Source: Amoeboaphelidium protococcarum X5 (taxonomy: Eukaryota > Fungi > Aphelidiomycota). From it: a stretch of DNA of 64,000 bases. This document shows, one piece after another, positions 1-64,000 of this stretch. The stretch covers positions 1,757,608 to 1,821,607 of the forward strand of contig JALDTO010000266.1 in NCBI GenBank assembly GCA_023515725.1. The letters run 5' to 3'. Positions within the stretch are counted from its first letter, which is position 1. Each line of letters begins with the position of its first letter. A program made the position numbers and the translations under genes. A model generated the notes under the pieces. That model was given only the letters and a program-made list of their open reading frames with translations, was not told the DNA's origin and did no database searches.

Positions 1-2
1 TT

Positions 3-2033
3 AAGCATCCCGTGCTGTTCGATTATGATCTGGTCACGCGAACTTATAATGATCTGAAGCTTGATTGTGGCAAGAGTTCATTCTTAGTGGCCAATGATGG
101 ATTTAATATTCGGTATCGCGTATTTATGCCATAACAATCTGATGATCGAGTGTAAGCTAACGTGATTCTATTTCAAATGGATTTCAAGCTTATTCTCCCT
201 TGGCTCCTATCATGTAAACTGCCAGTAGCTGTGTACGCCGTGGAACTTCGAGGGATTGATAATTCATCTATAGTTCATAGCACAGATGTGATTTTGGGCG
301 ATATTCGGCTGTTTGTGTGTCACCTGAAATTTAATAATCCTGACATTCCACTGCTTATTGGTGGTCACGGCTTTGGTGCATCTGCCTGTATTAACTATTC
401 GAACTGGCGATATAGAGAACCTGTGAATGGCTATCTTTTCATCTCCCCGCTGATTGATTATCTATCACTCAATACTGCAGATTCTGGAATGGTGAAAACT
501 CACAATATGATCAAGCTGTACACGGTCGATGAGTAGAAGCACTGGTTTAACACTATGAGAAGTTCAGCTTCTGTTAAGTTACTCACCACATTCAATAGCG
601 CCTTAAATTCTGCTGCTGCATCCACTTAGAATTCTAATACTAATAGTCCGCTCGGTTCATTGTGTCAAATCTCTGACAGCTCATCCATCACCATCTCCTA
701 GCCGTTGTGGGGTGCGTTAACTTGTAAAAATGTCTAGTCACTCTTTGGTAATATGGAAGTCCCGTTCGGTCTGTACCTTGGCTCAGAAGATGAGCTTACG
801 TGTGCCCATTAATTTGTCAGTATGGTGGAGTAGCAGACTGATAAAGTGTACCTCAAAGATTTGCAGGTGATGAGAGGATCAAGTCATATGTCGTCACTGA
901 TCACGGCTTCTGCGCACATTGTTCCATTCATTAAAAAGTTTATCAAGATTGTGTCTCCTAAGCTGTCATTTAAGATGAGGAATCCCAAGCTATCGTAATT
1001 TGAAAAAGTCTAATTCATCGGCAGAGGGTCTTTCGGTAAGGTGTATTTGGTGCGGCACATCGAGTCTGATCGCTACTATGCCATGAAAGTCTTGAGTAAG
1101 AGTCAGATATTTAAACTCAACGAGGTGAAGCATGTCATTACTGAGCGTAATATACTCTCAGACTTGAATTCACAGTACGTGGTGTCTTTTGTCGGCTCGA
1201 TGCAAGATGGGCATAATCTGTACATTTTAATGGAGTATGTGATTGGAGGTGAATTGTTCACTCAGTTGACTCTTCGCAAATGCTTCAATGTGGATACTGC
1301 GCGATTTTATGCTGCGGAAGTTGTCTTATTTCTGGAACATATGCACAGTAACTAGATTATTTATCGTGATATTAAACCAGAGAATATTCTGATTGATGCT
1401 ATGGGACATATAAAGTTTACAGATTTTGGATTTGCCAAGTATTTGCGCAAACGGACGTTCACCTTTTGTGGCACTCCGCAGTATATGGCTCCTGAGATTA
1501 TCATAAATGCTGAACTGGGCAGGAGAGGACTTGGATATTCATTCGCTGTCGATTTCTACTCTCTCGGTATCCTGATATTTGAGATGCTCGTTGGTTAGAC
1601 TCCATTTCATGACCTCAATGTGAAAGATGTGTATAGAAAGATCCTGTACGGACAAGTTGAATTCCCGTGGTCGATGGATCCTGATGCCAAAGATTTGATT
1701 AGACTTCTATTAACAAAGAATCCTAGCAAACGGCTCGGTGTCAATGGCATTGAAGAGATCAAAAATCATAAATGGTTCTAGTCTATAAACTGGGAATAGC
1801 TTAGACGGCGAGAAATTGCTCCGCCCTTCATTCCAAGATTCACACATGCTGCTGATACTAGAAATTTCATACCATGGAAAAGTGGACAAAAGAATGTACG
1901 CGGCGATGAATATGATCAAGCAGGCTTGGACACCGCATGTAACCGCGATTAGGAAGATAGTAAGAAAGTGGCAGATGACGTTGGCCAATCTAGAGAAAAT
2001 GATGATTATGGTAATGCTTTTGATCAGTTCTGA
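3..2033 (+). CDS. Alpha/beta-hydrolase-like (Hydrolase_4-type) domain fused to a PKA/PRKX-like AGC kinase catalytic domain; 5' end lies outside the window
   Basis: One frame without TGA from 3 to the TGA at 2031-2033 when TAR=Gln. Hydrolase-like motifs: [33 protein letters not shown]. Kinase motifs: [46 protein letters not shown]-terminal FDQF. Confidence 0.9.
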
Positions 2034-2091
2034 TTATTTAAATGAAATAGCATAAGGTTTTAATAAATTTGAAATTTATCTCTCAAATTTT

Positions 2092-2850
2092 TCAGTCATC
2101 ATTCCATATTTCAGTTTTAGCTGCTTTGTGGCGAAATAGATCCTGAGCTATGCCTTTCACTAACCCACTGCCAACTACCGTGGGTGTTGCATATAGAACG
2201 CATCTTTAAAACATATTCAATTCTCTCCCCTAAAAATGTTAATTAACTGCCGCGGTAGATGCTATGCCAGCTAAAGACAAGCCCGCAAATTTGAAGCGTT
2301 CACACGCTCTCAACTGCTTTACTTGGCTATTATCCGGTAGAGATTGAAGAGGCCGATGTCCTTTCAGCTCCAACCATTAGTTGTACCCTACCATATCTTT
2401 CTTAGGATTAGGCATTTCTTTCAAATCTAACTAGCTAATACCGCGACCATCAAGATATTTCCCCAATTTGCGCTACTAGCTATGAGAGCGTATCGCATTC
2501 CGTACGTGTGGAGCCACCTAGACGACAACGGGAGCAATCTAGCAAATGTGCGCCACAGAAAGAGGGCGGTCCCCCTTGGCAAAGCCGCACACCTGCTACA
2601 GCGCCAAGCTCATATCTAATGCACTCAGTATACCGTATGTTTTTTTCTACTTCTTCAAGGACTAGAATCTATACGCGGCCTCACCAACATTATCAGATAT
2701 TATTGCATTATCCACTTAGGAGCAGACGTGAGCTACGGCCTATTCGCACGGCATTGAGCCAAACCAACCGTTCATCGCTGTGGGCTCTACCGCGTCAACG
2801 GAGAAGACTGTGATCAAACAGCAAATCAGCGCTAATAATTGACAATTCAT
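2092..2850 (-). CDS. Hypothetical secreted protein (~252 aa), absent from the ORF track
   Basis: ATG at 2850 to TGA at 2092-2094 with no internal TGA. The N-terminus MNCQLLALICCLITVFSVDA looks like a signal peptide. No domain recognised. Confidence 0.7.
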
Positions 2851-3549
2851 AGGTAATATTATATATGAGTTTAAACTACTGTGCGTGATTTATAAGGGAT
2901 ATATAATAATGTACGTCAAAAAAGGATAAAAAGTATGATGCATTGAGGACCTGAACAATCCGCGCGTGATTTTCAAAAAATGTCGTGGACTCGTGTCGGA
3001 TCTGATTGGTGATATGTCCAAGTTACGGCATGCATCATCACGTATTGGATGGATGAATGAATTGATGGCGCACTTTATAACTCAGAGTTTTTATGAAAAT
3101 AAATAAAACTATCTATAACACTCTTTAGTAATGCTGCTATTTTCACTTCCTATTCTGCTGCGGCAGTTCAGTGTGCCGATCGTTTTCACCGACCACTCAC
3201 ATAAAACCTGTGATGTTTGGTATGTTACGTCTTGCTTCTTGATCAAGGTAAAAATACAGTTGAAACGTATACAATGCTTGATCGATGGATTATGCACAGT
3301 GCTGTAGATGGGCATTCCTCCTTTTAGGAAACTACGGCCAACTGCTTTCCACAGAGGCACTGACCCGTTGGTCTCCTACGATTCAGTGATTGGGTGCTAT
3401 TTTAAGCCTGAATATATATTGCATAGCTAGATTATCGTACGAGCCTCGCTGCTTTCGTCTCTCCCTCCCTCCCTCTCTACCACGTCTTCTCATAACATAC
3501 TGCATATTGTCTTGATACATTTTGTTTAAATAAATAGTGCCCAATCTTC

Positions 3550-4893
3550 ATGATAAGCTTTTGGCTAATTGTTGCATTTGCTCTTTTTCATCCAGCGCTA
3601 TGTAGTATATACGTAAAGGCTTTTGGTGTGCTTTCCATTGTTACTGGCGTGAAGTTGAGCTCTGATGGATATGTCTGGATATCAGGCTCTTACAATGGTC
3701 TTTACGCTCTGCAGCGCTTCTCTCCCTCTACTGTTAAATATAATCTTACAACCTTTGGTCAAGGCACTGGTAATATTATAGCCGCTCTCAGCATTGACAC
3801 TGCAACGCAAGAAATTTACGCAGTTGGTCCTTGCACGAATGCTTTTAACGGTTAGTCGCTGAAAGCCAATGGCGATATATCCCTGGTGAAGTTGAACTCT
3901 ACCGGCACGGTGATTTGGACTGTAATTTTTGGCTCTTAGTTTCTTGATGTCCCCAAGTCTGTCTTTGTGGATTCTTATAACTAGTTTGTGTACGTGGCTG
4001 GCTATACTTATGGTAAAGTTAACAGTGTGAACGATGTGGTTTCAACCTAATCTTAGGGATTTATTTCCAAGTATAGGCCTGATGGTACTCATATATGGAC
4101 TATTTAAAAGTCTTCCCCTAGTTCTTATGAGTTCAGATCCGTAATTGCGTCCTCAAATGGTAATGGCTATATATATGTCGGTGGTATTGTAGAAGGCTTG
4201 TATGCTTACTTTGGAGTATATTCTTCAAGCAACGGACAGCTAGTAGTGGAAAGTGTCTAGAGTGTCATTTCTGGATTTAATGTTCTTGCTTTTAGCTTGG
4301 CTCGAGATAAGGTGTTTGCTGCAGGTTTTATCGGTGCTTCTGTAGACGGCAAGTCGGCCTATGGCGGTTTAGATCACTGGGTTACCTCCTTTAATTTAAA
4401 TGGTGTAAGAGGTGCTCAAAGTATGCTTTTCGGTTCTGCTTAGGACGATGCTCTTGAGGCTATCGATGTGGATTTCTACGCTGGTACGGTGTGGGTGTCA
4501 GGATGGAAAAATGTTTATGATACTTTGTCTGACTCCGTGTACCGAGAAGGTTACTACGCATAGATTGACCCAACTACTCTAGTTCAGGGCCCAGCTCAAA
4601 TGGTGTCTTTTTCTTCGTAGTATAACAATACAGCGACTGGAATTGCTATTGATGGATTTGGATATATAAATATTCCAGTCGATTATACGTAGTTTGGCAA
4701 TAAGAATGCTTTCTTTTTTATAGATAGAACATTGCCAAGAGCGTATCAGCCAATGGTGACTACGGCTACAAGGAAGACTACCACAACCACGACTACTAGC
4801 TCTACCACGACTACTCGTACAACTCCTACCACAACTACGACAAGCACTACTACAACTACAAGTACCACGACGACAACTACTACCACAACCACA

Positions 4894-4940
<47 letters not shown>

Positions 4941-6368
4941 ACGGACAACGACTACTACTACCACCACTACGACGACAACTCCTACCACGAGTACTACATC
5001 TTCATTTGCTGTAACCACCTCCGATGGTACTATTTTAGCTACTGGTATTTCCTTGGTGTTCGCTACTCAATTTATCACGGCGACAACATCTACTGATGGT
5101 ATGGCGGTGTCTCCAGACAGTAGTAGTCGGATATATGTCACTAACAGTTCTGTCATTGGAAGCTCATCTGCTCTATCTCCTAAAAGCAAAGTACTCACCG
5201 ATGCAGTGTCAACTTTTAAGTCTGTGTCATTGTCATTTGCTGAAGTTTCTTCTACTGTTAGTTTGTACTCCTCTAATGCGTATTCATCATGTGTATTTTG
5301 TGGAATAATTAACAGTGCCGTGGATTCAGGGACTCCTACTCCATCTTTGACCACCCAGGATGAATCACTTAGAAGTGTTAACAAGAATGCTAATGGCTAA
5401 TTGGCAGTCCAAATTGTAAGCATTATGGCATACATTGTAATTGCTATTGTGCTGATTGCGCCAGCTCTGTTGTTGGTTCGGCGCCGCAGATAATCAGCTT
5501 CGGTTAAAAAGGCTGGCTTACTAAGAACCTTGTCACAGCAGCAGACGAATTTTGTTGCTAGCACTATTATGCAAACTCAAACTACCGCATTGCCTACCAA
5601 TTACGCTATTTACATCCCTGCATTCTTGAAGTTTTATTTTGGCACTGACTTTTAAGTGTTGAACTAAATTGCAGCAGGTGGAATGTCCAAGATTTACATG
5701 GCACGTCCTCTTGCGCCACAGCTAGTTAAAAACGTGGAAAATGATTAGATTGTAGCAAAGGTGAGCACACGTTCATTTACTCAAATGCAGGCTAGTGAAC
5801 AACAGGCTTTCTATTAAGAGCTGAGTCTGCTGTATAAGTTCAGGAATGTTCCGTTCATCACTAAGCTGCATGGTTACTGTGATACAAATGAAGCAGTGAT
5901 GTTGATTAAGTTCTATCCTATGGGTGCTTTGTCTGACTATGCTCTTGGAGAGAGTCCTGCGGCTTAAATGTATCCTATGTCCAAGATTAATTGCATAAAC
6001 TGATGCTTATTTTGTCTCAGACAATTGCTTACATGCATAGTTAGCATATTGTTCACTGTGATATTAAGCCTTAGAATGTTCTGTTAGACGCGGACGAAAA
6101 TGGCTGGTTAGTCCCAATTTTGTCAGACTTTGGTATCTCGTCCATCACTGATGATACCGCACTGCTGGTGTCTGCTTTTTAGGTTAGTTGGTAGCGTGGA
6201 TTGTCCCTATCGTATGCTGCTCCTGAGTTATTTGTTCGGTTTAGATCGCGTTACACTGAGACATCACCTTAGATCTTGAAAGCTGCCGATGTCTATGCTC
6301 TGTCCATAATCATGCTCAATATGATAACTCGCGCTAAGCCTTGGTCAGTTAAGCAGCGCTACTAATGA
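3550..6368 (+). pseudogene. Receptor-like protein kinase (signal peptide, SBBP-like beta-propeller, Thr stalk, TM, non-RD kinase) with a 1-bp frameshift near 5987 (pseudogene or assembly error)
   Basis: Open from ATG 3550 to an in-frame TGA at 6001. HCDIKPQN, DFG and YAAPE continue in the shifted frame to TGA 6366-6368. Alignment with the paralog at 21683-24538 shows one missing base (tccaag-attaat-tgcataaac vs tccaag-aatcaga-tgcataaac). Confidence 0.8.
4756..4999 (+). repeat. ACN/ACT trinucleotide repeat encoding a poly-Thr mucin-like stalk
   Basis: Pure (ACT)n core at about 4894-4940 within a degenerate Thr-codon run. Confidence 0.95.
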
Positions 6369-6528
6369 ATGTATGGTCAATCGAAACTCCTATCATACAA
6401 AGTGATCCGGAAAATAATGAGAGATTAAGAGCTATAGAAATACAGTTAGTCCAATCTGGTCAGATTTAGAGATTTAATTGAAATTTTCCATTTAAAATTC
6501 ATATTGTTAACGAGTTAAAGAGGAAGTA

Positions 6529-8355
6529 TCAACGATAATATTAAAAAAACAACGACGGAGCCAGATCCAGCCTTAGAGGATCGAAGCCAAAGACGCTATA
6601 ATCAGAGCCACTGGAGCTTATCACAGCTACATCCAAAACTATTTCATCGAATGGTTTGCGTTCATTTAGTAAATTAAGTAAATCTGGAGAGTTCCAAACT
6701 TCATGCTTTTCACAAGAGTCATCATCAATTGTCCATATCACAAATTCACTAGTTGATACGGACGCGTCTTCATTAGGCAATACAGCTCTTATATGTAGAT
6801 GCATACGTTTACAACTACAACCATGTCCGTAAAACTGCAGATTCACACTTTATAGACGGCTACCTCTATATACATTGTCTTTCATGTTAAACTTGAATCT
6901 TAGCATTAACTAAGTTTCATCAGATGGCGGATGTTAATGTTTACTAGTTTTGTGTACTAAATCAATAGCATCTAACTAGAAATTGATTATTTTCTGCTCA
7001 TGAATTCTCCACTCGTCAAATTCCGACTTCTTAAATAAAATATCATCTCGACGTCTTATGGACGATTCACCAGATTGTACAGATAAAGTCGATACGAAAT
7101 CATCCTCAGACTAATAATCATTTCCAGGCAACTTGGTGATATCGTTATTGATGACAAACTAATCATAAACTATACCATCAATAGTCTTAAATTGACATTT
7201 GCCCACAAGTCCTTCATCTTAGCTCTCATGACGTTAAATCTTGGCGCCTTTCAAGGTGCGTTGATGACTAGAAGTCCAAAATTCACACAGCAGAGCTCCG
7301 TGATTAATATTCTGCTGTTGACAACCGTAGCTCGCCCACCAATGTTCTTTATCGATATTCTTGCGACACTACCGTATACTTCTACCTCCAAGACCAGACA
7401 CGAAAGCGAACGTTTCTCCTCTACGAATAGTTACAGTTGACACATCTGCAGCCTCATTAGGAGCACTGTCCTCCCCAACCACGGTCAAAGGGTGATGATG
7501 GTGATGTTGATCAACAACAGACGCATTAACGAAGTCAGACATAACTTTGGTTCTTGAATAGCTATGTTCATGAGCAGTAGCAATGATAGCACCGTGTCTG
7601 CGACAGACTTCATACACCTCATATCCAACTTCATCCTGCTTCGTTCCCGTCTAGTACTTGTGCTGATTCTTATGGAAAACACAAATCTTCCATGGAACGT
7701 CTCGATTAGCTTTGAAAACATCATCGATGAATTGCGGATGCTTGCCACCTCTGGTAGCCACACCAGAAAACACCATAAAAATATTTTAGTAAAGACATAC
7801 CATTTTCACACCATATATACCTTTGCAGTGTCTATCAAAGCCAGACAGAACCAATTGATTTTACAGAACATCCTTGTACCACTCCCACTCATACAAATCA
7901 TGATTCCCTATACAAGACAAATACGGGAACCGCGTGCCCATCACATCCTAGAGCTGCTTCTAAAATGCAGTAGGATTATCAACATAATCAAAGTCACCAG
8001 CGTGTACAATCAGATCAGCGTCCCATTTTCGGATCAGTTTCAAAACTTTTCGCGACTGATCGCCCAGTCCCTGATCGCCAATAAAAGCAATTTTAACTTT
8101 GGATTTATCTCCACCCTTCTTTTGCTTTCTCTTTTTCTACTTCTTCCAACTTTCTGCCTGGTCTAACAATACTAGCTGATTAGAAGAATCTTTCTCTTAA
8201 TGCACTTGTATGTTATCAGTGTAATTTAACGGCACAGATGGATCCCAGCCATCGAGGTCGAGATCGTCTTTAAAACCATTGTTATAACCAGAACCAAACG
8301 GCGTAACCAACTCTAGCAGAGATATTGTTACACTAAGTAAAGTAATAAGAAGCAT
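6529..8355 (-). CDS. Secreted calcineurin-like metallophosphoesterase with a C-terminal extension
   Basis: Signal-like MLLITLLSVTISLL. Motifs FIGDQG, HAGDFDY, IGNHD, SWH and TAHEHSYSR lie in one frame ending at TGA 6529-6531. Confidence 0.85.
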
Positions 8356-8696
8356 GGTATATCAGAGAATTCTACCACTAGGGTGAAAAAACCAGATACT
8401 TAATACTCTTGGGTGATAAAGGTATGACTGCCTCTAAATGTCTAGTTATAAAACTGGAACAATAGATACAAAGAGAAAATAATTTTCCGAAAGCTTAACA
8501 AGGCGAACGAGAGTGAGGACGATGGCGCGTGTGGCGCATGTTTCACAATTTGTTTACATAACATAACGCTGGGATGAATGAATGATTACAGAATATCATC
8601 GCGTGATATTCACAGAAAGGTGATTAGGTGTGTTATTATAGTAAACGAGAAATCAACATGAGCTTGATGATCAGATCGATTTATAATTATCAAGAA

Positions 8697-10355
8697 TCAT
8701 GCGGAAAATGTTTCAGCATTAATTGTGATACCGTACTGATCCTTGAGCTGAGATGCCATCTATGAGTCTAATACCTCTTCAAATCCAATTCTACGGTTAC
8801 CAGAGAGCCACGACCGAATTGACAAGATGAAGTTGGACAGTCTGAACGCTATAGAGAGTACAAATAGCCTTAGTTTAAATGATAGAGTATCGTAATTCTC
8901 CACAAGCTATCCTCGTACAACGTCCACCAGTCTTTCGCTCTTATAATCTTTGTTTACATAACGCTAATCAGCACAGTTACGAGCTGCGTAATCAGCCATA
9001 ATGTTAATTCTATTGACAGGACTACCTAAAAGCTTGTTCACACTTCTAACCAAATTAATATTTCTGCCCACGAATATCAACTCAAGAGGAATCTATGCAG
9101 AGTTGGCCAGAAATTTTTAAATACGATCTTTAGATGCAGTTTACATTTTGTACATTTCTTCCCTCGATATGGTAACTCTTCCCTGATGTACCAGCTGCTT
9201 CCCACTGAATGGCTTCTAAATAGTGGCTGAAGCGAATATTTTAAAATCACTCATTCCCCATTTAGAACAAATCTCCTTCATTGTATTGGTATCCAGGAGG
9301 AAAATAGACTTCCAAAATCGAGCATACTACAGCCTAAACTCTTCACTTTCTTCAATATACAAACCATGATCCAAAAGTACCAATTAAGTTTACTGGCCTC
9401 CACCATTCTTGTTATTAATTTTACGCACAAGAACATTGGCAGCATGAGGATCAGAATGAACAAAGCCGGCGGAGAATATTTAATGTGAGAACATTTCAAC
9501 AAAAATGCGCATAATCTCTATCAAATTATAGCCATTCTGACGCAATTCATCTGGTTCAACCAGCGTGAGTCCATCAATCCACTCGGTAGTCATCACCCGA
9601 GATGTAGTGTAGTCCCAGAATACTTTAGGCACATATGTGACATCACGAAGCCTGCGATTGCTCCACAGATCACGAAATGCACGTTCAGAATTCTAGGCCT
9701 CATTAATAAAATCCACCTCCTATCTCAAATGCTTCTCAGTGTAATCTTTGGTCCACATGATGGGTAATTCGAACGCATACTCAAACACTCTCAATAATTA
9801 CCCATACACGAACATGTCCCAATCGAGCTACTTCCGAATATAAGGCTTCTGTACTTTGACAGCTACGCGGGTGCCATCTGGCAGCACAGCCTTATGCACC
9901 TGGGCAATAGACGCAGATGCAATTGGCACAGGATCGAATTCTTTAAACAACTCTAATGGTTCAGCTTTAAATTCCTCTCGGAACGTTTACAGGACATCGC
10001 TGAACGGGACAGTCGGAGCATCTTGAAACAATCGCTTCAGTGTGTTGGCATACTGCGGTGGGAGTATATGATTGAAAGAGCAGACACCTTGACCAAATTT
10101 AACATACAAGCCACCATTTTTCTGACATGTATGCAGAATTCTATCAGCGACTCTCTAATGGATAGCATCGATATCTGCATTGGGGCCAAAATTCACCTTG
10201 TACTCATAAGTGATCCTCACACCATTATATAGAGTTCGCAGATTCCTTTAAATACTCTTAGCATATAGCCTGTCATCCGCCACGTATCCAACACCAAGAA
10301 CGGCGCCTAATGTTAACAATCGTCTAGCAGATTTACCTTTGAATATTGACGTCAT
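8697..10355 (-). CDS. ABC1/UbiB family atypical kinase (ADCK1/Mcp2-like)
   Basis: [46 protein letters not shown] motifs with TAR=Gln. Confidence 0.9.
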
Positions 10356-10705
10356 CTTAGCCGAGAATGAAGATGATAAAGGAGAGGAAGAGATCAAATC
10401 TTTCCCCAGCGAGAAACAATGCGACTCACCGCGTTGCTGTAATGAAACTAAAATACTTTGCTTATTATACTGGCTAGCTTAATCTTAATTTTGTGCATGC
10501 TTATAATTCATTACTATTCGTACTTTATTTTTTACTAACTATATCCGCGTTATAAAAGCTTATAATTTTTGATATCTGAAAGATTAGTCAATGCACAATC
10601 CTTTCTTTATTTGCGGTAACTTTTTTATTCACCATAAATTCTTTATTATCGCAGTCTTATTGACATTACATAAAACACTAATAAATTATTTGATTAAGAA
10701 TAGAT

Positions 10706-11152
10706 ATGAGAGTGGTGTTGTAACGCGTGAAAAGTGCAAGCGTTCTGGTGGATGGGTAAATTGTGGGATAGATTGATCGCGGTCTGTGCGTTTTGTTGGG
10801 CATTTCCACTACGGACACGATGGAGCAGGCAGATAAGATGGTGAATAAATTGTTAAATGTTAGACTATGGGACAATGTAGGTACCGGTAAATCATGGTCG
10901 GATTCGATAAAGTCTTTGAATCTCGGTCTATTGATAGTAAGTCAATTCACGCTGTACGGTAAACTGAAGGGGAATAAACCAGATTTCCATGACGCGATGA
11001 AGGCTTCAGATTCAGAGCAGTTATACAATCACGTTGTGGAGAAGTTGCGGAATCATCTCCCAGATAACAAATTACAAACTGGCAGATTTGGCGCAATGAT
11101 GGATGTTCAAATTCTCAATGATGGACCAGTGACTCTAATAGTTGACACTTGA
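10706..11152 (+). CDS. DTD1: D-aminoacyl-tRNA deacylase
   Basis: MRVVLQRV (Q=TAA), SQFTLYG, GNKPDFH, GRFGAMM, NDGPVT. Confidence 0.97.
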
Positions 11153-11248
11153 TATATTTATACGGCTTACTATACTGGAAAATCACATTCTAAAGTTTTT
11201 TAGGTTCTACGAGTTTTTTCATCAAAACTGCCTCTTATGAGGTACTCA

Positions 11249-12763
11249 TCACTTTGCAGTCTTCCACTTGAAAAAGTTGCATTATCCACTTGAATCTCCC
11301 TCTTATTTTTTGGGTCGTTTACACATGTAGAATCGTCTTCCTTTATTGTTACCTTTCTTACAAAGCAACTCTTGACACGGTTCTTTATGCCTGCAAAGAG
11401 GGACTTCGATCTATTCTTTATTAAAAATGCTTCCCCATTCACCCTTCATCTTGACCGGAGAGTTGGTGTTATTATTCCCAGTAACACTGCTTGATACAGA
11501 CTCAGTCTTGACCCTTTTCCGCGACTCTACAATTGAGATTGAGGTTGATTTTTTATATTCGACTACTTACGTACCAGAAAATTCAGAGACTAGCAATCTC
11601 TCATTAGAATATTCACTTTTAACAATTTACTGAACCTAGACACCTTCTGATTTATCCTACTGCAATAAAAGTTCTGTTGCACCGCGCTTATTACTTGAAT
11701 TGTCACGAGAAGTTGATTGAGGTTAGAGCCAACTGAGGAGAGAGTTTTAAGCCTTAAATTCTGGATAAAACTTGGCACACAATGGGGGACACTGCAAGAA
11801 CGCAGATTCCTTGTTAGACAATTATAGCAGAGAGTCTGGTAACCTCAAATTAGCCGAAACGGGACAGTGATCACTTCCGAGAATATCAGCCATGCAGTCA
11901 GCCTTCACAACTGAATCCTTCAATTACTTCGACACTAGTATATAATCAATTCTAGATCCATAATTACCATCTCGAGCACTTATATAAGTATTCCAGCAAG
12001 TATAAGTGTCTTTCTTGTTAGGATAGAGCAACCTGAAAGAATCGTGAAATTACAGCAATAGTTCATTCAATAGACGCCTAGCAGGAAGATCAAGAAACGA
12101 CTATAGTCCATGTTCTTTTATAGATTTCTACGGTTCAACGTGATCAATCTCTGCAGCGCAAGCATTCAAATCCCCCACAATTATGACAGATTTACCTAGA
12201 GAATGCAAGTGTCGACTTACTACGATCATAACTCTAAAAAAGTCTTCCTTAAATTGATCATTCATATTCGGCACATAAACATTAAGAAGATATATATTCC
12301 CAAAAACTAAGACGACGACGCGTCCCTCTTTATCCATCCTATCAATAGTGTCGAATGATATATCATATCCACCGCCATTATCTGCAGTAAGTGAATCGAA
12401 ATCTAATCTCAAGTATTTCATAAATGGAATCCAGCCATCAAACGCTTGAATTGGCCTCAATGGACTACCTCTTCTGACATAAGTCACTACTCCACTATAT
12501 CTCTTCTTGAGAGAGCTAAAAGCAAAGTACGCATCAAAGCTCTAATCAGAGGGGTGATCCATATCAGTCGGCATTGCAATATCCTTCCAACTCTTCAAGC
12601 TCAATGACGATAAAACATCACGTCCAAGCTTGTGCTCTTGAAAACAAATTATATCAGCATCCAGATCTTGGAGAACGTTAATCAGATGAGCCTTTTTCCT
12701 ATTCTTTACAAATGATACCAGAGAGTTGACATTCCAAGATAGAATTTTAACAACATTCGTCAT
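11249..12763 (-). CDS. APN2: AP endonuclease 2 (EEP domain plus C-terminal GRF zinc finger)
   Basis: SWNVN, ICFQE, YSGV, EGR, NVYVP, GDLN, YTCW, SRIDY, GSDHCP, then PLCRHKEPC...NKGRRFYMC...CNFFKW. Confidence 0.93.
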
Positions 12764-13025
12764 TGTTTGAAAATTCTTATTACTGTATATTACCTCAAAG
12801 AAGAATGAAACGCGACTGTGTTTGAGAAGATCAAATCTGCAAAGGAGGAAACAATCGAATGACGATGACACTTGTCTGCTCTAAGTTTTCGGATTATCAC
12901 CGTTTCAACGCGATCTTGCCTGATTGTTTCGATTCTGCTTGGATTTATCTTATCATTGATATTGACTGCGGTTACCTTTATTGAATTAAAAAGGAAACAA
13001 AAGGGTAAATCATTTATAAGCAACA

Positions 13026-15446
13026 ATGAATCTATATACTTTGGTTGTGATACTTTTAACGTTCATCATCTCATTGTATGGTAAAGTTGGCGTCCAAGGA
13101 GTAACAGAAACATTAAGACTCAATCTGGTGTTTAGTAACGAAGTCTCAGAACCAGTTCAACGTCATTTGATTGAATTATTGTAGTAATCAGTTGGAAAAG
13201 ATGCGCTTTTATTTAATTGCAATGGTAGTAACGCGTCAAATATAGCAGATTACACCATATAATTTGGACCGGTGGTGACTGATAAATTGACACGGCTCAA
13301 TCACTCAAGGGAGGAGAAATTCGAAATTGTTTCAGAAAACTAACATGGACTTGGAAAGGTTATCGCTTGCCATGGCTCTGCTTAGAATTTCACTGGTAAA
13401 TACACTCGCAGATTAAATGCCAACATTGGACTTCTGTACTGTGCTTATGAAATACTCCATCAAATTGGCTTCGTGTTTCTTCACTCTGAGTAGCCTGTGA
13501 TACCGCCTGCTAACGCTATTTGGTATGGATTGTCCAAGCTGAAATCCATGCCTTCTCAGAGTCCTTTATATCCAATAAGAAGATGGCACATACACACTCA
13601 GCATCCCTTACCACTAACTACCTTCCTCAATGGCCTGTCACTGCGTTCTCCCGTCGATGGTTAAATCTCAACTCCATGGGAGGATATGATACCGTTATTT
13701 CACCTCAAGTTGTAATGGTTAATTGCCAATAAGTAAGAGTCCTTAGAATGGGTACTGTTGTGGCATAAATCTTATATCGAGAGCATGGACTTGCGTTTGC
13801 AGAGATTAAAACGCATAATGCAATCGTGCGAGATGTGGGCAATCAATTGCGGATTTGATATTCCTCTCTCATTATGGCAATAGCACAGTTTACTGCTGAC
13901 TCAGAACTTGCACACTGGTTCTACATGGTATGCATAATCCAACTTGGAAAGTAACACGAGATTATTTCTCAGCATTGGACAATTTATATCTACCGAGATT
14001 GGTTCATCTGAATTCACGGCAACCTCGTGCTCTAATACTTTGTAGCATCTGAATGTACTGGGTGATATTGCGTAGCGCGAATATGGTGTACAAGTCTTTG
14101 TAAAGATTCATGTCAGTTAGGGATTGAGGTGCCAAATAAATGGATCAACAGTCAACTTCAACTTTCTACCCAGCTTGGCAAATGAGGGAATAGCGCTGAT
14201 GCCTCACACTGTGTAACTGTCTGCATTGGATGAACCTGTGCTCAGCTATGGAAACTTTGATTCCAAATTTATGCTGGACTACATGTTCAACAACTCCGTA
14301 AATGCAGAGAAGTCAATTATATATTATCCAGAGACTTCTTATTGGGTAAATTTTGATATTGATGTCCCCCTATTTCTGTCCCCATTGTATGCTTATAATC
14401 GGATGCGTGATGTGCGCATGATACATGAGCAAGTCGTTCTCACAGACCGACCACTGCTAGGATAAATGGTTTTCGAGAGTGGTGAAGATTGGGCGTATGA
14501 TATTGCTAATGTTATAGCTGCTAGATTGAGCTATGATCATCGATTCTTGGAGCTGAATGAACGAGATGCGTTTATGCACCTAATTGAACCAGTTGCCATT
14601 GCAGTTATCGGAGCTTCAATGGATGCTGTTGATCCTTAATTGATTAATATGGTAAATTATGCGTTGTATGACATCACTATGGCTCTGAAGGAGCATTTAT
14701 AGTTTGTTGATTCTAGTGGCACCATGTCTTTGGCGTATCTAATTGGGAGAGATACTTGGTCAGAGTTGGGATCAATGTTTTAAAACTTGATGGCAAATCT
14801 ACCGCGGCGACCAAGTTTCAGATCTATCAGGCGGATGGCCAGTTAACCAATGCATGACAATTTTTACTAGTCAACAATACGAGGGTAGCTGATAAAGATA
14901 GCCAGAGGTATGATGCGTATTGACAAAGTGTGGGCTGCTGTAGGAGAAAGCATTGGACGAAGAACTACAGTTCATTATAATCTCATCAAAAGATGTATTG
15001 AAATGACCACATTTAGAGCCATCTAAATGTATCATTTGTATGAGGCTTCCTATTTCATGTCTCAAGCGCATAATCAAATGGTTGAAGATTGGCACTTAAA
15101 GCAAGCTAGATTCTACACAGAAACGGCTATTAAAACGACTCAAGATTCTTAACGTTTCCTCATTGGTGATATAAGCATGAAAGCTCAGTGGAACGCGTAT
15201 AATCCAACCGTTTACAAGTATCAATATCTCTGGACTGCTTTCTCAGGCTATTACTTTATTCGAGACTACTAAATTATTTAATCTCATGCTCAATCACGTA
15301 TAATTCTGCCTTGTTTTATGAATATAATTGATCCCTTGGACGTTGCATTTGGAATAAAAAGTTCGCCATTGTTGAGTTTTATTACTGAATGTTTGTATGT
15401 ATAGGATGCTGAACCAGCTAAATGGAAGAAATATGCGTTATAGTGA
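13026..15446 (+). CDS. Uncharacterised secreted protein (~806 aa), possibly glycoside-hydrolase-like
   Basis: Signal-like MNLYTLVVILLTFIISLYG. The start, the 14226 ORF and the TAG-TGA end at 15441-15446 share one frame. Blocks that look conserved: GLLYCAYEILHQIGF, WHIHTQHPL, YYPETSYWVNFDIDVPLF. Confidence 0.8.
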
Positions 15447-15831
15447 GTGCCGATCTGTTATGTGTTAATTGCCAATTTACTTCGACGAGTTGGAGTTTGT
15501 AGCAATCCACTGAACACGACGAGTGTAAATATTTTATCTGTCTCAATCTCTAAGACTAGAGAATTGCATAAAAGGCTCTTTCTGGTGCATGTTACGGTGG
15601 TCGAAAATTATGTTGTTAAATTTGTTACTCGCATACTGTTAGTAATTGTAAAAAGTACCAATATATGGCATTGTAAATACAAATGTAGTATATTGTGATA
15701 CTGGTCGTTTAATGATTTGTCAGTAGCAGATGGTTTTCTTTTCAGAGACTCGACAATTGGTTTCAATTAAGAATTCAGTGCATCGAATTACTGACTGAAT
15801 TGTGCGCGCCATAGTCGCTCCTTCTTGTCCA

Positions 15832-16128
15832 TCAGATCAATTTGCCCAGGATGGAATGATCAGCCTTGGCTTCGTATTTCATCAGATCTAATTTAGCCAC
15901 GACCTGAGCGCTCCAATCCTCAGATTTCTTCACCATGCGATCAATTCTCGTTATGATATCAGCATGTTAGAAATCAGCCTTGTTGGCATTCAACTTCAGT
16001 TGTTCACTTGAAAGTTCAATGGATTGTAGGTCAACACTGTTATACTACTGCGCTGAGATGTATGATAGCCCACCCAAGGCAGTTACCGGAAGAGTAAAAC
16101 GCTCAAAGAACACTTTGTTTGCACTCAT
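15832..16128 (-). CDS. Small hypothetical protein (98 aa; N-terminal hydrophobic segment plus helical tail)
   Basis: MSANKVFFERFTLPVTALGGLSY...GKLI*. A TATATAAG element lies about 50 nt upstream and the ORF fills an otherwise empty gap. Confidence 0.5.
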
Positions 16129-16608
16129 TACTTAGTCTCTGATTAATTTGGCATGGCAAGTACTTTTCAGAATGCTTATATAAAGCTTTCTTGACGTGTG
16201 TACTATTACTGTTCTACCAATCGTAAAGAAGTGAGACTTGATCAATTTGAAACATCAGCAAGCGTCTAATCAGCATCAGCATCAAACTCAATTGATTTGA
16301 AACGTGAAAGCCTCAAACGTTCCTTAAACGGTAATAAATTCCCAAAACAGCGTAACATGAATCAGTATTGAATTTGAAACTACCAAAGGATACTTTATTT
16401 CTAACATAGCACTGTCTACAGATGCCCCGTAATTCTGATGGCTAAAAGTCTCTTTTGAGTCGAAATTACGCGCATCAATCGAATTTCAGTAATGTGCCAG
16501 GAAATTCAATTGTTGCTCTCTTCGCGTCTTCTTACCCGTTCACCCTTCTTATTCTTCTGATCACAACTCTACAGCACAGAAGTAGAATAATATTACTAGA
16601 ATATAACG

Positions 16609-18837
16609 ATGAGCGATTCTGAATCAGACAATGCAGTGTATTGCATATGTTAATAAGAAGATGATGGTTCATTTATGATTAATTGCGATAAATGCTCCCA
16701 ATGGTTCCATGGCCGATGTGTGAGCATCACAACAGACACTGTGCAGATTACAGATTCGTGGAATTGTCCTGATTGTCGCGCAGCTAATAACCCCTCTGGC
16801 ATTATACGTGCTGTCAATTCTCCACTGCAGTTGGGAAAGAAGAGAAAGTCTGTTGATAAATTATAAGCGGTAAAAGGTAAGAAGAGGCGTCAAAAGACTC
16901 CAGCTTCGGAGAAGGAGTAGACTGCGCTCATTCAGTAATAAGAATAGCAATAGTAAAAGAGTGAATGGGAACTCAATCCAGTACGCGTCAAAGTGGTTGA
17001 AAGCTTTCGGAAATTACTTGCAGATTCTTAAGCTCTTGATGATGCTGCATCTTAATTGGGTAGATTGTAGTCTCTGGCAGAGTCTTTGGAGAGTGAAATG
17101 TTCAATGTTCATGGCGTTAAAGATGCTCAACACTCTTCTGATCAATGTGGTGATGCGTACAAGGAGAAATTCCGATTGCTGCTGGTCAATCTACGAAAGT
17201 CCAATAATTCACGTATAATCAAGAGATTGCTGGAAGATGAAATATCACCTGTTGATGTAGTTGGTATGACAGCTGAAGACTTTACTGATGAAAAGTTGTA
17301 GTAGGAGAAAGAGCTGATCTTGTAAGAGTCTCTCCGTAACAAGATTTTAACTTCTCAGCAGGCATCAACGATATTTAAAAAGACTCATAAAGGTGATGAA
17401 GTGGTGAAGATGAGTGATGATTATGATAAAACATCGCCTCATTCTTCTTCCACTACTACTGTTAACCATAATGATTAATATGGTTCCACGCAGTCTTCTA
17501 CCAGACCTTCATCCGCTAATAGCATTAATTCTTCTACAGACTTCATGCGGCTATAAACGGGTGGTGTTGAGAGTCCACAGGAGAGTTATACACCATCTGC
17601 TCCATCGTCCTTGTCCACCTCCAGAGAAGCGTCTACCGCCTCATTGTCTGATTAGGCTGACATGGTTGTCGGGTCCTATGGTGCTGATGGATAATCTGGC
17701 TCGATTTAATCTCCTACTCCTGGTTCTGAAGATCTTACTGATACCTTTGGATTCAAAGTTGACTCTCACAATCCGACACATGACGCGTCTATGTCCAACG
17801 ATCCATTGTAACAGTCTCAATCACTGGAGAAAAATGTCAAGAAATCGTCTCCATCCTAATCTGGTGTGAGTATATTGGATGCTCTACTAGCCACCGTTGA
17901 TACAACAGTCACGTCTCCAGTCAAGTATACTCCGTAGTATCACTAGTTTGGATTTGATGCAGAAGAAGAAGAGGAGGAGGAGAGGCGGTCTATGGAGTCT
18001 ATTGAGTAGTAGGAGATTAAATTCCCGCCTAAGGATAGATTGAAATGGTAAGGTAATGTAAAAATGGATGGTGTTGGTGATTTTGATGTATAACTCTATG
18101 GCTTGCCAGAGATGGAGTCTGTATTTTAGAATCTATGGACCGAGTTGGGTGAAAAGCTCCGAATCCATGGTAGAATATAGCCTAGTGCAGTTGAAAAGTA
18201 TATTTTTCAGTAAATAGACGTCCCAAGCAGGGAGATTATAGTTGCAGAGCTGTATCCAAGCTCTCGACACTCTGGTTTTGACGATATCTACAACTACTTC
18301 AAGGAGAAAGACCGTTACGCCGTGGTACCCAAGGTACAGCCAGCTGTAAAAGATTGCTACTTGATACCGTGCGGTTAACATCAGGATTCGTATTCGATCG
18401 ATGTCTTGCAGCAATTGGACATTCAACTCAGCGCTGATAGAAATTGTGACATCCTCATCATGGTCCTGGTTGTTGGTAAAGATCTGATGGCTAAATCGAC
18501 AAAAAAGCAGTTATCTTAAGAAGATTTAGTGTAATCGGTATAAGAAGAAAAGCAGACAGTCACTGTTGGCCTGACTAGAGAGAACCTTCAACTTAGTCAA
18601 CCGGAAGAAGTGCCGGACATTAATGCTGCACTTTCAATCTTGGGATAAGCTTTTAGTAACGTCGGTTAATTCAACTATCCTCAGCAGTAGCCAGCAGCAG
18701 CAGTATAGCCTGCTCCGGAATCTGAATATGCTGGAATTCATCCGTCACGACTTGCTTAATTGGCTCAGCCATAACGCGATAGTAATGGATCATCGCAATC
18801 ATCCTATCGCGGAGGACATTACGGAAACTATCAGTGA
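16609..18837 (+). CDS. PHD finger / TFIIS-M / SPOC transcription factor (Bye1/PHF3/DIDO-like)
   Basis: VYCIC...MINCDKCSQWFHGRCV...WNCPDC; YKEKFRLLLVNLRK...KKTHKG; SPOC-like WQGNVKM...IHGRI...YFKEKDRYAVV...VKDCYLIP. Confidence 0.9.
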
Positions 18838-18950
18838 AATAAATTGTTTGTAGCAATACCTATATATAGTACTATTATGAAAGTAATCTTTTTTTTGTGT
18901 TAATGTCCCTCTTTACTGTGTTAATCTCTAAACAATCAATAGTGCAAAGA

Positions 18951-19746
18951 TCATAATGGAAAAGTAAAATGAAGAGAGAGATAGTGAGCAATAGATTATG
19001 TTTAAACAAGAAATGACGGAATTGCAGAGATGTGATAGCCTTGCCTTCCTTTAAGTGCCATGTAAATGTAATACGATTGGAATCCTACATGTAAACATTT
19101 AATTGAGTTATATTAACGCATAAATTAAAAAGAATAAATGCGTACCTCCAGGTAATCCTATGAGCAATCCAATGATCAACAACACGACGGCTATCGAGTC
19201 ATAGTTCGCTTGAAACGCGAAGATTGAACCTGCCAGAAAACACAAGCCAAAGAATGCCATAGACAATGCAGCCAGTATCGTACTGAAATACTACCGGAAT
19301 CTCGGATGATTCTACCAGTCGCCCTGATACTCTTTGGTGTTATTCGAACGCACTTGAGATTTAGGATAACTCAACAGTGATCTCCTATCTGATCCATTTT
19401 GTTTTAATGGAATTTCCCCAGGGCTTTACGATGACTACAATTAATTGTTATGTTAATCAGAAATCATCGTGATTTGAACACTAAATCTTACATTAATAGC
19501 AGTCATTTAAGGTACACCAAATTCAAGCTCTTCGCCATCATTAGAAGACTACATCAGATGCGATTAGCATAAACGTATATTGTACACATATATAATACTT
19601 ACATCCAGTGCGTAAGAGTATAGGCTAATATCTCCTTGTTCACTCTCAGCTTTCTCAGTGGTTGAAACAGAATCGTCGGCAACACCAATGTGGCTGATGC
19701 TAGCCAACATCCCTGATTATGACTCTCGATGCTGATGTTACGGCAT
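18951..19746 (-). CDS. TMEM134/TMEM230-family two-TM protein; 3 introns (19549-19602, 19435-19491, 19085-19145)
   Basis: Spliced product contains WQNHP..., two TM segments and LPGGFQSYYIYMALKGRQGYHISAIPSF. The GT..TGTAG introns keep frame. Confidence 0.75.
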
Positions 19747-19968
19747 ACTTCACTCTTATTTCAGTTTTCCTTTAAATGAAATTGCCAATAAAATAAGCTG
19801 CCGATTTCTTATAAATTGAATAAGTGCAGAAACAGAGACTGTTTCTTACTGAAAGGTAACCCCGACTTCTATTAATAGAATTCATCAGATTGACAACATG
19901 AACACAATCTCATCACAACAACGAGCAGGGAAAATAGTACATATATTTAATTTCATATTATATAGTAT

Positions 19969-21413
19969 TCATTTCTTGTTAATATCAAAATGCTTTTTGA
20001 TTCCACCCCATGTATTTTCCACGTATTACTGCTGAACAACACCACATCCTTCAAGTCCCCAACGCGTCAGTGAGAGCATAAGACTCGTTTCAAACATGAA
20101 CGCCTGAGTTCCATCTGCAACACGCTCAGGCTTTAACTCTTTAGACGTATCTGATGCTTTTTCATACACATTCGCATCTGGACCATGTGGAGTCATATGT
20201 GAGTGAAGCGATGCACCTCCCGCAGCAAATCCATCCTCCTTCCCCTCATACTAACCCAGAATTAAGCCCATGAATTCAGATGCGCAATTTCTGTGAAAGT
20301 ATGGCGGACGGAAAGTCCAATTCTAAACGGCCCATCTTGGTGGGAATATAACAAAATCGGCGATAGGTAAACCAGGTAAAGCACTCTTAGCAGTCAGCAC
20401 TGTAAATATTGATGGATCCATATGATCAAAAGCCGTGGCATTAACAACGCAGAACTAGTTCAAATCATACTTGTACGGGACATAGTTACCATGCCATGCC
20501 ACGACATCAAAAGGACTGTGCTCTTGTGTGGCTTCATACACTTCGCCCGCATACTTGTTCAAAATCTTAAACTTGACACCGACATCACGATCTTCATACT
20601 ATGCAACTGGATGAAGGAAATCGCGTGGATTCGCCAGACCATTCGCTCCTATAGGACCCAAATCAGGCAGTTCAAAATGACCACTAAACAACTCCATTAT
20701 GTATCCTCTTACAGGCCCATCTGTTAACTTTACAGCAAATTTAATTCCTCTTTATATTACCGCAATCTCATTAGGCGCCACACTCACCCGTCCAAACTCG
20801 GTTGATATATCCAAGGTGCCTTGCTATGGAACAATAAGGAAATCTCCGTCAGAGTTCAAAAAAGCTAAATCCACCATATCCACGTTGGCTGTGTAGACGT
20901 GAATAGCTAATCCACTCTTTACTTTAGGATCTCCAGCACCACAGACAGTTCTCAATCCTGACACAAAGTCTTGTTTGTCGCCATCCTTTGGCATACTGAA
21001 TGGAGACCATCTCAATTGATTTGGAATTGCTTACGCACCTCCATCAGCGCTAAAATCAGCACTTATAAATGGGAAACTTTCGCTCCGTCTGAACGAAGAA
21101 TGACAAACTGATGGGCGAATTCTATACAGCCAACTACACACGTTCACATGAGTTCATTGTCGAATAAATGAAGTAAATATTTACATAAAGAATATTCAGC
21201 GATTCAAGCATACCTTCTCTAGTTCAGATGGCGAGGCATTGTGAAAGCAGAGCCTGACAATTGCTCAGCGTAGAGGCCGTATGGACATCTTTGAGGCGTG
21301 TTTTAACCTAAGGGCAAAGCACCTTCCAGCGACTCTGAATGCAGCTCATTTCCAAAGCCACTCAAATATTAATAGGGATCCTTTTTATTAGAAGCGACGC
21401 TGGGTGGGATCAT
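19969..21413 (-). CDS. HGD: Homogentisate 1,2-dioxygenase; intron 21134-21213
   Basis: [86 protein letters not shown]. Confidence 0.97.
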
Positions 21414-21682
21414 TAGAACTTGGATCGTAAAAATGTTCAGTGATGCAAGTTTAACTTTAAGGCGCAATAAGAGAGCAGTGTCAACTCGTGCGCGGCCTGT
21501 GGGAAAACGAAGTCGTGCGATAAGTTTGGCCGTTTTTTAGATTTGACACTGGTTGCATAACTGTTGCACTGTATCATTATTAGCTTAGCTGTAAAAAATT
21601 AAATATCTGCAGGTGATGGAATGGAACCTTTTTATATTTCAATCATCATCATCTTTATACTCTCGGCGAGCGAAGATTCCAT

Positions 21683-24538
21683 TCATTATCGGCGCTGTTA
21701 AACTTACCATGGTTTAACACGAGTTAGCAGATTATTCATCATGATACTTAGAGCATATACGTCGCCAGCTTTCAATATTGACGGCGATGTTTCGGTCTAA
21801 CCCATTTTAAATCGTTTCAGCAATTCAGGAGCAGCATAGGACAGAGACAATCCACGCTACTAACTCACCTGGAAAGCTGACACCAACAGCGCGTTATCTT
21901 CCGTAATAGCAGAAATACCCAAATCAGACAACATTGGGACTAACCAGCCATTTTCATCCAAATCCAACAGCACATTCTGAGGTTTAAGATCACAGTGTAC
22001 AACGTGCTAACTATGCATGTAAGCAATGGTTTGAGAAAGAATAAGCATCAGTTTATGCATCTGATTCTTGGACAATGGATACATTTACGCGGTCACACTT
22101 TACCCAAAAACATATCCTGCCAAATCACCCATAGGATAATACTTGATTAACATCACTGCTTAGTCTGTATCACAATAGCCATGTAGTCTCGTGATGTACG
22201 GAACATTTCTGAACTTATAAAGCAAACTCAGCTCTTGATAAAAAGCCTACTGCTCATTAACTTTCATGTGTGAAAAAGGACGTGTGCTCACTTTGGCAAC
22301 AACTTAACCACCACTTACTTATTACACTAATGATGATGCAATAGGACGAGCCATGTAAATCTTGGACGTTCCACCGGCAGCAATCTAATTCTGCACTTGA
22401 AAATCAACGCCAAAATTGAATTTGAAAAAAACTGGAATGTAAATAGCGTAATTGGTAGGCAGTGCAGTAGTGTTAGTCTACATGGCTGTTCCAAATACAG
22501 ATGTAGTGTTCTGCTAGTAAGTAGAATCTGTACCAGCTTTTGGACTAGCAGTAAACTTTGGTCTTTTGCGCCAATATCTTCTAAGCATTATAAGACTGGC
22601 AGCGATAGATGCCAAAGCAATAATCACATAGGCCAAAATGCTAAGCCCTTGTACCGCAAATTGCCCATTTGGATTGGAATTTGCGTGTGAAACTAAATCT
22701 CGCTGATCTTGTGTGGTGGTGCTACTTTTATATACGGCTCCTACACCATCGAAAGGCCCACAGAATGCACAGGACAGGTAATTCTAGGAGCTGGTGAGTG
22801 AGTTTTAAACATTCAAGCCACTACCCGACATTGAAGTTGGAATACTTGTTACCGTCATAGAACTGTTAGCAGACATTAAATTTAACGTCGACAAACCAAG
22901 TAACGCAATAGACGTACTCGTCACAGCAACAGTAGATAAACTAGATAAAGTAAGTGCAGATGCAGTGATAGAGGCGGCGACTACGGTCGTGCTGGTAGTT
23001 GGAGTAGTCGTAGTAATGATAGTAGGAGTAATGGTGGTAGTTTTCGGAGTTGTAGTTGTAGTAGTAGTAGGGGTGGTCGTAGTGGTGGTGGTGGTGGTAC
23101 TAGTCGTCGTCGTGGTAGTAGTAGTCGTCGTAGTGGTGGGAGTCGTCGTCGGAGTAGATGTAGTAGTAGTTGTTGTCGTAGTAGTAGTAGTAGTAGTACT
23201 GGTAGTTGTCGTAGTAGTAGTAGTAGTACTGGTAGTTGTCGTAGTGGTAGTGGTGGTGGTTGTAGTAGTCTTAGCAGTTGTCACCATAGCTTAGAACGGT
23301 CTTGCTTAAGCATCTTCTACCACCAACATACAGAATTGATAAACATACTCATTTACAATACGATAATCGTGAGCTAAATTAACGTTACCATATCCATCAA
23401 CTACAATCCCTCTGCCGACATCATTCCACGGAGAACCAAGCATTATTGACAGCTAAGTCGGCCCACGAGCCAAAGTAGAGGGATTTATTTCTGCAAAATA
23501 CGCATCTGAATTGATGACGGAACCTATCTAAGCTTGTGAGGCAAATCCTTCAGCTAGTCGCAACCCCCTAGTCGATCCAGATACCCACACCTTGCCAGAG
23601 TAAAAATCGACATCTATAGCCTCAAGAACCTCGTCGTCAGAAGAGCCATAAATCATACTTTACGGAAGCTTGCCACCGTTTGAATCAAATGCGGTAACCC
23701 AAAAATCATAACCGCCATAATACGTTTGTCCATTTATAGCCCTACGGATGTATCCTGCTGCGAACACTTTATCTTGCCCCAAACTGAGGGCGATGGCATT
23801 GAATCCAGAATTTATATAATCAGAGCTTGGCTAGTACTCAGAGATCATTTATCCGTTACTTGGCGAGTAGACTCCCAAGTAGGCAATGTTATTTACAACA
23901 CCTCCGACGTAAATGTAGCCATTCGCATTTTTAGACACGACAATAGATCGAAACTCACAGCTACCAGTTGTAGATTTTTAGATAGTCCATACATGGGACT
24001 TATTTGCTCGATACTTTGAAATAAAGCATTGAGCCATTGACGATTAGACATCATTGACGTTGTTTATTTAGCCAGTAGTATAGCCAGCCACATATACAAA
24101 CTCATTATAAGAGTCAACAAAGACAGACTTAGGAACATCGTGATACTTGGAGCCAAATATCAGAGTCCAAATAAAAGTGCCGCTAGAGTCCAATTTTAAC
24201 AGCACAACATCACCGCCACCAAGCACAGTCTGGTTATTAAAGGACCTCACACAATAACCAACAGTATAGATTTCTTGCGTGGCAGTGTCAATGCTGAGGG
24301 CAGATAAAATTTCACCTGTTCCTGGGCCAAATGAGATTCTGCGAATATCCTTTTTAGTAGCAGGGGAGAAGTTATACAGCGCGTATTTTTCACGGTCTTA
24401 TCCCGACATCCAGATAGAGCCATCTGAGCTTAACCGAATCCCAGTGGCTGATTATAGGACATCGTCGTATCTAGTTATCACAGCGAGGACGAGTTATGAC
24501 AAGAGGAGAGGCACAAGAGTCCACCGTAAGCTCACCAT
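21683..24538 (-). CDS. Receptor-like protein kinase, apparently intact paralog of 3550-6368
   Basis: MVSLRWTLVPLLLSQLVLA signal, propeller repeats (DVVLLKLDSSGTFIW; VYVAGYTTG), Thr stalk, CAFCG, TM LSILAYVIIALASIAASLIML-RR, kinase VVAK/HCDLKPQN/SDLG/YAAPE, ending KPWQVQQRRQ*. All checked segments share one frame. Confidence 0.9.
22980..23284 (-). repeat. Thr-codon repeat encoding a mucin-like stalk
   Basis: GTA/GTG/GTC/GTT runs on the + strand equal poly-Thr on the - strand. Confidence 0.95.
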
Positions 24539-25420
24539 GATAAATGATTGTTTCAATAAGCAATGTTATATAGTATAAGACGCTTATATTCATAAATAGG
24601 AGGATAAGGCAATAATTGCAATTTACCGAAATCAGTAGCCAAAATACCCTATATGCTTTACCTTGAGGCCAAAAATAGCACAGTACATGTGCACGAGGAT
24701 AACCAGATTCATGATGGCCTGCGGTGATTTTAGTAATATACTAAATGATAGTAAAAATCGCTGTGAACGGAGGCTCGTGTAAATTGCTAGCGTTAAATAA
24801 TAGTATTGCCGATTATGTTGAGGACTATTGCAGGATAAAGAATACTTTTACGCCCTGCTGGTGACTGATAGCCAATCAGCTAACTTGATAAATAAAGCGG
24901 GCACCATATTGTTAGACGAGTAGAATGTGTCGAAGGTTATTAGAGTTGAGTTCATCAAGGAGTGATCAAGGAGACGCACCTCTTTCCCAGAGTGATCGAT
25001 TAACATGACTTTAGTGAATATTATGAGGGAATAAAATAGTAATGGAAGCTGTGTCTTCTCTCCGAGCTTGTATGCTCATCCGGGCTGTGTTTCCCATCAG
25101 GACTGTGTTTCCTAATCTTCTGGTGTCCTCACTGCTGTGCTCAGTGACCCACCTAACACATATCCTAAGCCCTGTAGGCATTTACACCTTTGTTAACATA
25201 TAAATTATTTCAATGGGTCAGAAACACTATTAAGATATAAAAAAATAAATATTATTGTACCTTATGGTATTCATCGCTTCACCTATGTAACTGGACTTAT
25301 ACTGTTAAGTGATCTGGAGAGGCTAGGTGGCCGTCTGTTATCGTGCGTGACTTTCTACACCATCGTTAGACCAACTTATCGTGATAAAAATTAATAATGT
25401 CATATTTCTTAAGACCATGT

Positions 25421-26869
25421 TCATTCAAAATTTGTTAGCTTATGACAAAGTTCAGCTCTGAATTCATCGATGCTTAACTCTTTGCTCCTGTTACCCATTG
25501 ACCTTCCACGCACCGCTAACCGACCCGATTCACATTCGCGTTCTCCAACAACCACCACGTAATTGTATGCAAGATCATGCGCTACAGCAATTTTCTTCTG
25601 TAACAACTCGTCCGAATCATTAATGTCAATAAAGCAATGCTGGCTCATAGGATCTTCAGGATGAATGACGGCGAGTTGATCTTTAACGGCATTCGCGCGT
25701 TCCAGTACAGTAGCTTTGGATTGATCGGATCGATAAACTGGTATAATCAAGATTTGACGCGGTGAACACCATAGTGGCCACTTCCCTTGACAATATTCTG
25801 CATATATAGCCATGAATCGCTCTAAACTACCGCAAATGGCACGATGAATCAGCACAGGCCGTTTCAATTACTAATCAGAGTCCACATACTCTAATTAGAA
25901 CTACTACGGAAGTTGAAAGTCCAACTACACAGTTCCCAGCTAATGCTATCTATTAGCAGCATCGCTTACTCTGAAATCAATCTTGGGACCATAAAAACTT
26001 CCATCTCCAGAATTAACTTCCCATTAATTAGGAAACTGTTCATTAAGTACCTGCGATAGAATGCTCTCTGCCAAGTCCCATGATTGAACATCGCCAATGT
26101 ATCCACTCTCTGGACGCGTACTCAACACAACATCAAACCGTTAAAACTTGAAAACTTTTGTATACAGATGATTTATCAGTTAAACAGTTTCGCTTATGCA
26201 AGAATACGTTTACTAGGGAGTACAGAAGATATGAGCATCATCCTAATGAAATTGTCTCAATCTAGTCAAGCCAGTCAGAGCACCGCTCAATTCATTACGA
26301 TGCAGAGCACTGAAATCTGCCAACTTTACAGGCAAATCACGATAAGATCTTGACTCTGACTGATAAATGACACAGTGAGATGGACAATTCATAGGCTTAA
26401 GACCCATTTGCTATTCAGTATTAACATTGCTTGATATTTCATTAACTGTTGACTATGACAATTTCCCGTGTCCCATTTATTGCTATTACTAAACAAAGAA
26501 CATCTCTGACGCGTACTGATCCAAATGACCAGAAGTCTTCCACAACGATGACGACAACATCACTGGTGTTTATACTTCGTCATATCCATATCGAGAGTAT
26601 GCATTACGGAGTACGTTCTTAAAAGAATTAATAACGCGCATTCCATGAGGAAGTATCAGCGGTGTAGCAGGTGAGCATGGATGTTAAAGAAAAAGCTTCT
26701 ACACTTTATTGATTTCTCTATGATCTTTACAAGATATATCATTAATCTTTTGTTGTTGCACAGGATTCTTTTTAATGAATTGCTTAGTAGCTCCTTCACC
26801 AGCCGAGTATCTCTGTACAGCGAACCTCATATTGCCAATATTAGGCGCAATTTTACTCTATCTAAACAT
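25421..26869 (-). CDS. Mitochondrial threonyl-tRNA synthetase (no N-terminal editing domain, MST1-like)
   Basis: Presequence-like [96 protein letters not shown]. Confidence 0.93.
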
Positions 26870-27081
26870 TGTAATCTATTCAGCGAGCAATAGATAATAA
26901 GGCTAATAGTCATGTTTTGTTAGGTCAAAAGAGGGCGCGTTTGAGATTCGTCCCATCTGTCTTTCATTTGGTTCGCGCTCGTTCAATTCGTTATCTTCTT
27001 CCTTTGGTCGACTCTAAACAACATTACAACAGTCTTGTGTTATAGGTGGAATTATAAATTTGTCTCATCTGGTGTAATAAT

Positions 27082-30000
27082 ATGAGTGATCAGTAGCCTA
27101 GGCAGTATTAGAATTGGCATGTAAGATTTAATTTGATTTTATTAGATATTTATCCAAACGTTTTTGTATATGAATGTAGTCTCGAGGCAGAGGTAGAGGA
27201 AGGGGAAGTGGTAGTAGTGGTGGTGGAGCGTATTATAGTCAGCGCGGCAGAGGAGGTCCTAAACCGACATTGCTTGGTAGAGGTGGGAGTAATTCTTATG
27301 CAGGTCGTGGATCTGGCAATGGAATGTGGTATCAGCCATAGATGGGTGGAAATTCAGTTCAAGGTCATTAGGCTCAGTATCAGCAATAGCCAACATAATT
27401 ACGTTACCGTCCATCTTTTAATTAATAGTCGTAGCAATATCGCCCGGCTTATAACAAGTATTAGTACTGGCAGTAGAAGAATCCACATGTTGATTAAAAT
27501 CTGATTGCCGAGGAATAGGACGAAGATACCAAGGATGGTACTGAGAAAGAGTAATTGTCTATTTCTGCTTAGAGACATCTGAATAGTTCAGAGTAGCAGT
27601 AGTAAGAAGATGCAGATTATTCGATATCAAACTTGTAGACGCCCGTCCTTGAAGCTTAACTCGAATTTTTGGCCACCTCTAGAAGAGATCAAGTCAAAGA
27701 GGATTCTAACGACAATCAATAGCCGTAGATGAACAAGTAGTAGATTATGAAAGAGATGGACAAAATTGATGATCAGATTGCCGTGTATGAATCAATGCTC
27801 GACGATATGAAGAAGGCCAAGTTGTCACCGCAAAAGTCTGAAGTTGAGAGTAAGCCTAGTGTCAAAGAGGAAGTGCCAACTGTTGATGAAAAAGCATCTA
27901 TGCCTGTGATAATGAAGCCTAGTTAGAAACTTGTGCAAAAATCCCCACTAAGACCGAAGTTGTGGCAGAGAAGCCGTGCAGTGGATGACGCTTCGTTTAT
28001 CAGTAGGATTCTGCAGGATAATCGGGATAAGGCTCAGCGTTCTCAAGAGACATTCCAATAAGATTGTGAGAATATTCCATTCAGTGTTGGCTGTCTGGAG
28101 CCGTCTTCATTCCCTTTCTATAATGAAAATATTTAAAAGTTTTAGTCATTCAAGCCCGTGTTGGTCAAGTACTTGTAGCGAAAGAGATTTTCCCTGCAGG
28201 ACAAAGAAGAGTTTTTGTAGAGGCAGTATAATGATCTATTTAATTAGTGGCAAGAGTAAGCATTGCTATTTGAAGATTAGTAGATCAAGATCTCGATCAA
28301 GTAGTAGAATAAGTAATAGTCGAGAGGTAACAGCAGGAAGGTGCAGGAGGACTTGTGGTCTCTGCTGAATGTGTATGATCCTGCTGCCACACCGTATGGT
28401 CCTCCCAGTTCTGATGAAGATTATAGATATCTGAAATCTGTGACCGCTCCTACACCGATGCTGCTCGATGTTAGAATGCGCGAGTAGATGAAGTATATCG
28501 ATAATAACAATCTGTTTGATGATGGTCAATAGTCTGTGAAGTAGATTACAATGGCCAATCCATGGAACGACGATGAGAAGAAGATCTTCATCTAAGCATA
28601 TATGGAATATCCTAAAGAGTTTGGTAGAATTGCTTCTTTCCTACCCAATAAATCATCTCAAGATTGTGTTTAGTATTACTATCTAAACAAGAAGTCGCTC
28701 AAGTTGAAAGCTCTGACTAAATAGGCGCTTGCTTTAAAGAATCGCAAAAGGAAGAAGGCGCTTGCTTAGTAATAGTCTGCGGAGAATCAAGGCTTTGAGC
28801 GTTAGATGTAGTAGCAGTAGCAGCAGTTTATTCTGCAGTAGTAGTAGAAGGATCAAGATTATGATGGCGATTATGGAAGTGGTGCTGTTTCTTAGTTCTC
28901 CCGAAATTAGTCTGTAGATACCGGAAATGACCATAAGGGTCGTAGTAGAGATGCGAGTCTTCAGCCTATCTCATAATAACGAGAAATTCTGCCAGGTGAG
29001 ATTCAGGAGTGGGAGGACCAGGAGGTGGATCGTGTTAAAGCATTATTTCTTGAACATGGTAAAGATTTTAGATAGATTGCTTAGCTCATTGGAACAAAGT
29101 CTATTCTCAAAGTTCGTCGTTTGTATTTGTACTTTAAGCGGTATTAGAATGTTGATTTGACGAAGCCACTCAGTTCTAATTCTAAAGGCGACAGATAAGG
29201 TTAGCTTTAGTCGAAGGACAGTCTGGATCAGGACATCACTGAGGATTCTTAGGATTTAATACATCAGTCTGCAGCTTCTTCTACCGATAATTTAATGCCA
29301 GAGAGATTATAAAATGCTTCTGGCCACTCTGCTTCAGTCGGTCAAGTGTTGTAGGATGGTAAAGAATCTGTGGGATCTTAACCTTTATAATAACATTAGG
29401 AAAAGAAGAAGAAGAGAGGGAGGCCGTCCAAGAATCGACAGAATCAGGCTGCGATATAATAATTACCTTAAATCTAAGAGCTTCCGTAAGTTTAGTCGCC
29501 TAAAGAAAAGAAGAAAACTGTATCTTATTGGACTGCGAAGGAGAAGGTGGAATTCTAGAAGCTTGCCGCATAGTTTGGCAGAGACTTTAAATCTATAGCT
29601 GAGCGTCTTCCTGCAAAGTCAGAGATTCAAGTCCGCAATTTTTACAATAGCACCATCGATGATAATGGTGGAAATTAGTCATTTGCTGGTGGAGCGGATG
29701 CCGCCACTGGCAATAAGGAGCATTCTAGATCTTAATCCATTGGCACTGAGCACGCTTAATAACAATTATAATTCCCGATTAGTCATTAGTAGCAGGAATC
29801 TGAACATTAATAGTCGTCATAGTCATAGCGAGGAGCCCCTGCGCCGTTCAATTCATCATCTAATGTTAGTGTCGGTGGTTCTTAGCCACATGGTGAAGAG
29901 GTCTTCTACTAGAATCCTCATATGTTTCAGAATAGTCAGCATGTTCAGCCAATGTTCCCATTTTAACCGTATCATATGTCGCAGGATGGATATCCGATTC

Positions 30001-30575
30001 CTCAGTACATATTTCCTCCTCCTATTTATGCAGGATCTACTATGCATCCACCATTCTTCAGTGCTCCGTACTTGCCACCTATAGGACCGCATATTGTGTA
30101 ACATGGTCCTGCTTCTGGTGACTAGAATATGATTTAATAATAATAGCAGCAGTAAATGTATCAGTAGCAACATTAGCAGTAGCAATAGCACCCATAATAT
30201 TAGCATCAATAACAGATGCAGTAGTAGTAGTAGTAGTAGTATGCGTATCGACCGCCTGTTAATATGACATCTCATCCCCTGTCGTCTGTGGAGTCTAATT
30301 CTGCAGTCTTGCCAGGCCTCAAGAACATCCCCATCGTGAACGCCCAATCTGGAAGTGGTAACAATGAAAGCCAATTGCAGGATCAAGATGTTGAACAGGA
30401 TGGATCTGATTAGAAGGCCGATGATGACGGTGGTGATGATAACAATTAAGGCTCTGCATAGTAATAGGAAAGTGGTCAGTAAGATGGCGACGGTGAAAGA
30501 CTGCAGAGTTAAAGTCCAAGACTGAAAGCTTCCATTTCTCAAGTGTTGAATAGCTCTAGTGATAGCCTTTAATGA
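27082..30575 (+). CDS. N-CoR/Snt1-like co-repressor with three SANT/Myb domains; intron 27121-27179
   Basis: PWNDDEKKIF...YPKEFGRIASFL...DCVQYYYLNKK; EWEDQE...HGKDF; SYWTAKEK...FGRDF...QVRNFY. N-terminal RGG region and Q/P-rich tail. Confidence 0.88.
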
Positions 30576-30650
30576 CTTATGATACTATATTGCATATTTA
30601 AACAATCTGAAATTCATTATATTGTACAATGCACTCAACAGACAGAGTGC

Positions 30651-31577
30651 TCACACTTCACTCTCATCAGTATCTTCTTAATGCAGCAGAGTGTACTACT
30701 TGCTTTGATGGCTATTGTGCTCTAAGGGGCAGAGAAACGCGTTGGTATCATTGCACTTACTAGGACTGGAGAAGGTGAAGGAGATGGCGACATTGGGGAA
30801 GGCAATGACGACTACAGTTCTAACAATCAGAGACACCAAACATAGACTCTAATGACATACATAATTGGAAGACTCTATGACATTTAAAGAAAATCCGCTC
30901 TAGTATTTATTACCACGCAAAGACAGCCATGATAGCACCACGTAGAATATGGAACATGCAGCCACTAAATAGCAAGTATATCGCGATCGTCGTATAACAG
31001 TATAGACTTGTTTTGGTACATTTAGAGGATCAGTGTACAGTTGAACCAGCAGAAAGTATACAATTCCATACAATATAAGGATAACTGATGATACAACGGT
31101 GAAATAGTCATGTTATCTACGAAAGCGAACCCAATCCAGGCGTTAGATTATGATGGTTTACGTTATGATATAACCCGAAATGACCACCAAAAACACCATG
31201 AAATGATAGAATGAACGACTTTGACGCCTTGTAAATATACAAACTTCAGTGGTGTGCACGTCTTCATGAGCCCTGACAAACCAGAATACGACTAAGAAGA
31301 ACTACATGAATCCACCAATACTGCACACTGTGTCAGCTATAGATTGAGCTAGAATAGAGTCTACTATAATCGAGAAATGTCTAGCACTGACAGTGTACAG
31401 CGATAGTATGAGACTATTCATAAAAGTGACCAACAGGATCAGAGTTCGCAGACTAAACTTTTAACGGAGCAACACATAATCTCGTATGAAAACTGATGAG
31501 GCGTATAGAGTAACGCAAGCCAATATGACATAGCACAGTACAGTATCAATCAAATCGTATACATTTTCAGATGCCAT
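30651..31577 (-). CDS. Orphan multi-pass (about 7 TM) membrane protein, 308 aa, absent from the ORF track
   Basis: TGA-free frame from ATG 31577 with about 7 hydrophobic segments and an acidic C-terminal tail. Confidence 0.75.
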
Positions 31578-32134
31578 TGTAGATGAAGGTTATAATTAAA
31601 CTGTAACATATGCTATCAGGGAATTCACTTAAAATCCATAAATTAATTTCGCTCAATCTACGCGCGTGTGAATAGATTATCTCAGCACTCTAAGCCACTT
31701 GAATTTTGATTAATGCATATTTCGCTGAGAGCTGTATCGGACACGTCAAACCATGTTTATAAAAGATTAAAAGTTTTCGATAATCTGGTCGACATATAAG
31801 CATACTCATATGTTTCAGACGCATTTGGTTTGACTTTACACGTCATGACGGTTATTTTGGCTTAGGACTGCAAGTACCTCCTTGTTACAGCTGTCGCGAT
31901 TAGTGCAGTTCAGTGTCTAAAACGCAAATTGCAAAATGCGGTGAGCGCCATTTTTTCATTAACTCTGAGCTTCAAAGTGCTTAATCTCCCATAACTCCTG
32001 TTCTTTTTTGAAGTTATGTCATGTCTGAACTCATAATCACCGAAAAGTAAAACAAACGGTAAAGTTTAGAATTGCGGATCAATTATATGCAATTAAACCA
32101 GATTCATTTTTATTCCTTATAATAGCATAAGAGC

Positions 32135-32464
32135 TCACTCTCCTAAAATTTCGCTTATAGTCTTTCGTACTTGGCGACACTTGTCGGCACAATTGCGACA
32201 ATGTTCGTGTTGACTATGAGCCTCACAGCGTTCCTCACATTCATGAGCAGACTTGCAATTCAACTTCAATAAATCCGATAGAATAGCGTTCTTTTCCGGA
32301 GACTCAACTTCCAATGCTTTCAAGGAAGCCTCAGAGATTGCAGCATTGATATGGCACAACTTGGCGCAGTCTAAACCACACTTATCAGCCTCCCTCTCAC
32401 AGACTTGACACGCGTCGCGACTTTGTTTCAATAAATCTTTCAACTAATCCAACTTAGTAGACAT
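32135..32464 (-). CDS. Four-helix-bundle Cys-rich copper storage protein-like (Csp/DUF326)
   Basis: 109 aa with 11 Cys in CxxC/CxxxC spacing; ECEERCEAHSQHEHCRNCADKCR resembles the Csp3 C-terminal motif. Confidence 0.75.
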
Positions 32465-32557
32465 TTTGATTCACTCTACGGGTACAGCTCATAAGAACAC
32501 TAAAAGGAAGTAAGAAAGGCAATAAATATTATAGTGAACACGTCATCACATTTGTAT

Positions 32558-33712
32558 TCATATTCCGAACTCGTGTCGTTTCTTCTATGGCTGATTCAGA
32601 CTTTCATTGGAGGTGAGGTCTCTCTTGCCAGCGAAATCAATGTCGCCCATCAGCTTACGCCCATCACGCACTGGAGACTTTTTACGAACAGAGCGGATCT
32701 GTAAATCTTGCTATTTCTACTACTATTAATCAATCGTTGTGGACACATTCAAACCAGGATCACTTCTGGTGGACATTTTACACTCTGTCCACTCAAATTC
32801 GATATTGGTCATATTTCTCACAGTATTTGGCCATTTCTTGTTCAACTGATGATCATTCTTCACAATCAAATCTCCATTTCCCAACAGCACAATTCTATCA
32901 ACCATAGTAAGACGTGACAAGGCGTCAGGTAGCGACTAGATTTAATTATCTCGCAAATCCAACACCTTCAAGTACTGAGTGGACGCGGCTATTCCAATTA
33001 CAATTTTATCATCCAAACTAGTGAGCTGATTGCGCGATAAATCGATTTGCTAGATGGTATGAGGTAGATTAGCCAAACACTTTGGCAACTCTGTGAATTT
33101 GTTACCAGACAAATTGATTAGATGCAAACTAACCATGTCCGTAAACTTGTGAGACAATAATGACAATTAATTGTTTTGCAAATGCAATTCTTTCAGAGAC
33201 TGCAATGTTATTATATCAGCTGCGACATAGGTCAAGTTGTTATTGGCGACCTTGAGGATTTATAGTGATTACAATTTCCCGATTCTATCCACCAGCTGAG
33301 ACAACCCGTTATGACTCAAGTCCAAATATTACAATGCAGTCAGCTCGTACAACGCAGCATCTGGCAAAGTCTAAATTTAGTTATAACTCAAATCCAGGTA
33401 CGTCAATGTTCTCTTCAAACACCCCAATCCAAATGATTCAGGCAGAGTTTACAATTTATTACCACTGAGATCAATGTGCTCCACTCCCACTGAAGTTGCA
33501 ATTGAATCTGTGCTCTTTTGCACCGAAGAATTGATCTCGAATGCCTCCGGTTCAATCTACTTGATATTATTTCCGTTAAGATGCAATTTAGTCAGATAAT
33601 TCAACTTGCGAATTACACCTGGTACCTTCTTCAGCTCACTGTAACTCATATCCAACTCAACAGTCTTTGAATCAATTGACCATTCTTTTAATTTTCTCTT
33701 GACCTTGTTCAT
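32558..33712 (-). CDS. Leucine-rich repeat protein
   Basis: Repeated LxxLxLxxNxL units (LTKLHLNGNNI, LKVANNNL, LHLQNNQL, INLSGNKF, IDLSRNQL, LDLRDNQI). Confidence 0.85.
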
Positions 33713-33986
33713 ATTTCGATTGATATAATTTTATTACTAAGCTTATTGTCTGTTTAGGGCAGTTAAATTTTTAGAAAATGCCGAGAGTAAGCAGATGATA
33801 TATATATTTATTTATAGCCGGATTTGTTACCGTTCTTGATGGCCGTTTTGTCTTCAATCTATGATCAAACAACCACGGAAATTCTTAAACTCGTTCCCAT
33901 TTGGTAGTCGCGTATTTCTTATAACTTGATTAAAATAAGTGTAGATAGAAGGTGGAGTCCTTTAATTATATCGAACGCGCATTAAT

Positions 33987-35549
33987 ATGACATCATAAGG
34001 TGAAAAAGATGAGCCTCGAGTGTATGAGTTGTAAGCCATGACTGAGCTGAGATTTGAGGTTGGATGGTCATAGTCCGCGATAACTGTAACTTTGACCTCG
34101 GGTAAAGCTGAAGTTTTTGGCGTAGAGTTGCCCCCAAATAATCCAATGCAGTTTCCGCCCGGCTCTATAACTGCAATATACACATGGCACGGTTGTATTT
34201 TGTCTCTTAGCGGGCCGCAGTCCAAGGTTGAGTATATCGCTACGGAGACTGTCATGACCTAGTGGATGCAGTTGCACATTGACTTGGAATCGCGTCGTAG
34301 ATAAGCGAATGACAGCGGCTTAGAAGGTCCCAGAGTAAGTTTTCTACATGATGTATAGTAAAAGTATCAGTGGATAAGTACTTGGTCGTTGGAATGTAGA
34401 TCATCATTGTGGGATAGGAGGATAGTGGAAAGACTTCGCTAGCAAAGACTTTGATAGCTTGGGCGTTAAAGTTGCAGCATTAACCGATTCTCGTTGATCT
34501 GGATCCTAAAAATGTAAATATTAGTAATATAAATTGTCAATTATCAGCTTATGGTATCACATAAATGTAGGGAACGATTGTGATGCCGACATGTATTGGA
34601 GCTATGGCTGTAGATAGAATGGAATCTAATACACTCACACAGCTCTCCCTAGTCACTTCACCTCCTCTGATATATCATTATGGGGAAGAGGAGTTTAACG
34701 TTACCGATATTGAGGATATAAAGTCAATGTTCAGCACTATTGCAGAAAGTGTAGATGCCCGTGCGGAGCATGATGAGGTTGTAAATGCCAGTGGATGCAT
34801 CATTGATACTTAAAGATGGACGGAGCAGTTAGCTCCATTGCTGTTATCGCACGCCCTGGATGTATTTAGAATAAACAAAGTTGTAGTTATAGGAAATGAA
34901 CGGCTTTACAGTGAAATAGGTTAGTAGCTCAAGTAATCTCATCCGGTGGTGGAGTTAATTCGGTTGCCCAAGAGTGGCGGTGTGGTTGATAGAGATGTCA
35001 GTTACCGTCGCAAGTGGTAAATGCAACGCGTTAGAGAGTACTTTTATGGTAACAAGAATGTTGAACTTTCCCCAATGACCACTGGAGTTGGGTTCAATGA
35101 TACTCAAGTGAGAAGATACGGAAAAGGTAATATTATAGTGGTGATGTATATTTTAATGCTTAATAACCATGAGTAAGTTGTATGTAGTTACTAAATAATC
35201 AGCTCCAGTGTCTGCTTTACCACTTGGAACTTTTGATGAAAAATCCGCGGATTCTCAATAGCGGTAACTGCTTTAGATCAATGCTGGACCGTCACTTCTT
35301 CATTCGATATTGAGCGTCTCGACAATGGATCTCCCACCTCCTGTGCCCTCTAATTTGACCTTGTCCAATGATAAGGCTGAAGAATAGGCACAGAATGAAT
35401 TGTAGCTTCTGACCACCAATATTACCGGCTTTGTGTACGTCTCAGATGTGGATGAGAAGAAGAAGAAGCTGATAGTGCTGAGCCCAAAGCCCGGTCGAGT
35501 ACCGCGAAAGTATATGCTTATGGGCTCATTGAGGTGGGCAGAAACGTGA
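33987..35549 (+). CDS. CLP1: mRNA cleavage factor / polynucleotide kinase Clp1; introns 34335-34399, 34514-34570, 35127-35187
   Basis: ELRFEV, GKAEVFGVEL, GPRIIIVGQEDSGKTS, VDLDP, SGCIIDT, PKSGGVVDRD, REYFYG, GFVYV. Confidence 0.93.
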
Positions 35550-35606
35550 GGTATATTAAGAGATAATGATTAATCAAACACATGAAAACATTATTTGAGT
35601 GTATTA

Positions 35607-36913
35607 TCATTGAGTGTCAAACATTCCAATTCTATGATAGTACGTTCTTGGACGTGTCCTTTCGAAATCCTGCCACTATTCATTCATCTTCTGCCTTGCT
35701 TTCAGTCTTACAGCTGTCTTATCACTTTCATCATCACCATCATCATTATCGCCAGACTGAATGTAATTCTTAGTTGCATTAATATACTCTTCAATTCCAA
35801 CTTTAAACTGCGCAAAACTAAATTACGGTTGATCCTACGCAGCACCTTGATCCTGGAATGGAATCCATTCATACCGAAACTCATCATCACCCCCGAGACT
35901 CTTGGGAATCCATTAAGGATCAATAAACTGAAGCAAGTCAGCAGACTTCACAAATTTAATCTTCTCGCGTACAACTGGATCAAGAAATTACTTAACAATC
36001 ATCCAGATACCATTGAAGAAGAATGGTGCATTGATGAGGAAGATGCACGCTAGACTCTCAGGGTAATAAGCTTCTAGAGCATGAACCAAGAATTTGATAG
36101 ACTCCAAATCATAGTTCTCCATCGTGATGTTGCTCAAGTCCAGGATGAGCGACACCTTCTCCTTATGATTACTCTGAGTCTTTGCTGACCACGGCAGGAG
36201 ATAGTCTTTCGCGCACTCCATCATAAAGATGCAAAACGCATTGTTCTCATCGTGTGATACATTCTTCTTGTCAAAGTAACGCGCCTGAATATGAAATAGT
36301 GGATGACCATTCTTATCGAATCCTCTGCTGTAAGCAAGTCCCTTTTGCAAGATTCTCTAATTAAGAGCCTTCTCTCCACGTGATAGCACGTTAGAGATGT
36401 CATTCTCGAGGCGAAACTTGAGAGCAGCCTTCAGCATCTTATGAATCGCATCAGTGTTCCATTTGCGAGCGCAGATAAACTTGAGCAGCTAAACATCAGG
36501 GTCATCATGAAGCGTAGTCTTGAAGAATTCTTCAACTTCTTATTGCGTGTACAGTTCCTGGCTACTATCTGAGGATTTCACCTGATCCTTAGTAGTAGAT
36601 GAAGACTGCTTTTGAGTTTGCTTTGATTATGATAATTCCGTCTATGAAACGTGATGATCAGTCAAAACAACATTAGCGGGCGCATTGTCGCTTTAACCTG
36701 GCACAGATGTCGAGGATTTATCATTAGTAGAGTAACATTCTAGTAGCTATTTCCACACTTGATTGAATATCTTCTTTTAATCATCACTTAATGTTGCCTA
36801 CACATGTCCGTATGATAGTACACAGCTGATAAAGATACATGCCATACTGGAATACTTACCCTGACGCCTTTGCCAGCGCGATTGTCGATATCAATCTGTG
36901 AAAGTGTTGACAT
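35607..36913 (-). CDS. CRAL-TRIO/Sec14-family lipid transfer protein (Csr1-like); intron 36798-36859
   Basis: DPDVQLLKFICARKW, GFDKNGHP, LEAYYPESL, INAPFFF, FLDPVVREKI, IPKSLGG, RTYYHRIG. Confidence 0.9.
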
Positions 36914-37085
36914 TGATTTAAAGATTTTATCACGATATATATTAAATCAAAGTGCTATGAAATAGATGGAATATTTATATATAGGAATGAAGAAAGGAGT
37001 ACATTAAAACAGCTAGCATAGTAACGCATTAACTAATGATGGATATATTTCTTATCATCATGTAAACTTGGCAACTCACTTTAAA

Positions 37086-37367
37086 TCATGACAGAGCACC
37101 TCCAGCATTAATAACCTCAATTTCTTATTCTTAGATATTCTGATACCAATATTATCGCGGCAAATCTGAGCTAGACTCGTAAAATTGTATAAATGATGTG
37201 CTTCTTTATTAGGCTTGCTGATTTTATGTGGCCGTCGGTGCAGAAGTGACACCGCCGCCTGTCGCTCCATATCCTGCTTTCATCAAAAGTGGATGCTCAG
37301 TACTAGTCTCCTTCTTTATATTATTCCATACTCTTTTACCAAGAAATTTGATCAGCGGCTAATGCAT
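37086..37367 (-). CDS. KGD4: Alpha-ketoglutarate dehydrogenase subunit 4 / MRPS36-like, absent from the ORF track
   Basis: MHQPLIKFLGKR...DLPRQYWYQNIQEQEIEVINAGGA matches the family's N- and C-terminal signatures. Confidence 0.85.
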
Positions 37368-37586
37368 TTTTTGTTGTTGTCACTTTCCAATCTCAGCAAA
37401 TACGATACTCTGCTAGATATGTTAGCTTCGAATTTTCAGGCTTCAGTCAAACGACTAGGTGAAAAGACGCGCGCATGATCTCAGCCAACGGTTCCCAAAA
37501 ATGTTCAATGCTCGCTATGTTTCATCTTTTCAGTTCTAGCTAATAATTCGCCAAATCTGCCCTGTATCTCTGCTGCATCATTTTAA

Positions 37587-38669
37587 ATGAACAACGAAGC
37601 TATCTGGAGAAAGGTTGGTGTATCATCAACCGCTGTTCCATCTGCAAGAAGATATCATTGCGCTCATGTTGTCAATGTAAACGGCGTTCAGTAAATGGTC
37701 ATGTTTGGTGGAGTGTAATCGGGCAAGAAGAGTGTAAACGATGTTTGGCTATTCAACTTTGCAAGTAAATCTTGGACCGAACTCCTACCGTCATCCAAAC
37801 CTCCTCCCCGCTTTGGTCACTCTAGTGCCATTGTTAATGTACCATCTTCAGATAAGCAAGAGACTTAATAAGCTATGTTAATAGTTGGAGGATGCGATGG
37901 TGAGAACCGTGCTCTAAATGATATTTGGCTGTTTGACTTGAAACAAAGTGTTTGGACTCGAATTGATGTACCGTCTTCTTTTATGACACGATATCACTCT
38001 GCTTGTATCGATATACAAGGTCAATAGTCAGAGTCTGTTTTAATTCTTGGTGGTTAAATTAATCAGAAAGAATACTGCAATGATGCTTGGCTGTTGAATA
38101 TGAGCGATCTCTCTATAAAGTAACTGCCATGCAACAAGCCAAAACTCCTAAAACGTGCAGGTTAAAGCATCATTAAGACTTCAGTAATGAATGAATTCAT
38201 ATTATATGGAGGCTTCTCTGGTGACGGCGGCTTTGATACATCCCAAGATTTTCATAAAATTGTCGTCTCCAAGGATGACATTGAAGTTGTGGAATTGTTA
38301 CAAATCAGTGGAGTATTGCCATAAACCGGTCGTCCACTCAATCTTGTTCAATTTTTGGATTTGTAATCATCAGGCTAAAATCAGTACGAGATTTACTCCT
38401 TTGGTGGCTATGATGGAAAATCCCCGAATAATGAACTCCTGAAATTCAATTAAAAAGATCTTAGATGGAAACCCGTATAGCTATGGATGGAGATGGATAT
38501 GGCATCAATTGCTCACAGTGCCGGCAACAATGCAATGAGTAAGCCGATACCGAGATACGGCCACTCTGTCGTGTTATAATAGGGCGATGATGGGAAGTAA
38601 TCATTGATTGTATTTGGCGGCTGTGGCTCCTCCTATCTGAATGATATAGTACAGATTGACTTGAATTGA
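37587..38669 (+). CDS. Kelch-repeat beta-propeller protein
   Basis: PSARRYH..MFGG, PPPRFGHS..IVGG, TRYHS..ILGG, KRAG..IYGG, LFGG, PIPRYGHS..VFGG repeats. Confidence 0.88.
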
Positions 38670-38997
38670 TATGATGATATTTTTTGAAAGAATCCGAACA
38701 TTTTTAGTTGAAGATTGATCCTTACCTTGGTTTCACGTCTAGCTCGTTGTGAAACAGTTCACCTGCAGTATCTCTGCGCTGAAAACATTATACAACACTC
38801 ATTTATTTTACGCTGAAACGCGAGAGAAGAGAGACGTCTAAACAACTGCGGAACCGTCAGTTCGCTTGAAGTGAAAGAATTCCCACGCTTTGTCGTCGTT
38901 CTTTGAATGTTGTTATGCTGCGGCTTTCTCTTTTTTCCAGACTGTGAAACAGCAATCATTTATCACTTGAAGTACACCTTATTGAGAATCTGCTAAT

Positions 38998-41115
38998 ATG
39001 GTTGATTAAAAGTTATTGAGTCTTAAGAATGGATTGACTGATGCAATGTTTGAGAAGGAGTTTGACGTTGGTGTAAGATCTGATAAAGTTCCTCACGCTC
39101 CCGTTAGACGTCCCAACTTGTCACTAGAGGACACACGTCAGGCTCTGTCTAATGCACTGAGATATGTTCCCGCTAAGTTCCATTAGAAGATGGCTAAAGA
39201 GCTGGCATTAGAACTGCAACTCTATGGACACATTTACATGTACAGACTGAGGCCTACAGAGTATGAAATGAAAGCACATCCGCTGTTGTCATATCCATGC
39301 AAGTCCAAGTAAGCCGCCGCAGTTATGCTCATGATCACGAATAATCTGGACCCAGCAGTGGCTCAACATCCTCATGAACTCATTACATATGGCGGCAATG
39401 GTAGTGTGTTCAGTAATTGGGCCCAGTATCATTTGGTGATGAAGTATTTGTGTGATATGTAGGAGGATTAGACTCTGCATGTCTACAGTGGACATCCAAT
39501 GGGTCTCTTCCCTTCTCACAAGGATGCCCCTAGAGTGGTGGTCACTAATGGCATGATGGTTCCCTTCTACTCCACCAGGGAATAATATGAAAGACTGTAC
39601 GCCATGGGATTGACTCAGTATGGTAATATGACTGCTGGTAGCTATTGTTACATTGGTCCATAAGGTATTGTGCATGGTACCAATATTACTTTGATCAATG
39701 CTGGCCGTAAATTTTTGAATGCAAAGTGCATGGATGATTTGCGTGGTAAAGTGTTTGTCAGTGCTGGCCTTGGTGGTATGTCAGGTGCACAGCCTAAAGC
39801 TGCTTTCATGGCCGGATTAGTGTGCGTTATTGCTGAGATTGATCCTGCTGCTCTGGATAAGAGACACAAGCAAGGATGGATAGTGAGGAAGGAGTCAGAT
39901 TTGGCCAAGGTTGTCTAGCTGATTAAAGAGTATTCCGCAAAGAAGGAGCCTATCAGCATCGGCTATCTTGGTAATATTGTAGATTTGTGGGAGTATTTAG
40001 CAAAGGCGGAAGATGTACATGTTGATCTGGGCAGTGATTAGACTTCTTTGCATAATCCATACAGTGGAGGTTATTATCCAGTCGGCGTGTCTTTTGATAA
40101 TAGCAGACGGATGATGGTGGAGGATCCTGATAATTTTAAGCTGAAGGTCCAACAGTCTTTGCGTAGACATGTGAGTGCTGTGAACAAACTCTCTGCTCGT
40201 GGGATGAAGTTTTGGGATTATGGAAATGCTTTCCTGCTAGAGTCATCCCGTGCAGGTGCTGATATCTGGAAGGCTGAGGAGGGTGGAGCATTCAGGTACG
40301 CATCATATTTTGAAGACTTTATGGGTGACATTTTCTCTCTCGGATTCGGTCCATATAGATGGGTGTGCACCTCTGGTGACCATGAGGATCTCAAAACAAC
40401 CGATAGAATAGCTGCAGAAGTCATTCAGAAGTTGATCAATCTGCCAGGCGTGGATCACAGAGTTAAAGGCTAGTTGCAAGACAATTTGAATTGGATTTAG
40501 TAGTGTGAACAACATTAGTTGGTGGTTGGATCTCAGGCACGTATTTTATATTCCAATGCTGATGGTAGAATTTAAATGGCTGAAGCATTTAATTAGGCGG
40601 TAAAAGATGGTAGACTTCGAGGTCCTGTAATGCTTTCAAGGGATCACCACGATGTCTCTGGTACTGATAGCCCGTTCCGTGAAACTAGTAACATCACGGA
40701 TGGTAGCAAGGTGTGTGCCGATATGGCAATACACAATGTGTTAGGAGATGCATTTAGAGGTGCCACTAGTGTCTCTATTCACAATGGAGGTGGTACCGGA
40801 TGGGGTATGGCTATGAATGGCGGATTTCTTCTCCTGCTTGATGGCAGTGATGATGCGGTTAGACGCGCCCGCGCGATGCTTCATTTCGATGTTAACAATG
40901 GAGTAGCTAGACGTTGCTGGAGTGGCAACAGTAACGCTGAGTTTTAGATTTAGGAGGCTATGAAGAGCGACAGTCGTTTGAATGTCACTATTCCGTATCA
41001 TGCGGATGATTCCTTGATAGAGAGCGTGATTAATGAAGTGTCAAAGGCTGACTAAGGGAAGAGATAGAGTCGACAGGTGTAGTCTAAAAGTTAGAGCAAG
41101 AAATTGAAGCAGTGA
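38998..41115 (+). CDS. UROC1: Urocanate hydratase (long eukaryotic type)
   Basis: YGHIYMYR, NNLDPAVAQHPHELITYGGNG, YGNMTAGSYCYIGPQGIVHGT (Q=TAA), GLGGMSGAQ, SDQTS, GFGPYRW, RDHHDVSGTDSPFRET, HNGGGTGWG. Confidence 0.97.
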
Positions 41116-41260
41116 TAATGTGTTTTTATCTTTATTTTACCTGATGTTTTAGCCCGTTGATTCAAGCCCCAATTTCAGGGGCACATTTAAAAAAACGACA
41201 CTTATGTGAACAATGCATTTTTTAATCAATTGCGATAGACAGATTTTGAAATAATAATTA

Positions 41261-42025
41261 ATGATTTGCACACCAAAATTCATTATTACTGTCAGCTTTT
41301 TGATTGCAGCTGTCAGTTGCGACTCTGTGCTGCAAGTGCTTGGTTAGGATCGCGTATCCCAATTTATTGACAAGTATACCGCTACCGTGGCCAAAGATGG
41401 GTATGTACCGTCATCTCAATTGGGAAGCAGTCTATTTGTTGAAATGGCAGATGCTGACAGTGATGGGTTGGTCTCTGCAGATGAATTGAAATCCACCATG
41501 ATGCAGTATCTTCAGCAAGGTGATATCCGTGACATCAATTCTATCTAAGTAATGCGCTAGTTTAAAGCTGCCTTGAAATCTGCCGAGAGTGAGATTTGTC
41601 CTTCTTAGTCTAATAAATTCATGCGCAAATTTACTTGGCGCAAGGTTAGCGAGTAATGTAGTGCAATTGCTGAGGCTGGAGAAATTGCAGAGGAAGCTGT
41701 GGCGAATACCCAAGTCAGTCATAGTCCTGCACCACTGAGAAAGCGTGGTCTTCTATCCTTTATTGGCAACTCAATCGCGTTTGTGTTCGGTGTCATTGTG
41801 GACATTATCGTAGTGCCACTCGTCCTCCTGAGATGGGTGATCAACACTTTGATATCCATTGTGGAGACTATTTATTACAAGACCTTTGGTCCAATGAGAA
41901 CTACACGTACTCGCCCATATGAATGGTATCGTTTGAATTAAATTAAGCGCCAACAGAGGAGAGCCACGCAATAGTTCAATCAACGCTCGGAGCAGTTGAG
42001 ACGCGAAATGGGCTTCAGATTCTGA
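41261..42025 (+). CDS. Secreted/membrane proprotein with one EF-hand loop, a dibasic KR site and an amphipathic hydrophobic segment (254 aa)
   Basis: Signal MICTPKFIITVSFLIAAVSC; EF loop DADSDGLVSADE; LRKR-GLLSFIGNSIAFVFGVIVDIIVVPLVLLRWVINTLISIVETIYYK. Confidence 0.75.
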
Positions 42026-42108
42026 AGTATCCTGCTAGTTTAAAAGGGGGTAGTAATTAAATAAATGACGGCGAATAAATATTATAATAAAATTTAGGAA
42101 TACGTACT

Positions 42109-43964
42109 TCATTATGCCTTCCTTTTAAATCGATCAAGTGGACTCTATCTTACATGATCTTTGGAGGCGTAAACTACATCAGTAGACTTCAACTACCGAC
42201 TCACATTTAGTTCCTTTATAATCTATTCCTTCTTCTCTTCAACGACATTCTGTTTCCGCCTCAGATAACGCTTTATAGCAGAATTTCTCCCTTTAGCTCG
42301 ATTCTTGGCCTTTCGCTCTTTCATTCCATTGGCACCACGTTCAATCTAGTTCTTCTCGCGTATAGCCTCAGTATGATCTTTACTAACAAATCCAATACTC
42401 CCGCTGTAAAACATTTTCTTATATTTACTTTTATTCGTAAGAGTGATGCTTTGGGACAGAAGATGCCGCTTATTAAATTTTACGCGTTTTCCGCAAAATT
42501 CAAAAGGAAATCCTTAAAAAAGGAGAAATGTAAAGTATAATCCTATTGATATATATTTCATTTCAAGTGACTCAAGTCTAACGTGATCATGTCTGAAGGA
42601 ATCTTTTCTAGTAGCATTTTAACTTCGGCTTCTTGCCTTTGACGCGTAGTCTGATAAGGATTATTTTCATGTGCGTCAAAGTTAGGATTACACGATCCGG
42701 GGACTAGTATTGATGATATACCTTTGGTGTGCGCATAGACCAAGCTATCTTGAAATGGTGTAAAATTCACTTTGGATATCTGCGAGCCTTCATGCAAATG
42801 AGTGAGATATGGCATTTACTTGTGCAGAGACCTTCCACTTTCTGGATCTCCGCTTTAGGCTAACTGATTGATAGATTTAAATATACTCACACGAGGACCA
42901 TGCGATACTGCCAACATTCCATTCTAAGATATATCCAAACTCTTACCCGGTGATGGTGTATAAAGTTGATTCAGTTGACGGAACATTCGTAAATCATGCA
43001 CCTTCAACTGCCCATCCATACCACAAGTTGCCATGTATAGACCACTAGGATCAATCGCGACATCATTGACAGGGCCTCGATGAACGAGCATTTTGACCAA
43101 CTGTTATCCCATATTAGGTGACCATAATGTCACGGTACCATTCGAATGACCAAGATGAGTGATCGCATTCTACGGGTTGTGAGCCATACATGTACTCCTC
43201 CCTTGCTTGGTCTTAATCTCAGTCACCGGATGGCCTATAGATGTGTCATGATATCGCAGCACGCCATTATTACCGCTGGTAACAAGTAGAAAGTGATAGC
43301 GAAGAAAATCCATATTCACAACCTCTACCTGGTTCCTTAGACAGTGCAGCTCCATCCCAGTATGATCATAAATGTATACGTGATCGCGCTATGCCAAAGC
43401 GAAATACATCTCATTATGTAGCCAGCAAGCATCGCGTACAAGTTCAGTATTTCCACTAATCATTGTCGCGGTGGCACTATTACTGCTCTTGACATAGAAT
43501 TCCGTATGTAAATCCTTAGAAATCTAGTCAAAGGTTGAGATATGACCCTTCCTGGAAGCGAACAGTACATGCCTACCATTACCGCTTAGACTGAGACCGC
43601 CATCATATGCTCCCCAACCGACGCTATGAAGATCAAGATCCCAAGCCAGCTATTACGCGCGATAATCCACATTATATTTAATATCCTTCTACTTGTATTT
43701 GAACGTGTGATCAAGACCACTCTCCGGATTAGACACCTCCAGAAAACCGCCAGTAGAAGTTTACAGAATCTCCGCCTATTTTAGATTAACAGCCGCAGCC
43801 TTACTGATCCGCTCCTATTTCTGAACCATAGCCTTCAATTTAACATCTTTGATCGCCTTCTTATCTACGCGACCTGCAGAGCGCAAATACTTTCGCACAG
43901 CAGGATCATTCAATTCACCAGCGCTAAGTGGCTATTTAAGCGGATCTTTAACGTGTTTTGGCAT
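42109..43964 (-). CDS. UTP7: U3 snoRNP WD40 protein Utp7/WDR46, interrupted by a ~170-bp insertion or atypical intron at about 42404-42582
   Basis: YDHTGMELHCL, HLGHSNGTVTLWSPN, GSCNPNFDAHENNPY, RQEAEVKMLLEKIP. The C-terminal exon reads GSIGFV...KGRNSAIKRYLRRK...LDRFKRK. Confidence 0.9.
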
Positions 43965-44257
43965 CTATTTATTCTATTTTCTCTCTGTTGAAATAGAATA
44001 CTTCTTGATTCTACTAAAGTTTTCCGGTTTTTCTCTCTTCGTGTCTCACTCGATTGACCGCTGAAGTTTAATCGCTCGCTGATCCTTTCTCGAAACAAAA
44101 ATTCTCCACTTTTTTTGAATTCCACCCTGAGAATATAGGGGAAATAGCGATGCTTCATATCTGGTTATTGGTAGTGTTGACTGTGGAATGGTGCATTCTA
44201 TGTGCGATTATTAATAATTAGCGGCTGATTACAGACAGTAAAGTGTTCTAATAGTTC

Positions 44258-44944
44258 ATGCTGTTCTCCACTGATGGTGTTGATCCAATGCCGAAGCAGT
44301 CAGGACTAATGAACAGTGATGCGTACATGATGCAGTCAGTGTCGCCGCTACTTCTCGCCATATGGTTTGTCTTTACATTTACATTATGGCTGAGGTACTG
44401 CTGGCTACTGATAGGCCGCTGGCTGTATTTCAAGTGGTAGATGCACCGGAAATAGTAAAAGATCGCCGCTGATCAGAAACGGAAACTCGCCGACTTGAAA
44501 CAGAAAGGCAATAAAGAAGCAGATGATTAATTAGATAAGGGTGTGGTAGAAATACAGTCAACCGATGAAAAGTATTTAAAATTGCAATAATCGTCTTTAT
44601 CGCTATCCACTAGTTGGTAACGACCGAGTCTGTTTATGCAATCCATATTCTTTCTAAGCATTGTGCTGCGGTTGATCCTCGGCTGTCTGGTGCTGTTCAT
44701 CTATTATCAAAACTAGGGTGATTTGAGATAACTTTCGATGCAATTATCATATCAGACTTCTAATCATGTCGGTGAATCTGTAACTCTACTAGTCACGCAT
44801 GCAATATATGTCCTCAACTTGATGAATGATGCGTTCATTTTGATTATTGTCAATCTGATTATTGTTGGAGTGGTGCAGCTATGGGGATGTTTAACTCGTG
44901 TTGGATACACCCTTGGAGTAAATCAACACTTGAAAAATGATTGA
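44258..44944 (+). CDS. Hypothetical membrane protein (about 3-4 TM, 228 aa)
   Basis: ORFs 44258-44440 and 44738-44944 join in one frame with TAR=Gln and contain several hydrophobic segments. Confidence 0.65.
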
Positions 44945-45068
44945 TTATCGTCTTTGATACAAGAATACTGCAAAATATAAATATTGTAATAGGTTTTGAT
45001 GAAGTGTAAAGAATTTATTCCATTATAGATATCAGAAGTATTCATCGCTGACTCTTAGAGAACTGTAA

Positions 45069-46400
45069 TCAAGCATGTACAGCCTTGACAGCTTTCTAAG
45101 CAGCCTAGTCCAGATCATCAGCAGAGGTGATATCCAGTTTACTCTCAGCCAGAATACGCTTACCCTCCTCAACGTTGGTGCCACTCAGACGCACAACTAG
45201 GGGAATGGTTCTCATATTGCTCTTCTTCAGATCCTTCATGGCCTCCACTATACCAGACGCGATAACATCACACTTCATGATACCACCGAAAATATTAACC
45301 AGGATTGCTTTGACATTCTCATCGCTCATAATCAATTTAAATGCGGATCTCACCTGCTCAGTAGTTGCACTTCCACCTACATCCAGAAAGTTGGCCGGTC
45401 CAATCTTCTTGCTCTTACCATACAGATTGATAATGTCCATGGTGGCCATAGCCAAACCGGCACCATTCACCAGACAGCCAATGTTACCGCCCTTCAGAGA
45501 GATGTAATTCAGATTGGCTTCCCTGGCAAGACGTTCACGAGGATCCTCTTCATCGATAGACTCATCACGAGCCTCCTTATGCAAAGCCAAGTGTCTAAAC
45601 TCGGCATTATCATCGAAATTCAGTTTGGCATCGAACGCCATCACTTGTCCCTTATCAGTCTGACCCAGCGGATTAATTTCAATCTGAGTGGCATCCAGCT
45701 TGACAAACATCTCATACAACTTTCGCATCTCGCTGGCAGCCTATTGCGCTTACTCACCCTTGAATTGCAAGTTCTTGGCCAATCCCAGACATTGCTCCTC
45801 AGTAGGTCCTTCATTTAGGCTGTTAACATTCACCTTGAAAATCAGCTCCGGAGTCTCCTCGGCAACCTTCTCGATATCCATACCACCTTTAGGACTGCCC
45901 ATAAGCACGATACCAGTCGGGGAGGAGCGATCCATCAGGATAGCAAAATACGTCTCCTTCACAATGTTCATAGCCTCAGCGATCATGACTCTACGCACAG
46001 GAACTCCCTCTGAGCCAGTTTACTTGGTCCTTAAACTTCTTCCCACCATGTACTTGACCAGCTGGGCACATTCATCCGCAGACTTGGTGAGCATGACACC
46101 ACCAACATCCGTTGCCTTCTTACTACCAACCTGTCCGTCCTTCTCAGCACCCACGAATCTACCTTTACCTCTACCGCCAGCCAAAATCTGGGCCTTCACC
46201 ACCACCTGGTTGGTCTTACACTCCCGAGTGATGGCGTTAAATGCCTCGCGTGCCTCCTCTGCAGTCTTGACAATTCTGAAGCGTTGGTTCTGGCAGCCAA
46301 ACTTGTCCAGCAGGGACTTTGAAGTGTGTTCCTAGACATTCAAAAAGCGCTTCTATCCCACATTCACTGCACTATTTCCCAAAGCCTTAAGCTTAAGCAT
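45069..46400 (-). CDS. LSC2: Succinate-CoA ligase beta subunit, mitochondrial
   Basis: [64 protein letters not shown]. Confidence 0.96.
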
Positions 46401-46626
46401 TATTGTAATTGGTAATATATATATTCTTTGGCACTATAAAATGTATTTAAAGTTCTATGAAGGAAGAGTTTCAACAAGAAAAGGAAAAAGGCGCGAGCTT
46501 TATAAGGAGCTTTAAAAGAAGCAAACTTTATATATTTATTGCTATTTAGATTAAGAATTCAGTCAGTAGATCTCACATTCAGTTCTGCGACACTGCTGCA
46601 GATGATGACGATTATTATTATTATTA

Positions 46627-47913
46627 TCATGGAAGTGACATAGAAGTTTCTAGAGGAGGTAGGTGAGCGACTGGCAGTTGAGGAGATTAGACGGAGTGCT
46701 TGCCAGAGAGCTTGATGAGTTCGCGCGCGATATCGTCTTCATTCGGTCTCTGCTGCTTCTTTACGCGTTTCTTTGGTGGTGGTCGAGCTTCCATTGCAGA
46801 TTGACTATTCACGATGGATGATGCCTCTTGCATGGCCATATGAGCTGCTGCGACAACCTAGGCAAGTTGCTGTTCAGCATTATCACCAGCAATGTTTCCC
46901 AATTGTTCAGACATTGCCTACATCAACATCTCCGGGGTGAACTACTAGCCTTCAGGCATCTAATAACCAAGCAGATTGGCAAAAGCGAATAGATGCTAGT
47001 TGTCGTCATGGACAGGAGGAGATTGATTATCATTCGTGGTTGCTGCAACTTCATTATTCCTACTCTGATCGTTGGCAGTACTCTCTTAATCTTAACCTTG
47101 ATTCTATTACAAATCTTAATTAACAGAGACGGGAGAATTTTCAGATGACGTGGAAGAGTCGCTCTGTATATTGCTACTTTGTTGTTGCTGTTATTATTAT
47201 TACTGTTGCTGATTATGATTATTTATTGCTTCATTAAGCAGTTTTGCAGCATTCTCGGCAGCCAGAATACCAGTGACATCCTATCGCGATGGTTTAGACC
47301 GCTTTCTCTCGCCAGTCAGCACACGCCACTTATCATGCAGGTCAACATTAGTTCTACAAGCCTAGAAGTCAAATGCAGCCCGAATCTGAGCCCAATTACC
47401 GCGACCAAAGCGGCGGACACCATCAATCAAATTCTTCTCCTCCCAAGATTCCCATTTAACAGGCTTACGTCTCTTCACAGTGGGACGCGGAAATTGAGAC
47501 GCCATCATGCCCATAGTTTATAGCGTCTGAATCTACTGCAAGACTAGCTACTGCTCTGGAGTCAGATTGGCAAGAGATGCTTCCACACTGGAGAAGTCAA
47601 ATTGATCAACACCAGAGAATAGAAGCTGTTACTACTACTGTTGGAAGTCTTCTTACTACTACTACTACTGGGCTTGTAATTATTGCTACTGCTACTACTG
47701 TTGTTCATCTTCCTACTACTATTACTCTTACTACTAATGCTATTCCAGAGTCATCTCCTGTGGCTACTCCTATTACTCTGATTAATCTTATTACTACTCT
47801 TACTACTCTTGAGGTTCAGACACGGCAGGAGAATCATCAACATTCACCACACCATCTTGATGAGGATCCTGCAATTGTTATTGCTACTATAATTCTTGTT
47901 AATCAGACGTCAT
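46627..47913 (-). CDS. Single-Myb telobox protein (TRF/TBP-like), Q-rich; probable 5'-UTR intron 47940-48011
   Basis: RRKPVKWESWEEKNLIDGVRRFGRGNWAQI...RTNVDLHDKWRVL, NLS-like PPKKRVKK, poly-Q tracts encoded by TAR/CAR. Confidence 0.82.
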
Positions 47914-48119
47914 ATTGTAATAAAGGATATAGATAATGACTACATAGTGATATTTTATTATTAATGATGACACTGTGACATTGATGATCTGAAACAAAGG
48001 GAGCGACTTACCTCTCGGATTAGGTATAGGTTAGTGTGATTTCTGCTACTTCCAATTTGGTATGATGACGATCTAGCAATCGCCGCTATTTAGGTATCGG
48101 TGACGGTTGGTTGCAGAAA

Positions 48120-48600
48120 ATGTAAAAATTTGCAGCGATTAGAAAACAGAAAAAAAAGAATTTTCGATCGCGCGCTAAGGTTGGCGCTCTTTTTATCGCG
48201 TGCCCCTGAATTTTTTGTGCGCGTGTGAATATTCTCTACCTTACTTTAGTGATTTTGTGTTTTATAGATTGCTCAAGAAAAAATGCCATATTTTTACTAG
48301 TTTCTCTGCTATGAACGTTTTAATTTCTCTTTTTAAACTCCTTGCTGTTGCTCAAATTATTTGTAAGTCGTTATTTGTAGTTATTGGTCTCTGTTAAAGT
48401 GTTCTTATCTGATGATGAGGTTGTCTTTATAGGATATCCACAAAAGCAAAACTTATCATTTTCTTTGTTGAGTTTGTATCGTCAATGCGCCTTATTTTAA
48501 AAACAATGATAAGACACCTACAGTATATAGTCTCACTTAAAACTTCCACTGGAGAAGAGGTGACGCGTTTTGATCGCGCGTTCATATTTTGTTTCAGAGT
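48120..48600. promoter_or_regulatory. Divergent promoter region with several CGCG elements
   Basis: GATCGCGCG at about 48166 and 48572, TATCGCGTG at about 48194, GCGCGTG at about 48219, GACGCGT at about 48562, between two divergent genes. Confidence 0.5.
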
Positions 48601-48682
48601 GGCTTAGTTCTTTTATTAATACGCTTTCTCATTCTATTTCCATTTCTATCAGTATTAAACAAATTCATTTCCCACAGATACT

Positions 48683-49735
48683 ATGACGCAAGATATCCAA
48701 GTGCCTATAATTGATCTAGGATAGTATTTAGCCTTGAGAGATGGTGAAGTCTCTGATGAAAAAGCCGTGAAGGATCTGTGTCAACAAGTCTCATTGGCGC
48801 TATTAGAATTTGGTGCTCTCATTGTCAAGGATCCTAGAGTCACGGATGATCATAATAATTAATTTCTCACATTGATGGAGTAGTACTTTGAGTAGCCGTA
48901 TGATGTAAAGATTAAAGATGCTCGTCCTCATCTACATTACCAGGTGGGAATCACTCCAGACGGTGTCGAGGTGCCAAAATGTGGCGCTGACGAAAAGTGT
49001 TTGTAGTATGTGGAGCAGTTACTTGATGAGGATAAACCAGTCCCCGCCACAGGTCCTGATGCCAAGTGGAGATTCTTTTGGCGTATTGGAGAACGTCCTG
49101 TTGATACTTAATTCCCAGAGTTGAATGCCGAGTCTGTGATTCCACAGGCGTTCCCTCAGTGGTCATCGACTTTGAACTAATGGGGTCAGTTGATGCTCAA
49201 TGCTGTTCGTGACGTGTCAGAGATGGCTGCACTTGGGTTTGGATTGAAGCGAGATGCATTTACCTCTTTGACCGAACAAGGCCCACATTTACTGGCTCCT
49301 ACTGGCAGTGATTTACAGAAATACAATACTCTAGGCGATGTATTGGCCGGCTTTCATTATGACTTAAACTTTTTAACTATTCATGGCAAGAGTAGATTTC
49401 CTGGTTTAGAAATTTGGAATAAACAAGGCAAAAAGATTAAAGTCAAAGTTCCTGATGGTTGTCTTTTGGTATAAGCTGGTAAGTAGCTTGAACTTTTGAC
49501 TGGAGGAGCAGTCACAGCTGGCTATCATCAAGTGACAGTTATGCCTGAAACTGTGGACGCAATCTCTAAAGCTCAGCGCGATAATCGTTCTCTATGGAGA
49601 ATATCAAGTACCCTATTCTATCATGTACAGAGTGATTAGGAATTGTATGATTTACTCACTGGCGATAGGAAATATGCTATTAAAGCTGGTAGTCAGGTGC
49701 AAAAGGAGATTGAGAATATAAAGTTGAAGATTTGA
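48683..49735 (+). CDS. 2-oxoglutarate/Fe(II)-dependent oxygenase (IPNS-like superfamily)
   Basis: VPIIDL, HYQVGITP, FHYDLNFLTIHGKSRFPGL (HxD), AGYHQV, WRISSTLF. Confidence 0.9.
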
Positions 49736-49874
49736 ATTGCAAAAATGTGTGTTCGATTGTTGTATTTTGGTTACTTTATATAGCTTCTATATTTATGATA
49801 ATTTTCATGTGAAGTGATGTCTGTTTTCTTTCATATAGATGCTAAAATTTTGAATATTAATACGTGACACGATC

Positions 49875-50748
49875 ATGTCATTGTTGCAAGTGCTGAGCAA
49901 TGCCGTGATCCAACTGATGAAGAACTCTAACAAACGGCCTCTTTTGATCGGCATATAGGGAGTTCAAGGTATAGGAAAGGTATTCTTGCACTTATTCTAT
50001 TTCATTGCATGTAATACAATAACTTTCAGTGTTAGAATGGTAGAGTTTTACTACAGCCAAGTTGCGTGAGAGTTTGTGTGAATAAGGATTCAAAACTATG
50101 GCATTATCAATAGATGATTTCTACAATACGCATGATCAACTGCAATAGTTGTCAAGAGAATCTAAAAATCCGCTGTGGGAGTAACGCGGCCTACCTGGAA
50201 CGCACGATGTGGAGCTGATGTAGAATGTGCTGCATAAAATAATGACCAACAATGAAGGTGAAGTCCAGGTACCTACTTACCGAAAAGAGGCGCACAGTGG
50301 CCAAGGTGGTCGTGGACACTTTCAAACAATATCATTACCAGCAGACGTGGTGATTTTAGAAGGGTGGATGGTTGGCTTTGTGGCATAAGCTGATGAATTT
50401 GTAGGTGATACTTTGACTATGTTAGACTACAACGAGACCATGATTAAGAATGCAAAATAAGTCAATAAAGAACTCAGACGATATGAACGCGTATTTTCAA
50501 TGCTGGATATGTTGATTGCGCTGAGAAGTGACACGCTAGAAAACGTTTATCAATGGCGACTTGAGTAGGAGCAAGAGCTTATCCTCAGAACCGGCAAAGG
50601 AATGTCGAGCAGCCAGATCAAGGAATTTGTCGATCGATTCATGACATGTTATCACATCTACTTACAGTCTTTGTATCAACAGGCCAATATTGTCATAACT
50701 CTAAATGGGGATAGATAAATCGTCAATATCATATAAAGTAAAGACTGA
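49875..50748 (+). CDS. P-loop kinase, Tda10/glycerate kinase-like; intron 49980-50043
   Basis: GIQGVQGIGK|S, SIDDFY, RGLPGTHD, VILEGWMVGF, VYQWRLEQE, FVDRFM. Confidence 0.9.
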
Positions 50749-50840
50749 CGTTCCATATTGTGAAATGAAACATCGCGTTCTGATCGTTTGAAACTTTCTC
50801 TTTTGCATTTCACTCGTTACTGTCATACTTTATTATTGTG

Positions 50841-52430
50841 ATGATTCTGTTGACCAGTCTTGCTGTATTGGCTGGATTCCTTTGTGGTAGCCTTTGTACT
50901 ATAGCTTTAGTATTATATTAGTTGGAAAAGTATTTTAGAAATTTATAGAATATTAGAGATCCTCCTGTTATTAAGAATAGAAGGACATATCATAAAGCTC
51001 CATTATGTGATCATTTTGCTAAATTTGGAGGATGGTTAAAGATTACGTCTCAATTCTAATCTGGTGACTAGCCTCTAAATTGGAGCATAAGTAGAATGCT
51101 GTTGGATGGTACTATATAATAGTCAAATGATGATAGCGTACATTATTGTGTGATATAAGATGGCTTATTGACCTTGTTTGACTCGAGTAAAGTTACTTCA
51201 AGGAAAGCATCTTAGTTTTATGATCTCCGAGATTCTCAAGTGCATCTCATACCAGATGATTTAAAAGATTATGAGTACTACTTTAAATAGTATCCTGTTA
51301 TGCTTACATTTTAATAGAACGGACATGCCGAAACACTTTATCTCTGGTCATTGACTGCCACTCAGAAGGAGGACTTGTACCTCTGTCTCGAAATCAATAG
51401 ACGGCGTTATATGCTTGATAATATGACCTCTCATTATCATAACAATACCTTTAATAAGCCGAGTAAGTTTAGTGGAGATAAAGTAGATTCTGCATGGTTT
51501 TCATTAGTAGTTGGACGCGTATTTTAGATTGAGTCCATCCGGTAAGGATTCATTGATAGAACAGTGGCCATGATAAAGTAAAAGATTAAACGCGCCGAAG
51601 CTGGCTCTTTTCTGGCTAGTCTGACTATTGTCAATTTTGATATCGATGGTATGCCGTAACTGGAAAATGTATAGGTGGTTGATAGCTCAGATCATATAAT
51701 CTTGGAAGGCGATTTGCACTTTACATCAGAGTTGAATGCCGAAGTTGCATCAAATTACTTTTCCATGAATGGTATTCTCACTCTTAGTCTTCCATTAAAT
51801 CTTAGAGTAAAATTGTCAAATCTGAAAGGAAGATGCCGATTTATTATCAAGCCATAACCATCGACGCGTTTGTGGTACTCCTTCCTTAAGCCTGGACCTA
51901 TATTTGATCTATAAGTATTGCCTACAATTAGCCAGGTGGCTGTCCCTCAGCTGTCAGTATTGCTTGAATTATTCCGCATGGCTTTCACCGGGCTGTTGTA
52001 GGAATTTTACATTGAGCCCAATTATGATGATATGGCACTTCTACCTGATGCTCCTAGTGAATTAAACACCGCGAAATTAAATGATAAACAGCCTTAATTT
52101 GATTAAACATAGCTATTGAATACTACTCAAATAAACGAGGATGCCGTCTCTCTCTGGCAGGGAAGTGACTGTACGCGTTCTCTTACCAGCTCTGAAGGGG
52201 AATTCAAATTAAGCAGGAAATAGAGGATTCTTGGATCCTTGTCTATGAAGAAGAGCAGTAGTAGTGGTGCAAAATTGGTTCGCAGAAATGTAATGACAGG
52301 TTCACTCATTGATTTATCAACCGGCGATCATGATTATCCTCAATCTCCTACTATTAGAAAGCGAAGCACTTCTGGGCTTGCAGAATTATTAAATAATTTC
52401 CGGCGAAATTCCAAGTCTAATTTATCTTGA
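50841..52430 (+). CDS. TM-PH-SMP membrane contact-site protein (Nvj2/TEX2-like)
   Basis: N-terminal TM; PH-like PDDLKDYEYYFKQYPV...QKEDLYLCL; SMP-like AWFSLVVGRIF...IKPQPSTRLWYSF...PNYDDM. Confidence 0.82.
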
Positions 52431-52479
52431 AGACTGTAAATACTGTACTATTAGCTCTGATTGCAGTCTAAATAATTGT

Positions 52480-52701
52480 TCATTAATAATACATTTCTAG
52501 ATTCATTCCATCTTGGATTTCATAATCGCGCAATGTGATGTGATCTTTATACACGTTGTACCATTTTTTAAATACAATCTTCTCAGGCTTTGTTCCCGTC
52601 ATTGCGGCCACAACCTTCTTCAAATCACCTATTGTGTCATCCTCATTACATTTGACGCGTACCTTCTTCCCCAATCTGTCATTACAAGTGATCTCGATCA
52701 T
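52480..52701 (-). CDS. HUB1: Ubiquitin-like protein 5 / Hub1
   Basis: [18 protein letters not shown]...EMYY-Q(TAA)-TGA; the YYQ end matches animal UBL5. Confidence 0.97.
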
Positions 52702-53036
52702 TGCGCAGAGTGATTGTCGCCGCTATAAAGGAAAAGAATTGTGGCATCACGAGTGAAGATCTAACGAAATTTTTGAGTCTTAAATCTTAAAGTACAGCTC
52801 AATGACCAGTTCACTACTGGAAAGGCCGACATCTAACCTTAAAATTTACTGCCTATGTAAAATTAATTTAATAACATGTCCAGTATCCAAGAAACTGATT
52901 GAGCGATATAGTTTCGCTCCCGTGTAAAATTTTGCTGGTAGTCAAGTCGAAATTTTGTTGATAAGATTAAAATATTTTCAAAGATTGTCAAATCTTATTA
53001 CTCTGAGTTGAAACAATCATAAATTACAAGAATAGC

Positions 53037-53921
53037 ATGCCGATAATCTTAAGATCTACAGAAGATACTTCCGCTGAAAGACCACAGATTGTGACTCAGT
53101 AATCTTACAAGATATCTCAAGTGCCGCTGGGTACCAGATTACTGCTGATTGTGTGCAGCTCATTGTTCATCCTGCAGACAGTGGTGCCTGCGATTGACAC
53201 TGACGTTGATTTGACATTCAAGATGTGTCTTTCCCCTTACAATATTGGCAAGCATGGCTCTGTATGGAGATTATTTACATTCTCATACGCTCATGCTAAT
53301 ATCATACATTTCGCAATGAACATGATCAGCCTGGTGATGCTCGGCAGTCTGATTGAGAAAAGATACGGTACATTGGTGTACATGCATCTGGTGTTCAGTC
53401 TGTCCACCTTGGCCGGAATATTACACACGTTCATTGTATGGATGGTCGTAGTATCGGGAGCTATTACGTAGAATAATCATTGGCTGCAGGGAGAATGCGT
53501 GGTGGGTATCAGTGGCGTATTGTTCTCTTTTCTCTTTATCGAGATGAAAACTCACCCGGAACAAGATCGCCGACTGTTTGGTCTCTTCTCTCTGCCGGCA
53601 AAGTATTACCCGGTCGCGTTGTTGCTCTTCATCCAGATCCTGTTTCCGGGATCATCCTTCATCGGGCATGCGTGTGGTATTGCTGTCGGGTACATTGTTG
53701 CTCTACTGGAGGCTCAATTCCTTTACCCGTGGTTCTTGCGTAAACTAGAAGAGCATCCCTGGTTGAAAGATTCACAACTATCGCAGAACTCTGCCTATGT
53801 CAAGATGCCTGACATGCCACTAAGTCCCGGTGGTCACGCGCGCGCCGTTTATCTAAATGCTGATCGTAATAGCGAGTAAAGCGACCCTATTCTCAAGAAG
53901 AATAACAATACTAGTGCATGA
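53037..53921 (+). CDS. Rhomboid-family intramembrane protease (RHBDD1/Rbd2-like)
   Basis: WRLFT..HANIIHFAMNM, GISG (catalytic Ser), SFIGHACG (catalytic His). Confidence 0.9.
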
Positions 53922-54167
53922 GGCACTATTGCATTTGGTAGAAAGAGAGAGATAATAGAGCGCTATTTTGTTTGAATGATTGTTTTAGGTGATGATTGTC
54001 TTTTGCATTGGAATTGATGAATTTGTTTTGTGTTTCAGTTGAAATGTTTCTCTTTTGTTCTTTCGAAGTTCCTTTCTTCTTCTTTACTGCGTTTGTTATT
54101 GATTACTCGTATCAATCTAAAAGTATCATCTCACTGATATATTCATCATATAGAAAGTACTATTATC

Positions 54168-56996
54168 ATGTTCTTTACTGGAGAAGCTAGCAGAAAGAGG
54201 AATGTAAATTTGGCTGGTAAATAGTCTTAGTAATTGTCAAGGGATGAAGTTCTGAAGCGTGCGCAAGTGGAGAGAGAAAAGAGGATGGAAGATCGTCGCA
54301 GGTTTGATGCTGCCATTGTAATTTAGAAATACTTTCGATCATGGAGTACTTTGAAGGTATTTGGTGGACAGATTATGAGCAAGTGGCAAATATCGGCTGA
54401 TGATACAATCTTAGTTAAAGCTTTGAGAGTGGATGAGTTTTTAAGATTTCGCGTCTATTCGTCATAAAATGAGTAGACTATAAAACTAAACTAGATTTTA
54501 CAAGTCCTCAGTGATATATATTATAATTAGATTAGTGGGTAAGAATGGAGCAGAAGAATAGGAAAGTTGGCTCGAGTGGTCTTATCTGGATAATTTGAAA
54601 TGGATTTAGTGCAGCGATATTTAAAGTTTATTTTGCTCTTGGGCAATGATGAAGTATTTATCTCTATATCAAAGTCTATGAATGATACAAATCTACGTAC
54701 GTTGGAATAACTACAATAGTGTAGTGATCAAGTGGTGACTGATGTGATTATGCGCCTTATCTCTTACTCTTAGAGTGCTCTATAGTTGAAGAAGTTGCTC
54801 TAGATTATCATTAAATCTGAGCACTTGTAAGGCGATAGTGTTGCAATCAGCTATAAGTAATATGAAAGTATTCGCTTTGGTTTATTAAGTTTTAAAAGTG
54901 ATTTAGAGTTTACAGTTGAAGAATTGGCTTTGGTACTTTAACTGCTCTTACTGTGTGTTTAAATAGTCACTAAGTAGAAACTTATTAAGCGGGAAGATTT
55001 ATAACTGTTCTCATTACTATCCACCTAGTATCAGACTATATCAGAATCGAATTAAGATTAATTGAATGAAAGCTCAGCCAATGGTGATTTTGATTAGGTA
55101 GATGGAAATATCTCTTAAATGCTGAGCCTTCTGAAAGCTGTTATGGTGAAAGGTTATTTTGTTAAATTACTAACTTCAATGCCCATTAATGATAAAGCTG
55201 ATCTTGCTGAGTAAATAATAGCTTTATTTTAGCTCATATCAGTCGATGAGAGTATGTAAGATGAAGTATTCATTTAATTAATCTATGGCTCTAGTGGTCG
55301 ATACTTTTCTGAATTGTATTCACTCATGAGAAGTTCAGATTTGATTTAATTAGTCATTGATGGCCAGGTGAAAGGTGTAGATGTCACGCAATAAGAATTT
55401 GAGCAGACTTATGTTTTGCTTTATATGCTTTGTGAAATGCTGAGTAGACTCTTATTGGTCTATGGAAGTGAAGAGTTTTATGGGGAGAAGAATGTATTCG
55501 GTTTGCAAAAGTTGGTCGAATTTACGTAAATCCTTAAAAATTTGGCGTTTACGCTGACGATAAATGTTCAGAGTTTATCTTCTGTTAGTGGCTCTGCATT
55601 TAAGATTATCACTATTGGCTATATAAAGGGTGTCATGTACAAGCTTTTGAATCAAATTGTTATAAGAGATTGTCAGAGATAGTTTTGCCCAGACAAATTC
55701 TGGATCATGACGGATGATTTTGACTTTGAGAGGTTGATGGTGGCAGCTTTAGATTATGAGAATAGTCTCAAGGTTGGATCTGATATAAATGGGTAGTTGT
55801 CGCCTTATTAATAAATACTGTAGAACATGCCGTATATCATCTCCTTTGAGAATCGTGTGCGCTTGTTTTAACAGTATCTCGCCATTGACTAGAAAGATAA
55901 TCAATATATGGGATTTCCTCGGCATCGAGTTACTATTAGGAGATCTATGTTATTGGAAGATAGTTTCAATAAACTGAATCAGCTTGGATCTTAATTGAAA
56001 GACCGTGTCGGTATTACATTCATTAGTGAGCTCGGTCTCGAAGAAGCTGGCATTGATGGTGGTGGTGTCTTTAAAGAGTTTCTGACTACACTGTGCAAGT
56101 TGGCTTTCGATCCTAATCTTGGTCTGTTTACGTATACTCAGGAGCAGCTGATTTATCCTAATCCGCATGAGTACGCTGTTGAACCATAATAGTTGGAGTA
56201 CTTTGGATTTTTGGGTAGAATTATGGGTAAGGCTCTATATGAAGGGATTCTCGTACAGGCGTCATTTGCTCCATTTTTTCTTAATAAGTGGCTTGGCAGA
56301 CTTAATTATTTGGACGATTTGCCATCTCTGGATCCTGAGCTGTATCGAAATTTGATATTTTTAAAGAATTATGATGGCAATGTTGAAGATCTGTCTCTGA
56401 CGTTCTCCCTCAGCAGCGACGAGTTTGGCACTGCAAAGACTGTGGAACTTATTCCGAATGGCAAGAATATCGCGGTCACCAAAGAGAATAGGATACGATA
56501 TATCTACTTGGTGGCTCACTATAAGCTGAATAAGCAGATTTAACTTTAAAGTCAGGCTTTCTTTGCCGGGCTGTCCGATTTGATAAAGCCGCGTTGGTTG
56601 CAACTGTTCAATGAGAAGGAGTTACATGTCTTGATATCTGGCGCCCAAGTGCCTATAGATATTCAAGATTTAAGAGATCACACTGTGTATGATAACGTCT
56701 ACTCTGACTCTCATCCTACTATACAAATGTTTTGGCGAGTACTATAGTCGTTTTCTGAAGATGAAAAGTAGGCGTTTGTCAAATTTGTCACTTCATGCTC
56801 TAGACCACCTCTGCTTGGATTTAAAGAACTGTAGCCTCAGTTTAGTATCAGATTTGCTGGAACTGATAAGGATCGTCTTCCAACCACGTCCACTTGTGTT
56901 AATCTGCTAAAGTTGCCTCCGTATACGGACGAGTTTACTCTACGATCTAAAATGCTTTACGCGATCAAATCTGGAATTGGGTTTGAACTTAGTTGA
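54168..56996 (+). CDS. HECT E3 ubiquitin ligase, UBE3C/Hul5-like
   Basis: N-terminal MFFTGE..RNVNLAG and IQ motif AIVIQKYFR; [50 protein letters not shown]. Confidence 0.93.
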
Positions 56997-57092
56997 ATTG
57001 TGTGCACTTTTATTGGTAAGATAGATCGGTCTATCCAGTTTAGGTACAAACGTAAAGTTCCATCGGTATAACATTTTAATACATTACATTCA

Positions 57093-59133
57093 TCACCTCA
57101 TACTCTGCATTTACTTTATCAACTTCTCCAACTCTTGGCCGTAATGTCGAATTTGAGCATCTTTATCAGAAATCAACTGTCTGAACTGATCAATGTCGTA
57201 AGTTGATAAAAGACTTTTAATTTACTACTCCCTAACCTTTAACTCACGCTCCATTTTCTCAATTTTATTAACCAACTTTATGGCTGAGGACTTTTTGGGA
57301 GAACCAGATTCAATATCACTGTATATCTACAGCTTCTGGGATAGCTCAATCTGCTCCGCTTTCATCTAATCAATCAATCCATTCAGCTGATGCAAATCAT
57401 CATTCTTCTATTGTATTTACTTCTCTTGAAAATTCAACTTTTACCTTAAATCGTGAGCAAGTACTTTAAATTGATCAATCTCCATTACCAGCTGCTGATT
57501 CTCCACCTGCTTCAACTACAGATCACTGGTGAGAGATCTAACCATCTACTTGAGACTTGACAACTCCAAATTCTCCGACTTGAGTTTAGCGATTTAAGAT
57601 TGAGCATCAGCATGTGATCTCCGAAGTATAATCAGCTCCTGTTAAAGATCGTGCGATTGAGGACCAGAGAACTTCACTTCATCCAGCTTTTTGGTGAGAT
57701 CAACGATGCGCTTCTAGCATTATTACTCAGACTTGAGTAGGCCTTTATTCTGCACCTCCAATGACTAAAAACCCAATTCTACCTGCTACAGCTTTCGTTA
57801 CAGTGAAGACTTTTCCAAAGATATCTTGTTCTTCTCTTTACTCAACTTGTCATAATCTCTGCGCAACTAGCCAATTTCACTCAGTCTATTACCAAGTTGT
57901 AGCTGATAATCTTTCATCTACGTGTTACTATTACTACCACCAACAATATTAGATACACCGTGTCTTATAGCGTCACTCAACTACTATTCAAGAATCAAAT
58001 TATCATCTTTTAAAGATTGAATTTCATCTTTCAACTGTTTCAATTATTCTGCTTACTTGAGAGACTTTACTGGAGATAGTGACCGATTTCTTTGCGGAGA
58101 CTATTGACCATCTGCAGAGTAAATGTTGATAAGAGACTCAAAAATAGACTCGGTTGGACGCACAGACTTTTAAGGTGACCTTGACTATCTCTAGCTGTCC
58201 ATTAAATTTTATACCTACTGCTACAGCTGTCTCTTTTCCTATTCATGCTACTACTACTGCAGTTACAACTACTACTTAAGCTTATTCACTTCCGCATTAA
58301 TTATTACACTGTCCTGATCAACAGTATTCTACTTTTATCCACTTAGAGACTCTGACTATTAAGGAGACTTTAAAGCGACAATCTATTGCTTTTACAATCG
58401 CAACTTCATCTGCTGTTACAAGTCCTTCATCTCCTATCGCAGCTTGACATTATCTCTATGAGCCTCATCCAACATTTTTAGAGTCAAATTCAATTCATCC
58501 TCAGCATTCATGTTATTCTAATTATATTAATCATTTACTACTTTACCTAGATGCGCATCCTTTGCATTATTTTTATTCTAGCAGTGTATTGAAGATGATG
58601 ATGATGGTGGAGCAAAGGAGGAGGAGTATCGAGTCTTCTTCACAGTCTACTTGTATTATTTAAAATCTGGCTTCGATCCAGGGAGTACAGAGAGAGAAGT
58701 ACGCTTCAAATATGGCTTCTTTATCACCACCTTATTCACATTATGATCATCTTGATAATCCTTTTCTAATAAAGTATTGTTCTTCTTCGTCTGTTTAGCA
58801 CTTTATTACACAGAGTATGGAGTCGGTGTAGGTGCATTAGGAGTATGAATAGCATTCTCAGCATCTTCACCCAGAATTCCATTACCATCACCACCATTAT
58901 TATTATTATTATTATTGCCCCCATTAAATATGTGCTAATCAAATTACAAGTCTCCACACAGAGAACTTTCCAACAGTTCCAAATCACTCTTTATGCCACT
59001 CAGTTCATCATCAATATACTAGAAATTGGTCAACTTGTCCAGATCGACTGAACCACTTTGAGACTACATGAAAAAAATATATGTTTACGCTTTCTTTGTA
59101 CAATAACAAAATGTAAATTCATACCTGCTACAT
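57093..59133 (-). CDS. Gln-rich long coiled-coil protein; first coding exon ATG-TAG-CAG, intron 59064-59124
   Basis: Long heptad-rich frame ending at TGA 57093-57095. Only the phase-0 M-Q-Q exon splices in frame (GTATGA...ATGTAG). Confidence 0.72.
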
Positions 59134-59362
59134 TATACAACAAGACAAAATAAATAAGGTGCAACAACTACAGTATACCAGTAGAATTGAATGAAGGCTT
59201 GAGTTTCTTCCAAAAACGAGCGCTTAAACTTGAAACTAGAATAGTGAAGAGAAATGCCGGCGTATGCTATGATTTGCATATAGTAACTGTTAGACATACT
59301 GTAATTCTACAAAGAACTGATTAATATTAAATTTTATTATTATCCGCCCGTTGTCGCATCAA

Positions 59363-60369
59363 ATGTACAATAGCAGTCATAGCGGGGACTCGCGATAGTA
59401 TCAGTCACACACGCTTTGTCATCGCATCGTTTGTAGTTTGTTCATGTTTTTGATAATCACCATCAGTTTCGCTGTGTGATATCAACTAATTTTCATACTT
59501 TCTAACTACATCATTATTTATCGCGTCTAGTCTGCTGTAGTAGTGCAATTTCATATTGTGAAAGGTGCGATCGATGGTTTGGAAGTTATCAGGCCAAGTA
59601 GCAGCATATCGAGAATAGCAGCGCCCACTTCTGGTGTGATCAGTGTGATTGTGAGTTTGTCAACTACAATGGTCTGCAGTGTCATTTGAAGACTTCGCGC
59701 AGTCATGCAACTCATACCTGCTCAATCTGTGATGATCACTTCTTCTCCTAGACGGAATACACTTCCCATCTACGTGAGGAACACAACTGGTGCTCGGAAT
59801 GCGGTAAATGCTTCAGCAATTGGAATGCACTACGTAATCACGAGTAGTCTGATGTACACTAGTAGCGATCTATCACATGTCCGCTGTGTCGTTAATTGAC
59901 ATTTAAGACGTTGTCTGCAGTGGCTGCACATGTTGAATCTAGTCGTTGTAATGGCTTCAAAGGTTCCCGGTAAGATTTGCTGAACTTGATACGGAGATGG
60001 GAGGCTCAAAGTGGCGCACCGAACACGTTTACACGTCCCGCTATTGAATATCCCGGTCATAGTGGTAGATCTATGGCTGGTCGTTGCACTATTCAGTTAG
60101 CTCAATAATGTTACAATGAGTATTATGATGAGTATCAGTGTCCGCAGTGTGATAAGTGCGTTGATGCACCGGCATAGCTAGTTGCTCATTCGAATTCTAG
60201 GATCCACGCAGACTGTGACTATCGCTGCCATGCATGCTCAAGTACATTCGTAAGTCTGACTGGTCTAGTTCAACATCTGGAACGTACATAATGCAGAACC
60301 AAGAAGACTGACGATATCGCACGTTTAACTGGAGCCATTCGCACTCTTAAATTTAGAATATTTTCATGA
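59363..60369 (+). CDS. Multi C2H2 zinc-finger protein; 5' end uncertain (tentative intron 59398-59540)
   Basis: YCERCDRWF...H, CDQC..H, CSIC..H, CSEC..H, CPLC..HVES, CPQC..H, CHAC..HLE in frame from about 59551. Confidence 0.8.
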
Positions 60370-60570
60370 TAAAAAATACATTTTTTTATGCGCTTAATAA
60401 TAACTAATATCTTTTGACTTTCATCTTGAAATATCGCGTAATTTAGCAGCATATGTCAACGTAGAAATCGCGCATTAAGATCTGATCTGTCGCTGCACTT
60501 TCGCCTTTACACTCTTCTTTTCAGCGTGAAATCTTGTTGCAACGACAACTATAATACAGTAAACGTTGTA

Positions 60571-61146
60571 ATGTCTCGATTATCAAAATTATTTGACTTT
60601 GAGGAGTAGCTTGCGTTCTATGCCAAGTATCATAATACAAAATGGAATTAAATTGTTCATTTTGTATTTGTGCCTCTAATTTTCTGGACCGCTCTCGTTT
60701 GGGCCAGCAATTGGACAGTGGTTGATCATAGCCCGGTAACTGGTTCGTATGTTGTGACTCTGGTATATGTCTGTTACTATATTCTACTTGAACCAATGGC
60801 TGGTGCTCTGTATTCTCCTCTGCTATTTGGACTAGCGTATGGAGCGAACCACTTTCTACTTACCTATGGTTAGAAGGATGCCAACATGTATGCTCTGTAT
60901 CTGCATGTATTCAGCTGGGTGGCTCAGTTCCTGTCTCATGGCCTGGTGGAGAAGCGAGCACCGGCACTTAAAGAGAATTTCACACAAGCTCTTCTACTTG
61001 CACCATTCTTTGTGTGGTTTGAACTGCTCTTTGCCTTTGGCTATCGACCGCAGTTGAAAGCGCGTTTAGATTAGAGAATCAAAGCCGAGTTACAATCTAT
61101 GGATGGCTCAAAAGTTAAGCTTAATAATGGCAAGAAGTCTAAATGA
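60571..61146 (+). CDS. MPO1: Mpo1/YGL010w-like (DUF962) ER membrane protein
   Basis: EQLAFYAKYH..WNQIVHFVFVP, WVAQFLSHGLVEKRAPAL, LAPFFVWFELLF.GYRP. Confidence 0.9.
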
Positions 61147-61275
61147 TTTATGACTGTAAGTAATGTAAATGTTTATGTCCGCCATTTATTATACTCTAGA
61201 ATTGGTCAATAAATTTAAAAAGAAATCAAGCCTAAAAATGACAATAATTCGCCCATCTATATCGACACACTCACC

Positions 61276-62268
61276 TCATAAACTCTCCCTTACGCCGACA
61301 ATGGAGAATTCTGCAATCTTCCAGCCATTGGAGAGTGGCGCGTCTTCAACGTTGGAACGCATCAGAGCCCAGGCGTAATACACATCATTTACCACATTCT
61401 GGTCGCCAGCGATAATCTCATTCGACTTGGCATCACGCACCACCTCCGTCTACTGGGCCTTGAACGTGACAATCAACACTGGCATATCATCGATAATTTT
61501 GGCCATATTCAATTCGACATTGCGCAGGTCCAACAGACGGCCTTCAATCACGCCACCCTCCTAATGCAGCTAATCACGCGACTACTTCAGCACGGACATT
61601 ACTCCATCAGTGACGTACTGCTTCAGCTCCTTCTCATCCCAGTCGATGAAAGCCTCCAGAACTTCAGGCACGACGAATTCACGCAGATCCTGAACAAAAG
61701 TGTCGACATCAAACGCAGGATCACTCACCTTGATCTCTGCAATGGCCACAGCATGTTCATTCTCATCAGTCAGAGAGCCAAACATATCCTGCAGACGGTA
61801 CGTTATATTACGCGTCAGATTGACAAAGGCGTTATCGCTCTGCTCGTATGTCCTCTTGATGTCATAGATTCTCGATACAATTGGATTATTGTCCTTCATA
61901 TTCTCCCAAGCCTGCTTCCACTTGCTGTCTTTGTGCATGACGATATTCGCGCCTGCATCCTTGTTCTCTTCCACAGTGACAACATTATCTGCATATCCGG
62001 CCACTCCCTTCAACCTCATGTCTTTGATCCTACTCCTGAACTCTTTGCTCGTAATGCCACCATATCTTGTAGCATTGTCATCAATGAGATTCTTCTTTGT
62101 CGCGTCGAGAGATCCTTTAATATCCTGCACCAGATTCTTTGGCACGCCTTTAGGAACAAACTGCTATGCTCTATCCTTGATCTAATCAAATAAATTCTTC
62201 TTCGCACCCTGCTACGATGAATTGTATCTAATCGCTGCCTTATAAAGTATCTATCTAGATCTGATCAT
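61276..62268 (-). CDS. TIM44: Mitochondrial import translocase Tim44
   Basis: Presequence, HKDSKWKQAW, DPAFDVDTF..REFVVPEVLEAF, PVLIVTFKAQQ, YAWAL, GWKIAEF. Confidence 0.92.
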
Positions 62269-62997
62269 GTTTAATGAGACTCGCTTATATAAAATGATTA
62301 AAATGTTCTTATAACGATTAAGCTGTACTCTTTTAAGGATGAAAATCTGATTGACGCAAAGTCAACACGCAACGAAATAGAAAACTTGTCAAAATTTATA
62401 GAGGCATTCAATAGAAAGTCCGTACAAGATGGCTTTAAAATTTGTTATATACTGCACATACGGCGCAAAACAAAAAATAAATTCATATAGCCAGTCAAAG
62501 TGCAAGATAGATAAGAAAGTGAAAGAGTAATAGAGAATCAGAATTAAGTTTGGTAGCGGATGTTTTGTACAGCATGGCACTCTGGATCAGTCAAAATAAC
62601 TTTGACTGTTGTAGAGTGCACTCTGACAAATGCCAAATTCATCACATTCTCTAATACCAAATATTAAACAGCTAATGATCATTTATACGTTATATGGAGT
62701 ATAAAGAGCATTAAAACAGTTAATGGACGCGTCGAATACACAGTCACATTGCTTTACGTGCAATTCAGAGAAGCCTTTTTAAATGAAGGAGAATGATAGA
62801 AGAAAGTTTTCACCGAAAACCTAACGAACGAGAAGCGTTTGAGCGACGCAAAGGCGAAAAGGTTCATTTGATCGACTCTCATTTGTTTGAGCAGACGCGT
62901 TTTAGCCATTCTACATCAAGATTAGTGTAACTCAAAAGTTAAGAGATTATCATATCAACAGTCAACCAACGTTTAATATTATCATAATATCAATCAA

Positions 62998-64000
62998 TCA
63001 CTTCTGAAGGCATTGAGAGAGGGCCTCCTTGATCGCTTCCAGAGTGTTTTCGACGTGCTTGCGCTCCGTCTCAGTGACCGATAGTCCCATATGACCGATA
63101 CGGAAGTACTGCGGTGCAATATCCTTGTGTAGACCACCAGCTAGAACTACACCATTCTAACCAATCTTGGGCAGTAGATCGCCAGCCTTCACCCCTTAAG
63201 GATAATACACAGCGGTTAGAGTATTGGCAGCCACTTGGCGATTGACAGGCACCAGCTTCAAGCCTAATTCACCAGTCAGAGTATCCTTAATCTTTTTACT
63301 CGCAGCCTCATGACTGGCAAAACGCTTCTCCATTCCCTGGGCAAGAATCTACTTCAGAGACACATACAGAGCCATGATCAAATTAACTGCCGGAGTGGCG
63401 AAATAACTCGGCTTCCTAGCTTCGTGCGACTGCATAATGGGGATCCAATTCTTCCAAGAGCAGTAGTAGTTATACACATGAGTCTTACGATTCTAGAACA
63501 CTTGGATGGCGCGCTATGAAGCGACAAATATACACAATCCAGAGGGAACACCTAGAGCCTTCTAACTTCCAGTCATTACAAAATCAACATCCCATTCATC
63601 CATGTAGAATCTCTCACCGGCAAGGGAGCAGACAGCATCCACACAAACAACAGCGTCAGGACACGTATCTCTGACAGCTTTCACAATCTCCTTGATATTA
63701 GACACCACAACACCTGTGGATGTATCAACGTGAGTAATGTTGACCAACTTGTAATTCTTCCCAGTCAGAGCCTCCCAGATGGACTTCATAGATGGAACAT
63801 CACCAATCTGAGGTGCGCGGACATGCGTTGCTTTGAACCCGTACGATTCTAAACAATCTCCGAAGCTATCGCCAAAATATCCGGTATTGATGACCAGAGC
63901 TTCATCCCCTGCCTCCATCAAATTACATACGGCAGAGTCCCATCCAAGAGTTCCACTCCCACTAAGAATGAACGGTTACCCCGACTACACACAATTAACC
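62998..64000 (-). CDS. AGX1: Alanine-glyoxylate aminotransferase (class V PLP enzyme), 5'-truncated
   Basis: GSGTLGWD, THVDTSTGV, DAVCS, TGSQKALGVPSG (Q=TAG before the PLP Lys), YFATPAV, GGLHKDI, YFRIGHMG. Confidence 0.95.

Follow-up and report, generated by a model that had tools for sequence, protein, structure and literature searches.

The window analysed here, a stretch of 64,000 nucleotides of Amoeboaphelidium protococcarum, opens with a long reading frame in which a lipase-like domain is followed by a protein kinase. Do these two halves form one protein, and what would a lipase without its nucleophile do on a kinase? The initial annotation had described one TGA-free frame joining a hydrolase-like domain to a PKA-like kinase. 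Both domains belong to a single gene, transcript and protein, as indicated by the frame, the contigs of public sequencing runs and the NCBI protein P0085. The fusion therefore stands, but its description as a two-domain protein does not: the order is an MGNVNC start, an Ig-like beta-sandwich, two apparently dead alpha/beta-hydrolase domains (ABH1 and ABH2), a PKA-like kinase and a terminal FDQF (Table 1).

Table 1. Positions of the gene, its domains and its key residues, with the basis of each assignment where one was recorded.
Feature	Residues	Coordinates	Strand	Basis or remark
ATG	1	G000:C264 1756035 (L007:5428)	+	upstream ORF
Exon 1		G000:C264 1756035-1756092	+	
Intron, 57 nt, GT..AG		G000:C264 1756093-1756149	+	spliced joint in contigs
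Exon 2		G000:C264 from 1756150	+	
N-terminal beta-sandwich	13-145		+	
ABH1	205-482	L007:6097-6930	+	54.9 bits to Hydrolase_4, read through
ABH1 elbow GHYFQG	307-312		+	Tyr at nucleophile position
End of ABH1-ABH2 linker	483-508	window 1..8	+	
ABH2, monoglyceride lipase-like alpha/beta-hydrolase domain	509-823	window 9..953	+	
ABH2 HG oxyanion-hole site, reads F-Q-M		window 171..179	+	sequence and family alignment A1
ABH2 nucleophile elbow G-H-G-F-G		window 363..377	+	aligned to GHSMG elbow of 4zwn; family alignment
Gly at nucleophile position	629	window 369-371	+	
Asp, retained triad acid (GSEDE)	769	window 789..791	+	alignment A1
His, retained triad histidine (GSSHM)	801	window 885..887	+	alignment A1
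PKA-like AGC kinase domain	839-1098	window 999..1778	+	
K868	868	window 1086-1088	+	
D962	962	window 1368-1370	+	
D980 of DFG	980	window 1422-1424	+	
Activation loop		window 1452..1478	+	HMMER alignment to 2gnj
T993, equivalent of PKA T197	993	window 1461-1463	+	
AGC C-terminal tail with DTRNF	1099-1182	window 1779..2033	+	aligned up to PKA residue 334
Terminal hydrophobic motif FDQF	last four residues	window 2019-2030	+	
TGA stop		window 2031-2033	+	

The window edge cuts this gene, of which the window contains roughly the 3' two-thirds. The gene starts upstream, where the frame goes on for 1.5 kb and covers a further dead hydrolase domain (ABH1) and the N-terminal domain; the TGA-free frame as a whole extends over L007:5155-9033. 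Recovery of the upstream contig, a check proposed in the initial annotation, gave the full N-terminus and a gene of two exons and one intron (G000:C264:1756035-1759640) encoding 1,182 amino acids. Between window positions 3 and 2030 the frame contains 15 in-frame TAA/TAG codons, and its first TGA is the stop. The homeolog has CAA or CAG at 11 of 34 aligned TAA/TAG sites, so both TAA and TAG encode glutamine in A. protococcarum. About 12 TGA codons would be expected in a frame of 676 codons, as a rough estimate from base composition, and none was found. Together with a dN/dS of 0.05, this is far beyond chance.

The homeolog is 93% identical, and dN/dS between the two copies is 0.05 over the whole ORF, 0.02 in ABH1 and 0.03-0.06 in ABH2. 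When the ORF was divided into 180-nt windows, changes showed a third-position bias in all but the last, which passes beyond the stop and holds just four differences. Strong purifying selection acts along the entire ORF. The intron is 61 nt long in the homeolog and 57 nt here, so the frame is preserved only when it is spliced out. One contig of run X4 carries the spliced joint, and exon 1 letters are joined at the same point in X1-X3. Apart from this joint, the contigs that together cover the gene show none, and they run across both domain boundaries, that of ABH1 with ABH2 (6680-7760) and that of ABH2 with the kinase (7864-8067). Spliced contigs of these four runs indicate that the gene is expressed; all four come from one study, their run type is not on record and we infer their RNA origin from the splicing itself. 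The translation of the joined exons is 100% identical to P0085, an NCBI entry to which no protein name is attached. Hidden in-frame introns were considered and dropped, as neither the codon-position bias nor the contigs gave any sign of them.

The assignment of a Hydrolase_4 or monoglyceride lipase-like domain was borne out by a Pfam match at window positions 156-533 (E 3.8e-6; 26.8 bits, with a cut-off of 27) and by the alignment of the ABH2 elbow, IPLFMWGHSMGG, to that of the yeast monoglyceride lipase Yju3p (4zwn). The cluster representative P0001 scores 80.3 bits against Hydrolase_4 over two stretches, and ABH2 is 35% identical to ABH1 (E 5e-12). The AF2 model has a beta-alpha-beta core in the hydrolase domains, with most 10-residue blocks beyond the lids at pLDDT 70-93 (70-90 in ABH2). 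The elbow region aligns with the monoglyceride lipases (4zwn and human MGLL) residue by residue, and the resemblance extends to a conserved GxGxSxG loop after strand 4 and to the Asp and His positions of ABH2.

Unlike these lipases, neither domain has the nucleophilic serine or the HG oxyanion motif. The alignment to 4zwn indicates that the nucleophilic serine of ABH2 is replaced by Gly629, and the position is a tyrosine in ABH1. The HG motif is absent from both, with LFQM in its place in ABH2 and IAAN in ABH1. The initial annotation had thus read ABH2 correctly, including its remaining Asp769 and His801; in ABH1 a glutamate replaces the catalytic aspartate and H461 is kept. Across the family the serine is missing from ABH1 in all 11 aligned members and kept in ABH2 in just two of the 11, and the positions of the catalytic acid and histidine both vary. 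The genome also encodes canonical Hydrolase_4 paralogues, and these retain the elbow serine. ABH1 contains a single G-x-S-x-G, GQSGG at residues 268-272, situated in the loop that follows strand 4, where the canonical paralogues also have one besides their true elbow; the RGxGxSGGxRG loop of ABH1 is invariant in the family. A further difference from the lipases is that both lids are replaced by long, Ser-rich inserts of low confidence, predicted by AF2 to be disordered (residues 662-738 in ABH2), and that the domains stand in tandem, fused to a kinase. Given the elbows GHGFG and GHYFQ, we do not class the protein as an active hydrolase. Judged from their sequences, ABH1 and ABH2 are true alpha/beta-hydrolase relatives that are catalytically dead in this species. 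In the relatives P0009 (elbow GHSFG) and P0012, the Ser, Asp and His of ABH2 are all present, which suggests that the ancestral ABH2 may have been an enzyme and that the module may differ in role between lineages.

The kinase is complete, as first described, with an activation-loop threonine and a C-terminal FxxF. Its separate pieces matched Pkinase with 89, 92 and 23 bits, and P0001, which is 98% identical, matched profile positions 1-263 with 233.9 bits. All catalytic motifs are present in P0085, including GRGSFGKV, K868, E887, T993 and APE. PKA-C is the nearest characterised kinase by both bit score and fold match: PKA-C alpha (1atp, 2gnj) scored 298 bits at about 45% identity, compared with 250 for AKT2 and 248 for RSK2, and the top 50 Foldseek matches were all PKA-C (TMt 0.84-0.86). 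The likeness includes the T197-equivalent threonine, the tail motif DTxNF (DTRNF here aligned with DTSNF in PKA) and an FxxF as the very last residues, in which eight of the 11 family members finish. Unlike PKA-C alpha, the protein has some 820 residues separating its MG start from the kinase, made up of the beta-sandwich, a long helix and the two hydrolase-like domains. It further differs in having Phe at W196 and Gln at E203, in a 7-residue insert after APE and in a longer acidic tail. The genome encodes tandem cNMP-binding (R-like) proteins elsewhere, as well as further, more canonical PKA-like kinases that are 45-46% identical to this kinase domain, so the protein is an extra paralogue and not the sole PKA.

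PKA-C is N-myristoylated at an MGN start. The MGNVNC start of this protein resembles, as a motif, an N-myristoylation signal (Met-Gly, then a small or hydroxyl-bearing sixth residue), and its cysteine could be a palmitoylation site. Seven of 11 family members combine an MG start with S, T or C as the sixth residue; starts among the relatives include MGNSNS, MGNNIS, MGAEAS, MGQHSS, MGNTLT and MGVTIS. In 13 members the first 205 residues gave no Pfam match, and an ESM Atlas feature search found nothing. Foldseek matches of the beta-sandwich had E about 1e-4 and TM 0.35-0.5, and VIA-align gave Z 10.1 to Ig domains of GH2 enzymes versus 8.2 for RhoGDI2 and 8.0 for NPC2. An atlas search with the beta-sandwich likewise returned mostly GH2 Ig domains. 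The match to lipid-binding beta-sandwiches of the PDE6D, UNC119, RhoGDI or NPC2 kind does not stand out, as generic Ig-like domains fit at least as well. A conserved pseudosubstrate was rejected: RRIGI (residues 167-171) and RRSSM (357-361) fit PKA motifs and neither is kept across the family. Inter-domain confidence in the AF2 model is low (pTM 0.50) and both lids are disordered, so the model gives no pocket or docking interface.

Searches of a word index, using either the full protein or alignment A1 as the query, returned just the protein's own cluster and unrelated kinases. They missed known relatives, and the family census is therefore based on an exhaustive HMMER search. Hydrolase_4 and Pkinase occurred together in 13 of the 18 long matches scanned. 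Besides two copies in Chromosphaera perkinsii, the same layout was found in Paraphelidium tribonemae and in seven further assemblies, so the combination of domains singled out in the initial annotation recurs in aphelids and in an ichthyosporean. The layout is old, being common to aphelids (Holomycota) and an ichthyosporean (Holozoa), and defines a conserved family of AGC kinases with a fused, putatively regulatory module. The ABH1 domains cluster separately from the ABH2 domains, so the duplication is older than the family. Among the relatives that have names on record, the nearest are called only 'hypothetical protein' or 'putative PKA'. No description of a tandem pseudo-lipase and kinase layout was found in the literature searched, in keeping with the earlier impression that the architecture has no characterised precedent. 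Linkage to an EF-hand gene was seen in one clade of relatives only and is absent from this genome, and was rejected as a conserved feature.

What, then, do the dead domains do? The explanation that we favour overall, and think probable, is that this is a lipid-anchored kinase with dead lipase domains as its regulatory module. The protein would be a membrane-associated, basophilic kinase, and the hydrolase domains, having lost hydrolysis, would have been kept to hold or position it. Most likely they would bind either a partner protein or, in what was once the acyl pocket, a lipid-like ligand, and this binding would control the activity or location of the kinase, in parallel with the C1/C2, PH or cNMP modules of other AGC kinases. 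Ligand sensing by the dead domains is plausible, and they might equally serve in docking or as a scaffold. A more specific version, which we offer tentatively, is that these are ancient one-component lipid-gated PKA-like kinases, in which the dead ABH pair may bind a monoacylglycerol-, lysolipid- or fatty acid-like ligand, perhaps along with the myristate of the protein itself, and thereby release or position the kinase.

The hydrolase domains might instead be protein-protein modules for docking, dimerisation or scaffolding, with no ligand sensing and with the kinase controlled by activation-loop phosphorylation alone. Alpha/beta-hydrolase pseudoenzymes such as the NDRG proteins and neuroligins offer a comparison. 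Surface loops such as RGxGxSGGxRG are invariant while the catalytic positions lining the pocket vary freely, and the Ser-rich inserts stand where monoglyceride lipases have the lids that give the acyl pocket its shape, all of which fits such a role. No partner is indicated here, however, and the acylation signal and lipase ancestry point to lipids; we see the scaffold as a possibility of the second rank. It is rather unlikely that the protein is a targeted isoform of ordinary cAMP-dependent PKA-C, held by the R subunits of the genome, with the N-terminal 838 residues serving as an anchor only. PKA-C is its closest kinase, the alignment shows conservation of PKA residues E127, E170 and E230, by which substrate arginines are recognised, the genome encodes the R-like proteins and the Paraphelidium copy is annotated 'putative cAMP-dependent protein kinase catalytic subunit'. 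Yet W196, which is linked to R-subunit binding in PKA, is Phe here and absent from the family consensus, the insert follows APE, and the other PKA-like kinases could serve the R subunits.

We give little credence to the idea that either hydrolase-like domain, or both, has remained an enzyme, using a non-canonical nucleophile or catalysing another reaction. The retained Asp769 and His801 and the intact ABH2 triads of P0009 and P0012 would favour it, but here the nucleophile position is Gly in ABH2 and Tyr in ABH1, HG is missing from both domains and the only G-x-S-x-G of ABH1 sits in a loop where canonical paralogues have one too. With TAA and TAG read through, long frames arise more easily in this genome, and adjacent genes or an assembly join could in principle share one. 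The chance of such an artefact is negligible, and we consider it refuted by the co-linear layout on independent assemblies of at least 10 other sources, the contigs crossing both domain junctions, the uniform codon-position bias along the ORF and the identical NCBI gene model.

Regulation by a fused module is familiar among AGC kinases, which are mostly understood through such modules: PKG (cNMP), PKC (C1/C2) and Akt (PH) likewise carry one N-terminal to the AGC core in a single polypeptide. In this family the module is instead a pair of lipase pseudoenzymes. In GID1, D14/KAI2, EDS1-PAD4-SAG101 and ABHD5 the hydrolase fold is likewise reused, as we propose for this protein, for binding and signalling in place of catalytic turnover; D14/KAI2 retain a working triad. 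To our knowledge none of them carries a kinase or has a detectable sequence relation to this protein beyond the fold. If the lipid-gated reading is true, the family would represent an unrecognised mode of AGC kinase regulation, with lipase pseudoenzymes as receptors outside plants. Lipid binding by the dead domains would provide a new direct link from lipid metabolites to PKA-type signalling and a clean model of the transition from enzyme to receptor. Aphelids consume algal cells, and the kinase could be relevant to signalling during infection stages. The initial annotation had suggested a host metabolite as one possible ligand; a role specific to host-metabolite sensing by this algal parasite is less likely, since the family also occurs in an ichthyosporean. 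The relatives with a full ABH2 triad offer a natural comparison of active and dead forms.

The window was drawn from the 23.6-Mb A. protococcarum assembly (G000:C264:1757608-1821607; window position 1 corresponds to L007:7001, L007 being the locus around the gene). The frame first annotated as TGA-free (frame 3, + strand) runs from window position 3 to a TGA at 2031-2033 and has 15 TAA or TAG codons; in the recovered upstream sequence the same frame is open back to L007:5155. Long TGA-free frames span the entire 64-kb window on both strands, so TAA and TAG are sense codons in this genome. A second copy of the gene (93% DNA identity) lies on contig C146 (KAI3638476.1, 'hypothetical protein MIR68_002974 [Amoeboaphelidium protococcarum]'). 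CAA or CAG stands opposite TAA or TAG at 11 of the 34 aligned sites with TAA or TAG in either copy, which shows that both codons encode glutamine in A. protococcarum. All genes that we looked up in the assembly occur as pairs with roughly 93% DNA identity. On the minus strand, a 329-codon TGA-free frame (window 2095-3081) converges on the kinase gene, with about 60 nt between both stop codons.

The gene gives rise to one transcript and one protein. A 57-nt GTGAGT...TAG stretch is 61 nt long in the C146 copy by a 4-nt insertion, and is taken to be an intron because only then does the frame survive in both copies. Contigs were available from four public runs (X1-X4), all from one 2021 study, whose run type is not on record. 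One X4 contig lacks precisely this 57-nt stretch, bounded by GT..AG, and X1-X3 contigs carry exon-1 letters joined at the same acceptor. The X1-X4 contigs cover 29 of 30 bins from ~L007:5234 to 9100, contain no other joint, and bridge the junctions between the first and second alpha/beta-hydrolase domains, ABH1 and ABH2 (L007:6680-7760), and between ABH2 and the kinase (L007:7864-8067). The spliced translation (1182 aa) is identical to database protein P0085, encoded on a 2,509,496-bp NCBI contig. The initial annotation had described a hydrolase-kinase fusion; both domains do lie in one protein, but the gene is larger, with ABH1 and an N-terminal domain further upstream. Paired contigs showing 0-1 and 14-22 differences are of similar depth, so both gene copies appear to be expressed. 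A (GA)n microsatellite (L007:5198-5230; G000:C264:1755805-1755837) precedes the start codon by about 200 nt, upstream of the window. Its counterpart in the C146 homeolog is 18 nt shorter, and the RNA-derived contigs start just downstream of the repeat. At one site, L007:5390, the public-run contigs show three alternative 4-nt insertions (TATT, GATT or AATT), and four protein variants encoded on four contigs are on record at NCBI, so several haplotypes or strains exist.

Features of the gene and its 1182-aa product (AF2, structure prediction; dN/dS, C264 versus C146 copy)
Feature	Residues	Position	Details	dN/dS
First ATG		L007:5428	opening residues MGNVNC	
N-terminal region				0.09
Beta-sandwich	13-142		AF2	
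Long helix	147-179		AF2, low confidence, pLDDT under 50	
ABH1	205-482		AF2; elbow GHYFQG (Tyr); acid Glu; His461; HG motif absent	0.02
Lid region	349-398		AF2, low confidence	
ABH2	509-823		AF2; elbow GHGFG (Gly); acid Asp769; His801; HG motif absent	0.03-0.06
Hydrolase_4 match		window 156-533	stop-free piece; E 3.8e-6, 26.8 bits (cut-off 27)	
ABH2 elbow		window 363-377		
Lid region	662-738		AF2, low confidence	
Kinase	839-1107		AF2	0.03
Pkinase match		window 1014-1352	stop-free piece; 89 bits	
Pkinase match		window 1356-1595	stop-free piece; 92 bits	
Pkinase match		window 1599-1778	stop-free piece; 23 bits	
Acidic tail			AF2, low confidence	0.07

Both hydrolase folds lack catalytic equipment. 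The ABH2 elbow, annotated from the outset as nucleophile-less, pairs residue for residue with its counterpart GHSMG in yeast monoglyceride lipase (4zwn), placing Gly629 at the expected position of the nucleophile serine; the retained acid and histidine and the missing HG motif were likewise confirmed. ABH1 and ABH2 are 35% identical (E 5e-12), and a search of the genome with ABH2 at E 0.01 or better matched ABH1 and the C146 copy and no other place. Three canonical Hydrolase_4 genes in the same genome (129-171 bits) keep the serine. A GQSGG motif in ABH1 was considered as a displaced elbow and rejected, since it sits in the loop after strand 4, where the canonical paralogues also have G-x-S-x-G. 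In ABH1, the RGxGxSGGxRG loop and Asp286 (P0085 residues 262-286; L007:6268-6342) are invariant in all 11 aligned family members, despite the domain's lack of catalytic residues.

Over 3.5 kb, dN/dS between the two copies is 0.05. Third-position changes predominate in every 180-nt window but the last, which holds only 4 differences and continues beyond the stop. These substitution patterns indicate that the whole frame is coding and that constraint on the dead hydrolase domains equals that on the kinase.

The PKA-like kinase is intact, with every motif detail that had been listed for it. Scored over the entire domain, PKA-C alpha gives 298 bits, AKT2 250 and RSK2 248, and PKA-C makes up all of the top 50 Foldseek matches (TMt up to 0.86). 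As in PKA, the residues that read the substrate arginines (E127, E170 and E230) are conserved in the alignment; unlike PKA, W196 is replaced by Phe and E203 by Gln, and seven extra residues follow APE. The genome also encodes tandem cNMP-binding genes and further PKA-like kinases, 45-46% identical to this one, so the protein is an extra paralogue.

The AF2 model, run on the 11-sequence family alignment, had a mean pLDDT of 69 and a pTM of 0.50. Modelled alone, the N-terminal domain is an Ig-like sandwich (pLDDT 72). Foldseek matched it to PDE6D, NPC2, RhoGDI and UNC119 at E about 1e-4, whereas VIA-align favoured the Ig domains of GH2 enzymes (Z 10.1) over RhoGDI2 (8.2) and NPC2 (8.0), and an atlas search agreed with VIA-align. 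The likeness of the modelled sandwich to lipid-binding proteins is therefore a lead and not a finding.

Window 156-533 served as the query for an exhaustive HMMER search of 1.84 billion representatives, in which 84 proteins reached E 0.001 or better. Hydrolase_4 and Pkinase occur together in the same order in 13 of the 18 long matches scanned, and most of these relatives have 1120-1384 aa and two hydrolase stretches. They come from Paraphelidium tribonemae, Chromosphaera perkinsii (two copies), NCBI assembly GCA_047514055.1 and the Logan assemblies SRR31089926, SRR24693327 (two copies in tandem), SRR14932665, SRR26181889 and ERR11523676. The layout and the MG start are conserved in the family: of the 11 aligned members, seven begin with MG and carry S, T or C as residue 6, and eight have the F-x-x-F C-terminal end. 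In the family tree the two aphelids pair, as do the two Chromosphaera copies. ABH1 domains cluster apart from ABH2 domains (2-3 label changes versus 8.5 in shuffles), so the tandem duplication predates the family. The nucleophile serine is absent from ABH1 in all 11 members and present in ABH2 only in P0009 and P0012. Both P0009 (L013:3001-6660, SRR31089926) and P0012 (C. perkinsii) retain Ser, Asp and His, and in P0009 the elbow is a canonical GHSFG; some lineages may thus still have an enzymatically active ABH2.

Family proteins are already in public databases, those with a recorded name being called 'hypothetical protein' or 'putative PKA', and a literature search found no paper describing the hydrolase-hydrolase-kinase layout. 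We place the protein among the AGC kinases that carry a regulatory module on the same chain. It would be acylated and located at the membrane, with the dead lipase domains serving as the regulatory module. Given their descent from monoglyceride lipases and the acylation signal, the most attractive reading is that these domains bind a lipid ligand; a role in protein docking would fit the data equally well.

One SRR24693327 contig (L014:1-4474) carries two hydrolase-hydrolase-kinase genes (1159 and 1157 aa) in head-to-tail order. Two related assemblies have a small EF-hand gene directly downstream of the kinase gene, in tail-to-tail orientation (L012:7079-7300 and L014:4598-4816; proteins 55% identical); the A. 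protococcarum homologue is on other contigs (C25 and C155). P0003-P0008 and other short HMMER matches (100-560 aa, 44-52% identical to ABH2) look like fragments of the same gene from other organisms with the same code, split at TAA or TAG by standard-code gene calling.
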